The position numbers were made by a program, and so were the translations under genes. Under the pieces are notes generated by a model. It saw only the letters and a list, made by a program, of their open reading frames with translations. It was not told where the DNA came from and did not search any database. 42,539 bases of DNA from positions 1 through 42,539 of IMG/VR virus record IMGVR_UViG_3300045988_141277, one strand, 5' to 3'. This document shows positions 1-42,539 of the stretch, piece after piece. Each line of letters begins with the position of its first letter. Positions within the stretch are counted from its first letter, which is position 1. The DNA is from a virus.

Positions 1-55
1 ATATGAATACGATGGTAGAGATTTATTCGAGTTATATCATCTATATAGAGAAGAT
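1..55. repeat. 55-bp terminal direct repeat identical to 42485..42539 (circular-closure overlap)
   Basis: Window start and end are exactly identical. An ORF starting at 42306 runs through the junction in frame and stops at 74..76. Confidence 0.9.
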
Positions 56-76
56 TATATAATAAATAATCGTTAA
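2..76 (+). CDS. 3-prime end of the wrap-around 85-aa hypothetical protein gene that starts at 42306
   Basis: The frame continues from 42306..42539 (...YHLYRED) into YIINNR, with stop TAA at 74..76. Confidence 0.6.
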   Translation, partial: YEYDGRDLFELYHLYREDYIINNR

Positions 77-97
77 TTAATTTTAATTAAAATAAAA

Positions 98-124
98 AGG
101 ACTAGAGTTATTCTAGTCCTTTTC
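98..124. terminator. intrinsic terminator of the plus-strand accessory operon (A-run upstream, T-run downstream)
   Basis: AGGACTAGA (98..106) pairs with TCTAGTCCT (112..120), followed by TTTT. Confidence 0.75.
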
Positions 125-217
125 TGCAAGCAATTTTATAATTACATATATTAAGTTTTAATCCTTGTTTTAATGGATATTGCTTGCTCTTATATTATAG
201 CACATATTAAAAATAGA

Positions 218-250
218 AGCTAGAAGATCTCTATACCTTCTAGCTATTTT
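218..250. terminator. bidirectional intrinsic terminator downstream of the endolysin gene
   Basis: AGCTAGAAG (218..226) pairs with CTTCTAGCT (237..245). The stem is flanked by an A-run and a T-run. Confidence 0.7.
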
Positions 251-315
251 TATGGCCAGAGCTCCTATGTCTCTAAATTTTTACAAGGCTCATACGTCCT
301 TAATATATTATAATA

Positions 316-1191
316 TTATTTTTCAAATACTTCTACATATTTTGGTGAAGCTGTTATATATACTCCTGATTTTAGTTTATACATATCTGTTCCAGTTCTT
401 TTTATAGTTTCTACTACAGTATAAGCTCCTCCAGCAGTAACTTTACCTATTACATTAGCAGCATCAAAATCTGGTTTGCTATGTATGTTTATATCCTTTA
501 GTATTTTAACGTACTTAGTTTTATTAGCTCCTTGCTTTTCTGCTATATAAGTTACTCCGAAATATTCACATACTGCCTTACAAACTGCTTCAGCACATTT
601 TTCTTGATGTTTTTTATCAAGCATAAGTTTTGCTTCATTCCAATAATCCATAAAACCATACTCAATTAATATTGCTGGCATTGTTGTTTGTCTAAGTATA
701 GCTAATGTAAATCCACTCATATCTACATCTCGCATTAAACCGTAGCTATATTCGTAATTTATATCTTTTTCTAAATGTTTAACTGCTAATTTTCCAAGTC
801 TTATTGATTTTGAGGATGCGTTTTTAGTTCTCAAAACAAGAAGTCCCTTAACTCTACTTTGCCAAGCTTGACAGCTTCCTATCGCATTATAGTGATTTGA
901 AATTAATATATCTGCTTTTGCTGCATTAGCTTTGTATGCTCTCATATTAAGTGGTATATCTGTTTTACCTGTCATATCAGCTGTAAACATTGTATCTATA
1001 CCACATCTTTTTAGTGCAGCTGATAAGTATTCACTCACACCTCTATTCCATTCATTTTCTTTTATGATCTTTCCTTTTTTTCTGACTAATTCACCATCTA
1101 TGTATAAATTTTTTGACATTGGAACAGATTGTTTACCTTCTGTATGCATGCCATGCCCCGCATCTATAGCTACTAAATATTTTTTACTCAT
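316..1191 (-). CDS. endolysin: N-acetylmuramoyl-L-alanine amidase (Amidase_3-like) with C-terminal SH3b-like wall-binding domain
   Basis: N-terminus VAIDAGHG...ISNHYNA...ILIEYGFMD resembles zinc-amidase motifs. It is the last gene of the lysis cassette. RBS GGAAG lies upstream of the ATG. Confidence 0.85.
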   Translation of the reverse strand: MSKKYLVAIDAGHGMHTEGKQSVPMSKNLYIDGELVRKKGKIIKENEWNRGVSEYLSAALKRCGIDTMFTADMTGKTDIPLNMRAYKANAAKADILISNHYNAIGSCQAWQSRVKGLLVLRTKNASSKSIRLGKLAVKHLEKDINYEYSYGLMRDVDMSGFTLAILRQTTMPAILIEYGFMDYWNEAKLMLDKKHQEKCAEAVCKAVCEYFGVTYIAEKQGANKTKYVKILKDINIHSKPDFDAANVIGKVTAGGAYTVVETIKRTGTDMYKLKSGVYITASPKYVEVFEK

Positions 1192-1289
1192 AATAACACT
1201 TCCTTTTCTAAAAATAAAAGGTACTTAAAAAATCGACCTTCTTATCGACCTCCTAAGCACCTTACAGTTACCTTATAAAGTATTTATAT

Positions 1290-1547
1290 CTATTTTTCTA
1301 TCAAGTTCTTAAAAGCTTGATGTAAGCCTGTAGATGCAAGCCCTGAAAATAATCCACCAAGTATAACTTCTGGACTTACATATCCAGCTATCCATATGTT
1401 TAAAGCGCATCCTAAAAGTGCCATGATGCAAGGTATGTATTTATTTTCTATAAAACTAAAACTTGTTTTTATAACATATCCTACACATACACAAATACCT
1501 ACTACTGCTAAAACTAAGTAGCCACCTAATAAATTTAAATCAAACAT
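1290..1547 (-). CDS. holin
   Basis: 85 aa with several hydrophobic helices and a charged C-terminus, located between the XhlA-like gene and the endolysin. Confidence 0.75.
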   Translation of the reverse strand: MFDLNLLGGYLVLAVVGICVCVGYVIKTSFSFIENKYIPCIMALLGCALNIWIAGYVSPEVILGGLFSGLASTGLHQAFKNLIEK

Positions 1548-1559
1548 AACTACCTCCTA

Positions 1560-1793
1560 TTAATTAAATAAATTATTTTGTATTGCATAAAAGAAAAAAC
1601 TAACCAATGCTGTTATAATTGCATAAGTTAGTTTGTTTAAGTTGCTTGCTAATTTGTCTATAGTATTGCATAGATTTTCTATTTTTACTGCCATTTCAGA
1701 CTGTGTATTTTCTAGTTTGTCTATTCTTTCAGAATGTCTTTGAAGCCTTTCATCGTGTCTCTTTAGTGTGTCTTTTAACCATTCATCATTCAT
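1560..1793 (-). CDS. XhlA-like lysis-associated membrane protein
   Basis: 77 aa with an N-terminal coiled coil and a C-terminal TM helix. It sits in a PBSX-type xhlA-holin-amidase gene order. Confidence 0.6.
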   Translation of the reverse strand: MNDEWLKDTLKRHDERLQRHSERIDKLENTQSEMAVKIENLCNTIDKLASNLNKLTYAIITALVSFFFYAIQNNLFN

Positions 1794-1812
1794 GCAAAAT
1801 TCCTTTCTTATA

Positions 1813-1844
1813 TAAAAAAGGACTGTACCGCTACAGTCCTTTTT
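1813..1844 (-). terminator. strong intrinsic terminator about 25 nt upstream of the lysis cassette
   Basis: The minus strand reads AGGACUGUA-GCGG-UACAGUCCU followed by UUUUU. The 9-bp stem spans 1819..1840. Confidence 0.75.
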
Positions 1845-1900
1845 AAAATAGATTTAGTTTTTTTAATTATATATAGTTTTTATTCTTGTATTCTCACATT

Positions 1901-1979
1901 TTACATCTTTTTCACCCCCTTACAGTTATTATACTATAAGATGGTTTAAATACCATTTTTACTTGGTATTTACTTGGTA
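1901..1979 (-). promoter_or_regulatory. candidate promoter/leader: tandem 11-bp repeats, palindrome, TATAAT, then RBS plus ATG-TAA start-stop
   Basis: On the minus strand: TACCAAGTAAA x2 (1958..1979), ATGGTATTTAAACCAT (1941..1956), TATAAT (1928..1933), AAGGGGGTG RBS, and ATGTAA (1901..1906). Confidence 0.4.
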
Positions 1980-2022
1980 AATTAGTACACAATATTTTTA
2001 AATTGCGAACGAAATGTATATT

Positions 2023-2050
2023 AAAAAAGACTAGAAATTAATCTAGTCTG
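2023..2050 (-). terminator. intrinsic terminator of the acyltransferase moron
   Basis: AGACTAGA (2028..2035) pairs with TCTAGTCT (2042..2049). The U-run lies on the minus strand. The hairpin overlaps the stop codon. Confidence 0.7.
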
Positions 2051-3056
2051 TAATAGCTTGTCTTCTTGATGTAAATTTTGCTACAATATTACTCCACAAA
2101 TATGCCACTATCATAGCTAATAAATATGCAATAATATTTAATACTATATGGTATTTATCTATAACTATTATTTTTTCTGAAAATGATAAAATCCATAATA
2201 TTTTTTCATGAAATAAATATATTTCTAAACTATATATTCCTAAAAATGTTAATAGTTTAAATTTACCATTGCTAAATTTATCTAGTATCTTTGTTGCTAA
2301 TAAGCAGATACTTAAAGATAGTGGAATATAAACATAATATTTTAAAGCAAATGGAATATAAATAACATCTGGATTTACAATTAGTAAACTAACTATCAAA
2401 CTGATAATAGCAAAAAAATAAATTATCTTACTGTTTAGAGATATTTTTTCTTTATTTACTATAATATTCCCTATATAAAGACCTATTATAAAAATAGGTA
2501 TTCTACATATAAAAATTAATAAATAGTCTAAAATATTATCTAACATTGTAAATCTTATCAATAATCCTAAAACAATAAAAAATAAACTTGATATAACTGT
2601 AACTTTTTTAGGATTTTTATTCATAAAATCTAAATAAAAAGGTGTAATTAGATATAAAACTAATATAGCTGATATAAACCACCATGTTATGTTTCCTTTT
2701 ATCCAAAATCCTAAAGTTGTTACTCCTAAAAAAATATCTATTATTTTACCTTTAAATACTAACGTAAATGCGCAATACCATACTATTGCAACTGGAATAA
2801 ATGTAGGTAAAATTCTTAATACTCTTTTCTTATAAAAATATTTTTTATCGTTATTTTTTGAATAGGAGAAATATAGACCTATTCCAGATAATAATAAAAA
2901 TATATCTACCCCTACATCTCCAATATCTTTTAAACTCCTTATAATATTTATGTTCTTAACATCAATGCCTGTATGGAATATTAATATTAATAACATAGCT
3001 AAGCCCATTAATTGTGTTCTATACTTACTTAATAAACTAATTTTATTGTCATCCAT
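2043..3056 (-). CDS. integral-membrane acyltransferase family 3 (O-acyltransferase), lysogenic-conversion moron
   Basis: About 10 predicted TM helices. The N-terminal motif LMGLAMLLILIFH is typical of Acyl_transf_3. The start was moved to the ATG at 3056, which is preceded by AAAGGGGGTG (the ORF track gives 3077). Confidence 0.75.
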   Translation of the reverse strand: MDDNKISLLSKYRTQLMGLAMLLILIFHTGIDVKNINIIRSLKDIGDVGVDIFLLLSGIGLYFSYSKNNDKKYFYKKRVLRILPTFIPVAIVWYCAFTLVFKGKIIDIFLGVTTLGFWIKGNITWWFISAILVLYLITPFYLDFMNKNPKKVTVISSLFFIVLGLLIRFTMLDNILDYLLIFICRIPIFIIGLYIGNIIVNKEKISLNSKIIYFFAIISLIVSLLIVNPDVIYIPFALKYYVYIPLSLSICLLATKILDKFSNGKFKLLTFLGIYSLEIYLFHEKILWILSFSEKIIVIDKYHIVLNIIAYLLAMIVAYLWSNIVAKFTSRRQAITD

Positions 3057-3075
3057 ATATACACCCCCTTTTATC

Positions 3076-3104
3076 ATTATAATAAAAGCGAGTGTATTTT
3101 TCTA
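3076..3104 (-). promoter_or_regulatory. candidate sigma-A promoter of the acyltransferase moron
   Basis: The minus strand reads TAGAAA-17nt-TATAAT directly upstream of the RBS. Confidence 0.4.
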
Positions 3105-3107
3105 TAT

Positions 3108-3236
3108 TTATATTTGTGGCGTTGCAATTATCATTTCATATTCATCTTGAGTTATTTGCCCTTTTGAAACTCTTTTTTGTAAATATTCTTCATTTACTTT
3201 TTTCATAATCCACATATTTAATAAAAAATTATACAT
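3108..3236 (-). CDS. XkdX-like small tail-module protein (42 aa)
   Basis: RBS AAGGAGTG. The sequence ...KGQITQDEYEMII resembles the XkdX family. It occupies the usual position after the tail fibre gene. It is below the ORF-track length cutoff. Confidence 0.55.
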   Translation of the reverse strand: MYNFLLNMWIMKKVNEEYLQKRVSKGQITQDEYEMIIATPQI

Positions 3237-3247
3237 AAAATCACTCC

Positions 3248-3400
3248 TTATAATAAATTTAAAATAACTTCTTCTATTGCACTAACTCTTTCTTCTATTG
3301 TTATTTCTTCTTGGTAATTTTGTTTTTTTTGATTGTCAATTTCTTCTTGTGTCAATTCTGTTTCTATAACCTTTCCATCTACAACTCTTTTAACTAACAT
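3248..3400 (-). CDS. hypothetical 50-aa protein (tail fibre module)
   Basis: The ATG overlaps the stop of the upstream tail fibre gene (ATGTTAG). It is an acidic, coiled-coil-like ORF. Confidence 0.45.
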   Translation of the reverse strand: MLVKRVVDGKVIETELTQEEIDNQKKQNYQEEITIEERVSAIEEVILNLL

Positions 3401-4920
3401 TTAGCCCACACCTCCATAATTGAATCTTTTGAAAATAAACCTGTTGTAGACATATCTAACCCAACAGTAATTTTATCTATATAGTCTAAGTTATTTAGCA
3501 ATGCTCTAAAATTAGAAGTCATATTAGCATTAGATATACTCGAACTATTAAAATTATTATATATAGGTGCCGATACACCAATCCTATTATTTCCTAGATA
3601 TTGAGTAAAAACAAAATTATTAATCACTTTAAAATAAAATCCAACTCTATAAAATTCATAATTCTTGTACAGACTAAGACTATAAATGGTTGCTTTTCCA
3701 TTAAAACTAGATTCCCAATCTTTAAACCCAATTCCGAAACTTAAATTGGATGATGTATCTTTAGGTTGACTAGCTGTTATAAAAATAAAACCTTCTTTTA
3801 TCTGCAAACCATTGTCATCTTTATCCTTTGTTACAGTAAAGGCATAACAGTCTTCTCCAAAAGTTGTTTCAATAACCTTTTTCCATATTTCACTACTTCC
3901 ACCAGTACCCGTACCACTTTCTCCATCAGCGCCCTTTGGAATACCTAAATTAAGCAATGGATTTTCAACTGTTCCTGTAATACTTGCAGTTGCATTACTT
4001 CCACTATCTAGTGTTTCTACTGTACCAATTTGTAAGTTTGGAGTTGTTCCAGTATCTCCCTTGTCACCTTTATCTCCTTTTGCTCCATCAGAACCTTTCA
4101 AGTCTGTCAATGCTACTAAATTGTTCCAATCTGTATCTCCTACATATCTCCATTGTATATGTGTTGTACTTTTTTGGAGTTCTATTTCTTTTCCGTTTGT
4201 ACCACCTCCAGTCGTAGATGTTGGCAAAGTAATAGTTTTTATAGTTTTACTATTAGCAAAAAATGTTAATACATTGTTAGAAAGTGTAACATTATCAATT
4301 TTTTCGTTCGCAATATCTTTAAATTGCGAACTAAGTTCGTTGATAGCTCCTACTATTTCCTTGCTAGTTGTTTCTAATGAAGTATCACTTTTCTTTTGAT
4401 AACCTGTTAAATCTCCACCTTGTAAAGATTTTACTTGTTCGATTAACTGTTTAAGTATCGGTAAATCTGGACTTGATGATATTTCTTCATTTAGGTTAGT
4501 TAATATACTTCCTTTTACTTCATAAGTTGAGCTTGAAGTAGTAATACTTTCATCATTATTATCTACTTTACTAGATACTTCAAACTCAAAGTTGTAATTT
4601 CCAACTTGATCTATAAATTCAGAAGTCAAATCTATTTCAAATAAAGCTTTTTCTTCATTTAATAACTTGGCTTCAAATGTTCTATATTGATTTGTTTTAG
4701 GTTTTATTACATTTAGCGTAATTTTATAATCAGTTGCATTTTCTATAGTTACATAATTCTTTATTAATTCATTTTCACTCATATTTATAACAAGTTGTAC
4801 AAACATATTTGAAGTCTTTTTGTCTGTATTCCAAAAGGTCATCTTTGGTACATCTATCGTTGCTTCTTTTACATTTATTTTGATTAAGTAATCTCTATTT
4901 AAATTAGTTATATTACTCAA
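3394..4920 (-). CDS. tail fibre / baseplate upper protein (BppU-like N-terminus) with collagen-like GXY repeats
   Basis: The N-terminus resembles the BppU Ig-like domain. There is a GSDGAKGDKGDKGDTGTTP collagen-like stretch. It lies downstream of the Tal/tailspike genes. Confidence 0.7.
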   Translation of the reverse strand: MSNITNLNRDYLIKINVKEATIDVPKMTFWNTDKKTSNMFVQLVINMSENELIKNYVTIENATDYKITLNVIKPKTNQYRTFEAKLLNEEKALFEIDLTSEFIDQVGNYNFEFEVSSKVDNNDESITTSSSTYEVKGSILTNLNEEISSSPDLPILKQLIEQVKSLQGGDLTGYQKKSDTSLETTSKEIVGAINELSSQFKDIANEKIDNVTLSNNVLTFFANSKTIKTITLPTSTTGGGTNGKEIELQKSTTHIQWRYVGDTDWNNLVALTDLKGSDGAKGDKGDKGDTGTTPNLQIGTVETLDSGSNATASITGTVENPLLNLGIPKGADGESGTGTGGSSEIWKKVIETTFGEDCYAFTVTKDKDDNGLQIKEGFIFITASQPKDTSSNLSFGIGFKDWESSFNGKATIYSLSLYKNYEFYRVGFYFKVINNFVFTQYLGNNRIGVSAPIYNNFNSSSISNANMTSNFRALLNNLDYIDKITVGLDMSTTGLFSKDSIMEVWAKC

Positions 4921-4935
4921 ATCGTCACTTCCTCT

Positions 4936-7521
4936 CTAGTCTTGATAAGTTATTGTTGCTTTTATAACTCCTGTACATTTCATATAATGTGCTTTATCAA
5001 AAGTATGTTTAAGTCCAAATCCTTTCATTGTTCCGTTTTTTATTGCATTCAGTACTGCACTATCTGTTATTGTAACTGTTGTTGTTGTATTCATTGTAAG
5101 ATTAGCAGTTTTTGACCATGACAAATAAGCAGGCTCTCCACTTGGTCTACTTGAATGATTATGCATAACTATTTTAGCTTCATTGTTACTTGAACTACCT
5201 CCACTTGTACGTTCTATTTTCAGAACAACTTTCGTAATAGTTTTGCCTTGCAATTTACTGAAATCACTACCAAAGAACCAACAGCCAACACTATTAGAGG
5301 TCCATTTTCCTTGAATGACTAGATTGTCTTGCGCCCAGTCACTCCAAGCATAACGATATGTATCTCCATAATCACTTGTAAACGTAACTGACTTACTTGT
5401 TGTAGTTCCTATATTAGTATTTTCTCCTACAGTTGTAGTAGTTCCATCTACTGTACATTTTGCAGAATTATAAATTATTTGTGAAGAGTTATCGTGTGTT
5501 AACTGTCCGTTAGGTATAGAACCATCTTGAATACATACCGTAGCCCCATAGATTGCTCTAACTGCATTGTTATTAACTTTCCCATAATTCTTATACATGA
5601 TAAGTTTACTACCTCTAGCTTGTAGTCCGTTTTGACTGCCTATTACTTTGCAGTTTTGCATTAATAATGTTGTTCCATGTTCAACACCGATAGCATAATA
5701 ACTATTTGATGTTGTTTGGCCATAGACATTAATACTTCTAAGTGTAACAAAATTACAATTTGAGAAATACATTCCGTAATAATATGTGTTGCTACTTACC
5801 ATAGATGCTGGCATTATATCAGGTCTTTGACTATTTACCCCATCTGGAATACCAGTAACAGTAGTAGCTCCATATATGAATAATTTTGCAGTGCAATTAT
5901 ATCCAGCTATATTACCATTATAATTTTTCATATTCATATACATATATATATCACCATTTGAAAATCCATCTAAAGTCAAGTTTTCGTTACATTCTTTGTT
6001 TAAAGTTATATATATGCTAGTACCATTAAGATTTTTTGGTAATGCATCTAAAAAACCTTGTACAGTATAGAATTTCGCATTATCAGTAACAGAAGATGCA
6101 TCATCTCCATCTGTTGCTATAGTTACAGATATATCACTTGCAATTGAATTAATAATATCTTTACTGATTATTTTTCTAACAATAAGAGTATCAGCGGTCA
6201 TATTACCTTGTGCATTAACTGCTCCATTGAAATTACCATTATTAGCGGTCATATTTCCGTCTTCATCTATAGAAAATCCACCATTTATAGTGGTATATCC
6301 TTCTAGTGAAATATTATCTGCTTTCAATTTTATATTTGATTTCGCTATTGCTGAGATTGTTGCATCTGTTAATGTCAAACTTGATTGTGTAGATCCCTTT
6401 TTAACTACCCATTGAAACATCTCAGCAGTCTGAGTTGCCATTGATAGTGCTTTCGATGCTTCGTGTTTGGCTTCCCAGCTGCTCAAGTAATTAGGTGGAG
6501 TAAAAGTTGTATTTCCGTTTGAATATGTAATTTTCGTTGTATACCAAAGGAATTTGCCTTCTACATAATCTGGGATATTTTTTGTCCAACCTGTAGCATG
6601 CACATCAGGAGCGCTAGTTTTTGAATTATGCATATAATAAAATATTTCTGTGTTTGTAATGCTGACTCCAGTGGCTCCAGATTCTCCAGGTTTTCCATCA
6701 ATTCCACTCAGACAAGTCGGAGTATCGTAAGTAATTTCCCCCTTACTATTTTGTGCAGCAGTTCGCATCCAAATATATCCTGTAGTAACATTTGGTTTAG
6801 TAGTTGACCAGCTACCTCCTATTAACTCAGTGGAAGATGTAGATATATAAAATTCATTATATACTCTAGTAACTGTAATATCTAATGTGGATTTCATATC
6901 TTCTACTTTAGTAGTAAATCCATCCATTGTTTGTTTTAATTGAGATGCCTTTGAAATAGCAGCTTCTGCTTTTGAGTGAGCATCATTAGCTACCCCTTCT
7001 ATAGTACCAACATTTGTCTCAATTCCATTTACTGTTTGAGATAGAGTGGAGTATAATACCTTTAATTTAACTTTATTTCCTTCGGCATCTTCTATAAATC
7101 CATCAGATACGAGGGATTCTATTTTTCCATTTTGTTCATCTACTGTCAATTTTACTTGTTTGATTTCTGGAATTTTTTCTCCGTCAATATACAAATTTCC
7201 ATCTTCGTCTAGATATAAAGTGTTTTTCTCTCCGTTGTTTGTAAGAATATTTACTATACTATTTATATCTGCATCCAATTTATTATCATTTACAGCTTTA
7301 ATTTGCTCTCTTAAATTCGCTTCTTTTTCATTTTCTAGTATTCTTTTAACATCATTGTAATTTTCCACATATGTAGCATGTGCTTTCTCTAAGTCATACT
7401 TATCATCTTGTGTTATTTTTCTGTTAGTGATTACTTTTTCAAGTAGATTTACAAGTTCATTATAACTAGAGGAGAAATTATCATGCTCTCTAGTTATAGT
7501 TTCTATATTGCTATTGCTCAT
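4936..7521 (-). CDS. tail spike / receptor-binding protein with coiled-coil N-terminus and beta-helix-like region
   Basis: The start was moved to the ATG at 7521 (RBS AAAGGGGA). Repetitive N/G/T-rich segments (NCKVIGSQNGLQARGSKL...) suggest a parallel beta-helix. Confidence 0.6.
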   Translation of the reverse strand: MSNSNIETITREHDNFSSSYNELVNLLEKVITNRKITQDDKYDLEKAHATYVENYNDVKRILENEKEANLREQIKAVNDNKLDADINSIVNILTNNGEKNTLYLDEDGNLYIDGEKIPEIKQVKLTVDEQNGKIESLVSDGFIEDAEGNKVKLKVLYSTLSQTVNGIETNVGTIEGVANDAHSKAEAAISKASQLKQTMDGFTTKVEDMKSTLDITVTRVYNEFYISTSSTELIGGSWSTTKPNVTTGYIWMRTAAQNSKGEITYDTPTCLSGIDGKPGESGATGVSITNTEIFYYMHNSKTSAPDVHATGWTKNIPDYVEGKFLWYTTKITYSNGNTTFTPPNYLSSWEAKHEASKALSMATQTAEMFQWVVKKGSTQSSLTLTDATISAIAKSNIKLKADNISLEGYTTINGGFSIDEDGNMTANNGNFNGAVNAQGNMTADTLIVRKIISKDIINSIASDISVTIATDGDDASSVTDNAKFYTVQGFLDALPKNLNGTSIYITLNKECNENLTLDGFSNGDIYMYMNMKNYNGNIAGYNCTAKLFIYGATTVTGIPDGVNSQRPDIMPASMVSSNTYYYGMYFSNCNFVTLRSINVYGQTTSNSYYAIGVEHGTTLLMQNCKVIGSQNGLQARGSKLIMYKNYGKVNNNAVRAIYGATVCIQDGSIPNGQLTHDNSSQIIYNSAKCTVDGTTTTVGENTNIGTTTSKSVTFTSDYGDTYRYAWSDWAQDNLVIQGKWTSNSVGCWFFGSDFSKLQGKTITKVVLKIERTSGGSSSNNEAKIVMHNHSSRPSGEPAYLSWSKTANLTMNTTTTVTITDSAVLNAIKNGTMKGFGLKHTFDKAHYMKCTGVIKATITYQD

Positions 7522-7534
7522 AATAATCCCCTTT

Positions 7535-10500
7535 CTATAATTTCTTAGGTCTAGCACAGAATAATATTTTATCAGTTGTATTGTTTGTAATTCCTGTTAT
7601 TCTAACTCCATTTGTAACTGTTGTAGATTCTATTATGTTTACTGACCCGCCATCTTCAGTTGGTCCAACTACAATGGCTACATGTGAGCAGTTCATATAA
7701 CGACCATTTTCTCCGTTATCTCTATCAAAAAAAACGAGGTCTCCAGCTTTCAAGTTTGAATAATTGATTATATCAATATCATGTAGTACCCAGCCTTTTT
7801 TAACACAATATTCTGCTTGTTCTGCTGCTGTCCTTGGTAACATAAATGCCCAGCTAGTATCTGAATTTTTAACTAATTTCTTTAGTTTGTGATTGGCATA
7901 AGGACTTTTATCGTACGGTATATCCGCATAAACAAATATAGCCAAAGAGCTACAGTCAATATTAGCTTTTTTAGCAGTAGCATCATACCATTTATTTAAG
8001 TTTCCAGCCATATCATTAGGGAAACTGGTAGGCTCAGATTTAACAGCAAATGAATTATCTCCATATCGCAACCCAGTTCGATTTAGGTATGTTTTTGCAG
8101 TTTTTACAGCTTTTTCGCCACCAACAAATTTATAAGTTTTTGCATATCCTTCACTTTTATCTACGGAAACTGAGCCATAGTATTTATAGTCAATACTTGT
8201 ATTTACATTAGCCATTATTATAATTTTATAACCTGTATTCGGTTTTGGAACTAGTTGGCCAGCTATACAATCTACACCTTCAAGATAACAAATTTTACTT
8301 TGTGTATAACTAATTTCATCTGCTGTAGTAAACACCATTCTAGCATAAAAACTTTTATCAACTTTATTTTTAAGTCTGAAAGTAAGAGACTTAATTGTTT
8401 TTTTCCAAGTATAAGTTTTTGTACTTTCTAATAATATATTTACTGTTTCACCTTCTCTTTTAGATGCATTACCATCATCCCCAGTGTCACCACCGCCAGT
8501 ATCTCCTCCACCAGTGTTACTGCTATCATCCTTTTTCTTATAACCTATTGGAGTAGCCAGTAATTTTTCTTTTATTGCATTATAAAAAACACCAATACTG
8601 GAATCATCTTTAAATGTATAACCATCATTAGTGTAATTAGGATTTAATAAATTCGTATAAGTTTCTAATTTGCTAGATATATCTAATAAAAATACATTTT
8701 CTTCATTGTCACAGAATGTTTTAATTTCAGTGTTAAATGCATCTATAGAAGTATTTACAGTTGTATAATCTGCATAAGCAGTTCCAACATGTAATTCCTT
8801 TAATATGAAAATCGGTGTATTTCTATATTTTGTTTTTAAGATATTTGTAAGAGTTTTAATTCCTGTTATACCTTTTTCTGTTAGATCATTCAATCCAAAA
8901 TGAACAAGTGCATAAGGTGATGAACTTGGATATGCTTTATCATCATCTTCGTATAAGCCTTCTACTGTAGTTAACAAATTATTATTATCGCCATAAAAAT
9001 CATATGCATTTGCCTTTCTAACCGCTTTTATGTACACTTCATTCATATCTGTCTTGTCGATTACAGGAGTGTCCTCTACATTATTGTTATCGGCTTCAAC
9101 TAAATCGTAAGGTCTTAAACAAAATCCGTATTTATAGATATCATTGTATACTGGCATATACCTTATAGCCTTTGGCCAATAATCCCACTTTCTAGCATGA
9201 GCTACCATATGTGTTCCGTTTTCTTTACCGCAGTAAATTAACGTATGATGAGTAAAGTTCTTTGCCATAGCTTTCGCTCTAGTTAATGTTGTAGGGCACT
9301 CTTTATTACACATCATTATAATATCTCCAGCTTTCATATTTTCTATAGATGTTTTAGTGATTTTAAACATTTTATACCCATCTTTAGCCGTTGCATATTT
9401 AACCAATGTACCATATGCACAATATGAATCACTATGGAATATACTTTTTAATCCAGCTTCACCATAGCAACAAGTCACTAAAGAAGAGCAATCGTAACAA
9501 ATAGGATTTTTTATTCCGTAAAAAGTGCCTTTTCTTTTGTTAGGCTTTTTAAAGTTCCAAGTACGATAACTTTGGTCATATGTTGCCAACTTATCTGTAT
9601 GTTGTTGTGCTATAGCTTTTGCCGTATCAACTATTATTTGTCTTATATCAGATGCGCTTGTTTGACCTTTTGCTTTTGGAGTAGATGTACCAACTCCATA
9701 ACCTAATTTATTGCCCTGTGCATCCATATAATAAGGTAATTGGCCATTTACTACTTTATACCAACATAGATATAATTCTACGTTATTTGGTGTTCCTAAT
9801 CCCTTTTGGTCTTTTAATTTTTGTCTATAAGCTGCAAAGTCAAATTTTCCACTATCTAATTCCTCGTAAACCTTTAATTTTGTTTCGTTTGATTGAGAAC
9901 TCAAATAATAAGAATCAACGAATGTATATCCGTATTTATCGCACACATACTTACTCACTATCCAGTTAAGTGAGCCTTGACCCATATTATTAGCAACTAA
10001 TCCACCAAATATATTTCCGTGTGCATAATCGATAGCTTGACGTAGTTCCCAGCAACCAAATCTTATTTGATTTAAGATATTTTTATCAACTGTTATTCCA
10101 TTGACTGTTGTGTTTCCGGCTTTGTAAGGTGTCATTGTTGCATAAGAAGGAAGAAATTTATAAGTGCTGCCGTCTAAATATTTTATAGTTTGTGCCTTAT
10201 TTCCCCACTCTTTGAAGTATGTACTTCTTTCACATTGCATTAGTCCGTAACCACCATTACTACCTGTAGTACTATAAGGGTCACCTCTAGATTCTCCCAT
10301 TATGACTGCATACACTAGGTTTGGATCTAATCCAAATTTTCTAGCATAATGTTCAACTATAAGATATAGTTTATATTTATTTCCTGTAGATGATAGCTCA
10401 TTGAGATTCGCTTTATTTTGATATTTACCTATGTCATATTTCTCATATAATGCTAATGCTTCTGCATATATATCATTAGTTTTATCAGTAGTAGATACTG

Positions 10501-11869
10501 TCTTAGAAGTCTTTACTTGATAAAATCTGTCATCTCCAAGCCATACTCCATTTTTATAAGTATCAATATAAATAGGGTCGCCATCACCTTCATCGGGAGG
10601 GTCTGGTTTTGGATGTATAATATCTTGAATTTCATCAAATATTTTGTCTATCTCCTCTTTTTCTACTCCCATTTTTTCTAAGTATTCTCGTATTTTAGCA
10701 ATATCCTCGTCAGTCAAATCACCTATTCCAATACCACCAAGAAATTCAATTATTTCTTTTAATAAATCGTCTTTATTAGATAAATTTTTTATCTTACTTA
10801 TAACTTCTTTAAAATTACTAAATTCTGCTGTACATTTTGTTTCATCAGAAAAAGATAATTTTAATTTATTTACTCTAGCTTCTAAAAGTAATGGTTTTAC
10901 TCCAAAGCTAAAATCCCTTATTGATACAGTATCGCCTATATCAAGTTCATCATCATAAGAAACACCCATTTCATAAGTAGCTTGAGGTTTAGAACGTTTT
11001 TGTAATTCCTCATATGCTTCTTTTAACAAGTCAGATGCATTATTGGCATCACTCTCAAAGTAGCCAAATATATGTCTACCATCATTGTTATAAAGTTTAA
11101 AAGCTTCTTCATCAGCTATAAAGTCCTGATTGAGTGGTTTGTCGACTGGATCTCCTTTTTCTTTTATCCATTCTACTGAATGTATAGTTATATCATCTTT
11201 TCCATAAGGGATTAATGCTGTACAGAAATCGGACCATTTTTTGGTTTGACCTATTTTATTTGCATTATCACCATATGTAAAAATCTTATTTGTTACTTTC
11301 CCCTTTTTCTTATATACATTTATAATCTGTTTTAACTTACTTCCTTGCCTTTTAACTGTAAATTCAAGTTCAGCACCGAAACTAGCTATATTATCTTGAA
11401 TAGCTTTTAATACGTTTGTTTTAGATTCTATTTCAATAGTAAGCACTGTATTAAGTAGCTCGCTGTCAACGTATCCCACTGCAAACTCAGTGTTTATAAG
11501 AACTGATTCCAAAAACTGTTTCACATTCCCTACAATTACTTGAGGTTGTGTCGGCTCATTTATAAGTGTTATCCCTGTATTTTCACAGTAAATGTCAGTT
11601 ATAACATTCTTTTTCTCGTGAGTTGTTCCAGATTCGAATATTTGAAATAATCTATCTTTGCCTTTAAATCTAAAAATTATATAGTTAAGTCCGATTAACT
11701 TATCAGAATACCTTTTCGCATCTTTTACAGATAATGTATAAGTATCTATAAAAGTTTCTAGGTCCAACTCATATTCATCATTAAAAAAACAACTGTCTCC
11801 CTGTGAAGGTATAACATCTATTATTTCTTTTTGTCGATTTAAAACAAAAATTGTGTTTACTCTATACAT
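7535..11869 (-). CDS. tail-associated lysin (Tal): prophage-tail N-domain + lytic transglycosylase + 2 NlpC/P60 peptidase domains
   Basis: SLT motif VIMGESRGDP...GYGLMQ. NlpC/P60 motifs are YDCSSLV...HHTLIY and IDCSSLA...GDLVFF...SHVAIV. It follows Dit. Confidence 0.85.
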   Translation of the reverse strand: MYRVNTIFVLNRQKEIIDVIPSQGDSCFFNDEYELDLETFIDTYTLSVKDAKRYSDKLIGLNYIIFRFKGKDRLFQIFESGTTHEKKNVITDIYCENTGITLINEPTQPQVIVGNVKQFLESVLINTEFAVGYVDSELLNTVLTIEIESKTNVLKAIQDNIASFGAELEFTVKRQGSKLKQIINVYKKKGKVTNKIFTYGDNANKIGQTKKWSDFCTALIPYGKDDITIHSVEWIKEKGDPVDKPLNQDFIADEEAFKLYNNDGRHIFGYFESDANNASDLLKEAYEELQKRSKPQATYEMGVSYDDELDIGDTVSIRDFSFGVKPLLLEARVNKLKLSFSDETKCTAEFSNFKEVISKIKNLSNKDDLLKEIIEFLGGIGIGDLTDEDIAKIREYLEKMGVEKEEIDKIFDEIQDIIHPKPDPPDEGDGDPIYIDTYKNGVWLGDDRFYQVKTSKTVSTTDKTNDIYAEALALYEKYDIGKYQNKANLNELSSTGNKYKLYLIVEHYARKFGLDPNLVYAVIMGESRGDPYSTTGSNGGYGLMQCERSTYFKEWGNKAQTIKYLDGSTYKFLPSYATMTPYKAGNTTVNGITVDKNILNQIRFGCWELRQAIDYAHGNIFGGLVANNMGQGSLNWIVSKYVCDKYGYTFVDSYYLSSQSNETKLKVYEELDSGKFDFAAYRQKLKDQKGLGTPNNVELYLCWYKVVNGQLPYYMDAQGNKLGYGVGTSTPKAKGQTSASDIRQIIVDTAKAIAQQHTDKLATYDQSYRTWNFKKPNKRKGTFYGIKNPICYDCSSLVTCCYGEAGLKSIFHSDSYCAYGTLVKYATAKDGYKMFKITKTSIENMKAGDIIMMCNKECPTTLTRAKAMAKNFTHHTLIYCGKENGTHMVAHARKWDYWPKAIRYMPVYNDIYKYGFCLRPYDLVEADNNNVEDTPVIDKTDMNEVYIKAVRKANAYDFYGDNNNLLTTVEGLYEDDDKAYPSSSPYALVHFGLNDLTEKGITGIKTLTNILKTKYRNTPIFILKELHVGTAYADYTTVNTSIDAFNTEIKTFCDNEENVFLLDISSKLETYTNLLNPNYTNDGYTFKDDSSIGVFYNAIKEKLLATPIGYKKKDDSSNTGGGDTGGGDTGDDGNASKREGETVNILLESTKTYTWKKTIKSLTFRLKNKVDKSFYARMVFTTADEISYTQSKICYLEGVDCIAGQLVPKPNTGYKIIIMANVNTSIDYKYYGSVSVDKSEGYAKTYKFVGGEKAVKTAKTYLNRTGLRYGDNSFAVKSEPTSFPNDMAGNLNKWYDATAKKANIDCSSLAIFVYADIPYDKSPYANHKLKKLVKNSDTSWAFMLPRTAAEQAEYCVKKGWVLHDIDIINYSNLKAGDLVFFDRDNGENGRYMNCSHVAIVVGPTEDGGSVNIIESTTVTNGVRITGITNNTTDKILFCARPKKL

Positions 11870-13893
11870 TATCTATTAAACCTTTCATTAAATATTACAC
11901 TACTAGAAGATATTGGGCTATCTGAATTTATTGTTATTGCATTTTCACCTTGCTCCAAATTAAAGAAATAACTTCCATAATCTATATAATCCATAAAAAG
12001 CTCGCCATTTTTATAAACCTTTTGATTTAAAGTATCTATACTTATTTCATCTCCAGCTTTAAAAATGTATAAGTTTGTATCTTCTTGAGTTGTATCATTT
12101 AGTTTATTTACAATAATTCTATTAAGTGTCATTGTATCAACTGCTTTTTCTTCTCCATATTGGCCAAAGAAAACATCTATATGATTTAGGTTTCCTGTTG
12201 GAAAATCGCTATCTCTTATATCTTCTGGCTTAATTGTTTTAACTATTTCACCAGAGGAATTATATTTAACAACTTCAACACTCCATTTTGTACCTTCCCT
12301 TTTTATAGTAAAATGGCCTTTAAATTCGTTCCAATCTCCATATTGTCCCATATTAAGGTAATGTTTCTTTATAGTAAGCTTATCTCCACTACCTTCTGTA
12401 GTTGTTGTGAATTTTACTTCTGGCAATTTAAAATCTTTATCTTCTAATACAGTTTTATTTCCTATTTGTACAACTGGATAGTTTGATTCAAAATACTTTT
12501 GGTCATCACATAACATAAACTTGAATAATTTTACACCATTTACATCGCATCCATACATTTCTAACAAGCCTAATTGATTTTCAGCCACAACTATATCTTC
12601 ATCTGTTTCTATCGTTGTATCCGAGCCTTTTGTAAGATATTCACTCCAAACGTAGCCTGTTTTTCCGTTATAGGTTACTTTACTCCATTTCCCACTTGTG
12701 CTATTTAAATAATTAACTGCTGTACCATTCGGTATTGTAGCTAATAACTTTGTTTTCTTGCTTGCTCCACTTCTTAATGATGCTGTATGATTTGTGTAAT
12801 AATTACTTGTTTTTGTAGTGATCTTCTTTAAGCCTTTAGATATTTTAGCCCAGCCTGTTTTACTATCATACGTAGTTTTTATCCAGCCGTTAGTTGCTTC
12901 TTTTCCATCTACTTTTACAGGTGTTAAATAAACACCTTTCTTTATAGTTTTTATTGTCTTGCTACTAGAAAGTCTTTTCTCTTTTAAAGCTATTGATGTA
13001 GCTGTTACTTTATATTTAGTAGTAGTTGTTGTATTTGTGCTTGCATTTTCGTTATATTTCAATTTTCCTGTAGAATCAAAATAAAAGTAGCCTTGCACTT
13101 CAAAGTCAACTATATCAGGAATAAGATTTCTTCTTATAGAAGGTCCATGCCATTTATCTCCTGAGCCGTAATCATTTGCTACTATTGCCCATCCACCTTC
13201 ATTTACAGCACATACATCTACTCCACCAGTAACAACTCTATTTGCATCTACAAAAGACCCATTTGAGAAATTAGTCTTTGTTTCACATACTTCATCTATT
13301 TGATTTTCTTTTTCGTTAACTGATTTATTTACAAGGCTTGGATAAGTTCCAAGAAGAATAGCATTACCATTACTATCACTTACTTGTAAATAACAAGCAT
13401 CTTGTTCCAAATTCACATTAATTATACAAGGGCATGGCTTTTTGCCCTCATTTGTATAAGTGATTTTTTTATCACCTTCAAATATTTTAGCTTCTTCTAT
13501 ATAAAAATAAGGGTCGTATGCCACTAAGGACACACTTCCCTCACCATAACATTTATTATCACGAATTACCACATCTCCAAACTCCACTTCATCCTCTGGA
13601 ATGCAGTAAATAAATTTTTCTTCATCTTCTATGTAAAAAGCTTGTGGAGTATCTACATCAAAAGCATCTGCTATAGCATCTACTGTAGTATCATAAGTAT
13701 CCTTATCATCACATTCAACACAGAATTTAATATCTATTGTTCTCTTCTTCTTTCTACTTCCACTAAATATATCTCCATTATCGCTCCATGTTTCAATAGA
13801 ATCAGATTCAGAAGGAGGTAGCATAGGCATATCTATTTCTTTTATTCCAAAGCCTTCTAAATCGTCTAATACTATGTCACCGAATTTATACAT
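11869..13893 (-). CDS. distal tail protein (Dit), 'evolved' type with two SH3b-like insertions
   Basis: It lies directly after the TMP gene. It contains two SH3-like repeats (...GWIKTTYDSKTGWAKISKG... and ...GKWSKVTYNGKTGYVWSEYL...). Confidence 0.7.
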   Translation of the reverse strand: MYKFGDIVLDDLEGFGIKEIDMPMLPPSESDSIETWSDNGDIFSGSRKKKRTIDIKFCVECDDKDTYDTTVDAIADAFDVDTPQAFYIEDEEKFIYCIPEDEVEFGDVVIRDNKCYGEGSVSLVAYDPYFYIEEAKIFEGDKKITYTNEGKKPCPCIINVNLEQDACYLQVSDSNGNAILLGTYPSLVNKSVNEKENQIDEVCETKTNFSNGSFVDANRVVTGGVDVCAVNEGGWAIVANDYGSGDKWHGPSIRRNLIPDIVDFEVQGYFYFDSTGKLKYNENASTNTTTTTKYKVTATSIALKEKRLSSSKTIKTIKKGVYLTPVKVDGKEATNGWIKTTYDSKTGWAKISKGLKKITTKTSNYYTNHTASLRSGASKKTKLLATIPNGTAVNYLNSTSGKWSKVTYNGKTGYVWSEYLTKGSDTTIETDEDIVVAENQLGLLEMYGCDVNGVKLFKFMLCDDQKYFESNYPVVQIGNKTVLEDKDFKLPEVKFTTTTEGSGDKLTIKKHYLNMGQYGDWNEFKGHFTIKREGTKWSVEVVKYNSSGEIVKTIKPEDIRDSDFPTGNLNHIDVFFGQYGEEKAVDTMTLNRIIVNKLNDTTQEDTNLYIFKAGDEISIDTLNQKVYKNGELFMDYIDYGSYFFNLEQGENAITINSDSPISSSSVIFNERFNR

Positions 13894-16791
13894 TTATCTA
13901 CCTCTCTTCCTGTTTTCTCTTCTTGCTTTTACTTTTATTTTATCATCTACTATATCTGCAGTAGATTCACCTATGACCTTGCTATCAAGATATACTGGCA
14001 TTACTATCCTCATATCTCTTGTAGTAGCTTTTGCTGTGCTATTAGAAGAACTAGATACACCACTTGAACTAGAAAAGCTTGAAGTTGATGTACTAGCTAA
14101 ACTAGCAGTAGCAGCATTATTTGTAGCTCTTATAGCACTATATGCTAAGTTTGAATATGCCATTGTGTTTACAGCTTTTAAATTAGCTGTTCTAGCACTC
14201 TGATTTACAGTATTAACAGTTCTAGTAACATTAACTTTAGTGTTAAGTGTTCTATTTGTAGCAGATGCTATTTTAGACATATAACTATTTACAGAACTAT
14301 AAGCTTGTGACATTTGAGTTTGTATAACCTTGCGCAAAGATATAAAGCTTCTTGTAGCATTGTTACGTGCATTTTGTGACTGTGTTCTTACAACATTAGC
14401 AATAGATATCATCTTACTTGTTACAGCAGTTCTAGCTTGTGTTATTTGTGTATTTATAACTTTTCTAAGTGATATAAAGCTCTTTGTTGCGCTATTTCTA
14501 GCATTTTGAGATTGATTTTTTATAATATTAGCTAGGTTGACAAATTGATTTCTACCTATGTTAACACTACCCACTAAATTTTCTCTAACTGTATTTCTAA
14601 TTTTTCCAAAGCTTGAACCTATACCATTAGCTACATTTTGAGTTGTTGTTTGTAAGGATTTTAATTCTTTTTCTAACTCTTTTAGTTGACTAGTATTCAT
14701 AGTTTCTAGCTTATTCATTATATTTTGGGAAATGCCATCGCCTATTTCTGTTGCAGTAGCATTTGTTGTAGATTTACTTTGTTCAAGTCCTGAGTTTATA
14801 CCATTGGTGTAATTTTGCCCACTAGAAATACCCCATTGTTGATAAGCATCTTGTCCGTCACTGTTAAATAATCCAGTAAAAAATCCTTTTATACCAGCAA
14901 ATTTATCCATTGTAAAGCCTTTTAAGAATCCCCATATAAATTTATCTGCTACTGAACCACCAAGCATACCCATATTTTCTGCATTTGCAGCCGACCAATC
15001 GTTCATTGCATCATAGATAATACCGCATGCTGAATTTATTTGATCTCTATTATTTCTTATTCCGTTTCCTATAGCTTCTAAGATAACTTTGCCAGCTTGT
15101 TGAATCATTGGTCCATTTTCTTGAATCCAGCTACAAACTTTTGATATCAAACTACTTATTGCAGTCGATAAACCTTCTTTATTGTTTATTATGCCTTGAG
15201 CTATATTTTTAACCATGCTACTACCCATACTTAATAAACTATCTAAAGAGCCACCACTTATAAATCTATTAGCACCACTTATTGCATTTGATATTAAATT
15301 AGGTATATTTTTAGCTGCATTAGATACTTTTGTTTCTAAGTCAGCCAATCCTTTTTCAAATCCATCAAAAGTATAAGTGTTTTTATCTCCGTTTCTCCAA
15401 GTCGAGAAAAAGTCTGTAAGCGCTTGAGAGCCGTTTATAAGCGCTGGTTTCATTTTTTCAAATGCACCGATTAAACTATCTTCTATCGCACTTGATAATG
15501 CTAAGAATGTTGATTTTGTTGTTTCATCAATGCTGTCAGCTAATCTAGTTGATAATCCTTCAATTTCTTTAAGATTCTTCTTGTAAGTTGCATATTTTTC
15601 ATCTGACATATCAACTATTTCGTTAACTTCATCAAAGCTATCTCCAAGTCCTATAGTTTGCAATTTAGCTTTTATTTGTTCGTCTGACATACCTTTAAAG
15701 GCTTGTCGTAGGTAATCTGTCTTTTGAGACATTGACAATGTAGATAATGATATTTTTTCAGCTTCTATTCCATATTTAGAAAGCTTACTGTTAGCATCGT
15801 CTATTGTCATTCCTTCTTTTACAAGTGATTTAACATATTCTTTTGTGTTTTTATAGTTTTCATTATGAGCTTTAGCATATTCTACTGTATGATCACTAAG
15901 TCCAACTATAGAATTATCTACAGCACTTAAAGTTCCGTTATAATCTATAAGTTGATTTATTGCTTTTCCGTCTATTTCTATGTTTTTAGCATTTCCTACA
16001 CTTCTCCAGAATTTATCAACTTTACCACTAGCATTATCCATAGATTCTACTACATCGAGTAAATCTTCTACAGATTGAGAACTAACTTTACAATCATCAC
16101 CAAGTAAAGATATTGCATATCCTAAGTCTTTACTAGACAATCCTAATGCTGTTGCTGATGTTTCAGTATTAGAAAATACATCTTTCATTACTTCTATTCT
16201 CTTTGTAGCATCTTCGCCTTTTAAACCTAAGATGTTCATATTTTCATTAAACATTGATACTGTAGAAGTTGAATTGTCTATCGCTTCTGATAGCTTGTTG
16301 TATTCTTCTGCTGATGCATTAACAAGTGACATAACTCCTGGTAAAGCATTTTTACCAGCAACAGTAGCTATCAAAGCTGCTTTTTGACTTCTTGTCATAT
16401 TTTCTGTGCCTTCTCTTAATGCTTTTACTGTAGCTTCTAAATCTGTACATCCGTCAGCTGTTGTTTTTAGATAACTTCCTGTTTTGTCTGCTGTTAATCC
16501 TAACTTTTCAAGCGCAGCAGTTTGTTGATCTGTCGGGTGTGACATATTCGATAACATATTTTTTAATGACATGCCTGCCTTCGAACCTTTTATACCTGCA
16601 TTAGCTTGAAGTCCAATAGCAGTTGATAAATCTGTCATAGAAGCACCTAATGCTCCAGCGATAGCACCTGTTTGTTTCATAGATTCACCGAATAAAACAA
16701 CATCGGTATTACTTCTAGTAATAGTTGCAGCTAATTTATCTGCAAAGTCGCCAGCTTGATTTGCTTGCATGCCAAGTGCAGTTAAATCATC
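13894..16791 (-). CDS. tape measure protein, exon 3
   Basis: It begins DDLTALGMQANQAGDFADKLAA, which continues the TP901-type TMP core. The sequence is long, helical and low in complexity. Confidence 0.8.
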   Translation of the reverse strand, partial: DDLTALGMQANQAGDFADKLAATITRSNTDVVLFGESMKQTGAIAGALGASMTDLSTAIGLQANAGIKGSKAGMSLKNMLSNMSHPTDQQTAALEKLGLTADKTGSYLKTTADGCTDLEATVKALREGTENMTRSQKAALIATVAGKNALPGVMSLVNASAEEYNKLSEAIDNSTSTVSMFNENMNILGLKGEDATKRIEVMKDVFSNTETSATALGLSSKDLGYAISLLGDDCKVSSQSVEDLLDVVESMDNASGKVDKFWRSVGNAKNIEIDGKAINQLIDYNGTLSAVDNSIVGLSDHTVEYAKAHNENYKNTKEYVKSLVKEGMTIDDANSKLSKYGIEAEKISLSTLSMSQKTDYLRQAFKGMSDEQIKAKLQTIGLGDSFDEVNEIVDMSDEKYATYKKNLKEIEGLSTRLADSIDETTKSTFLALSSAIEDSLIGAFEKMKPALINGSQALTDFFSTWRNGDKNTYTFDGFEKGLADLETKVSNAAKNIPNLISNAISGANRFISGGSLDSLLSMGSSMVKNIAQGIINNKEGLSTAISSLISKVCSWIQENGPMIQQAGKVILEAIGNGIRNNRDQINSACGIIYDAMNDWSAANAENMGMLGGSVADKFIWGFLKGFTMDKFAGIKGFFTGLFNSDGQDAYQQWGISSGQNYTNGINSGLEQSKSTTNATATEIGDGISQNIMNKLETMNTSQLKELEKELKSLQTTTQNVANGIGSSFGKIRNTVRENLVGSVNIGRNQFVNLANIIKNQSQNARNSATKSFISLRKVINTQITQARTAVTSKMISIANVVRTQSQNARNNATRSFISLRKVIQTQMSQAYSSVNSYMSKIASATNRTLNTKVNVTRTVNTVNQSARTANLKAVNTMAYSNLAYSAIRATNNAATASLASTSTSSFSSSSGVSSSSNSTAKATTRDMRIVMPVYLDSKVIGESTADIVDDKIKVKARRENRKRGR
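14330..14525 (-). repeat. in-frame 132-bp (44-aa) tandem duplication inside the TMP
   Basis: QSQNARN(S/N)AT(K/R)SFISLRKVI.TQ occurs twice. The DNA word gatataaagct occurs at 14339 and 14471. Confidence 0.7.
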
Positions 16792-18204
16792 CATTATCTT
16801 ATATCTAGGCTCTTTATCCTAGAACTCTTACTTTCATAAGAGGATGGGACTATATCATCACCTTTAACTTAATAGTAAGGTGTTCGGCGCTCGTGGGAGA
16901 AATTATTATTTGCCTATTCATTCTCCTAGTCTCTGAACCTTCCATGTACTTTTACGGCTTTCCATGGCTTGGTTGCTGATTAGCATATTAATATTAATTT
17001 ATGGTATTAAAAAAACACCCTTTAAAGAGTGTTTTCTTTTTTATTATTTATAAATTCAATATATTGTTCTTTTGTATTGTCTCCCATTCCGTATTTAATA
17101 TGGAAATATCTATGACATTGCTTGCAAAGTGTAACTCCATTGTTTATATCAGTTCTATGCTCCTTGTCCCAGTTGTAACTATTAAGATGGTGTGCAACTA
17201 AGTCTCCACCTCTTTTACCACAATATTGGCAAGTATAATTATCCCTTTTATAAACACCATAAACCCATTTTTTATATCCTTCTATGATTCTTCCTTTTTC
17301 TCTTTCTTCTTGAGTTTTTCCCGGATTCCACATTTTATTTTTACTTCCTCTTATTTTTTCTCCTTTGCCATAGTTAGGATTATTTTCACCCTTTAATATT
17401 TCCTTTTGGTGGTTTGATTTACATTCTTGTGAACAATATACATTTTTATTATTTTTTATTTTACATTTTAGGATAGTGAATTCTTTAGAACAATAAGAAC
17501 ATCTAACCTTTACAGTTGCATTTTTATAGTTAGGATTATTTTCACCCTTACCAGTTTGTTTTTGATGTTCATATTTGCACTCCTGAGAACAATAGTGATG
17601 TTTACTTCTTTCGTAAGTACTTTTTGTTACACTGATTTCTTTTCCACAATAACTACATTTTATAGTTATTCTATTTGTCATCGATTTTACTCTACATTCT
17701 GAACTACAATACTTTTGCGAACTTTTACGTGGTTTAAATTTTGTTTTACATATAGGGCATATTTTTTCTTTTGTTTTTATTTTTGAACAATATCCACACT
17801 GTCTTTTTTGTCTTTTATCTTTTCTCATAAAATCAGAATACCTAACTTGAAAAACTTCGCCACATCTACATTGAACACTTAGTTTTTCTTGGTTTCCATT
17901 ATATTCTCTAGATAATAATTTACAACCACTTCCACTATCAATTTCTATAAATTTTTTAACTTCTTCATAAGTTAATTTTTTAGACATAACAAAAACACCT
18001 CCGACAGTATTTTCAATTTATCCGATTATTAAATTTTTATTAAATAGGGAAGAAAGCTCGGATAACTTTCTTATCGCTAAGGCTCGCGACTTCCTTAACT
18101 ATCCCTATATTTATTATACCATAAATTACAAATATTAACTTAGCCTTCCAGCAATTCACCGAATATTTTTTGAATAGTATTTCTACTAAACCGACCAATA
18201 TTTT
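16792..18204 (-). mobile_element. group I intron 2 (IA2-like) carrying an HNH homing endonuclease ORF
   Basis: On the minus strand: P element AAUUGCUGGAAGG (18144..18156), Q AAUCAGCAAC (16972..16981), R GUUCAGAGACUAGG (16925..16938), S GAUAUAGUCC (16847..16856). The 5' exon ends GACU and pairs with GGUC. The last intron nucleotide is G. Confidence 0.8.
17022..17987 (-). CDS. intron-encoded HNH homing endonuclease with tandem zinc-ribbon modules
   Basis: C-terminal HNH motif GGDLVAHHLNSYNWDKEHRTDINNGVTLCKQCHRYFH. Three to four repeats of CxxC...YCSxEC. RBS GGAGGTG. Confidence 0.85.
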   Translation of the reverse strand: MSKKLTYEEVKKFIEIDSGSGCKLLSREYNGNQEKLSVQCRCGEVFQVRYSDFMRKDKRQKRQCGYCSKIKTKEKICPICKTKFKPRKSSQKYCSSECRVKSMTNRITIKCSYCGKEISVTKSTYERSKHHYCSQECKYEHQKQTGKGENNPNYKNATVKVRCSYCSKEFTILKCKIKNNKNVYCSQECKSNHQKEILKGENNPNYGKGEKIRGSKNKMWNPGKTQEEREKGRIIEGYKKWVYGVYKRDNYTCQYCGKRGGDLVAHHLNSYNWDKEHRTDINNGVTLCKQCHRYFHIKYGMGDNTKEQYIEFINNKKENTL

Positions 18205-18309
18205 AGTCAAAATATCTGAGGCTGTTCCTAAATCTGTAGCCCCTATTTTTGCTAAATTTAATGTTGATTGTACTCCGTCAAGCATTTCTTGAGTTGACCA
18301 ACCAGCCAT
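18205..18309 (-). CDS. tape measure protein, exon 2 (35 codons)
   Basis: MAGWSTQEMLDGVQSTLNLAKIGATDLGTASDILT is conserved TMP core sequence. The rest of track ORF 18040..18309 is read-through into the intron. Confidence 0.75.
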
Positions 18310-18571
18310 CTAAACTTCATTGTCTAGGCTCTTTATCCTAGAACTTAGGTTTCCCTAAGAGTTGGACTATTTCTTTACCTTCAACTTCACTTGTTAAGGT
18401 AGTGGATTTCGTGGATATTTCAACTGTTCTAGTTTACTTTATCTAGTCTCTAAACCTTCTATATATCCCTATATAGATTGGTAATTGATTAGCATATCTT
18501 TTGACTTAGCTTTCCAATTTTAACCCACTATTTTTTACTATAAATTTCTTTATAGCCGACCATGTATGTTT
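18310..18571 (-). mobile_element. group I intron 1 (262 nt, no ORF), paralogous to intron 2
   Basis: R GGUUUAGAGACUAGA (18442..18456). S AAAUAGUCC (18364..18372, revcomp of plus ggactattt). The 5' exon ends GGCU and pairs with GGUC. The terminal nucleotide is G. GNRA-capped P2, P6 and P9 helices covary with those of intron 2. Confidence 0.8.
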
Positions 18572-19189
18572 AGCCATATATTGCATTGCTTGGCCCACTT
18601 GACTAGCGCTAAATGTAGTAGCAGCTCCTAATTCTCTAGCTTTTGCAACTAGCTGGTCAAATTCAGTTCCTACACTTCCAGCTATTGTAGCAACTGTTTT
18701 CATTTGTGATTCAAAGTTTGCTCCAGTTGTTATAAGACTTGAAAGATTAAAATCAAATCCTGTTAACTCACTAAAAGCATCTTTGACTGCATTTATCGAG
18801 GTGAGCATACCTTGAAACACAGGGGAGACTGTATCTTTTATGTTGTTAAGCCCTTCAAAAAACCTCTGTTTTCCAGCATCATATAACTTTTTAGTAGCAA
18901 CAGTTAAAGCAGCCACAACTACAAGGGCTTTTGCTGGTCCAGGTAATGCTTTAAATACTTGTCCTAAATTAGATGCTTTAGTTTTAACTTCTTCTAGCTT
19001 TTTGCCAAAGTCAGAAGCTCCTAATGCATCACTCAATTTACTATTGCCAGTCGCCTTTTTAATGCTTTCTGACATATCCTGAATTGATTTTCTAGCATCT
19101 TGCATTTTTGTTTTGAAGGAAGCTATATCAGCATTAATCTTTACATTTAAAACTTTAGTTGCTATTTTCACCACCTCCAAATTTTTCAA
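18572..19189 (-). CDS. tape measure protein, exon 1
   Basis: It ends ...ATTFSASQVGQAMQYMA. The remaining 22 codons of track ORF 18506..19189 are intron sequence. The exact start is uncertain because the track start is a TTG. Confidence 0.75.
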
Positions 19190-19442
19190 ATAAATTATTT
19201 ATATATGCCAAGTTTTCTTCTCTTTGTTTTTTACTTACTTTATGAGCTTCTTTTTTACTCTTAGCACTCTCAAAAGGATTGATAGGCTTGAATTTATCCC
19301 CTCCAAATGCCATTCCTAAAGCATTTTGTAAGCAACATAGACTTAAGTTATATTGCTCTTGTTGTTCTTTTTTATAGCCTTCTAGTGCTAAATTAGCTTC
19401 ATATATAGTTAGATGCCAAAAAGAAGAAGGTGGCATTTTCAT
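19155..19442 (-). CDS. tail assembly chaperone, -1 frame extension (gpT-like part of a G-T fusion)
   Basis: The frame stays open upstream to the slippery site at 19493..19499. It lies between the major tail and TMP genes. Confidence 0.7.
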   Translation of the reverse strand: MKMPPSSFWHLTIYEANLALEGYKKEQQEQYNLSLCCLQNALGMAFGGDKFKPINPFESAKSKKEAHKVSKKQREENLAYINNLFEKFGGGENSN

Positions 19443-19489
19443 ACCACCTACTAACTTTTTATATAGATTCTCAATTAGCTCTTTGAGTT

Positions 19490-19837
19490 CTACTTTCCCT
19501 CTTCACTTTCTTCTGTATTATTTTCTTCATTGTTTTCTATTGCATCATCTGTGTCAATTCCTAAATCTTCCACCACAGCTGTGGTTATTATATTCATTAC
19601 ATCTGCTATTGAGTTGCCTTCTGCTATATAAGCATTTATTAATTTTCCAGCCATACCATCTGTTATTTTGTTATTTTGTTCTAATAATCCATAACGAAAT
19701 GATTTTATTACATGGTGTGGAGATTTTGTAAGTACATTCAAGTCCTCAAATACATTTAAGCCATTAAGGTACATTTTATCAAGTGTATTCATTGTGTATT
19801 TTAATTCATAGTCTCTTCCATTTATATTTAATATCAT
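19490..19837 (-). CDS. tail assembly chaperone (gpG-like)
   Basis: Conserved position upstream of the TMP gene. It has an acidic C-terminus and ends GGGAAAG-TAG. Confidence 0.75.
   Translation of the reverse strand: MILNINGRDYELKYTMNTLDKMYLNGLNVFEDLNVLTKSPHHVIKSFRYGLLEQNNKITDGMAGKLINAYIAEGNSIADVMNIITTAVVEDLGIDTDDAIENNEENNTEESEEGK
19493..19499 (-). promoter_or_regulatory. programmed -1 ribosomal frameshift heptamer G GGA AAG
   Basis: The X_XXY_YYZ slippery sequence sits immediately before the stop codon. The -1 frame is open into ORF 19155..19442. Confidence 0.75.
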
Positions 19838-19846
19838 ATATTCCTC

Positions 19847-20287
19847 CTAAATAGCACTAGCTTTTTCTAATTTGCCGTTTCCATCGAAACTTAAATCATA
19901 TGTAAGGGCATCATCATAAGGTGCATCTAAATCCAAGCCTACTATATAAGCTTTACCCTTAAATCCTACTGTATTTGTTTTATTAGCTAGCACTACATCA
20001 ACTGCAGTAGAACTTAATACCGCATCAACTGCAGCATCGTAGCCTTCATCTCCAGTATAATAAAATCCATCGCAAGTAGCTGACCATTCTTTAGCTCCAG
20101 ATATTTTTCTTTTCCAATCTCCTGATGTTTTTGTAGATGTATCTATGGAATCAGCTTTAATGGATAATTTACAGTTCTTTTGGCCACCTATAGCCTTACC
20201 ACCAGCAGATACAATTATATCTAAACCTCTTATAACTTCTCCAGTATCGCCTTCACCAGCTAATAATTGTAAGTTGTCTAGTTTCAT
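19847..20287 (-). CDS. major tail protein
   Basis: 146 aa, assigned by gene order (directly upstream of the chaperone pair). Confidence 0.7.
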   Translation of the reverse strand: MKLDNLQLLAGEGDTGEVIRGLDIIVSAGGKAIGGQKNCKLSIKADSIDTSTKTSGDWKRKISGAKEWSATCDGFYYTGDEGYDAAVDAVLSSTAVDVVLANKTNTVGFKGKAYIVGLDLDAPYDDALTYDLSFDGNGKLEKASAI

Positions 20288-20676
20288 ACTATCACTCCTT
20301 TCATTTGAGTTTCTATTCTATAAATCAAAATGCCGTGGTAATATTTACCCTCGGCATCTTTTTGCTCTAATATTTCACTTGAACTTAAATACAAGAAAGC
20401 TTGCATATTTTCAAGTGTAATTGTTTTGTTTTGAAGCAAGTCATTAACCTGTTTCATAATTTGCATTACTTCTTTTTTACCTCTGTATTCTGAAAAAACA
20501 TCTATGTATTGATAATCCTTGTAAGCTAAATTTATCTTAGTTGAATTATCACCACCTCTATTTACTCCAAGCTTAATATAAGGGCATTTAGCATTCTTAG
20601 GTACATCATCATACACAGGATAAGACAATGTACTTAATAATGCATATAACTTTTCTTGTAATTCTATAGAAATCAT
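20284..20676 (-). CDS. tail completion / tail terminator protein
   Basis: Assigned by gene order and by overlapping start/stop coupling with its neighbours. Confidence 0.5.
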   Translation of the reverse strand: MISIELQEKLYALLSTLSYPVYDDVPKNAKCPYIKLGVNRGGDNSTKINLAYKDYQYIDVFSEYRGKKEVMQIMKQVNDLLQNKTITLENMQAFLYLSSSEILEQKDAEGKYYHGILIYRIETQMKGVIV

Positions 20677-21023
20677 TATTCTAATAACCTTTCTATAATT
20701 TCATCAAGTGCATCATCGAATTTTTCCTCATTCTTTTCAACTGCTGAATCAAAATAAGGCTGTGCTTCTTGATATCTAGTTCCGCTGTTTACATAATCAG
20801 CATATTCAACGTTAGTTCCTACTTCACCACTATAAGTAGAAATTATATTAGTAGTTATAGATCCACGTAATCGCCCTGTATCTACAGGGCAGTCTCTTTT
20901 TGCATCCTTTTCGATATTATACAAGGTATCTTTTACTAATTTACTTACATCTTTTTCAACTGTATCAGTGTTATTGAATTTTCTTAGTAATTTTTCAGCA
21001 TCTGAGGTTATTTTAATTTCCAT
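20676..21023 (-). CDS. HK97 gp10-family head-tail joining protein
   Basis: Motif ...NIEKDAKRDCPVDTGRLRGSI... and gene order. Confidence 0.65.
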   Translation of the reverse strand: MEIKITSDAEKLLRKFNNTDTVEKDVSKLVKDTLYNIEKDAKRDCPVDTGRLRGSITTNIISTYSGEVGTNVEYADYVNSGTRYQEAQPYFDSAVEKNEEKFDDALDEIIERLLE

Positions 21024-21334
21024 TAATCATCACGCTCCATAACAATCATGTAGCATTTATTATAGTCAGCAACTGATTCTTTTTTATAATGTTTATTTCC
21101 ATATAAAACATAAAAATCTTCATCAAGATCCAGTAATTTATCCAGCTTTTCTTGTGTAAACAATTTATTTTTAGAATAAGTCGCTAACCTTCCAGCCGAA
21201 TCAATTTCACTAATAGTAAAAGGTGCTACCTTACATTTAATAGATTTAATTCCTACATCTTTTGTAGTATAGCCACCTAAACCATCTTCAATTAATTCTT
21301 TTTTATATATAACTGCACTATCTCTATAATCCAT
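21023..21334 (-). CDS. head closure / head-tail adaptor protein
   Basis: Assigned by gene order. 103 aa. Confidence 0.5.
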   Translation of the reverse strand: MDYRDSAVIYKKELIEDGLGGYTTKDVGIKSIKCKVAPFTISEIDSAGRLATYSKNKLFTQEKLDKLLDLDEDFYVLYGNKHYKKESVADYNKCYMIVMERDD

Positions 21335-21655
21335 TTATAACATCCTTAGCTTCTTTATTCTTGTATTGTTTGCCTTATATTGTTTTAGCAGTGGTTTATA
21401 CTCATAAAAATCATCAGACTTGTAAGAAGTCGAAAGGACATCTATTTTTTCCGTAGATATCCCTTCACTTCCTAATCTTCTGTATCTTTTTATGGCTACT
21501 TCCTCAGCTATAAATTCAAGCTCAGTGGGTATTGTAGGGCTTTCTATATACACACTCATGTAATTTATAGCATCTGACAATAAAATAGCCAACAATTCAT
21601 CTTGTGAATCATCGGCTTGCAAACCTAATTTTATTTTTATCTTAGAAATATCCAT
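21335..21655 (-). CDS. gp6-like head-tail connector protein
   Basis: Assigned by its position immediately downstream of the capsid gene. 106 aa. Confidence 0.55.
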   Translation of the reverse strand: MDISKIKIKLGLQADDSQDELLAILLSDAINYMSVYIESPTIPTELEFIAEEVAIKRYRRLGSEGISTEKIDVLSTSYKSDDFYEYKPLLKQYKANNTRIKKLRML

Positions 21656-21667
21656 TTAAATTACCTA

Positions 21668-22582
21668 TTAAGCAGCTGATTTTTTAACGCATATTTGTAT
21701 CGCATCAACTCTTTTGTTTAAGATAAATACATCTTCGAATGATTCTTCAAAGTATACATATTTACCTTGTGATAATGCACTTGGTGGTTGAAGTTGTGCG
21801 AATGAATAAGAAACTATAGGTAATATAGCACTTGGATGCAATAATATCATTGCTATATCTTTAGCAGTTGATTTAGCTACAAATCCTCCATCAGTTTGTC
21901 CAGATGTTTTACCATTATTAAATGTATATTCTGTTTTAAAAAGAGCTGTTGGTACAGAAACTATATCAACTTCTTCTATTCTTGATACATTTCTAGCTAG
22001 TTTTTTATCTCCGTTGTTTCTAACTATAGCTATAGCATTGTCAATTAAAGTTTTTGTATATGTATCGCAATATAAAACCCTTCCACTTACTGGCACTAAT
22101 GCTTCATCCATAGCATCCATCATAGCATCAAATTTAGTCAATACTGTATTTGCTGTTAAATCAGCAGTTTCAGCAGTTATTGCTTTTTGTGCATTTCTTA
22201 AACTATATATAGTAGAGAACATCATTGCATCTAGCTCAGGAAACTTTTTAGTTTCATTCATTACTTTTGTAATGTTGCTTATAGATGCTACCATATTAGT
22301 TTGATTTACATCTTGTGGATGTACTAATGTTTGCCAAATTCTATGGTTAGTAAGTGTTTTAGTTTCCCATTCATTTGAGAAGTTTTGAGAGAAATCACCT
22401 ATTTTAGTTCTATCTCCGTCAACTCTACCTCCAGTAGATAAAAGTGGTATTTTTATAGTCTTTGCATCTACTATTTTGTATTTTCTTGTATTTTCGTTGC
22501 TCCATAATGCTCCTGAGTATAAGACATATGGATAAGCATTTGCAAGCTCTCTGCTATAAGCTTCTGCATAATTTACTGTCAT
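21668..22582 (-). CDS. major capsid protein
   Basis: 304 aa, following the scaffold gene. It has a strong RBS. Confidence 0.75.
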   Translation of the reverse strand: MTVNYAEAYSRELANAYPYVLYSGALWSNENTRKYKIVDAKTIKIPLLSTGGRVDGDRTKIGDFSQNFSNEWETKTLTNHRIWQTLVHPQDVNQTNMVASISNITKVMNETKKFPELDAMMFSTIYSLRNAQKAITAETADLTANTVLTKFDAMMDAMDEALVPVSGRVLYCDTYTKTLIDNAIAIVRNNGDKKLARNVSRIEEVDIVSVPTALFKTEYTFNNGKTSGQTDGGFVAKSTAKDIAMILLHPSAILPIVSYSFAQLQPPSALSQGKYVYFEESFEDVFILNKRVDAIQICVKKSAA

Positions 22583-22599
22583 TTACATCATCCTTTCTA

Positions 22600-23217
22600 T
22601 TATTTTCTAGGTCTTACACCTGTGAAGTTAAACCCAAATACATCTCCATTAGTTTGTTCAGCTGGTTTTACTGGTGGTTTACTTCTTAATCTATCATCAA
22701 CTGCCTTTTTAACGGCATTTTGGAAGGCTTTTTCAACTGCTTCAATAGAAGCATTGCAAGTTTCTGCATCTGAAAAGTTAAGAGCATCAATTAACTCTTT
22801 TGGTAAATTCTTTTCTGCTAATGTTTCATAAGCTTGAGCTTTTAACTCTCTAGTAGTTATGTCTTTTTCCCTTTTGTCTAGATCTTTTGACCTTTTATCT
22901 TGCTCGTATTTAGCTTTTTCATCAGCATTCATTTTTTTAAGCTTTTCAGCTTCTGTTATTTTTTCTTGTTGTTGTGTTTCCCACTCAGTTTGAGCAGTTT
23001 GTAAAGCTTGTTTTAATCTTTTATCAAACTCAGCTTTATAATCTTTATTTTGGCCTAATACATCGTCAAATGAAGGTGTATTATTTTCTGTTGCTCCTGT
23101 ATTAGAGCCTTCACCAGCTCCAGCATCAGTGTTATTTGTTCCACCATCTGTTTGACTTGGTGTTCCACCTCCAGCATCAGCCATTAACTGTAAATTCATT
23201 TTTAAACCTTTTGACAT
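22600..23217 (-). CDS. capsid scaffolding protein
   Basis: Charged, helical, E/K-rich coiled-coil protein between the minor head and capsid genes. Confidence 0.7.
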   Translation of the reverse strand: MSKGLKMNLQLMADAGGGTPSQTDGGTNNTDAGAGEGSNTGATENNTPSFDDVLGQNKDYKAEFDKRLKQALQTAQTEWETQQQEKITEAEKLKKMNADEKAKYEQDKRSKDLDKREKDITTRELKAQAYETLAEKNLPKELIDALNFSDAETCNASIEAVEKAFQNAVKKAVDDRLRSKPPVKPAEQTNGDVFGFNFTGVRPRK

Positions 23218-23332
23218 AGTTACCTCCTATTCAACATTAGTAAACTTTTTTATCATATCAGCATAAGCTTTTGCATCTAGTCATTAATTCCTTCCTTATA
23301 CTCTATAACTGGAATAACTGTACAGCGAAATA

Positions 23333-24241
23333 TTAGGTTCGACAGAAACAATGAAATGGTGGAACATTACTACCATAACTTATTTCTTCGATTTTAACCA
23401 CCTCCCTATCCATGCTTTCACAGTCAGCACATGTTCTTTCATCAAATGCAACACATATCTCTAAGGCCTTTACTCCATTGTCTTTATATCCATCAACATG
23501 GCCTTTGGTCATAAAAAAATTGGTCTCAGTTCGTATAAGCCTTTCAGCTTGATACTTACTAACACCTTCTAATTTCCTTAGCTCCTGTCCCATTTTCTGT
23601 ACTGATTTTCCTTGTATTAATCCTTTTGTTAGTGTTTCCTTTATGTTATTCATTGTAGCTGTCTTATTGCTCCATATACGGCTACTAAACTGTCTACCAC
23701 TCCAAGGATAACTTATTGCATCTTTTATAGCTCTTTTAGGTAATACTTTGTTTGTTACTCCTGCATCAGCTAAAGCTTCTTTGTATGACCTTTTATACAT
23801 TCCTGTTAGATGCTCTGTCATATTCATTTGTACATTATGTGTATTTTTTATAAGCTCTATATCTATTCCATCAAGTAAACTTTGTAGCCTTGTTACTTTG
23901 CCTCTAGCACTCATTATTTTCCATTGTGCTAACACTTCTTCACTTTTAGTAGCTTGATATAACTGTTTTAATTCTTGGACTTTATATCCATACTCTCGCA
24001 TTTCTACTGGAGTTAATAGCTTATTTGATTCTGCATAAGTTAAGTTGTTTTCTATTGCATATTTATTATAGAAGCTATCTAACTCCTTTGATATTTGCAT
24101 ATAAGAATCGTGATAAGCATCAGCCAATTTCTTTACTGCCTTATCCTCAGATAACTTACTTTTCTTGTCTCTATCTAACATTCTTTGATGCCAGTAATCA
24201 CGATTTTTCATTCCTAAGTAATACTTTGCTCTTCTGCCCAT
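23333..24241 (-). CDS. minor head protein (SPP1 gp7 / Mu F-like head morphogenesis)
   Basis: It follows the portal gene. The C-terminal region is ...RLIRTETNFF...CADCE... Confidence 0.7.
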   Translation of the reverse strand: MGRRAKYYLGMKNRDYWHQRMLDRDKKSKLSEDKAVKKLADAYHDSYMQISKELDSFYNKYAIENNLTYAESNKLLTPVEMREYGYKVQELKQLYQATKSEEVLAQWKIMSARGKVTRLQSLLDGIDIELIKNTHNVQMNMTEHLTGMYKRSYKEALADAGVTNKVLPKRAIKDAISYPWSGRQFSSRIWSNKTATMNNIKETLTKGLIQGKSVQKMGQELRKLEGVSKYQAERLIRTETNFFMTKGHVDGYKDNGVKALEICVAFDERTCADCESMDREVVKIEEISYGSNVPPFHCFCRT

Positions 24242-25617
24242 TGAGATTTATCTCCCTCTTTTGGATCATCAACTACATTACTATCAGCATACATATCAAA
24301 CTTTTTCATTTGTTCCTCTTGCTCTTTATCTATCAATTCTATTTCTTGCTTAGGATTTTCAATAAAATCTAACTGAGCTAATAATGTTTCTCTTGAAACT
24401 ATTCCAGATAACTGAGAAACCATTTGAGCCTGTTCTAATGTATTAGTTGGTAATGCTCTAGTAAATGTTATCTTGATAGTTCTGTAATCAATGCTTGTTC
24501 CTTTTATGTTTAAAACAGTGCATATAAGCTCTAGCATTCTTTGGATTGACTTTTTCCATTTGCTCTCTTTCTTGGCCATATCTTTTTCAAGTGCGAATAA
24601 CTTAAATTTAAGTGATACTCCACTAACATTGCCAGCAAACTTTTCATCTGTTAGGTTAGGTGTTTTAGTGACTTTGTGATAGTCATTAACTAATCTATTA
24701 AGCAAGTTTTGAGTATAATCATCATCTACTGTTTTTGTAATAAACTCAGCATCGCCGTCATCTTCAACTAACATAACTCGATTTTCTTTCATATCTTTAA
24801 TATCTTCTTTAGTTGTTCCAGCTAGATTTTTTAACAACAAATAAGCATTATCAAAATACTCTATCTCATTAACTGAACTACTAATAACAGATTCTATTGC
24901 ATCTACTATACTTATTGCATCTTCATAACAGCCTTTTCGGTTTTCATTCTCCATAAATTCAATAACAGGAATGCCATCAAAGTAGTTTTCTTCTATATCT
25001 ACTAACTCTGGTGCTCCTACTTTGCCGTTATAATATTCAATCATATCTTTGTTGTAGACCGTCATATAAACCTTTTGCTCATTATCAGATATATCAGTAT
25101 AGTAATAATATCTTACAGCTCCTACAATATTCTTTTCTAAGCTATTATCATAAACGATAATCATATTATCAGGAGTTTCTGTAGCAAATCTAACATTAGC
25201 TTCTTTATCCATGTATAAAATTAAAAAAGCATGGCCGTATATACTAGTTAATCGGTCAAGCTCTGTGTTTACATCTTGAAAATCATTGTAATCAAGGATA
25301 TTATTTATTGTTTCTGTTACATTATCATCTTCACTAGAAAAAGTAAGAGGCTCTCCACTAAAATAACCAGTTCTTATATCTGTTGTGAAGCTAGGAAGGT
25401 TTACAACTATTTTATTGTTAGGTTTTTTAGGATCTTCCATTGTCCTATTTAAAATTTCGTGATAACCTTCATAATATTTCAAGTTTCTATAATATTTTTC
25501 AGATTTAAACCACTGGTGCTCATTTAATATATTTTGCACATTATCAAGCTCCAGTCTTTCTTTATCCGTAATAAATATAGGTCTTTTTACTTCTTCAAAT
25601 CCTGGTATTAATATCAA
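24214..25617 (-). CDS. portal protein (SPP1 gp6-like)
   Basis: 467 aa, directly after TerL. The C-terminus is acidic. Confidence 0.8.
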   Translation of the reverse strand: MILIPGFEEVKRPIFITDKERLELDNVQNILNEHQWFKSEKYYRNLKYYEGYHEILNRTMEDPKKPNNKIVVNLPSFTTDIRTGYFSGEPLTFSSEDDNVTETINNILDYNDFQDVNTELDRLTSIYGHAFLILYMDKEANVRFATETPDNMIIVYDNSLEKNIVGAVRYYYYTDISDNEQKVYMTVYNKDMIEYYNGKVGAPELVDIEENYFDGIPVIEFMENENRKGCYEDAISIVDAIESVISSSVNEIEYFDNAYLLLKNLAGTTKEDIKDMKENRVMLVEDDGDAEFITKTVDDDYTQNLLNRLVNDYHKVTKTPNLTDEKFAGNVSGVSLKFKLFALEKDMAKKESKWKKSIQRMLELICTVLNIKGTSIDYRTIKITFTRALPTNTLEQAQMVSQLSGIVSRETLLAQLDFIENPKQEIELIDKEQEEQMKKFDMYADSNVVDDPKEGDKSQWAEEQSIT

Positions 25618-25628
25618 TTTCTCACCTC

Positions 25629-26879
25629 CTATATTCCTAAATCAAGTTTTTCTGATTTAATTCTATTTTTCATCTTTGTACTTTCCATAGCATACCTTAG
25701 TGCATCCATTAAATGGTTATAGTCATCTATTGGTTTATTTAATACAACTCCATCTTTATTATCCCAAACGTAGTTATTTAACTCTATCAATGTATTTTCA
25801 CATTTAGGATGTACATATATCTTATAGTCTTGTATGTTCGCTATGCCATTTAAAATAGAATCTTTTCCTTTTAATGCTGCTTTTATCCTTCTTATGCCTT
25901 TTTTCTTTATATCATCAATACTTTTAGGTTCTGAGCTATCGGCTATAATAGTTTCTTTTGCATATCCTTTATATTTAATCATAGAAGCTATATCTGAGTT
26001 GCTCATAGCCTTTTGATAATGTTCATCAAATATATATAATAAATTCTGTTCTTGGTTAACTAAGATACATATAAAAGCTGTTGGGTCATTTGTATAACCA
26101 AAGTCAAGTCCGAAATATGCATTAACACCTTCTTGCTTGCTTATTTCTTTATAATCGAACTCTAATTCTTCAAAGTTTTCATATACAAGGCCTTCAGCTA
26201 TTCCCCAATCTCCTAAGCCTTCTATGTTGTATCTTCTAGGATTATTCTTTTTCATTTTAGCGAATATTCTTCTGTCATCTTCACCTAAGAACTCATTACA
26301 TTTGTAATTTGTTGTTAAAGCTAATATATCTTCATCTTTCACATCAAAAAATCTTTTCTTTAACCAGTGTTTTTCACTCCAAGGGTTAAATGTTAGAGTT
26401 ATTTGTTTAAAATATCCTGGAGGTAATTCACCTCTTATAGACATATCAACTTTATTAAAAGAATCTTCGTCCATTATCTGGAATGCTTCTTCAAACCAGC
26501 ACCAACATAAATATCCAATTTCTACTGTTATAGATGTTATAGACATTGGATCATCTAATCCTCTAAATAAGATTTTCTGTCCTGTAGGTAAATAAGTAGC
26601 TTCTAATGGTGATTTACTAAATTTCCATAAATGTGATACTCCTAAATTATTAGTTGCCCACTTTAATTGGGTCCAAGTTGAATCCTTATGAGTATTAAAT
26701 ACTCTTCTTATTACCAAAGTGTTAGCTAATGGATATTGCATCATTTTGTATATTATCCATTGTGCATTTGTAGTAGATTTTTTACTAGCTCTGCCACCTT
26801 TTACAATCCTATATCTTCCTTTGAAGTTCCAAAATGTTTTATATCCTTTGCCTATCTTCTTAGAAATATCAATCTTCAA
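25629..26879 (-). CDS. terL: terminase large subunit (PBSX/Terminase_3-like)
   Basis: Walker-A-like KGGRASKKS. The start was moved to the TTG at 26879, preceded by GGAGAGG (the track ATG at 26915 overlaps terS by 47 nt). Confidence 0.85.
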   Translation of the reverse strand: MKIDISKKIGKGYKTFWNFKGRYRIVKGGRASKKSTTNAQWIIYKMMQYPLANTLVIRRVFNTHKDSTWTQLKWATNNLGVSHLWKFSKSPLEATYLPTGQKILFRGLDDPMSITSITVEIGYLCWCWFEEAFQIMDEDSFNKVDMSIRGELPPGYFKQITLTFNPWSEKHWLKKRFFDVKDEDILALTTNYKCNEFLGEDDRRIFAKMKKNNPRRYNIEGLGDWGIAEGLVYENFEELEFDYKEISKQEGVNAYFGLDFGYTNDPTAFICILVNQEQNLLYIFDEHYQKAMSNSDIASMIKYKGYAKETIIADSSEPKSIDDIKKKGIRRIKAALKGKDSILNGIANIQDYKIYVHPKCENTLIELNNYVWDNKDGVVLNKPIDDYNHLMDALRYAMESTKMKNRIKSEKLDLGI

Positions 26880-27315
26880 GGTTATCCTCTCCAACAAATA
26901 TAACTTGATTAACATCAGCTTCTATTTTTTCAGTATATAAGCCATATCTTTTACCTAGAAGTTCAGCACATTTATTAGAATCTTTTATAGATATTTTTTT
27001 CTTAACCATTTGAGGCTCACTTGTAAACTCGCCTTTATTCACCATAACTACAACTTCTTCTTCTAATTCCTGTCGCATACCTTTTGTTAAATATTCTAAA
27101 ATTTCCGTTGCATCTGCAATTCTATTATTGCTTATCTCCTCCATTTTTTCTTTTATATATTTTTTTACCGAGTCTTTTCCGAGTAACTTTCTTGCATTAG
27201 CTTCTGCTACCTCTCTTTTACTTGCTTTATACCCAGCTTTAATATATGATTCAGTAGCATTGCCTAACTTAATATAATATTCTGCAAAAGCTTTTTGTTT
27301 TATAGTTAATCCCAC
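26869..27315 (-). CDS. terS: terminase small subunit
   Basis: The N-terminus LTIKQKAFAEYYIKLGNATESYIKAGY is typical of the Terminase_2 HTH. It lies upstream of terL. Confidence 0.8.
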   Translation of the reverse strand: MGLTIKQKAFAEYYIKLGNATESYIKAGYKASKREVAEANARKLLGKDSVKKYIKEKMEEISNNRIADATEILEYLTKGMRQELEEEVVVMVNKGEFTSEPQMVKKKISIKDSNKCAELLGKRYGLYTEKIEADVNQVIFVGEDNLED

Positions 27316-27330
27316 AATGCCACCTCCTTG

Positions 27331-27768
27331 TCATTCTATTCTGGACATAATTAACTTTTCGCACTGCTCTCCTTCATGCTCTTTAGCATGGCATCTGCTG
27401 CATAGTGTTATACCATTATTTATATCAACTCTACCTTTATAATAATCTGCCCAATGTATGATATGATGTGCTTGTAAATTTTCTATCTCTCCGCATTTTA
27501 CACATTTATACTCATCTCTTTTAAAAACAGCTTTCTTCCATTCTCTTACTCTTGGGTCATTTCTATCTTTAACTAATAAATCATCTTTTAATAAATTTCT
27601 CCATCCAGGAAGGTAATGTTTCAATAATAAAGTAGCTGCTTTTATTCTATGCAATTCTATTTTTTCTTCTGTTATCATAATTGCTAATGCATCAAGCACT
27701 ATATTAAATTCTTCTTTAGTCCAATGTATTTCAGATACTTTACCATTTTCGTTATATTTTAGTTTCAC
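27331..27768 (-). CDS. terminase-associated HNH endonuclease
   Basis: CVKCG...LQAHHIIHWADYYKGRVDINNGITLCSRCH is an HNH motif. The gene is adjacent to terS. Confidence 0.85.
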   Translation of the reverse strand: MKLKYNENGKVSEIHWTKEEFNIVLDALAIMITEEKIELHRIKAATLLLKHYLPGWRNLLKDDLLVKDRNDPRVREWKKAVFKRDEYKCVKCGEIENLQAHHIIHWADYYKGRVDINNGITLCSRCHAKEHEGEQCEKLIMSRIE

Positions 27769-28031
27769 TTAATACCACTCCTTTCTAATTCTAATAATTT
27801 ATTTCTATATCTATTATCATTCGTTAATCTAATAAGACTTTCTATATCTCTTTTACTTAGCTTATCGTCTATCTCTCTTTTTATAGCCATAATAACCAGT
27901 ATCTTAGCTTTATAAAAATTATTTACATGTGTATGTCCGTTTTCAAATTTCTTGTTTGTATTATGTACAACAAATCCGTCACTACATCTATAAATTGAAT
28001 ACTCTTTTCTTTGAAATATTTTTCTACTCAT
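27765..28031 (-). CDS. hypothetical protein
   Basis: 88-aa ORF, translationally coupled to the HNH gene. Confidence 0.5.
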   Translation of the reverse strand: MSRKIFQRKEYSIYRCSDGFVVHNTNKKFENGHTHVNNFYKAKILVIMAIKREIDDKLSKRDIESLIRLTNDNRYRNKLLELERSGIK

Positions 28032-28058
28032 TTAGATCAACTCTTTCTTTGCACAACA

Positions 28059-28083
28059 AAAGAGCCCTTCATGGGCTCTCTTT
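28059..28083. terminator. intrinsic terminator ending the intergenic RNA candidate
   Basis: AGAGCCC pairs with GGGCTCT. On the minus strand the stem is followed by CUUUUGUUGUG. Confidence 0.65.
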
Positions 28084-28440
28084 ACTTTAAACTAATAAAT
28101 CAGGGTATGAGTTAAATAAAATTAAAATATGTTTCTGTTGTTGTATGATAGTAATTACAATTAGCAAGTTGTAGGATTCGAACCTACATCGTTGGGGGCG
28201 ATTTCCATTACTTGCACATTGCTGAGGTTTTACCCCCAGCCATTTTCTGTCATAACCAAGTTGTTAATTTGTATATTCTTAATACTTAAGGAGGACACAA
28301 GTCTGTGCCAAGAAAAAACTGTACGTTAAAGAACAACTATAATGTTTGTCAAATAGGTTACCAAGCTATCTGACAACTTAATAAGAGTTCGTAAAGAAAA
28401 CAACCTTTTTATTAGAGTTTCTCTATACTATCATTATATT
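28084..28440 (-). ncRNA. candidate structured non-coding RNA (unknown class)
   Basis: 445-nt ORF-free gap with GC-rich helices in an AT-rich genome. There is an 11-bp hairpin (28346..28376), a GCUGGGG/CCUCAGC hairpin (28221..28240), a possible TTTTCA-17-TATAAT promoter (28433..28461), and a terminator at the 3' end. Confidence 0.45.
28164..28215 (-). ncRNA. tRNA-like minihelix (canonical T-arm + 6-7 bp acceptor-like stem, no D-arm and no CCA)
   Basis: The minus strand reads GCAAGUA-AUGGAA-AUCG[CCCCCAA]CGAU-GUAGG[UUCGAAU]CCUAC-AACUUGC. The T-loop is UUCGAAU. Confidence 0.4.
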
Positions 28441-28477
28441 ATCGGTAATCCCCTATGAAAACCCCACATATTCCCTA

Positions 28478-28963
28478 TTAAATCCCCAACGCTTCAACTC
28501 CCCACAATAAGATATTTAATTTATTTAATACCTCTTTTGCCCATCTTGCTGGAGTGTTTTTGCCTGTATTAAGTCTTTCGGCTATTTCTTCAAATGTAAT
28601 TTTTTCTATGTAATACATATGAAAAGCATCGTATATGTAATAAGTTCCATTTTCTTCGTATTCATCAGCTAATATTTCTAATGATATATCTATACAAGAA
28701 ACCATTTGTGCTGTTCTTGCTTTTGTTCTAAGTACACTGTTAAGGAATATATCATTTTCTTCTAGCGCATCTTGTAATTCTTCTCCAAAATATCCTTTGA
28801 AACCATCGCTATTAACTTTTTCTATATGATTTTTTAGTTTGTCGTAGTTTTTCATTAATAGTTTAGTATTGTGTAATCTTTTATCTTTTTGTTGTTTTTT
28901 TATTTCAAATACTACTTCCTTAGCTAATTCTTTTGCTTGTTCACTTACGTTTAATGTTGCCAT
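28478..28963 (-). CDS. putative late-gene transcriptional activator (ArpU/RinA-like, sigma-70 region-4-like HTH)
   Basis: C-terminal HTH ITFEEIAERLNTGKNTPARWAKEVLNKL. It is the last early gene before the packaging module. Confidence 0.5.
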   Translation of the reverse strand: MATLNVSEQAKELAKEVVFEIKKQQKDKRLHNTKLLMKNYDKLKNHIEKVNSDGFKGYFGEELQDALEENDIFLNSVLRTKARTAQMVSCIDISLEILADEYEENGTYYIYDAFHMYYIEKITFEEIAERLNTGKNTPARWAKEVLNKLNILLWGVEALGI

Positions 28964-29003
28964 GCTCCCACACTCCTGTTATAATATTATTAAGGAATTT
29001 GTC

Positions 29004-29028
29004 GGAATGTGAAAGCATTCCTTTTTTT
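29004..29028 (+). terminator. plus-strand-oriented intrinsic terminator in a minus-strand gene block
   Basis: GGAATG-tgaaag-CATTCC followed by seven T on the plus strand. There is no U-run in the minus sense. Confidence 0.6.
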
Positions 29029-29048
29029 ATGTCAATTATTTGTATTTA

Positions 29049-29123
29049 TTAGATATATAATTTACTCACTATCCATGCACCAATAACCACTATGATTATT
29101 GCATCTGCTATTGCTCTATTCAT
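29049..29123 (-). CDS. possible 24-aa hydrophobic peptide
   Basis: MNRAIADAIIIVVIGAWIVSKLYI. The ATG overlaps the upstream stop (ATGAATAG). Confidence 0.25.
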   Translation of the reverse strand: MNRAIADAIIIVVIGAWIVSKLYI

Positions 29124-29265
29124 ATTCTTCTATTTCCCAATCTTCTGGAATAGCTACCTCTTGGCAACTATATCCTAATACCTTAGATATTGAGCAACCT
29201 TCGCAGTCATCTTGTTTAGTACATTCTTTTTTTATTGTTAGTAATGCTTGCTTTACTTCTTCCAT
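29116..29265 (-). CDS. hypothetical 49-aa Cys-containing protein
   Basis: RBS GGAGGAAG. TAATG overlap with the YopX gene. Confidence 0.45.
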   Translation of the reverse strand: MEEVKQALLTIKKECTKQDDCEGCSISKVLGYSCQEVAIPEDWEIEEYE

Positions 29266-29681
29266 TATTCTTCCTCCAATAAGTTTTTATTCTCGTATAT
29301 ATTTCCTATAACTGTACCAAATTCAACTTGGGCATCACATATCAATTCTTCATCTCCATCTGCATAATAATCAAAATAGCAAACAAAGAATGCTCCTCGT
29401 TTATATACTATTTTTCCTATATGTTCCCACGTTGAACCTATTTCTCTATCGTCTACTCCTTCTAATCTTATTATATCTCCCTCATATATTTCTTTGCCGT
29501 TAGCATCTTTATAACCTGTATATTGTCCAGCGCTTTCCTTATCTACAATAAATACTTTTCTAATACCAGCTGTTACGTATGCATTAGATGAACCATCTAT
29601 AAAAATTGATTGATGTAATCCATAACCATAAACCCATTTTTGATTGAAACTGTCATACCCTCTGAATTTAATTTCTCTCAT
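29265..29681 (-). CDS. YopX-family protein
   Basis: The N-terminus MREIKFRGYD...KWVYGY is characteristic of YopX. Confidence 0.7.
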   Translation of the reverse strand: MREIKFRGYDSFNQKWVYGYGLHQSIFIDGSSNAYVTAGIRKVFIVDKESAGQYTGYKDANGKEIYEGDIIRLEGVDDREIGSTWEHIGKIVYKRGAFFVCYFDYYADGDEELICDAQVEFGTVIGNIYENKNLLEEE

Positions 29682-29793
29682 AATCTTCCTCCAATTCCTT
29701 TTCAGCTAATTTAATTGCTTCTAATGTGCTATATCCCTTTTCTATGTATTTCTTAGCCATTTCGACTAATTCTTTGTATCTTGCTAATATCAA
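29668..29793 (-). CDS. hypothetical 41-aa protein (TTG start)
   Basis: RBS AGGAGGTG lies 5 nt upstream of the TTG. The ORF overlaps the YopX start. Confidence 0.35.
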   Translation of the reverse strand: MILARYKELVEMAKKYIEKGYSTLEAIKLAEKELEEDYERN

Positions 29794-29804
29794 TCTATCA
29801 CCTC

Positions 29805-30065
29805 CTAAAAGAATGTAAGTTGTTCATAATCAACTTGTTTTATTTCTTCTTTTTCAAATTCTTCTGCTGGATCCTTCCAATAAATTCGACCGCATGTATA
29901 ACTACAATTTTTCGTTCTATCACAATCTTTGCAGCATTGATTTTTACAAATTCTATTTAAATCAAGTTCTTCGTTGCTTTCTATTTGTTCCAGCAGCATT
30001 AACTCTTTTACCGAATCCATTCTCTCGCAGCCTAAAGTTGTAAGATTTTCACATTCAAATTCCAT
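29805..30065 (-). CDS. hypothetical Cys-rich protein
   Basis: 86-aa ORF containing CKNQCCKDCDRTKNCSYTC. Confidence 0.5.
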   Translation of the reverse strand: MEFECENLTTLGCERMDSVKELMLLEQIESNEELDLNRICKNQCCKDCDRTKNCSYTCGRIYWKDPAEEFEKEEIKQVDYEQLTFF

Positions 30066-30067
30066 TT

Positions 30068-30694
30068 TTATTTTCTCTTTTCGTTAATTTTTATTATCAA
30101 TTTAGCTATATTTACACCTGTTTTCGTCAATTCTTTATCATGAAAAATTAATTTTTCATGGTTCATTCTTAGTAATTGACTTTTATTAATTAATATTAAA
30201 TTATCTTTTTCTAAGTTCAATTTGTTTTGATCAGCAAATATAACTACATCATCTTGTGTTAATTTGACATTATGATATTTTTCATATAGAATCCTATGCT
30301 TTAATTTCCACACATTAGGTTCTTTTACTTTTATTAGAATATATCCTTTAACGTCAGTTCTTTCACTGCCCACTTCTTTTTTATTCCAAGGTTTATGCCC
30401 TTTTTTAAAAGAAGTTTTATTTATTCCTGTAAGCCCTTTTGTGCCTTTATTCCAGGTTTTATGTCCTTTTTTAAATTGGCCGTTAAATCCTGTATTATAG
30501 CCAAATCTTTTAATTGCATTTTCTATTTGAGCTAAATTAAAATTATACTCAAACTTTTCGTTCATTAAATCAAGTATTTCCTTGCGATGTTTTCCTGAAG
30601 TTATTTCTCCAAGATATTCTTTTTCTTCTTTGGTCCATATATGGCGAGTTTTATTTATCTTACTCACCACCTTCAAGCATTTTTGGCATTTCAT
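30068..30694 (-). CDS. free-standing HNH_3-type homing endonuclease with NUMOD3 repeats
   Basis: FKKGHKTWNKG and FKKGHKPWNKK (NUMOD3-like), then GYILIKV...HRILYEKYH...NLILI. The first HNH histidine appears to be replaced. Confidence 0.65.
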   Translation of the reverse strand: MKCQKCLKVVSKINKTRHIWTKEEKEYLGEITSGKHRKEILDLMNEKFEYNFNLAQIENAIKRFGYNTGFNGQFKKGHKTWNKGTKGLTGINKTSFKKGHKPWNKKEVGSERTDVKGYILIKVKEPNVWKLKHRILYEKYHNVKLTQDDVVIFADQNKLNLEKDNLILINKSQLLRMNHEKLIFHDKELTKTGVNIAKLIIKINEKRK

Positions 30695-30899
30695 CTTTAT
30701 TACTTCCGTACTCTAATTCTACTGTTTTTGCTTTTAATACAACATTGGCATTATTGATAATTTGATTAGAGATACCTACTATCGCTTTACTTCTTGCTAT
30801 CTCTTTTTCTAATTCTTCTCCTGCTAAATCTTCTTCATTTAAGCGCTCCAGTTGAGCAAATAAATGATTGTTTAGGTCACCCAAGGTGTTGCGTGGCAT
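30660..30899 (-). CDS. hypothetical protein
   Basis: 79-aa ORF. Its 3' end overlaps the HNH gene start by 35 nt. Confidence 0.5.
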   Translation of the reverse strand: MPRNTLGDLNNHLFAQLERLNEEDLAGEELEKEIARSKAIVGISNQIINNANVVLKAKTVELEYGSNKDEMPKMLEGGE

Positions 30900-30912
30900 A
30901 AAATCATCCTCC

Positions 30913-31380
30913 CTATATATTTAGATATTTTTTTATAACTTGTATAGCTTCTTCACACGAGTAGCACACTTTAACCTCATAACCTTGCTCTAATAGGTTT
31001 CTAATCCATTTCTTTTGATTGTCGGTACATTTATTACGCCCAACTTTCATCTCTATAAATAGACCGTGTTTTGGGCTTCTAGGAACTGGTAAAAATAAAT
31101 CTGGCACTCCTGATTTTGTCCCTGTAGCTTTTAATTTTCTAGCCTCTGCTTTATTTCTATATCCCCCATTAGGAATAGCGAATATTAATTTTAATTCTGA
31201 GTATTTGCAAGATTGTAAATTGCACCATTGAATTAGAGTTGCTTGTTCTAAATCTTCACCTTTCATTTTTAGTCCTCCCGTTGCTTTAGTTTCTAAATCT
31301 CTATCTGCATTTCTTATAGCTTTATATGCTGTGTCATCTGCGTAGCCTTCTGAATTTCTATCTAGTGTATATCTGTCCAT
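30913..31380 (-). CDS. VRR-NUC domain nuclease
   Basis: ...SGVPDLFL...GLFIEMKVG... matches the PD-(D/E)xK VRR-NUC signature. Confidence 0.7.
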   Translation of the reverse strand: MDRYTLDRNSEGYADDTAYKAIRNADRDLETKATGGLKMKGEDLEQATLIQWCNLQSCKYSELKLIFAIPNGGYRNKAEARKLKATGTKSGVPDLFLPVPRSPKHGLFIEMKVGRNKCTDNQKKWIRNLLEQGYEVKVCYSCEEAIQVIKKYLNI

Positions 31381-31388
31381 ATTGCCCC

Positions 31389-31787
31389 CTATTTTGCTGT
31401 TCTGTACGGTGCTAACATTGTTACTAATTTATGTACTAATATTTCTTTGTCTTTTGTTATTTTCGCCTCACTGTTTATCGCTGGTCCTCTTTTTTCTTCT
31501 GCACGATATTCTTCTCTACAAGTATTACTACAAAATCTTTGATTTGCTCTATTGCTTGTATATTCTTTGCCACAATACTCACATATTTTTTTATTAGCGT
31601 TTTTAATGAAATTTATTTCCCATGTATTTTTATAAGGTTTTTCTTGTCTTATAGCTGATGCTACAGCTCCAGCGTATATTTTTTTGCCATACACACCTGT
31701 AAGATACTTCGCTACTGCATTTTGGCCTGTAAATTCTAATACTTCTCCAGTTTTTATATTTTTCACTTCGATTATATTTTTTTCCAT
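31389..31787 (-). CDS. DNA-binding protein with NUMOD1-like N-terminus and zinc ribbon
   Basis: EFTGQNAVAKYLTG... followed by CEYCGKEYTSNRANQRFCSNTC. This is the same ribbon type as in the intron HNH protein. Confidence 0.45.
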   Translation of the reverse strand: MEKNIIEVKNIKTGEVLEFTGQNAVAKYLTGVYGKKIYAGAVASAIRQEKPYKNTWEINFIKNANKKICEYCGKEYTSNRANQRFCSNTCREEYRAEEKRGPAINSEAKITKDKEILVHKLVTMLAPYRTAK

Positions 31788-31789
31788 TA

Positions 31790-32332
31790 CTATTCACCCC
31801 TTCTCTTTACTTTTTTTGTTTCTAGTGATTTCAAATAGACTTGCAACTCCTCAGGACTTAATTTGTATTCTTTTACTTTGCTGCATTTTTTCTCGCTTTC
31901 GTAATTGCCTTTTAACTTTATTTCTCCAGCTTGTAAGAAAAATACACCACCGTTGTTATGTCTTGGTTTTATTTTTTGAACTGTCACCTCGTCATGTTTT
32001 TTTGTTTCTTTCTTTAGGCAGCCACAACTTTTTGTTATTCTATGTTGTAGATTACTTTCTCTTACCACTGTTGTATTTCCACATTCACATTGACATTTCC
32101 AGTATCTTCTGCTTTTTTCTACATGATCTAGTTCTAATACAACTAATTTCCCATATATTTTACCTGTCAAATCTACTACTTTTGGCTGTCTAGTAAGTCC
32201 CATATCCTTTATGTATTTTCTTATAGTGCTTTTATCTCTATTTAGTTCGTATGAAATATTCAAAATGCTTAATCCTTCGTTATGTAATCTTTTTATCTTT
32301 CTCTTTTCTATATCTGATAGTCTTGGTGCCAT
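31790..32332 (-). CDS. HTH + zinc-ribbon DNA-binding protein
   Basis: Resolvase-type HTH LSILNISYELNRDKSTIRKYI, followed by YGKLVVL...WKCQCECGNTTVV...SCGC. Confidence 0.45.
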   Translation of the reverse strand: MAPRLSDIEKRKIKRLHNEGLSILNISYELNRDKSTIRKYIKDMGLTRQPKVVDLTGKIYGKLVVLELDHVEKSRRYWKCQCECGNTTVVRESNLQHRITKSCGCLKKETKKHDEVTVQKIKPRHNNGGVFFLQAGEIKLKGNYESEKKCSKVKEYKLSPEELQVYLKSLETKKVKRRGE

Positions 32333-32389
32333 AATTAACCCCCTTTCGCCTAGAAGATTTAACTCCTAGGCTATTTATTTGTAAGTCTC

Positions 32390-33130
32390 TTATATAACTC
32401 CACGTAATCTATAATTATTTTCAAGTCCTCTAGGAAACTCTATAACGTTGCCTTGACACATCTCGATTAATCTACTGCCAATAGCTTCATCCCAGTTTAG
32501 AATCTCTTTTACGCTCTTTTCTGTACTGATTATCATTGGCATACTCTTTAGATATCTAGTATTGATTATTTTATATACATGCTTTCTATCAGCTACTGTA
32601 GGCTCACCTTTTAGGAAATCGTCTAAAAACAATACTGGTGGATTTATGTACTTTTCTAAGCTTCTTATATATTCTTCTTCATCCATTGATGTTTGTTTTA
32701 AATCTGTTAGCATTGATATATATTCTCTGTAGACACATCCTGTATTATTTTCTATTAGTCTTAACATAGTTGCCACACCAATATGGGTTTTACCTGAGCC
32801 TGGTTGACCGCTAAGCATCAAGCTTGCTTTTGTTTCTTTAAAATTTTTACTATAGTCCATAGCCTTTGCCTTCGCTTCTAATTGCCATTCGTTGTTAACT
32901 ATAAATGTTTTAAACGTTCTTTGCTTGAAAGCTTCTGTAAGCCCACTACGCTCCATTTTTTCGACACTTTGTTTCTTTTCTAGACACTCACATGGTACTG
33001 CTACTTCATATCCATCTTGTATTTTAAAAATATATCCTCTATCTTCACATAGAGAGCAGTCATATTTTATTTGTTCTGGACTATGTTTTTCTAAAGTAGC
33101 TTTTATTCTGTTTAGTAAAGCAGCATCCAT
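32390..33130 (-). CDS. DnaC/IstB-like AAA+ helicase loader
   Basis: Walker A GQPGSGKTH, Walker B LFLDDF, and an N-terminal CxxC...CEC motif. Confidence 0.8.
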   Translation of the reverse strand: MDAALLNRIKATLEKHSPEQIKYDCSLCEDRGYIFKIQDGYEVAVPCECLEKKQSVEKMERSGLTEAFKQRTFKTFIVNNEWQLEAKAKAMDYSKNFKETKASLMLSGQPGSGKTHIGVATMLRLIENNTGCVYREYISMLTDLKQTSMDEEEYIRSLEKYINPPVLFLDDFLKGEPTVADRKHVYKIINTRYLKSMPMIISTEKSVKEILNWDEAIGSRLIEMCQGNVIEFPRGLENNYRLRGVI

Positions 33131-34102
33131 CTAATCATCTCCTTCTAGTTCTCTTTCTAGTTCTAGCATTCTTTTATATCGTTCTGAATTTGGATCTATT
33201 GCATCATTACCATTTGATACTTTAAATTTTTCTTCTAGTCTGTCTAAAAAGTCCATATTTTGTTTTTCTGTTGATTCTTGTTGTCTAGGTTTGTTTTGTT
33301 CTTGCTGCAATTTGTATGCTTGTAATTGTTCCATTGTGTATATGTTATTGTTGGTCCAGTTGTTGATTATCCCTTTTAAATAGCCTAAGTTAGTTTTACT
33401 TCGCTCTGTACATATCTCTATTGCTCTTTTAAAAAGTGAATAATCTATGTCCTTACTTATATCTATAAGCCATTCTGATGTTACTCCATTTATTACTCCT
33501 ATATTATTTTCATAGAGTTTAGCAAACTTACCTACCGACTTATTATTTGTATCCTCTTCTATATATGTAGGTCTATCTCTATCTCTATCTCTATCTCTAT
33601 CTCTATCTCTATCTCTATCTCTAATTATGGTGGAGATTTGGTCGGACATTTGTCCTGTACTTTCGGACGATTGTTGGGACATTTGTCCTGTTGTTTGCCC
33701 TTTTCCTTCTGATAACTGTTTCTTTTCTTCATCAATTCTTCTTCTGTAATTTCTTTTTCTATCTGCTTCTGTAGAACTTTTACCTATAAAGTCTTGAATA
33801 TCTAGCATATAGATAGCTCCATTGTCTAGTATTTCTACTAATCCTAATTGTCTAAATATATCGACTGCTTTTTCTACTACTGCTACTGGATGCCTAGTAA
33901 CATTAGCAAGCATTGTTGAATTATATGGTATTCTGTCATTAAACATTAATTTCCCTGTATTTTTTAAACTTCTAAGATAAAGTTTTAAAAGTATGTTTGA
34001 ATATAAATAACCATCTGGCATACTTTCAAGTATTATCATTTCATCTCTGTCAAAGAAATTATCTACTAATTTTAGATAATAATATTTTTGATTGTCGCTC
34101 AT
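33131..34102 (-). CDS. replisome organizer / DnaD-domain replication initiator
   Basis: The N-terminus YYLKLVDNFFDRDEMIILE matches the replisome organizer family. The C-terminal DnaD-like region is FAKLYENNIGV...GYLKGIINNW. Confidence 0.8.
   Translation of the reverse strand: MSDNQKYYYLKLVDNFFDRDEMIILESMPDGYLYSNILLKLYLRSLKNTGKLMFNDRIPYNSTMLANVTRHPVAVVEKAVDIFRQLGLVEILDNGAIYMLDIQDFIGKSSTEADRKRNYRRRIDEEKKQLSEGKGQTTGQMSQQSSESTGQMSDQISTIIRDRDRDRDRDRDRDRDRPTYIEEDTNNKSVGKFAKLYENNIGVINGVTSEWLIDISKDIDYSLFKRAIEICTERSKTNLGYLKGIINNWTNNNIYTMEQLQAYKLQQEQNKPRQQESTEKQNMDFLDRLEEKFKVSNGNDAIDPNSERYKRMLELERELEGDD
33570..33620 (-). repeat. hexanucleotide tandem repeat (TCTATC)x8.5 encoding (RD)8R
   Basis: Read directly from the sequence. 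It is in frame inside the replisome organizer linker. Confidence 0.95.
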
Positions 34103-34157
34103 TACTAAGCCTCCTTATTTATTACTTTTCTAGGAAGGGGATTGCTCCCCAACCTAG

Positions 34158-35045
34158 CTACATATCCATTACTTGCTGTCCTTCTATTTGTCCGCTATCT
34201 TCTTCTATAGGTTCTTCTGTGTACTCTACATCTTGCACTGGCTCATAGTCTGTTAGTAGTTGTAATAGCTCGTCCACTTCTTCGAATTTTAAGTCTTTTA
34301 GGTCATATCCGTTACTGCTGCAGAAATATTCAAGCTTTGATGTATCTTTAGCATCTTCGTGACTATATAATCCTTTTACTTCTGCCATTGCTAATAACTT
34401 TCTCTTTTGTTCTGATGTTGCTTTGCCTATTACTACTTCTTTAGTAGGTAATTTATCAGGTACACTTTGTATTTCTGCGCTATCATACATACCTTGAAAA
34501 TCTGTTGGAAATGCCTCCCTTAAGGCTGATACCATAGCACATTTTCTTATCATAACTCCAGGCATCTGTTTCCATGTAGCTTGTCCTTTTGAATATTCTT
34601 CAAAAGCTACTGTAGACTTGATAGGCATCTTTCTATCTTTTCTATATACTTCACACCAGCCACCAACTATTATGTCTTTTTTTAGTTTTGCAGTTCCTTC
34701 TATTTCTATCATTTCGTTATTTCTTTCTACTAATATTCCTGCTCTCATTCCCTCGAATTGCGGATGTTGGTCTGCTCTTTTAACAAACACATCTTTCCCA
34801 ACTATTATGTTAGCTGGTTGACTTCCGAATTTAATTATATAAGCATCGTTTTGCAATGGATTTAAATGTCTTGATTTGCATAACTCCAAGAAAAATAAAA
34901 CTTCTTGATCTGTTACATTCCCATTTCCTCTTACTAAATAATTTCTAACTGTATCAGCATTTAAAACTTGTCCACCTTCTAATGTAAAACTAGCTAATGC
35001 TAATGCATTATCATTTGCTTGTACTGCTTTAGTCATGTTATTCAC
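34158..35045 (-). CDS. recT: RecT-family single-strand annealing protein
   Basis: ...FLELCKSRHLNPLQNDAYIIKFG...GKDVFVKRA... is RecT-like. Confidence 0.8.
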   Translation of the reverse strand: MNNMTKAVQANDNALALASFTLEGGQVLNADTVRNYLVRGNGNVTDQEVLFFLELCKSRHLNPLQNDAYIIKFGSQPANIIVGKDVFVKRADQHPQFEGMRAGILVERNNEMIEIEGTAKLKKDIIVGGWCEVYRKDRKMPIKSTVAFEEYSKGQATWKQMPGVMIRKCAMVSALREAFPTDFQGMYDSAEIQSVPDKLPTKEVVIGKATSEQKRKLLAMAEVKGLYSHEDAKDTSKLEYFCSSNGYDLKDLKFEEVDELLQLLTDYEPVQDVEYTEEPIEEDSGQIEGQQVMDM

Positions 35046-35340
35046 CTTCCTTATTTATCTCTAATTCTTCTATATTAAGTCGTAAAGCATATAATAAACT
35101 GCTTTCATAACTATCATGTTTTCTATTTCCTATTTGTTTTAATGTGTCTTTATAGTGTTCTTTGAATATATCTAATGTCATAAACTCTCTATTTCTTAGA
35201 GCAAATTCAGCTCCTTCTATAAATCCTAATCTACCTTCTGGGTCATTAGTGTTTCTATATAGTCTAACTAGGAATAATCTTTGTTCTAGTGTCTTTATAT
35301 CTGAGTTTTTTACTCCCTCAGATTGTAATTTTAACTTCAT
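35038..35340 (-). CDS. hypothetical protein
   Basis: 100-aa ORF overlapping the recT start by 8 nt. Confidence 0.5.
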   Translation of the reverse strand: MKLKLQSEGVKNSDIKTLEQRLFLVRLYRNTNDPEGRLGFIEGAEFALRNREFMTLDIFKEHYKDTLKQIGNRKHDSYESSLLYALRLNIEELEINKEGE

Positions 35341-35400
35341 ATTATCCCCCTTTTATGTTATAATTTAAGTATCTTATATTACATATAGTGTTTGATTTAT

Positions 35401-35437
35401 AGCTATCTAGATTTGGTACTCTAGATAGCTTATTTTG
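35401..35437 (+). terminator. perfect 11-bp hairpin with the T-run only on the plus strand
   Basis: AGCTATCTAGA (35401..35411) pairs with TCTAGATAGCT (35420..35430), followed by TATTTTGTT. Confidence 0.45.
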
Positions 35438-35665
35438 TTATGCGATAAAATCTAGGTATGCATGATCTAAGATGTCGTATAATTTTTCTGATTGTCGTTT
35501 ATAAGTTTTGTATGCTTGATTGATAATAGCTTCTTTTTCTTCTGTCGATATGTCAGTTCTTCCTGAGTTGTCTAAGAATATTTTGTAGTATGCTAAGTAG
35601 TTTTTCTTGTCTTGAGCTTCAACAAGCTCTTTTACATCTTCATAGATTTGTTTTTTACTCTTCAT
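35438..35665 (-). CDS. hypothetical protein
   Basis: 75-aa ORF. Confidence 0.5.
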   Translation of the reverse strand: MKSKKQIYEDVKELVEAQDKKNYLAYYKIFLDNSGRTDISTEEKEAIINQAYKTYKRQSEKLYDILDHAYLDFIA

Positions 35666-35679
35666 TTGTTATTCCCCCC

Positions 35680-35784
35680 TTATCTCCAGTTACATTTTGA
35701 GTTCATTAACTCTATAAGTTGCTTTACAGTCATGTTTGGATATTTACTTGCTAAGTAGTTTAGGACCTCTGGTGTACATTTCAT
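35680..35784 (-). CDS. hypothetical 34-aa protein
   Basis: RBS AAGGAGGTGG. ATGA start/stop overlap with the upstream gene. Confidence 0.4.
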   Translation of the reverse strand: MKCTPEVLNYLASKYPNMTVKQLIELMNSKCNWR

Positions 35785-36059
35785 CTAACCACCTCCTTTA
35801 CACCTTCGATAACTGCATCTAATACTTGATGCATCTTTGAAATTGTGTATTCTGTGTCTCTACTTCCTGTTGATGTGTATAGAAATGTGTCTTTTGTTTT
35901 GTATTGGTCTATTCTAAGAGTTAGACTGTAAAATGGTTTGTCTATTCCTTTTAGGTGATGTAATCCTAGAAAAGCACTTATGAAACCACTATTTTCGTTG
36001 ATGTATTCAACTTTATCAAATAGCTTATTTACTTCTTTTCTGAACTCTTGATTTGTCAT
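35781..36059 (-). CDS. hypothetical protein
   Basis: 92-aa ORF. Confidence 0.5.
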   Translation of the reverse strand: MTNQEFRKEVNKLFDKVEYINENSGFISAFLGLHHLKGIDKPFYSLTLRIDQYKTKDTFLYTSTGSRDTEYTISKMHQVLDAVIEGVKEVVR

Positions 36060-36073
36060 TTGTTTTCCCTCCT

Positions 36074-36247
36074 TTATACAGCTTTCATATTTCTTCTTTT
36101 ACATTCCCCTAGTTGATAAAATATTTCTTCGTCTTTAAATAACTTATTGCATATGTCGTAAACTCTTTCTAAGTTCTCTCTAGAAGGTGTTAATGGACTT
36201 TTTACAGTTATCTTAACCCCTCCATTTTGATATCGTTTTTCTTTCAT
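36074..36247 (-). CDS. hypothetical 57-aa protein
   Basis: RBS GGGGGTG lies 7 nt upstream of the ATG. The ORF is below the track cutoff. Confidence 0.5.
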   Translation of the reverse strand: MKEKRYQNGGVKITVKSPLTPSRENLERVYDICNKLFKDEEIFYQLGECKRRNMKAV

Positions 36248-36289
36248 ATTGCTGCACCCCCTAATAAAATATGATGTCTAAAATTTGTC

Positions 36290-36373
36290 CTATTCGTGGA
36301 TGCTTCTCCACCAAGCTCCAAATACGAAGCCTAAGCTAAATATGATACTTACTGCTATGTATTTTGCTATCAT
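36290..36373 (-). CDS. possible 27-aa membrane peptide
   Basis: MIAKYIAVSIIFSLGFVFGAWWRSIHE. RBS GGGGGC. Confidence 0.3.
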   Translation of the reverse strand: MIAKYIAVSIIFSLGFVFGAWWRSIHE

Positions 36374-36382
36374 ATATGCCCC

Positions 36383-36586
36383 CTATCTCGAATAATCTAC
36401 TACTGTGTTATTGCCTTGTTTTCTAAGTAGTGCAAACTTGTTTTGTAACACGTGGAACATCTTTATTTCTGCTTGGTATGGAGTTATGATGCTCCATTCT
36501 TCTCTAAAACCTCTAGCTCTTAATATGTCTGATACTACTTCTACTTCTTTTTTTATGAAGTGTTCTGTTCCTGTATATACTGCCAT
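36383..36586 (-). CDS. hypothetical protein
   Basis: 67-aa ORF. Confidence 0.5.
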   Translation of the reverse strand: MAVYTGTEHFIKKEVEVVSDILRARGFREEWSIITPYQAEIKMFHVLQNKFALLRKQGNNTVVDYSR

Positions 36587-36587
36587 G

Positions 36588-37001
36588 CTAATTACCTCCT
36601 AAAAGTCCTCTTTCGTTAACTTCGTTTAATAACTGTTCATCTGTATACTGAGATAAAATTTGTTTTACCTTTTGGTTTTCTTTTTCTAACTTTTTATAGT
36701 AATTTTGAACCCTTTCCTCCATTGCTTTATTTGTTATAAACTCTACATGTTGCACACAATAATTAAGAACTATTGTCATAAATTCATCATCATTTATTTT
36801 TTGATCTATCCCTAATATATCGTCAATGTATTCAAATCCTTCGTCAGAGTTATCTCCTATGTAAACCTTTATGTAATGAGGATATCTTTCATCTATTGCG
36901 AATTTAAGACTTCCAGCCCCTATTTCTATCACTCTAACATTTACTTTCTCTATTCTTATATCACCAAAGTATGTGAAACTTAGTTTTTTATTATCTTCCA
37001 T
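36588..37001 (-). CDS. hypothetical protein
   Basis: 137-aa ORF. Confidence 0.5.
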   Translation of the reverse strand: MEDNKKLSFTYFGDIRIEKVNVRVIEIGAGSLKFAIDERYPHYIKVYIGDNSDEGFEYIDDILGIDQKINDDEFMTIVLNYCVQHVEFITNKAMEERVQNYYKKLEKENQKVKQILSQYTDEQLLNEVNERGLLGGN

Positions 37002-37029
37002 ATTTAGTTACCCCCTAAATTAATACTTC

Positions 37030-37848
37030 TTATTTACTTTTTTCGTTTTCTTCTAGTAATTTTTCAAGATCTTTTTCTTTCAGAAGTTTTTCAATGATTT
37101 TTATTTCGCCTTTACCAGTTACTCTTGTTGTTCTAAATGTGAATATTCCTCTTGCTGTTTTCTTAGTACCTTCTGATACTTCTAAATAACCTCTTTCAAC
37201 TGCATATTGAGTAGCTTCTGTTGAGTTTTTACATACCCAGCCCCAACTTCTCAGTCTTTCATATAATCTTCTTTCTCCTATAAGTATCTTGCTATTTGAT
37301 TTTGAGATTGCTTTAGCAGTTTCTCTAACTAATTTTGTGTTTTGTGATATAGATATTTGAGTTATCACTCTGTCTTTTTCTGCAATTTCTTTTTTAGCAT
37401 CTTCCAGTAATTTGTTTTTATTGTCTATTGTCTTTTGCGCTACTATTAAAGCTTTAGCCATTATTGTTTCATCATCTTCGCCTTCATCGTGTGGTATGTA
37501 GCCACCAGTTTTTCTAATTTGTGGTAATACTTCATCAAAAACCCAACTTTCAAACTTCTCTGCACTTGGCAATTTTGAGCTTATAATCAATCTATAAATA
37601 TCACCTTCTGGAATAACTTTAAATTGTTGACGACGTCCTAACGAATCGTTACCCCATATCATTTTAGATTTTTTACAGTGGTCATTTGTTGCTTTACTAG
37701 GATTTGTATATCCTAAAGCTCTAGCTATATCATTAGCTACAAACCAAGGTTCTTCATTAACAGCTATTGTTCTTATTTGACCAAATTCTTCACTTTCATA
37801 AACTTCTAAATTATTTACTAAATTGTTCATTTCATTTATTAGGCTCAT
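37030..37848 (-). CDS. antirepressor (BRO-N + KilA-C/ANT domains)
   Basis: The BRO-N motif is FGQIRTIAVNEEPWFVANDIARALGY. The C-terminal region is KilAC-like. Confidence 0.8.
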   Translation of the reverse strand: MSLINEMNNLVNNLEVYESEEFGQIRTIAVNEEPWFVANDIARALGYTNPSKATNDHCKKSKMIWGNDSLGRRQQFKVIPEGDIYRLIISSKLPSAEKFESWVFDEVLPQIRKTGGYIPHDEGEDDETIMAKALIVAQKTIDNKNKLLEDAKKEIAEKDRVITQISISQNTKLVRETAKAISKSNSKILIGERRLYERLRSWGWVCKNSTEATQYAVERGYLEVSEGTKKTARGIFTFRTTRVTGKGEIKIIEKLLKEKDLEKLLEENEKSK

Positions 37849-37863
37849 TTTAATCCTCCTTAA

Positions 37864-38106
37864 TTATAAATTACTGCATACTTTTCTTGATTGAGTATCC
37901 TTTATGTGGACTTCGTGACTAAAAAAAAGTTCTTCTATGCTGACGTCAAATAAATCAGCCATCGTCTTAGCTTCGGTTAATGTTATTTTTCTTCTTCCTG
38001 TTTCTTTATTTGCATAACTTGTTTTAGTTACTCCTAATACTTTTGCTAAATCTTCTTGAGTGTAACCATATACATTTCTGTATATTTTTAAATTCATCAA
38101 GTTCAT
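37864..38106 (-). CDS. Cro-like XRE-family HTH regulator
   Basis: HTH YTQEDLAKVLGVTKTSYANKETG. The gene is divergent from the repressor gene. Confidence 0.8.
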   Translation of the reverse strand: MNLMNLKIYRNVYGYTQEDLAKVLGVTKTSYANKETGRRKITLTEAKTMADLFDVSIEELFFSHEVHIKDTQSRKVCSNL

Positions 38107-38138
38107 TCTTGCACCTCCTTGATTTAATTTATACTTTT

Positions 38139-38167
38139 ATTATATATACGTTTCGTGTACTTGTCAA
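38139..38167 (-). promoter_or_regulatory. consensus early lytic promoter (TTGACA-17-TATAAT)
   Basis: The minus strand reads TTGACA (38162..38167), a 17-nt spacer, then TATAAT (38139..38144). Confidence 0.75.
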
Positions 38168-38205
38168 TAGTTTTTCCGAAAAAGTTTTCTGTTTGTTATA
38201 CTTTC

Positions 38206-38245
38206 TTGAAATAACAATTATTCGTTCGATTAAATATGTTATAAT
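38206..38245 (+). promoter_or_regulatory. candidate repressor promoter(s), extended -10 TGTTATAAT
   Basis: TTGAAA (38206..38211). TGnTATAAT at 38237..38245. The palindrome TTTTTCCGAAAAA (38171..38183) lies between the divergent promoters. Confidence 0.5.
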
Positions 38246-38326
38246 TACTTTATAATTTAGAGGGAATAGTATTCAGAAAGTAGAATATTATATATAGAGG
38301 GAAATGAGTGAGAAAGAAGGAAAAAC

Positions 38327-38656
38327 ATGATGAAAACACAAGGAAATATACTAAGAGAATTGCGACTGGAAAAAGATATTACGCAGGAAGATTTGGGAAA
38401 AGTTTTGAACGTAAGTAAACAAACTGTAAACAATTGGGAGAATAATAGAAGAAAATGTGATTCAGATACTTTGTTTAAGTTAGCAAAATTTTTCGGTGTT
38501 ACAGTTGATTATTTGTTAGGGATTAATGAAAATAAAAAGCCTATCAAAGATTTAACAGAAAAGCAAAAGCGAGCACTTCAGCTGGCAGACCAATTATCTG
38601 ATGAAGAATTTAACAATATAATAAGGCTTGTAATAAGCATGAAAAGAGGGACTTAA
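38327..38656 (+). CDS. cI-like XRE-family repressor
   Basis: HTH ITQEDLGKVLNVSKQTVNNWENN. The gene is divergent from cro and sits in the lysogeny module. Confidence 0.8.
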   Translation: MMKTQGNILRELRLEKDITQEDLGKVLNVSKQTVNNWENNRRKCDSDTLFKLAKFFGVTVDYLLGINENKKPIKDLTEKQKRALQLADQLSDEEFNNIIRLVISMKRGT

Positions 38657-38676
38657 TTCTAAGCCCCTCTTTTTTA
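38642..38676. terminator. bidirectional intrinsic terminator after the repressor gene
   Basis: AAAAGAGGG...CCCTCTTTTTT. Confidence 0.7.
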
Positions 38677-38793
38677 CACAGATTTATTTTTTTCTACTTG
38701 TTTTTGCATTTTTTTTATTATATCTTCTAATATTTCATCGTCTACTAATAATATTTCTTCTTTTCTTTCTAATAATGCACTCTTTTCTTTCAA
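38674..38793 (-). CDS. possible 39-aa acidic helical protein (TTG start)
   Basis: RBS AAGGGGG lies 8 nt upstream of the TTG. Translation is MKEKSALLERKEEILLVDDEILEDIIKKMQKQVEKNKSV. Confidence 0.3.
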   Translation of the reverse strand: MKEKSALLERKEEILLVDDEILEDIIKKMQKQVEKNKSV

Positions 38794-38819
38794 ATAGATT
38801 CCCCCTTAACTCGTTTTTC

Positions 38820-38837
38820 ATAGAACAAATGTTCTAT
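38820..38837. promoter_or_regulatory. 18-bp palindrome ATAGAACA-AA-TGTTCTAT (candidate operator)
   Basis: Perfect 8+8 inverted repeat just upstream of the small minus-strand ORF. Confidence 0.4.
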
Positions 38838-38990
38838 TTTATTCTTTATATATATTATACACCAAGTCATAAGTTATATATATTATTTTTCCGAAATATT
38901 TATAATATTATTATACTACTAAACATTAAGTTAAAAGAGGTATTTTGATATATTTTACATGTATATAGGGGAAAAATTATTTTTTTATCA

Positions 38991-39012
38991 AATTATGTTG
39001 GAATTATGTTGG
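38991..39012. repeat. tandem 11-bp direct repeat AATTATGTTGG x2
   Basis: Read directly from the sequence, about 70 nt upstream of the lipoprotein gene. Confidence 0.8.
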
Positions 39013-39078
39013 AAAGTGATGCTATCAACATAGCTTTCTGCTACAATTTAAGAAAAAACAAAGGGGAGTTTATAAGTT

Positions 39079-39732
39079 ATGAAGAAACTATTAAGTATCA
39101 TTTTAAGTGCTATGTTATGTTTAAGTTTTGTAGGTTGCAGCAATAATAATACTACTGTTAAATCATCTTCTCAACAAGAATCTAGCAATCAAACTAGTAA
39201 TCAAAGTGAAAAAGATGATAGTAAGGTTAGTTTTTCATTAAGTGATGGTACGTTTAAGGTTGGAAAAGATTTAGATCCAGGAATTTATGTTCTAGTTAAA
39301 CAAGATGGTGAATTTATGGGAAGCTTTGATATCACAACGGACACTACAGGCGATGTTGAATCTTCTGTTGACTCAAATGCATTTGAAAACTTTTCTTACA
39401 TAGAAGTAAAAGATGGTCAGTATTTACAGTTAAATAAATGTGATTTATATAAAGTTGACGAAATAAAAGATAAAGCTTTGGATTTTTCTAATCTTGATGA
39501 ACTTACAAACGGTATGTATATAGTAGGTGAAGATATACAACCTGGAGAACACAAATTAGAAGCTATAGATAGTGATTCAGACGGATGGTTTTGCTTATAT
39601 AATAATTTAGGGGATGGCTATAAGAATGCTCCAGATTTACAAACAGCTGACTATTTTTCAGGAAGTAAATTAATAACATTAAAAGAAGGGCAATATTTGA
39701 AATTAGATAGTAATACAAAAGTTATAAAATAG
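39079..39732 (+). CDS. secreted lipoprotein with two internal repeat domains (candidate superinfection exclusion factor)
   Basis: Signal peptide with lipobox LSFVG-C. Repeats are DGTFKVGKDLDPGIYVLV and NGMYIVGEDIQPGEHKLEAI. The gene lies between the repressor and integrase genes. Confidence 0.75.
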   Translation: MKKLLSIILSAMLCLSFVGCSNNNTTVKSSSQQESSNQTSNQSEKDDSKVSFSLSDGTFKVGKDLDPGIYVLVKQDGEFMGSFDITTDTTGDVESSVDSNAFENFSYIEVKDGQYLQLNKCDLYKVDEIKDKALDFSNLDELTNGMYIVGEDIQPGEHKLEAIDSDSDGWFCLYNNLGDGYKNAPDLQTADYFSGSKLITLKEGQYLKLDSNTKVIK

Positions 39733-39753
39733 AAATAATATAGATAAACATCA

Positions 39754-39780
39754 GGGCAGTTTTACCAGCTGCTCTTTTTT
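39754..39780 (+). terminator. intrinsic terminator after the lipoprotein gene
   Basis: GGGCAG...CTGCTC followed by TTTTTT. Confidence 0.55.
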
Positions 39781-39794
39781 AAGGAGGAAATAAG

Positions 39795-41321
39795 ATGTAT
39801 GCAATGTATTTAAGGAAAAGCCGTGCTGATGATAAGGATATTCCATTAGAAAAGGTCCTAAAAAATCATTACAATATGCTAACGGAATTAGCTGACAAGT
39901 TAAAAATACAGATAGAAGAAGAAAATGTATTTCGAGAAATAGAAACTGGAGATAGTATTTCTATCCGTCCAAAGATGCAAGACCTACTAGAAAAAGTATC
40001 AGAGGGATTATATGAAGGTGTTTTTTGCACAGAATTATCAAGGTTATGTAGAGGTAGTAAGATAGACCAGGAAATTGTATCTAGTACCTTTACTGCTGCG
40101 GAATGTAAAATAATTACACCAAGTAAGACTTATGACCTTGCAAATAATGAGTTCGATGAAGAAATGGTCGACTTCGGACTGTTCATGTCTAGGAGAGAGT
40201 ATAAAACTATTACTAAACGTATGCAACGAGGTAGAGAACAATCTGTAAAACAAGGTAAATACATAGGTTCTATTCTTCCTTATGGCTATAATAAAGAGAA
40301 ATTAGAAGGAGAAAATGGCTTTAGGTTAGTTATAAACGAAGAAGAAGCACATATAGTCAGATTAATATTTAAGTGGTTTTTAGAAGATAGTGCTGGAGCT
40401 AGTATAATAGCGAAAAGGCTTAATCAAGGCGGTTATCCTTCCAGAAGCGGTCGTGTATGGAGCTATAGTTCAGTAAAAAATATATTAACAAGCAATGTAG
40501 TAGCTGGATATCTTAAACATGGAGAAAGAAAATATAAAAAATATATAGATACAAAAGGTAATGTAAAAAAATCTAGACCAGTAAATGCTGCTGTTGAATA
40601 TTATAAAGGACTGCATGAGGCTATTATACCTTTAAGTGACTTTGAGAAAGTGCAAGATATATTAAATTCTAGAAAGCAGCATAAGTCTAACTTTGATTTA
40701 CCACTTAGTAATCCGCTTGCTGGATTAATAAGATGCTCTGAATGCAATAGAGTTATGGTAAAAAGGAGATGCGCTCAAGGTGATTTCTTATATTGTTCTA
40801 CTACTGGTTGTAAAAATATAGGTTCTTATCTAAATAGAGTTGAAGAACATATTTTACAGGCGTTATCAAATACATTATCTGATTATGAATATTATGTAGA
40901 TAATTATGAGCAAGAAACGATAAAAGAAAAAAGAAATGTAGACAATGATCTAAAAAGAATTGAAAAAGAAATTGAGAAACTAAATAAGCAATTTGAAAAA
41001 TGCTGTACATTCTTAGAACAAGATGTATATACTATAGAAATATTCAAGGATAGGACCAGTAAAATAAAAGATAAGATTAGAATACTAGAAGAAAATAAAA
41101 AAGTATTAGAAAAAGAATTTGGCGACGATAAAGTTATAAAAATAAAAAAACTAATACCTGAGCTAGAAAATGTATTAAAAAATTATAATACCCTTAGTAT
41201 AGAAGGCAAAAACGAATTGCTAAAAAGCATTATAAAAGAGGCTATATATTCTAAAAAGAAAAAGTGTAAAAAAGGCAGCAATGAGGATTACTTTGAGTTA
41301 GAAATTACACTAAATATATAA
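39795..41321 (+). CDS. int: large serine recombinase (integrase)
   Basis: N-terminal resolvase motif YLRKSRAD, a recombinase domain, the zinc ribbon CSECNRV...CSTTGC, and a long C-terminal coiled coil. Confidence 0.9.
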   Translation: MYAMYLRKSRADDKDIPLEKVLKNHYNMLTELADKLKIQIEEENVFREIETGDSISIRPKMQDLLEKVSEGLYEGVFCTELSRLCRGSKIDQEIVSSTFTAAECKIITPSKTYDLANNEFDEEMVDFGLFMSRREYKTITKRMQRGREQSVKQGKYIGSILPYGYNKEKLEGENGFRLVINEEEAHIVRLIFKWFLEDSAGASIIAKRLNQGGYPSRSGRVWSYSSVKNILTSNVVAGYLKHGERKYKKYIDTKGNVKKSRPVNAAVEYYKGLHEAIIPLSDFEKVQDILNSRKQHKSNFDLPLSNPLAGLIRCSECNRVMVKRRCAQGDFLYCSTTGCKNIGSYLNRVEEHILQALSNTLSDYEYYVDNYEQETIKEKRNVDNDLKRIEKEIEKLNKQFEKCCTFLEQDVYTIEIFKDRTSKIKDKIRILEENKKVLEKEFGDDKVIKIKKLIPELENVLKNYNTLSIEGKNELLKSIIKEAIYSKKKKCKKGSNEDYFELEITLNI

Positions 41322-41324
41322 TTA

Positions 41325-41376
41325 TTATGTATAGCATTGATGTGCATATGAATTAGCTCGTTAATGCTATACATAA
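41325..41376. other. 52-bp dyad (14-bp perfect arms, 24-bp centre), candidate attP
   Basis: TTATGTATAGCATT (41325..41338) pairs with AATGCTATACATAA (41363..41376), immediately 3' of int. Confidence 0.35.
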
Positions 41377-41380
41377 AATA

Positions 41381-41413
41381 AGCTAGAGAATATAATTTCC
41401 CTAGCTATTTTTT
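41381..41413. terminator. bidirectional terminator shared by int and the convergent small ORF
   Basis: AGCTAG...CTAGCT flanked by A-runs and T-runs. Confidence 0.6.
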
Positions 41414-41426
41414 ATTTATTATTTCC

Positions 41427-41510
41427 CTACATCATTATCAATATAGCACTTGCTACTCCAATTCCTAGATATGCAATGCGCCCTGTTATCTCCAGCATTA
41501 TTTTTTTCAT
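41427..41510 (-). CDS. 27-aa hydrophobic peptide (type I toxin-like)
   Basis: The strong RBS GAAGGAGG lies 8 nt upstream of the ATG. Translation is MKKIMLEITGRIAYLGIGVASAILIMM. It has its own TTGAAA-18-TATAAA promoter (41555..41584). Confidence 0.45.
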   Translation of the reverse strand: MKKIMLEITGRIAYLGIGVASAILIMM

Positions 41511-41590
41511 AGTCATTACCTCCTTCGTTAGGATTATTAGCTGTATCTGGAATATTTATACAAATTTTAGAAAAAAATTTTCAAATTCGC

Positions 41591-41619
41591 TTGACTATTG
41601 GTAACCAATAGTATATTAT
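41591..41619 (+). promoter_or_regulatory. promoter TTGACT-17-TATTAT with a 19-bp perfect palindromic operator in the spacer
   Basis: The palindrome ACTATTGGTAACCAATAGT (41594..41612) spans the -35/-10 spacer. Confidence 0.65.
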
Positions 41620-41656
41620 ATAAGTATAATAAATAATAAGAAAGGGGTTAAGAAAG

Positions 41657-42109
41657 ATGAAAAAGAATTTAATGAAAAAAGCTCATGAAATGACAAGAGG
41701 AATGGTTGAAAAATATGGCGATGTAGATTATAGAACTCAATTAGGTTTATGTTTATCTTTCTTAGCTCAAGAGAGTAAAAAGGAAGGGGAAAAGAAAATG
41801 ACAATAATAAATAGAAAAAAATTCTTTAATGAGGTTAATAAATGGGATATATATAAATATCTAGAAAATAACTTTACAAAAGAAATTACACATCATTCAG
41901 CAGACGTAGGAAAAAATATATATGAAGTAAGATTTTATTTAGACGAAACTAAAAAACATATATTTTTACATTGTTACCATGATGAAGACGGTTGGAGAGA
42001 TTTCGATTATTTTGTAGGGGGTTTATTAAGATTTGTAAAAGAAAGTGAAGAAAATAAAGAAAAAGCAACTGAAATGTTTAGATATTTCGATTGTGTTGAA
42101 TCAGAGTAA
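41657..42109 (+). CDS. hypothetical 150-aa protein (first gene of the accessory operon)
   Basis: RBS AAAGGGG. An internal RBS-like AAGGAAGGGG precedes Met48, so this may be a fusion of two modules. Confidence 0.55.
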   Translation: MKKNLMKKAHEMTRGMVEKYGDVDYRTQLGLCLSFLAQESKKEGEKKMTIINRKKFFNEVNKWDIYKYLENNFTKEITHHSADVGKNIYEVRFYLDETKKHIFLHCYHDEDGWRDFDYFVGGLLRFVKESEENKEKATEMFRYFDCVESE

Positions 42110-42121
42110 AGGAGAAATAAC

Positions 42122-42319
42122 ATGGAACAAAGACAATTAAAAGTGAGTTGTTGTAAAGCTGGAGGCAATGCAAGTAAAAATGCATTGTCTTACAAGTTAA
42201 CTCTTCCAGTAGCATGGATTAAAGAAATGGGTATTAGTCCAGAAGATAGGGAAATAACAGCTACTTTTGAAAATAATAAAATTATAATAGAAAAGGGGAA
42301 TAAAAATGAAAGCTTATAA
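42122..42319 (+). CDS. AbrB/MazE/SpoVT-like small DNA-binding protein
   Basis: LTLPVAWIKEMGISPEDREITATFENNKIIIEK resembles a swapped-hairpin AbrB fold. RBS AAGGAG. Confidence 0.5.
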   Translation: MEQRQLKVSCCKAGGNASKNALSYKLTLPVAWIKEMGISPEDREITATFENNKIIIEKGNKNESL

Positions 42320-42539
42320 AACAAGAACTTGGAATGATTACAAAATCTTAAAGGAGGATTCTATCAACACAGTTGATGTAAGTGAAATAGCAGAAGTAAA
42401 ATTAGCTGAAAAAAATGGGAAACAATATATATTTGGAATAACAAATCATATAGATGATATATGGTGGCAAGGGTTCAAATTAGAATATGAATACGATGGT
42501 AGAGATTTATTCGAGTTATATCATCTATATAGAGAAGAT
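42306..42539 (+). CDS. hypothetical 85-aa protein, continues across the circular junction to 76
   Basis: The ATG overlaps the upstream stop by 14 nt. The frame is open to the window end and continues at 56..76. Confidence 0.55.
   Translation, partial: MKAYKTRTWNDYKILKEDSINTVDVSEIAEVKLAEKNGKQYIFGITNHIDDIWWQGFKLEYEYDGRDLFELYHLYRED
42485..42539. repeat. second copy of the 55-bp terminal repeat
   Basis: Identical to 1..55. Confidence 0.9.

Follow-up and report, generated by a model that had tools for sequence, protein, structure and literature searches.

Evidence for a phage tape-measure gene in three exons, split by two paralogous group I introns

The interrupted tape-measure gene

In the window, the whole 42,539-nt stretch that was analysed (IMG/VR record IMGVR_UViG_3300045988_141277, positions 1 to 42,539), the tape-measure protein (TMP) gene lies on the minus strand, with the tail tube gene (PF06199) on its upstream side and Dit (PF05709/PF22768) on its downstream side, and its coding sequence is interrupted twice (Table 1). 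The three coding pieces measure 618, 105 and 2898 nt, add up to a multiple of three and, once joined, are translated into 1206 aa without a stop. The first-pass annotation had read them as exons of one TMP, which agrees with the in-frame join and with PF10145 (PhageMin_Tail): the spliced protein has one match, at aa 183-387 (E 2.5e-42; 145.5 bits against a cut-off of 33.2), typical of a TP901-type TMP and crossing both junctions. The mechanical open reading frame (ORF) begins at TTG 19189; gene calls of close relatives start with VKIATK or MKIATK, equivalent to GTG 19171, and two relatives (P0001 and P0007) begin at M/VKIATKVLNV, a comparison by which GTG 19171 is likely the true start. As a rule of thumb, tape measures account for 1.5 A of tail length per residue, and a tail of about 180 nm is predicted from a TMP of about 1200 aa.

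Table 1. Coordinates of exons, introns and intron elements at the tape-measure locus
Feature	Position	Strand	Details
TMP exon 1	18572..19189	-	ends ...CAAUAUAUGGCU; junction verified against intron-less alleles
Group I intron 1	18310..18571	-	262 nt, no ORF; RF00028 match
Intron 1 internal guide	18558..18561	-	GGUC; pairs with exon end GGCU, U.G at splice site
Intron 1 R element	18442..18456	-	GGUUUAGAGACUAGA
Intron 1 S element	18364..18372	-	AAAUAGUCC
TMP exon 2	18205..18309	-	105 nt, 35 aa: MAGWSTQEMLDGVQSTLNLAKIGATDLGTASDILT
Group I intron 2	16792..18204	-	1413 nt; 288-nt ribozyme and 1125-nt P5-loop insert
Intron 2, 5' ribozyme part	18116..18204	-	P1 guide, P2, 5' strands of P3, P4 and P5
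Intron 2 internal guide	18193..18196	-	GGUC; pairs with exon end GACU
Intron 2 insert	16991..18115	-	1125 nt in P5 terminal loop, delimited against ORF-less alleles; closing helix AAUUUAUGGUAU/AUACCAUAAAUU
HNH homing-endonuclease-like ORF	17022..17987	-	321 aa; PF01844, phrog_1271
Intron 2, 3' ribozyme part	16792..16990	-	P5', P4', P6, P7, P7.1, P3', P8, P7', P9, P9.1; omega-G at 16792
Intron 2 R element	16925..16938	-	GUUCAGAGACUAGG
Intron 2 S element	16847..16856	-	GAUAUAGUCC
TMP exon 3	13894..16791	-	966 codons, first GAU included

Intron 1 occupies site A, between TMP residues 206 and 207 (...QYMA/MAGW...), and intron 2 occupies site B, between residues 241 and 242 (...DILT/DDLT...). Both junctions are exact to the nucleotide when judged against intron-less alleles. 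The predicted spliced 60-mers, CAAGTGGGCCAAGCAATGCAATATATGGCT joined to ATGGCTGGTTGGTCAACTCAAGAAATGCTT at site A and GATTTAGGAACAGCCTCAGATATTTTGACT joined to GATGATTTAACTGCACTTGGCATGCAAGCA at site B, align ungapped at 52-59 of 60 nt with six loci at the former (L001, L002, L003, L039, L044 and L055) and seven at the latter (L001-3, L026, L035, L057 and L004). At the protein level, two relatives that are 98-99% identical (P0001 and P0002) read uninterrupted through both junctions (...QYMAMAGWSTQ...DILTDDLTALG...), and in 934 phage records a 194-aa query from the spliced TMP aligned as one piece, with 80% or more of the query covered. Megablast with the full gene region returned no match in the phage collection, and protein and 'distant' modes were required. 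Spliced TMP would contain the junction-spanning peptides ...QAMQYMAMAGWSTQEM... and ...ASDILTDDLTALGM..., whereas the unspliced pieces would give the read-through peptides ...YMAKHTWSAIKK... and ...DILTKILVGLVE....

The ORFs at 18506..19189 and 18040..18309 are exon-intron read-throughs, as the first-pass annotation had supposed in calling them chimeras. Near-identical alleles in other phages, missing one insertion or both, match the predicted spliced junctions ungapped at 56-59 of 60 nt. Overall, these comparisons support a TMP gene in three exons, interrupted by a pair of paralogous group I introns that lie 105 nt from each other.

Ribozyme architecture and the endonuclease insert

The two intervening sequences are 63% identical to each other and carry the same set of group I elements. 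In intron 1, P4 is AAUUG/CAAUU and P3 is UAGUGG/CCACUA; the counterparts in intron 2 are UUGCUG/CAGCAA and UUCGGU/GCCGAA, and the P2 hairpin is GAAA-capped in both. These motifs, together with the R and S elements and the guides, all lie where the first-pass annotation had placed them. The last letter is U in each 5' exon and G in each intron, and a U.G pair stands at each 5' splice site. P9 and P9.1 are also present in both introns. A P10 candidate exists in intron 1, where CAU just 5' of the guide can pair with the AUG of exon 2, although the P10 pairings amount to 3 bp only.

Membership in group I is borne out, well past what chance would give, by the covariance model RF00028 (Intron_gpI), which intron 1 matches at 60.1 bits (gathering score 50, E 6e-13); an identical copy of this intron is present in locus L048. 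The 3' part of intron 2 reaches 40.4 bits (E 2.5e-8) and falls short of the gathering score because the model is interrupted by the 1.1-kb insert. The ORF-less intron 2 allele, taken from IMG/VR loci (P0007; 288 nt, in L048, L030, L039 and L055), scores 105.9 bits, and the two ribozyme parts of the window are 99-100% identical to it, with about 1 nt of difference. Searching the whole window in Rfam's 'evalue' mode listed a CRISPR repeat only and neither intron, which we take to be a filter artefact.

The first-pass annotation had also claimed that the helices co-vary between the two copies, and this holds across the family. In an alignment of 24 members, RNAalifold independently finds P2, P3, P4, P5, P6, P7.1, P8, P9 and P9.1, and helices P2 to P9.1 of intron 1 have covariation support; once P7 is included, 98% of cells are paired, a share that falls to 31-42% with the partners slid. 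Compensatory changes on both sides were seen in 34 of 53 pairs, a level reached by none of 500 shuffles. P7 itself (GACUA/UAGUC) is invariant in the family, and covariation is thus no test of it. Exon ends and guides change together over sites and hosts, in the combinations GGCU/GGUC, GACU/GGUC, GGGU/GCUC and GGGU/GCCC, and the GGGU/GCUC pairing is also found at site A in Romboutsia.

Extra helices between P7 and P3' had been taken as a sign of subgroup IA2. An extra helix, P7.1, does stand (GAUA/UAUC versus GGAG/CUCC, with three of four pairs changed on both sides). The segment, which has an inner helix in intron 1 (NNCU-AGAAC-AGNN) and in intron 2 a loop of 19 nt, looks more like one extended hairpin than two. 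Under the Michel-Westhof scheme, IA2 introns reportedly carry two hairpins between P7 and P3' (P7.1 and P7.2). Assignment of the family to subgroup IA is supported, and its placement in IA2 is unproven.

The insert in intron 2 is closed by a helix of 12 bp and encodes an HNH homing-endonuclease-like protein, in which tandem Cys4 zinc-ribbon modules with GENNPNY linkers precede a C-terminal HNH domain bearing the motif ...AHHLNSYNWD...NNGVTLCKQCH.... It matches PF01844 at 29.6 bits (cut-off 21.4) and the HNH endonuclease family phrog_1271 at E 2e-28; in a sequence search of the PDB, the matches, to HNH-like folds, were all weak. The ORF has its own Shine-Dalgarno sequence (GGAGGUG, 7 nt upstream of the AUG), and the leader before it, when folded, has z = -1.3. 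A hairpin followed by a U-run (17009..17033) overlaps the endonuclease stop codon; the promoter/terminator scan did not flag it, and if it were a terminator it would reduce exon 3 expression. In that scan, counts were at shuffle level and every terminator called was P9.1 in reverse complement.

Among alleles that are 96-99% identical, the introns are polymorphic for presence and absence. Empty site-B alleles carry synonymous differences beside the site (UUAACA or UUGACG versus UUGACU). The HNH protein shares 35-44% identity with the ORFs of sister introns, and ORF-less alleles differ in which insert remnants they retain, as expected from the cycle of invasion and decay of homing endonuclease genes.

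Competing explanations and the proposed pathway

Gene callers annotate the TMP pieces as separate genes, and free-standing HNH genes are frequent in phages; the gene might thus have been broken by ordinary insertions (a free-standing HNH gene and non-coding spacers) and give separate polypeptides, or none, without splicing. We regard this as highly improbable. Helix by helix the intervening sequences show compensatory changes, they fit the group I covariance model, their boundaries keep the rule of U before and G at the end of the intron, and exon 2 alone, with 35 aa, is implausible as a protein. Removal of the introns also restores the intron-less allele exactly, and on this ground, together with the covariance match, a free-standing HNH insertion was rejected.

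It is somewhat less far-fetched, yet still improbable, that the introns are real but that one of them is splicing-incompetent, intron 2 being the obvious candidate, and that the prophage is a tail-defective remnant. The low score of intron 2 in the window and the hairpin with its U-run would fit such a reading, but both ribozyme parts match the high-scoring ORF-less allele almost letter for letter, and a terminal loop closed by a long helix is the usual place of intron ORFs. Moreover, the identical HNH protein, at the same place, and an intact 966-codon exon 3 recur together in at least 11 independent contigs, and the remaining structural genes in the window are all intact; in view of the intact exon 3 and structural genes, a pseudogenised tape-measure gene was rejected.

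The window is very probably a 42.5-kb temperate siphovirus whose TP901-type TMP gene has two paralogous group I introns of subgroup IA within its conserved PhageMin_Tail core. Each intron is predicted to be spliced out, and the HNH gene of intron 2 would drive homing. Judging from the family, each intron would fold once late transcription is done, and the GGUC guide would pair with the upstream exon end (GGCU or GACU) to form P1, with U.G at the cleavage site. Exogenous guanosine would then attack the 5' splice site of each intron, and the freed exon would attack past the intron's terminal G, giving a single mRNA that encodes a tape measure of about 1200 aa. From its domains and the allele pattern, the intron 2 HNH protein is predicted to cut intron-less TMP alleles in related phages that co-infect the cell or already reside in it, and recombinational repair of the cut allele would copy the intron in.

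Known systems and spread of the family

The classical phage group I introns, namely those of T4 td, nrdB and nrdD, of the SPO1 DNA polymerase gene (with the HNH enzyme I-HmuI) and of Staphylococcus phage Twort orf142 (three introns), lie mostly in genes of nucleotide metabolism or replication. They belong to subgroup IA, carry endonuclease ORFs in peripheral loops, can lie several close together in one gene, as in Twort, and home between co-infecting phages. In the phage collection, the T4 td/nrdB/nrdD, SPO1 and Twort introns had no sequence match to the present family. Introns in late structural genes are known from Cluster J mycobacteriophages, whose capsid and minor tail genes contain group I introns for which splicing in the course of late expression has been demonstrated (PMC3706429); these resemble the present case in gene class, but they are not in the TMP gene, and introns and hosts are unrelated.

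The closest parallel is found in Bacillus cereus-group prophages, including lambdaBa01 of B. anthracis, whose TMP genes contain the group I introns TMP-IVS1, IVS2 and IVS3 (Tourasse and Kolsto, 2008; PMC2504315). TMP-IVS1 and IVS2 are paralogous, 80% identical, and have P1 guides adapted to different sites (PMC2504315). Shared with the present case are a TMP longer than 1200 aa, multiple sites per gene, subgroup IA, endonuclease genes kept or lost by copy, and spread by prophages (PMC2504315). The host clade differs, the present family belonging to gut phages linked to Peptostreptococcaceae, and the two introns of the window are more diverged than the Bacillus pair. In Lactobacillus delbrueckii phage JCL1032 (EU409559), the TMP coding sequence is annotated as a two-piece join; the 3' half of its ribozyme is 75-78% identical to the present family over about 100 nt, a stretch that takes in the P9.1 hairpin (loop AUAAAGAG), and the intron lies at the motif ...ANRG/..GTRAGTGLRK, which is homologous to site C of the family. 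Unlike the window, where site C is unoccupied, JCL1032 has a single intron there, in a different host. In Bacillus phage Tavor_SA (Wbetavirus, B. anthracis), the TMP is given as two coding sequences with 257 nt between them; this spacer has a 75% match to intron 1 over 106 nt, follows the same P1 logic (GGGU/...GCCC) and lies at ...QNG/LKGSDAGTSLK, again homologous to site C, although it is not annotated as an intron, stands alone and has no endonuclease ORF. The novelty implied by the first-pass annotation was therefore too high: TMP introns at several sites and retargeted paralogues had been published (PMC2504315), and one TMP intron is annotated in JCL1032.

Beyond the window, hand-checked loci in related gut phage contigs place the family at no fewer than five sites within about 115 TMP codons (after residues 206, 241, about 276, about 309 and about 321); occupancy was taken from these loci only, as the automated table was noisy from low-identity repeat HSPs. 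One related TMP gene holds four introns, two of them flanking a 45-nt exon, whereas three sites have been reported for the Bacillus introns. The P9.1 hairpin of the family also occurs in Romboutsia lituseburensis, in a Peptostreptococcaceae MAG and in a 'Firmicutes bacterium', and this is the sole pointer to the host. As further host clues, a search of the portal protein against representative genomes found no relative, and the CRISPR repeat of the window was uninformative, its core being widespread in archaea and bacteria.

TMP introns as such are already known from Bacillus and Lactobacillus phages; the temperate gut phage described here is a further clear example, and it leaves the accepted picture of group I intron and tape-measure function as it was. 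In this phage and in dozens of related metagenomic phages, the TMP gene is currently called as 3-6 genes, exon-intron chimeras among them, and as a result the tape measure and its predicted tail length are missed. The locus adds a well-populated, polymorphic mobile intron family in a late structural gene, with guide retargeting and with gain and loss of endonucleases among near-identical genomes. A more tentative suggestion, to which we give slightly less than even weight, is that the conserved TMP core is a natural nursery for one diversifying intron family, with at least five sites, up to four introns per gene, very short exons, guides redirected through one or two base changes (GGUC, GCUC, GCCC) and endonuclease genes in different loops or lost. 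If this is true, and if the density goes beyond what has been described, the family would allow direct tests of the routes to new sites, reverse splicing versus endonuclease-driven ectopic homing.

Tape measure exons and intron-less alleles

The first-pass annotation read the tape measure protein (TMP) gene as three exons split by two group I introns, and all of its motifs and coordinates were found in place when checked against the window sequence. The exon pieces (618, 105 and 2898 nt) join in frame into 1206 codons. In close relatives, gene callers start the protein at M/VKIATK, the equivalent of which here is the GTG at 19171 and not the TTG at 19189. Two ORFs had been called exon-intron chimeras, and both are: one consists of exon 1 plus 21 codons of intron 1, the other opens at the first Met of exon 2 and continues for 54 codons within intron 2.

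Continuity across the junctions was borne out. The spliced protein gives a single match to PF10145 (PhageMin_Tail; aa 183-387, E 2.5e-42), which crosses junctions 206|207 and 241|242 without a break. In 934 phage records, a 194-aa query over both junctions gave a single unbroken alignment covering 80% or more of the query, with the best matches (~50% identity) in Clostridium and Clostridioides phages. The strongest evidence for the junctions is natural presence/absence polymorphism. Two related proteins 98-99% identical to the query (P0001 and P0002) read through both intron sites uninterrupted, two others (P0006 and P0007) have intron 2 and lack intron 1, and P0003 begins at exon 2 without intron 2. 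Compared ungapped with intron-less alleles, the predicted spliced 60-mers agree at 56-59 of 60 nt at site A, where intron 1 is inserted, and at 52-58 of 60 nt at site B, that of intron 2. Junction placement is unique at site B; site A has a one-base ambiguity, settled for the proposed coordinates by the requirement for U before the intron and G at its end.

Directly ahead of site B, the final two codons (18205..18210) read UUGACU in the window, and UUAACA, UUGACG or UUAACG in intron-less alleles from four related loci (L001, L026, L035 and L004). These differences are synonymous and take away the U required at the splice site; they may affect endonuclease recognition as well.

Ribozyme structure, guide pairing and paralogy

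The Rfam model Intron_gpI (RF00028) matches intron 1 at 60.1 bits (gathering score 50; E 6e-13). An E-value listing for the whole window lacked the Intron_gpI hit, which came up both at the gathering score and in an E-value search of the local sequence. For intron 2 the match (40.4 bits, E 2.5e-8) covers the 3′ part and leaves the 5′ part outside, because a 1125-nt insert splits the ribozyme. At the same site in four relatives (L048, L030, L039 and L055), intron 2 occurs without the insert as a 288-nt allele that scores 105.9 bits and differs by ~1 nt from the window's two ribozyme parts.

The 22-nt P9.1 hairpin common to both introns (GUUCUAGGAUAAAGAGCCUAGA), used as a query, collected 52 IMG/VR contigs and 3 genomes, from which 24 distinct ORF-less members were drawn for a structure alignment. 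RNAalifold independently recovered P2, P3, P4, P5, P6/P6a, P7.1, P8, P9 and P9.1. Once P7 (GACUA/UAGUC) is included as a pseudoknot, the structure as a whole has standard pairs in 98% of cells versus 31-42% with partners slid by 1-3 columns. Both-side changes occur in 34 of 53 pairs, and the observed values were reached by none of 500 shuffles. P7 itself is invariant in the family, so its backing is limited to conservation and the Rfam alignment. Judged by sequence, the P5 segment GCUAAG...UAUGC is similar to the 11-nt receptor for GAAA tetraloops, and loops L2 and L9 each read GAAA.

Exon/guide covariation supports P1: GGCU/GGUC at site A and GACU/GGUC at site B become GGGU/GCUC at site C of relatives, and likewise at site A of a Romboutsia prophage, and GGGU/GCCC at site E and others. 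The proposed P10 pairings (AUG:CAU and GAU:AUU) are present at 3 bp each; a C-to-U change in the site C guide, which goes with an AUU-to-GUA change in the exon, weakly supports them.

The introns were also said to be paralogous, and with the insert removed they agree at 163 of 259 aligned positions (63%), with conserved junction sequences and helices that differ through compensatory changes. Both belong to a single family, as separate branches; the site C introns of relatives share 83% identity with intron 1. The extra helix reported between P7 and P3′ exists, with three of its four pairs changed on both sides, and it places the introns in subgroup IA. The narrower IA2 label is unproven, since in the alignment this segment looks like one extended hairpin and not two separate ones.

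The predicted intron 2 endonuclease and the surrounding genome

The ORF inside intron 2 encodes 321 aa and has its own ribosome-binding site (GGAGGUG). In its product, tandem zinc-ribbon modules and GENNPNY linkers lead up to an HNH domain at the C-terminus (PF01844 above cut-off; phrog_1271 at E 2e-28). Identity to the ORFs of sister introns, located at different sites or in different loops, is 35-44%. What is left of the insert varies among ORF-less copies of intron 2 (the 5′ flank in L030, the 3′ flank in L022, nearly none in L029 and L051), the pattern expected from invasion by a homing endonuclease gene followed by decay. A hairpin overlapping the ORF's stop codon (AACACUC-UUUAAA-GGGUGUU, then U7), on the TMP strand, resembles an intrinsic terminator; it was unflagged in the consensus scan.

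Coordinates of features in the window
Feature	Coordinates	Strand
TMP exon 1	19189..18572	minus
TMP exon 2	18309..18205	minus
TMP exon 3	16791..13894	minus
Intron 1 (262 nt)	18571..18310	minus
Intron 2 (1413 nt)	18204..16792	minus
Intron 2 insert	18115..16991	minus
HNH ORF	17022..17987	minus
Hairpin at HNH stop codon	17009..17033	minus
Chimeric ORF, exon 1/intron 1	18506..19189	minus
Chimeric ORF, exon 2/intron 2	18040..18309	minus
Terminase large subunit	25629..26915	minus
Serine recombinase	near right end	plus
Acyl_transf_3 acyltransferase	2043..3077	minus
Extended -10 box	202..194	
CRISPR-type repeat (region 90..204)	155..191	minus
Terminator hairpin	120..98	

The window (42.5 kb, 30.7% G+C) is a temperate siphovirus genome; an SPP1-type portal, tail tube, Dit, 1444-aa tail lysin and amidase endolysin are also encoded on the minus strand. 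At least 11 metagenomic contigs encode the identical endonuclease protein; as one of them measures 42,632 bp, the window probably represents an entire phage genome of metagenomic origin. The acyltransferase, a candidate for lysogenic conversion, is encoded between the endolysin gene and the tail/receptor-binding genes.

The endolysin gene is closely followed by one CRISPR-type repeat (RF01320, CRISPR-DR7; 41.9 bits), whose surroundings contain no further copy. The extended -10 box (TGCTATAAT) stands ahead of it and the strong terminator ~35 nt past it; the repeat start (GCAAGCAAU) pairs with downstream AUUGCUUGC (fold z = -6.3). Eight IMG/VR phage contigs each contain exactly one copy of the 29-nt repeat, and one of the eight has the TMP introns as well. 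The arrangement suggests a small RNA with a solitary repeat, encoded by the phage and possibly serving as an RNA anti-CRISPR or mini-array.

The intron family in other phages

In relatives, the same family holds at least five TMP-core sites, after residues 206 (A), 241 (B), ~276 (E), ~309 (C) and ~321 (D) in window numbering. One locus (L036, 2861..5240) carries four introns in a single TMP gene (1164, 294, 270 and 303 nt); the exons between them measure 105, 198 and 45 nt, and with the introns removed in silico an ORF of at least 935 aa reads through without a break. In L001 (6905..8590), introns C and D flank the same 45-nt exon, which reads IKGSKAGMSLKNMLA or VKGSKAGMSLKNMLA in these contigs. 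Given such exons, a gap of 105 nt between introns, as in the window, is unexceptional for the family. In the terminase region of L048 (~350..1500), a core resembling group I (…GGGGCAGAGACUAGAAC…) and an HNH-like ORF look as if they split an apparent large terminase gene, with no Rfam match at gathering score; the window terminase is uninterrupted.

TMP group I introns are known at three sites in B. cereus-group prophages, including an IA2 pair of 80% identity in which the P1 guide has been fitted to each of two sites, as well as copies that have and copies that lack endonuclease genes (Tourasse and Kolsto, 2008; PMC2504315). The same work tabulates the TMP intron of phage JCL1032, whose record has the CDS as a two-piece join; it is 75-78% identical to the 3′ half of the window introns. 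The B. anthracis phage Tavor_SA (L061, KY963369) has its TMP deposited as two CDSs with a 257-nt spacer (9240..9496), which is a related group I intron, unannotated as such in the record. Both of these introns lie at a motif homologous to site C. For introns in other phage structural genes, splicing was shown experimentally in Cluster J mycobacteriophages (PMC3706429).

The first-pass finding was correct in observation and interpretation, with splicing and endonuclease activity here predicted from sequence. The mechanism would be that of a standard phage group I intron with a homing endonuclease, and what is new, mildly so, is solely the density and diversity of this family in the TMP gene among gut phages.

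What the first reader, a model, noticed from the sequence alone, without database searches (positions are those of the whole stretch)
28052..28461. Terminator-bounded structured RNA candidate with a tRNA-like T-arm/acceptor minihelix upstream of the packaging module
This is a 445-nt ORF-free gap between the late-activator-like gene and the packaging genes. On the minus strand it has a possible TTTTCA-17-TATAAT promoter (28433..28461). It also has an 11-bp hairpin UUGUCAGAUAG/CUAUUUGACAA (28346..28376) and a GC-rich hairpin GCUGGGG-GUAAAA-CCUCAGC (28221..28240). Then comes a 52-nt element (28164..28215) with a canonical T-arm GUAGG-UUCGAAU-CCUAC stacked on a 6-7 bp acceptor-like stem (GCAAGU/ACUUGC), a 4-bp stem with a 7-nt loop CCCCCAA, no D-arm and no CCA. 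An intrinsic terminator follows (28059..28083). Mutually exclusive pairings exist: GGGGG with CCCCC versus the GCUGGGG hairpin, and AAGUUGU able to pair with either of two ACAACUU copies. GC-rich helices stand out in a genome this AT-rich. Possible roles include a tRNA mimic or decoy, a processing signal, or a cos/pac-associated element. I cannot assign it to a known RNA family by eye.
Basis: partly seen in the sequence, partly recalled or inferred. Interest (0 to 1): 0.65.

Follow-up and report, generated by a model that had tools for sequence, protein, structure and literature searches.

The report
tRNA-like leader RNA of phage late genes
The gap holds a real, conserved, folded RNA of about 375 bases that starts every late (packaging, head, tail, lysis) transcript of a group of Clostridium phages; it contains a miniature tRNA look-alike, ends in a transcription stop signal just before the first late gene, and matches no described RNA family.

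Summary
About 60 related phage and prophage loci share them. Compensatory base changes support hairpin H1, hairpin H3, all three stems of the tRNA-like element (TLS) and the terminator: 11 of 45 pairs on a MAFFT alignment, and 15 of 22 on a model-fitted one. ARAGORN finds no tRNA or tmRNA, and no Rfam 15 family matches.

Context shows what it is: the 5' leader of the late operon. It sits between the late-activator gene with its 11-bp repeat promoter and an 88-aa first late ORF. The same RNA follows two different activator types (sigma-like or RinA-like) and precedes three terminase types. That excludes a cos/pac role.

The TLS has a 6-bp acceptor stem, a UGG connector in place of a D-arm, a short variable hairpin, and a 6-bp T stem with a UUCGAAU loop. 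U(-1)/G(+1) is invariant. TLS plus GNRA-capped H3 occur only together with the 88-aa ORF. A shorter sister leader keeps H1 and the terminator but lacks all three.

Best reading, inferred and not shown: a cis-acting leader that controls read-through of its terminator into the late genes, with the TLS as a handle for RNase P/Z-type enzymes or the 88-aa protein.

The parts
28447..28505 (-). Activator-binding repeat region of the late promoter. RGGG motifs at 28487, 28476, 28465 and 28454 are spaced exactly 11 nt apart, with a further one at 28503. The region overlaps the 3' end of the regulator gene.
   Evidence: L021 has the same arrangement. RinA-type loci have TTCCGTAAAAG x4.4 with period 11 at the same place. 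Ltr activators bind DNA repeats upstream of terS (PMC3753634).
28433..28461 (-). Late promoter core, TTTTCA-17-TATAAT. The inferred transcription start is near 28426.
   Evidence: A -10 box stands at the equivalent place in every upstream context. The start site is inferred, not mapped.
28381..28413 (-). Conserved pyrimidine-rich 5' segment of the leader, AAAGGUUGUUUUCUUUACGAACUCUUAUU. The mosaic boundary of the conserved module lies at about 28413.
   Evidence: It is nearly invariant in 41 sequences. It may pair with the 5' flank of the terminator (-12.9 kcal/mol here), but this is inconsistent across variants.
28346..28376 (-). Hairpin H1: 9-11 bp stem with the conserved 9-nt loop YUGGUAAM, which resembles a D-loop.
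   Evidence: Four unrelated stem sequences carry the same loop: main type, L048/L072, L021 and L073. Five pairs show changes on both sides.
28294..28309 (-). Hairpin H2, GGCACA/UGUGUC.
   Evidence: Replaced by GAUGCAUA/UAUGCAUC in L001 and L016. G-C, G-U and A-U alternate at one pair.
28278..28294 (-). Single-stranded CCUCC motif (28294-28290) followed by the small hairpin CUUAAGUAUUAAG.
   Evidence: CCUCC is kept in both long and short leaders. Its role is unknown.
28221..28240 (-). Hairpin H3: 7-bp G+C-rich stem with a GNRA-type cap, GUAAAA.
   Evidence: On A6 all cells are paired and 5 of 7 pairs change on both sides. Cap variants are GUGAAA, GUAA and GAAA.
28164..28215 (-). D-armless tRNA-like element (TLS). 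Acceptor 28215-28210 pairs with 28169-28164. Connector AAUGGAAA at 28209-28202. Small hairpin at 28201-28189 with loop CCCCCAA. T arm at 28188-28170 with loop UUCGAAU at 28182-28176. U(-1) is at 28216.
   Evidence: In L073 the acceptor is GCAGAC/GUCUGC and the T stem is UAUAAG/CUUAUA. CM R1 scores 107.5 bits here, the only strong hit in the window.
28084..28163 (-). Variable, A/C-rich, weakly structured spacer between the TLS and the terminator.
   Evidence: Its length and sequence differ between loci: about 80 nt here and about 210 nt in L073.
28052..28079 (-). Intrinsic terminator, AGAGCCC-AUGAA-GGGCUCU followed by UUUGUUGUG. It ends about 20 nt before the ATG of the first late ORF.
   Evidence: Three different hairpin sequences sit at the same place, each followed by a U-run.
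27765..28031 (-). 88-aa first late ORF (phrog_9079), co-inherited with H3 and the TLS.
   Evidence: It is absent together with H3 and the TLS in short-leader loci. No Pfam, NCBIfam, PDB or BFVD match.
28478..28963 (-). 161-aa late-activator-like gene (phrog_1558) with weak similarity to sigma-70 region 4.
   Evidence: Homologues are annotated as sigma-factor-like in Clostridium, Clostridioides and Butyrivibrio phages.

Best explanation
The gap encodes the 5' leader of the phage late operon, about 375 nt from about 28426 to about 28053 on the minus strand.

Proposed sequence of events:
1. The activator encoded just upstream binds 11-bp repeats and fires the late promoter.
2. Every late transcript therefore begins with this folded RNA. 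It consists of a conserved 5' segment, hairpin H1 with a D-loop-like loop, H2, GNRA-capped H3, and a D-armless tRNA-like element.
3. The leader ends in an intrinsic terminator about 20 nt before the first late ORF.
4. That terminator is also the only one available to stop read-through from the early operon.

I propose that the folded leader acts in cis to decide how much transcription passes this terminator into the roughly 26 kb of late genes. This would resemble put of HK022, EAR, or the leader/conAn system of pLS20.

The tRNA-like element with H3 is an accessory module of the long form. Its most likely role is as a handle for enzymes that recognise the tRNA elbow plus a 12-bp acceptor/T stack. 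RNase P would cut at the invariant U(-1)/G(+1), and RNase Z would cut after the acceptor. The co-inherited 88-aa protein is the alternative partner.

Shown: the RNA fold, its conservation, its place between the late promoter and the late genes, and its independence from activator type and terminase type.
Inferred: the transcript ends, read-through control, and cleavage or binding at the tRNA-like element.
For: - Structure: 96.9% of cells are paired and 11 of 45 pairs are compensatory on MAFFT alignment A2, against 0-5 in slid controls. On A6, 15 of 22 pairs are compensatory. H1 has four different stems around one conserved loop.
- Strand: conserved G-U pairs fit only the minus strand.
- Promoter: 11-nt phased repeats plus a -10 box lie directly upstream. 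A different repeat set appears where the regulator is RinA-like, TIGR01636. This matches Ltr activators, which bind repeats upstream of terS (PMC3753634).
- There is no room for a promoter between the terminator and the ATG, and no other terminator lies between the regulator gene and the late genes.
- The terminator is kept in place with three different sequences.
- The spacer from the TLS to the terminator varies from about 80 to about 210 nt. This fits action on the polymerase rather than a fixed alternative hairpin.
- The same leader precedes three terminase types.
- The short sister leader has the same promoter-H1-terminator layout.
- H3, the TLS and the 88-aa ORF are present together or absent together.
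- In the TLS, the 6+6 bp stack, the UGG connector, the UUCGAWU loop and the U(-1)/G(+1) junction are invariant.
- Precedent: pLS20 has a 456-nt leader with a terminator just before a small first gene of an antitermination system (PMC13401043, PMC8191782).
Against: - There are no transcript data.
- No conserved antiterminator pairing was found. The pairing of the 5' segment with the terminator flank is strong in the window (-12.9 kcal/mol, 1 of 300 shuffles) but weak in most variants.
- Coding-strand terminator-like hairpins inside the late region are not enriched over shuffles.
- The leader has no sequence or Rfam similarity to EAR or any other family.
- Cutting at the tRNA-like element would sever H1-H3 from the polymerase. 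That would conflict with a put-like tethered mechanism.
- The 88-aa protein has no recognisable fold. Its relatives in phiCTP1 and phiCD211 occur without the RNA.
- The window terminator has only four consecutive U and may simply be leaky.
Confidence: 0.4

Rival explanations
1. It is a free-standing, abundant small RNA that acts in trans and ends at the terminator. It could be a tRNA decoy against tRNA-targeting host defences, or a base-pairing RNA that uses its C-rich loops on Shine-Dalgarno sequences. Late genes would then be expressed only by leakage through the terminator.
For: - It has a promoter, a compact conserved fold and a terminator.
- Most variants have the unpaired C-rich motifs CCUCC and CCCCC.
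- The T loop and elbow geometry are kept, as a protein decoy would need.
- C-rich loops targeting SD sequences are known for Firmicute sRNAs (own knowledge).
Against: - The C-rich loop of the TLS is replaced by UUUU/UUUA in L073.
- The anticodon-like arm varies in stem length (3-5 bp) and loop length (4-8 nt), so no specific tRNA is mimicked.
- The acceptor sequence and discriminator base are not conserved.
- The late genes have no promoter of their own after the terminator, so the RNA is a leader in any case.
Confidence: 0.25
2. The tRNA-like element is purely an RNA-processing punctuation mark. RNase P and RNase Z cut it out. This separates early read-through RNA and the 5' leader from the late mRNA and sets the mRNA's 5' end and stability. 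There would be no effect on termination.
For: - A 12-bp acceptor/T stack, a canonical T loop, a GG connector, and invariant U(-1)/G(+1).
- No encoded CCA, as in many Firmicute tRNA genes that RNase Z processes (own knowledge).
- Precedents from own knowledge: the C4 RNA of P1/P7 and the CI RNA of P4 are matured by RNase P from operon leaders. mascRNA is cut from MALAT1.
Against: - It does not explain H1, H2, H3, the conserved 5' segment or the terminator.
- The short leader works without any tRNA-like element.
- Cleavage is untested.
Confidence: 0.2
3. It is a DNA-level packaging signal (cos or pac) or another protein-binding DNA site next to the terminase genes.
For: - It lies upstream of HNH, TerS and TerL.
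- In PhiS63 and the Butyrivibrio phages, the homologous regulator gene lies near the genome end.
Against: - The same sequence precedes Terminase_2+Terminase_3, Terminase_2+Terminase_6N and Terminase_4+TerL_ATPase modules.
- Stems change while loops stay fixed. Pairs are kept through G-U, which is meaningless in duplex DNA.
Confidence: 0.03
4. It is a decaying phage tRNA gene, or a tRNA-derived attachment-site remnant, with no function of its own.
For: - Weak match to the Rfam tRNA model, 15.4 bits, E = 3.
- Phages often carry tRNA genes or the 3' halves of tRNA genes.
Against: - The D-arm is missing in every copy. The remaining stems are kept by compensatory changes across lineages as different as the window and L073.
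- It is always fused to H3 through the AAYRU linker.
- The phage integrase is a large serine recombinase at 39795-41321, far from this site.
Confidence: 0.03

Closest known systems
tRNA-like domain of tmRNA, and D-arm-lacking mitochondrial tRNAs
   Same: An acceptor stem stacked on a T arm with a canonical T loop. The D-arm is replaced by a short single-stranded connector that keeps a GG (own knowledge of those RNAs; anatomy here).
   Different: There is no tag reading frame and there are no pseudoknots. ARAGORN tmRNA mode finds nothing. There is no encoded CCA and no conserved identity elements. The anticodon-like hairpin varies in stem and loop length. The element is embedded in an mRNA leader.
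Leader of the pLS20 conjugation operon (cATT zipper attenuator) with the conAn bipartite antitermination system
   Same: A tightly controlled promoter of a very long operon on a Gram-positive mobile element. A leader of several hundred nucleotides. An intrinsic terminator just before a small first gene. An RNA element and a small protein inherited together (PMC13401043, PMC8191782).
   Different: There is no sequence similarity. In pLS20 the antitermination RNA (conAn2) lies after the protein gene, whereas here the RNA lies before it. No tRNA-like domain is described there. A zipper-type pairing is not consistently present here. Function here is untested.
put RNAs of phage HK022 and EAR RNA of Bacillus (RNA-only processive antiterminators)
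   Same: Folded RNA elements just downstream of a promoter and upstream of terminators that act in cis (as summarised in PMC8191782).
   Different: They are much smaller (two hairpins, or about 120 nt). They have no T loop and no tRNA-like module. No Rfam match was found here.
Phage lambda pR'-6S RNA-tR' arrangement
   Same: The late-gene regulator gene is followed by the late promoter, a short non-coding transcript and a terminator that must be passed to express all late genes (own knowledge).
   Different: In lambda the read-through factor is the protein Q, loaded at the promoter, and the 6S RNA has no known fold-dependent role. Here the regulators are Ltr/sigma-like activators and the RNA itself is under strong structural selection.
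C4 RNA of P1/P7 and CI RNA of P4 (regulatory RNAs cut from operon leaders by RNase P); mascRNA of MALAT1
   Same: tRNA-like features inside a longer transcript serve as an RNase P (and RNase Z) processing site (own knowledge).
   Different: Those RNAs act by base pairing to repeated target sites in the same leader. No conserved complementary repeats were found here. Cleavage here is untested.

Membership tests
tRNA (Rfam RF00005; ARAGORN) | Detected by ARAGORN, or reaches the Rfam gathering score | tested here: not met
   ARAGORN finds 0 genes in the window and in L073. RF00005 scores 15.4 bits against a gathering score of 29, E = 3.1.
tRNA (Rfam RF00005; ARAGORN) | T arm with a UUCRANY loop closed by G53-C61, stacked on the acceptor stem to give 12 bp | tested here: met
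   UUCGAAU or UUCGAUU loop. A 6-bp T stem plus a 6-bp acceptor stem, kept by compensatory changes.
tRNA (Rfam RF00005; ARAGORN) | D-arm (3-4 bp stem with loop) | tested here: not met
   Only the 8-nt connector AAUGGAAA or AUUGGAUA lies between the acceptor and the next hairpin in all copies.
tRNA (Rfam RF00005; ARAGORN) | Anticodon arm: 5-bp stem and a 7-nt loop with U33 | tested here: not met
   The stem is 3-5 bp and the loop 4-8 nt. Loops seen are CCCCCAA, UCCCCCAU, UCCUCC and UUUA. U33 is not conserved.
tmRNA | tRNA-like domain plus a tag-peptide reading frame and pseudoknots | tested here: not met
   ARAGORN tmRNA mode finds nothing. No Rfam tmRNA-clan match at E <= 10.
Any Rfam 15 family (including Y RNA-like, EAR and the large prophage RNAs) | Covariance-model match at the gathering score or a convincing E-value | tested here: not met
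   The gathering scan of the window finds only a group I intron and a CRISPR repeat elsewhere. The best E-value in the gap is 0.68, on the wrong strand.
Ltr (RinA super-family) activated late promoter | [quoted passage not shown] | tested here: met
   The gene order fits. The window has 11-nt phased RGGG repeats. Sister loci have a RinA TIGR01636 regulator with TTCCGTAAAAG x4. Binding itself is not testable here.
Intrinsic terminator | G+C-rich hairpin directly followed by a U-run on the transcribed strand | tested here: met
   28079-28061 plus UUUGUUGUG. Three different hairpin sequences sit at the same position in relatives, each followed by U4-5. Efficiency was not tested.
Processive antitermination RNA (put, EAR, conAn2) | Lies in cis between the promoter of a long operon and its terminators | tested here: met
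   Position shown.
Processive antitermination RNA (put, EAR, conAn2) | Raises read-through of downstream terminators when present in cis | not testable with these tools
   Needs reporter or in vitro transcription assays.
Riboswitch or classical attenuator | The sensor fold overlaps the terminator through a conserved alternative (antiterminator) pairing | tested here: inconclusive
   The spacer between the conserved core and the terminator varies from about 80 to about 210 nt, and the terminator sequences differ. The 5'-segment/terminator-flank duplex is significant in the window only.
cos/pac packaging site | The sequence is specific to, and co-inherited with, one terminase type | tested here: not met
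   The same RNA precedes three terminase families.

The most novel reading that the evidence does not exclude
A previously unknown class of RNA-based late-gene control in Gram-positive temperate phages. The leader is self-contained and carries tertiary-structure modules: a T loop, a GNRA cap and a D-loop-like hairpin. It would use a tRNA mimic to recruit a host tRNA-handling factor (RNase P, RNase Z or another elbow binder) or its own 88-aa partner. The outcome would decide whether RNA polymerase passes the terminator that insulates late genes from early transcription.
Probability: 0.25. Interest if true: 0.8.

Novelty: new variant of a known kind. Interest (0 to 1): 0.6.

Why it matters
Late-gene control in Gram-positive temperate phages is currently explained by the Ltr/RinA activators alone. 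Here a strongly conserved, complex-folded leader with a terminator lies between the Ltr promoter and the late genes. That would add an RNA layer to the switch that commits the cell to packaging and lysis.

It would also add a bacterial-virus example to the short list of tRNA mimics embedded in larger RNAs. The combination is easy to test: a promoter, 375 nt of RNA, a terminator and an 88-aa ORF.

One cultured strain, Clostridium sp. 1001270J_160509_D11, carries a divergent copy that could be studied directly.

Tried and rejected
1. tRNA or tmRNA gene: ARAGORN finds none, and Rfam scores are below threshold.
2. Known RNA family: nothing in Rfam 15 at the gathering score or at E <= 10.
3. Cultured-phage homologue by DNA: no blastn match in 50,697 phage records.
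4. cos/pac site: rejected because the same RNA precedes three terminase types.
5. attP or tRNA remnant: rejected because of covariation and because the integrase is a distant serine recombinase.
6. Small leader peptide: the AUG at 28243 is AUA in many copies.
7. Plus-strand peptide behind the AGGAGG at 28290-28295: its region shows compensatory hairpin changes, so it is RNA structure and not coding.
8. GGGGG/CCCCC and AAGUUGU/ACAACUU alternative pairings: no covariation, and they are absent in some variants.
9. Long-range pairing of the 5' segment with the Shine-Dalgarno region (4 pairs suggested by RNAalifold): not kept in the recombinants L045 and L052.
10. Zipper-like pairing of the 5' segment with the terminator flank: inconclusive.
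11. Fold of the 88-aa protein: the model has pLDDT 79.6, but there is no PDB or BFVD match at E < 0.3.
12. Wider family search:
   - A loose H1 pattern in IMG/VR gave only chance hits.
   - A strict TLS pattern in the species-representative genomes gave none.
   - A metagenome scan added only another L073-type copy.
   - L189, from a GC-rich contig, scores 37.9 bits. It may be a distant relative or an odd tRNA-Sec-like gene.
Full report
**1. What is in the sequence**

On the minus strand, the 446-nt ORF-free gap 28032-28477 lies between two genes:
- a 161-aa gene at 28478-28963 (phrog_1558, weak sigma-70 region 4 similarity);
- an 88-aa ORF at 27765-28031 (phrog_9079), followed by HNH (27331-27768), TerS (26869-27315), TerL (25629-26915), portal and head genes.

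- TTTTCA-17-TATAAT at 28461-28433;
- hairpin H1 at 28376-28346;
- hairpin H3 at 28240-28221;
- the 52-nt tRNA-like element (TLS) at 28215-28164;
- a terminator stem at 28079-28061 followed by a U-run.

The 410-nt stretch folds better than shuffles, with z = -3.05. ARAGORN finds no tRNA or tmRNA in the window. The Rfam 15 gathering scan finds nothing in the gap. A permissive scan gives only chance-level matches, including the tRNA model at 15.4 bits against a gathering score of 29.

**2. Conservation and covariation**

Sources of related loci:
- Exact and degenerate pattern scans of IMG/VR returned 48 loci of one family.
- A protein search with the regulator returned 10 loci.
- Look-ups of relatives of the 88-aa ORF returned 10 more loci from ENA and Logan assemblies.
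- Two Clostridium genomes also carry it.

The nucleotide identity of the gap is 76-93% in most loci. L048, L051 and L072 are clearly more divergent, and L073 much more so. L073 is from Clostridium sp. 1001270J_160509_D11.

On a plain MAFFT alignment of 41 distinct sequences (A2), my structure of 45 pairs gives these counts:
- 96.9% of cells are paired.
- 11 pairs change on both sides, against 0-5 when partners are slid by 1-3 columns.
- 65 cells are compensatory.

A covariance model of H3 plus the TLS (R1) behaves as follows:
- It hits the window once, at 107.5 bits, and finds all long-leader loci.
- L073 scores 50.1 bits, E = 3e-9.
- Ordinary phage tRNAs score 12-15 bits (L055).

On the model-fitted alignment A6, 15 of 22 pairs change on both sides and 97.6% of cells are paired. 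An alignment fitted to the model leans towards the structure, but the MAFFT result points the same way.

Examples of the compensatory changes:
- H1 has four unrelated stems around one loop YUGGUAAM:
  - GUCAGAUAG/CUAUUUGAC
  - GAUUGGCUGG/CCAGUUAAUC
  - CUAGAAG/CUUCUAG
  - AGUAGAAAG/CUUUCUACU
- The acceptor is GCAAGU/ACUUGC in the window and GCAGAC/GUCUGC in L073.
- The T stem is UGUAGG/CCUACA, UACAGG/CCUGUA or UAUAAG/CUUAUA.
- H3 is GCUGGGG/CCUCAGC or GCCAGGAG/CUCCUGGC.

Widely conserved G-U pairs would be C-A mismatches on the other strand (H1 106-124, H3 287-298, acceptor 313-357 in A2). The functional molecule is therefore the minus-strand RNA.

**3. Anatomy of the tRNA-like element**

From 5' to 3':
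- A 6-bp acceptor stem.
- An 8-nt connector, AAUGGAAA (AUUGGAUA in L073), that replaces the D-arm but keeps GG.
- A short hairpin whose stem (3-5 bp) and loop (4-8 nt) vary.
- A T arm with a UUCGAAU or UUCGAUU loop.
- The 3' acceptor strand.

The loop of the short hairpin is C-rich in most copies. In L073 it is UUUA, so the C-run is not a defining feature.

The U before the classical 5-bp T stem pairs with the A after it in most copies. This gives 6+6 = 12 stacked pairs, the same length as 7+5 in a tRNA.

The base before the acceptor is always U and the first acceptor base always G. From established knowledge, U(-1)/G(+1) is the favoured bacterial RNase P junction. No CCA is encoded. The discriminator base and the acceptor sequence vary. 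Mimicry of one particular tRNA, or aminoacylation, is therefore unlikely.

H3 sits 5 nt upstream, joined by the linker AAYRU. Its cap is GUAAAA, GUGAAA, GUAA or GAAA, that is, GNRA-type. The H1 loop CCUGGUAAC resembles a tRNA D-loop; this is my reading, not a test. T loops and GNRA caps are typical of RNAs with a defined three-dimensional fold.

**4. Context: the leader of the late operon**

Directly upstream of the conserved block, the window has RGGG motifs at 28487, 28476, 28465 and 28454. They are exactly 11 nt apart and are followed by TATAAT.

In many sister loci the upstream gene is instead a RinA-family regulator (DUF722, TIGR01636). There the repeats are TTCCGTAAAAG, 4.4 copies with period 11, again followed by a -10 box.

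[quoted passage not shown] They bind a DNA repeat region upstream of terS to turn on the late operon (PMC3753634, abstract). The homology between loci starts at about 28413, just after the promoter, and runs through the 88-aa ORF to about 27782. The RNA and the ORF therefore form one mosaic module that is combined with either regulator and promoter cassette.

Downstream, the module is followed by different genes and by three terminase types:
- Terminase_2 + Terminase_3 in the window;
- Terminase_2 + Terminase_6N in L060;
- Terminase_4 + TerL_ATPase in L064.

This rules out a cos/pac role. The window is a whole temperate phage. It has an amidase and a holin at the left end, CI-like and Cro-like genes, and a large serine recombinase at 39795-41321. 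A tRNA-derived attachment site at 28.2 kb is therefore not credible.

**5. The terminator and the short sister leader**

Only about 20 nt separate the terminator's U-run from the ATG of the 88-aa ORF (28 nt from the foot of the stem). Late genes must therefore be transcribed through the terminator.

No other terminator lies between the regulator gene and the late genes. Early read-through must therefore also end here.

The terminator is kept at this place with three different sequences, each followed by U4-5:
- GAGCCC-N5-GGGCUC
- GGACCC-UAACUA-GGGUUC
- GRACCC-UUCG-GGGUUC

Five contigs carry a shorter leader of about 270 nt. It has the same promoter types, a related 5' segment, H1 with the same loop, a CCUCC motif, other hairpins and a terminator. 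It lacks H3, the TLS and the 88-aa ORF, and TerS follows directly (R1 finds no hit).

The core design is therefore promoter-H1-terminator-late genes. H3, the TLS and the 88-aa ORF form an accessory set that is present together or absent together.

**6. Mechanism**

The distance between the conserved core and the terminator varies from about 80 nt to about 210 nt. I found no conserved pairing that would compete with the terminator:
- The best candidate is the conserved 5' segment pairing with the 5' flank of the terminator. It gives -12.9 kcal/mol in the window (1 of 300 shuffles as good), but only -4 to -9 kcal/mol, with z between -0.3 and -2, in most variants.
- A pairing of the 5' segment with the ribosome-binding region is lost in natural recombinants.

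This argues against a riboswitch-type switch. It is compatible with an element that acts on the transcribing polymerase.

The closest described systems:
- The pLS20 conjugation operon has a 456-nt leader with a terminator just upstream of a small first gene. It also has a bipartite RNA-plus-protein processive antitermination system (PMC13401043, PMC8191782).
- The RNA-only antiterminators put and EAR, as discussed in PMC8191782.

I therefore commit, at 0.4, to this model. The leader controls read-through of its terminator in cis. It lets transcripts from the late promoter, but not early read-through, enter the late genes. The TLS serves as a handle for RNase P/RNase Z-type enzymes or for the 88-aa protein.

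Weak points:
- There are no expression data.
- Internal terminators are not enriched in the late region.
- The 88-aa protein has no recognisable fold. The model has pLDDT 79.6 with three strands and three helices, and no PDB or BFVD match.
- Distant relatives of that protein in phiCTP1 and phiCD211 occur without the RNA.
- Cutting at the TLS would detach H1-H3 from the polymerase.

The main rivals are a trans-acting RNA or decoy (0.25) and a pure processing signal (0.2). Neither excludes the leader role.

**7. Novelty and verdict**

There is no Rfam 15 match. No homologue was found in 50,697 deposited phage genomes by DNA search. My literature searches found nothing describing it.

The family is narrow. 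It occurs in temperate phages of Clostridium from gut-type metagenomes, and it is well supported. I rate it a new variant of known kinds (tRNA-like modules, and leader or antitermination RNAs), with interest 0.6. The fold is demonstrated by comparative evidence. The function is inferred.

Noticed in passing
window 18343-18579 (-) and 16825-17062 (-): Two group I introns lie inside the late structural region. The first scores 60.1 bits, above the Rfam gathering score. The second scores 40.4 bits (E = 4e-8), below it. Identical 20-nt hairpins TCTAGGCTCTTTATCCTAGA lie next to each, at 18323-18342 and 16804-16823.
   Followed up: partly
window 94-245 (-): After the lysin gene come, in order: a terminator (245-218), a TGnTATAAT-type -10 box (about 203-195), a single CRISPR-DR7-like repeat (191-155, 41.9 bits), about 30 nt, and a second terminator (124-94). 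The repeat sits inside a hairpin closed by GCAAGCAAU/AUUGCUUGC. No array is present in 1-2600. It could be a solitary-repeat RNA of the kind proposed to interfere with CRISPR systems.
   Followed up: partly
L021:3515-3800; also L194, L196, L198: A shorter sister leader of about 270 nt. It has the same late promoter types, H1 with the same loop, a CCUCC motif, a GAGGGAA/UUCCCUC hairpin, a UUAUGC/GCAUAA hairpin and a terminator. It lacks the tRNA-like part and the 88-aa ORF.
   Followed up: partly
L189:1040-1140 (IMG/VR 3300037504_000365, 63% G+C locally): A hairpin, then ACAU, then a D-armless tRNA-like element, in an unrelated gene context. R1 scores 37.9 bits and Rfam tRNA-Sec 30.5 bits (below its gathering score). 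ARAGORN finds nothing. It may be a distant relative or an unusual tRNA-like gene.
   Followed up: partly
window 27765-28031 (-): The 88-aa first late ORF has an almost invariant N-terminal half, MSRKIFQRKEYSIYR..DG..HNTNK.F..GHTH. It has no family or fold match. Relatives are the last gene before the genome end in Clostridium phage phiCTP1 (gp86), and sit in the replication region of the large C. difficile phages such as phiCD211.
   Followed up: partly
window 41594-41612 (+): The palindrome ACTATTGGTAACCAATAGT overlaps a promoter-like TTGACT-17-TATTAT at 41591-41619, beyond the recombinase gene. It is probably an operator or att-proximal site.
   Followed up: no
window 21587-21617 (-) and 19428-19449 (-): Terminator-like hairpins on the coding strand inside the late region. 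The first lies directly after the major capsid gene at 21668-22582.
   Followed up: no
window 2043-3077 (-): An acyltransferase (Acyl_transf_3) gene lies between the tail region and the lysis genes. It is a likely lysogenic-conversion (surface-modification) gene.
   Followed up: no
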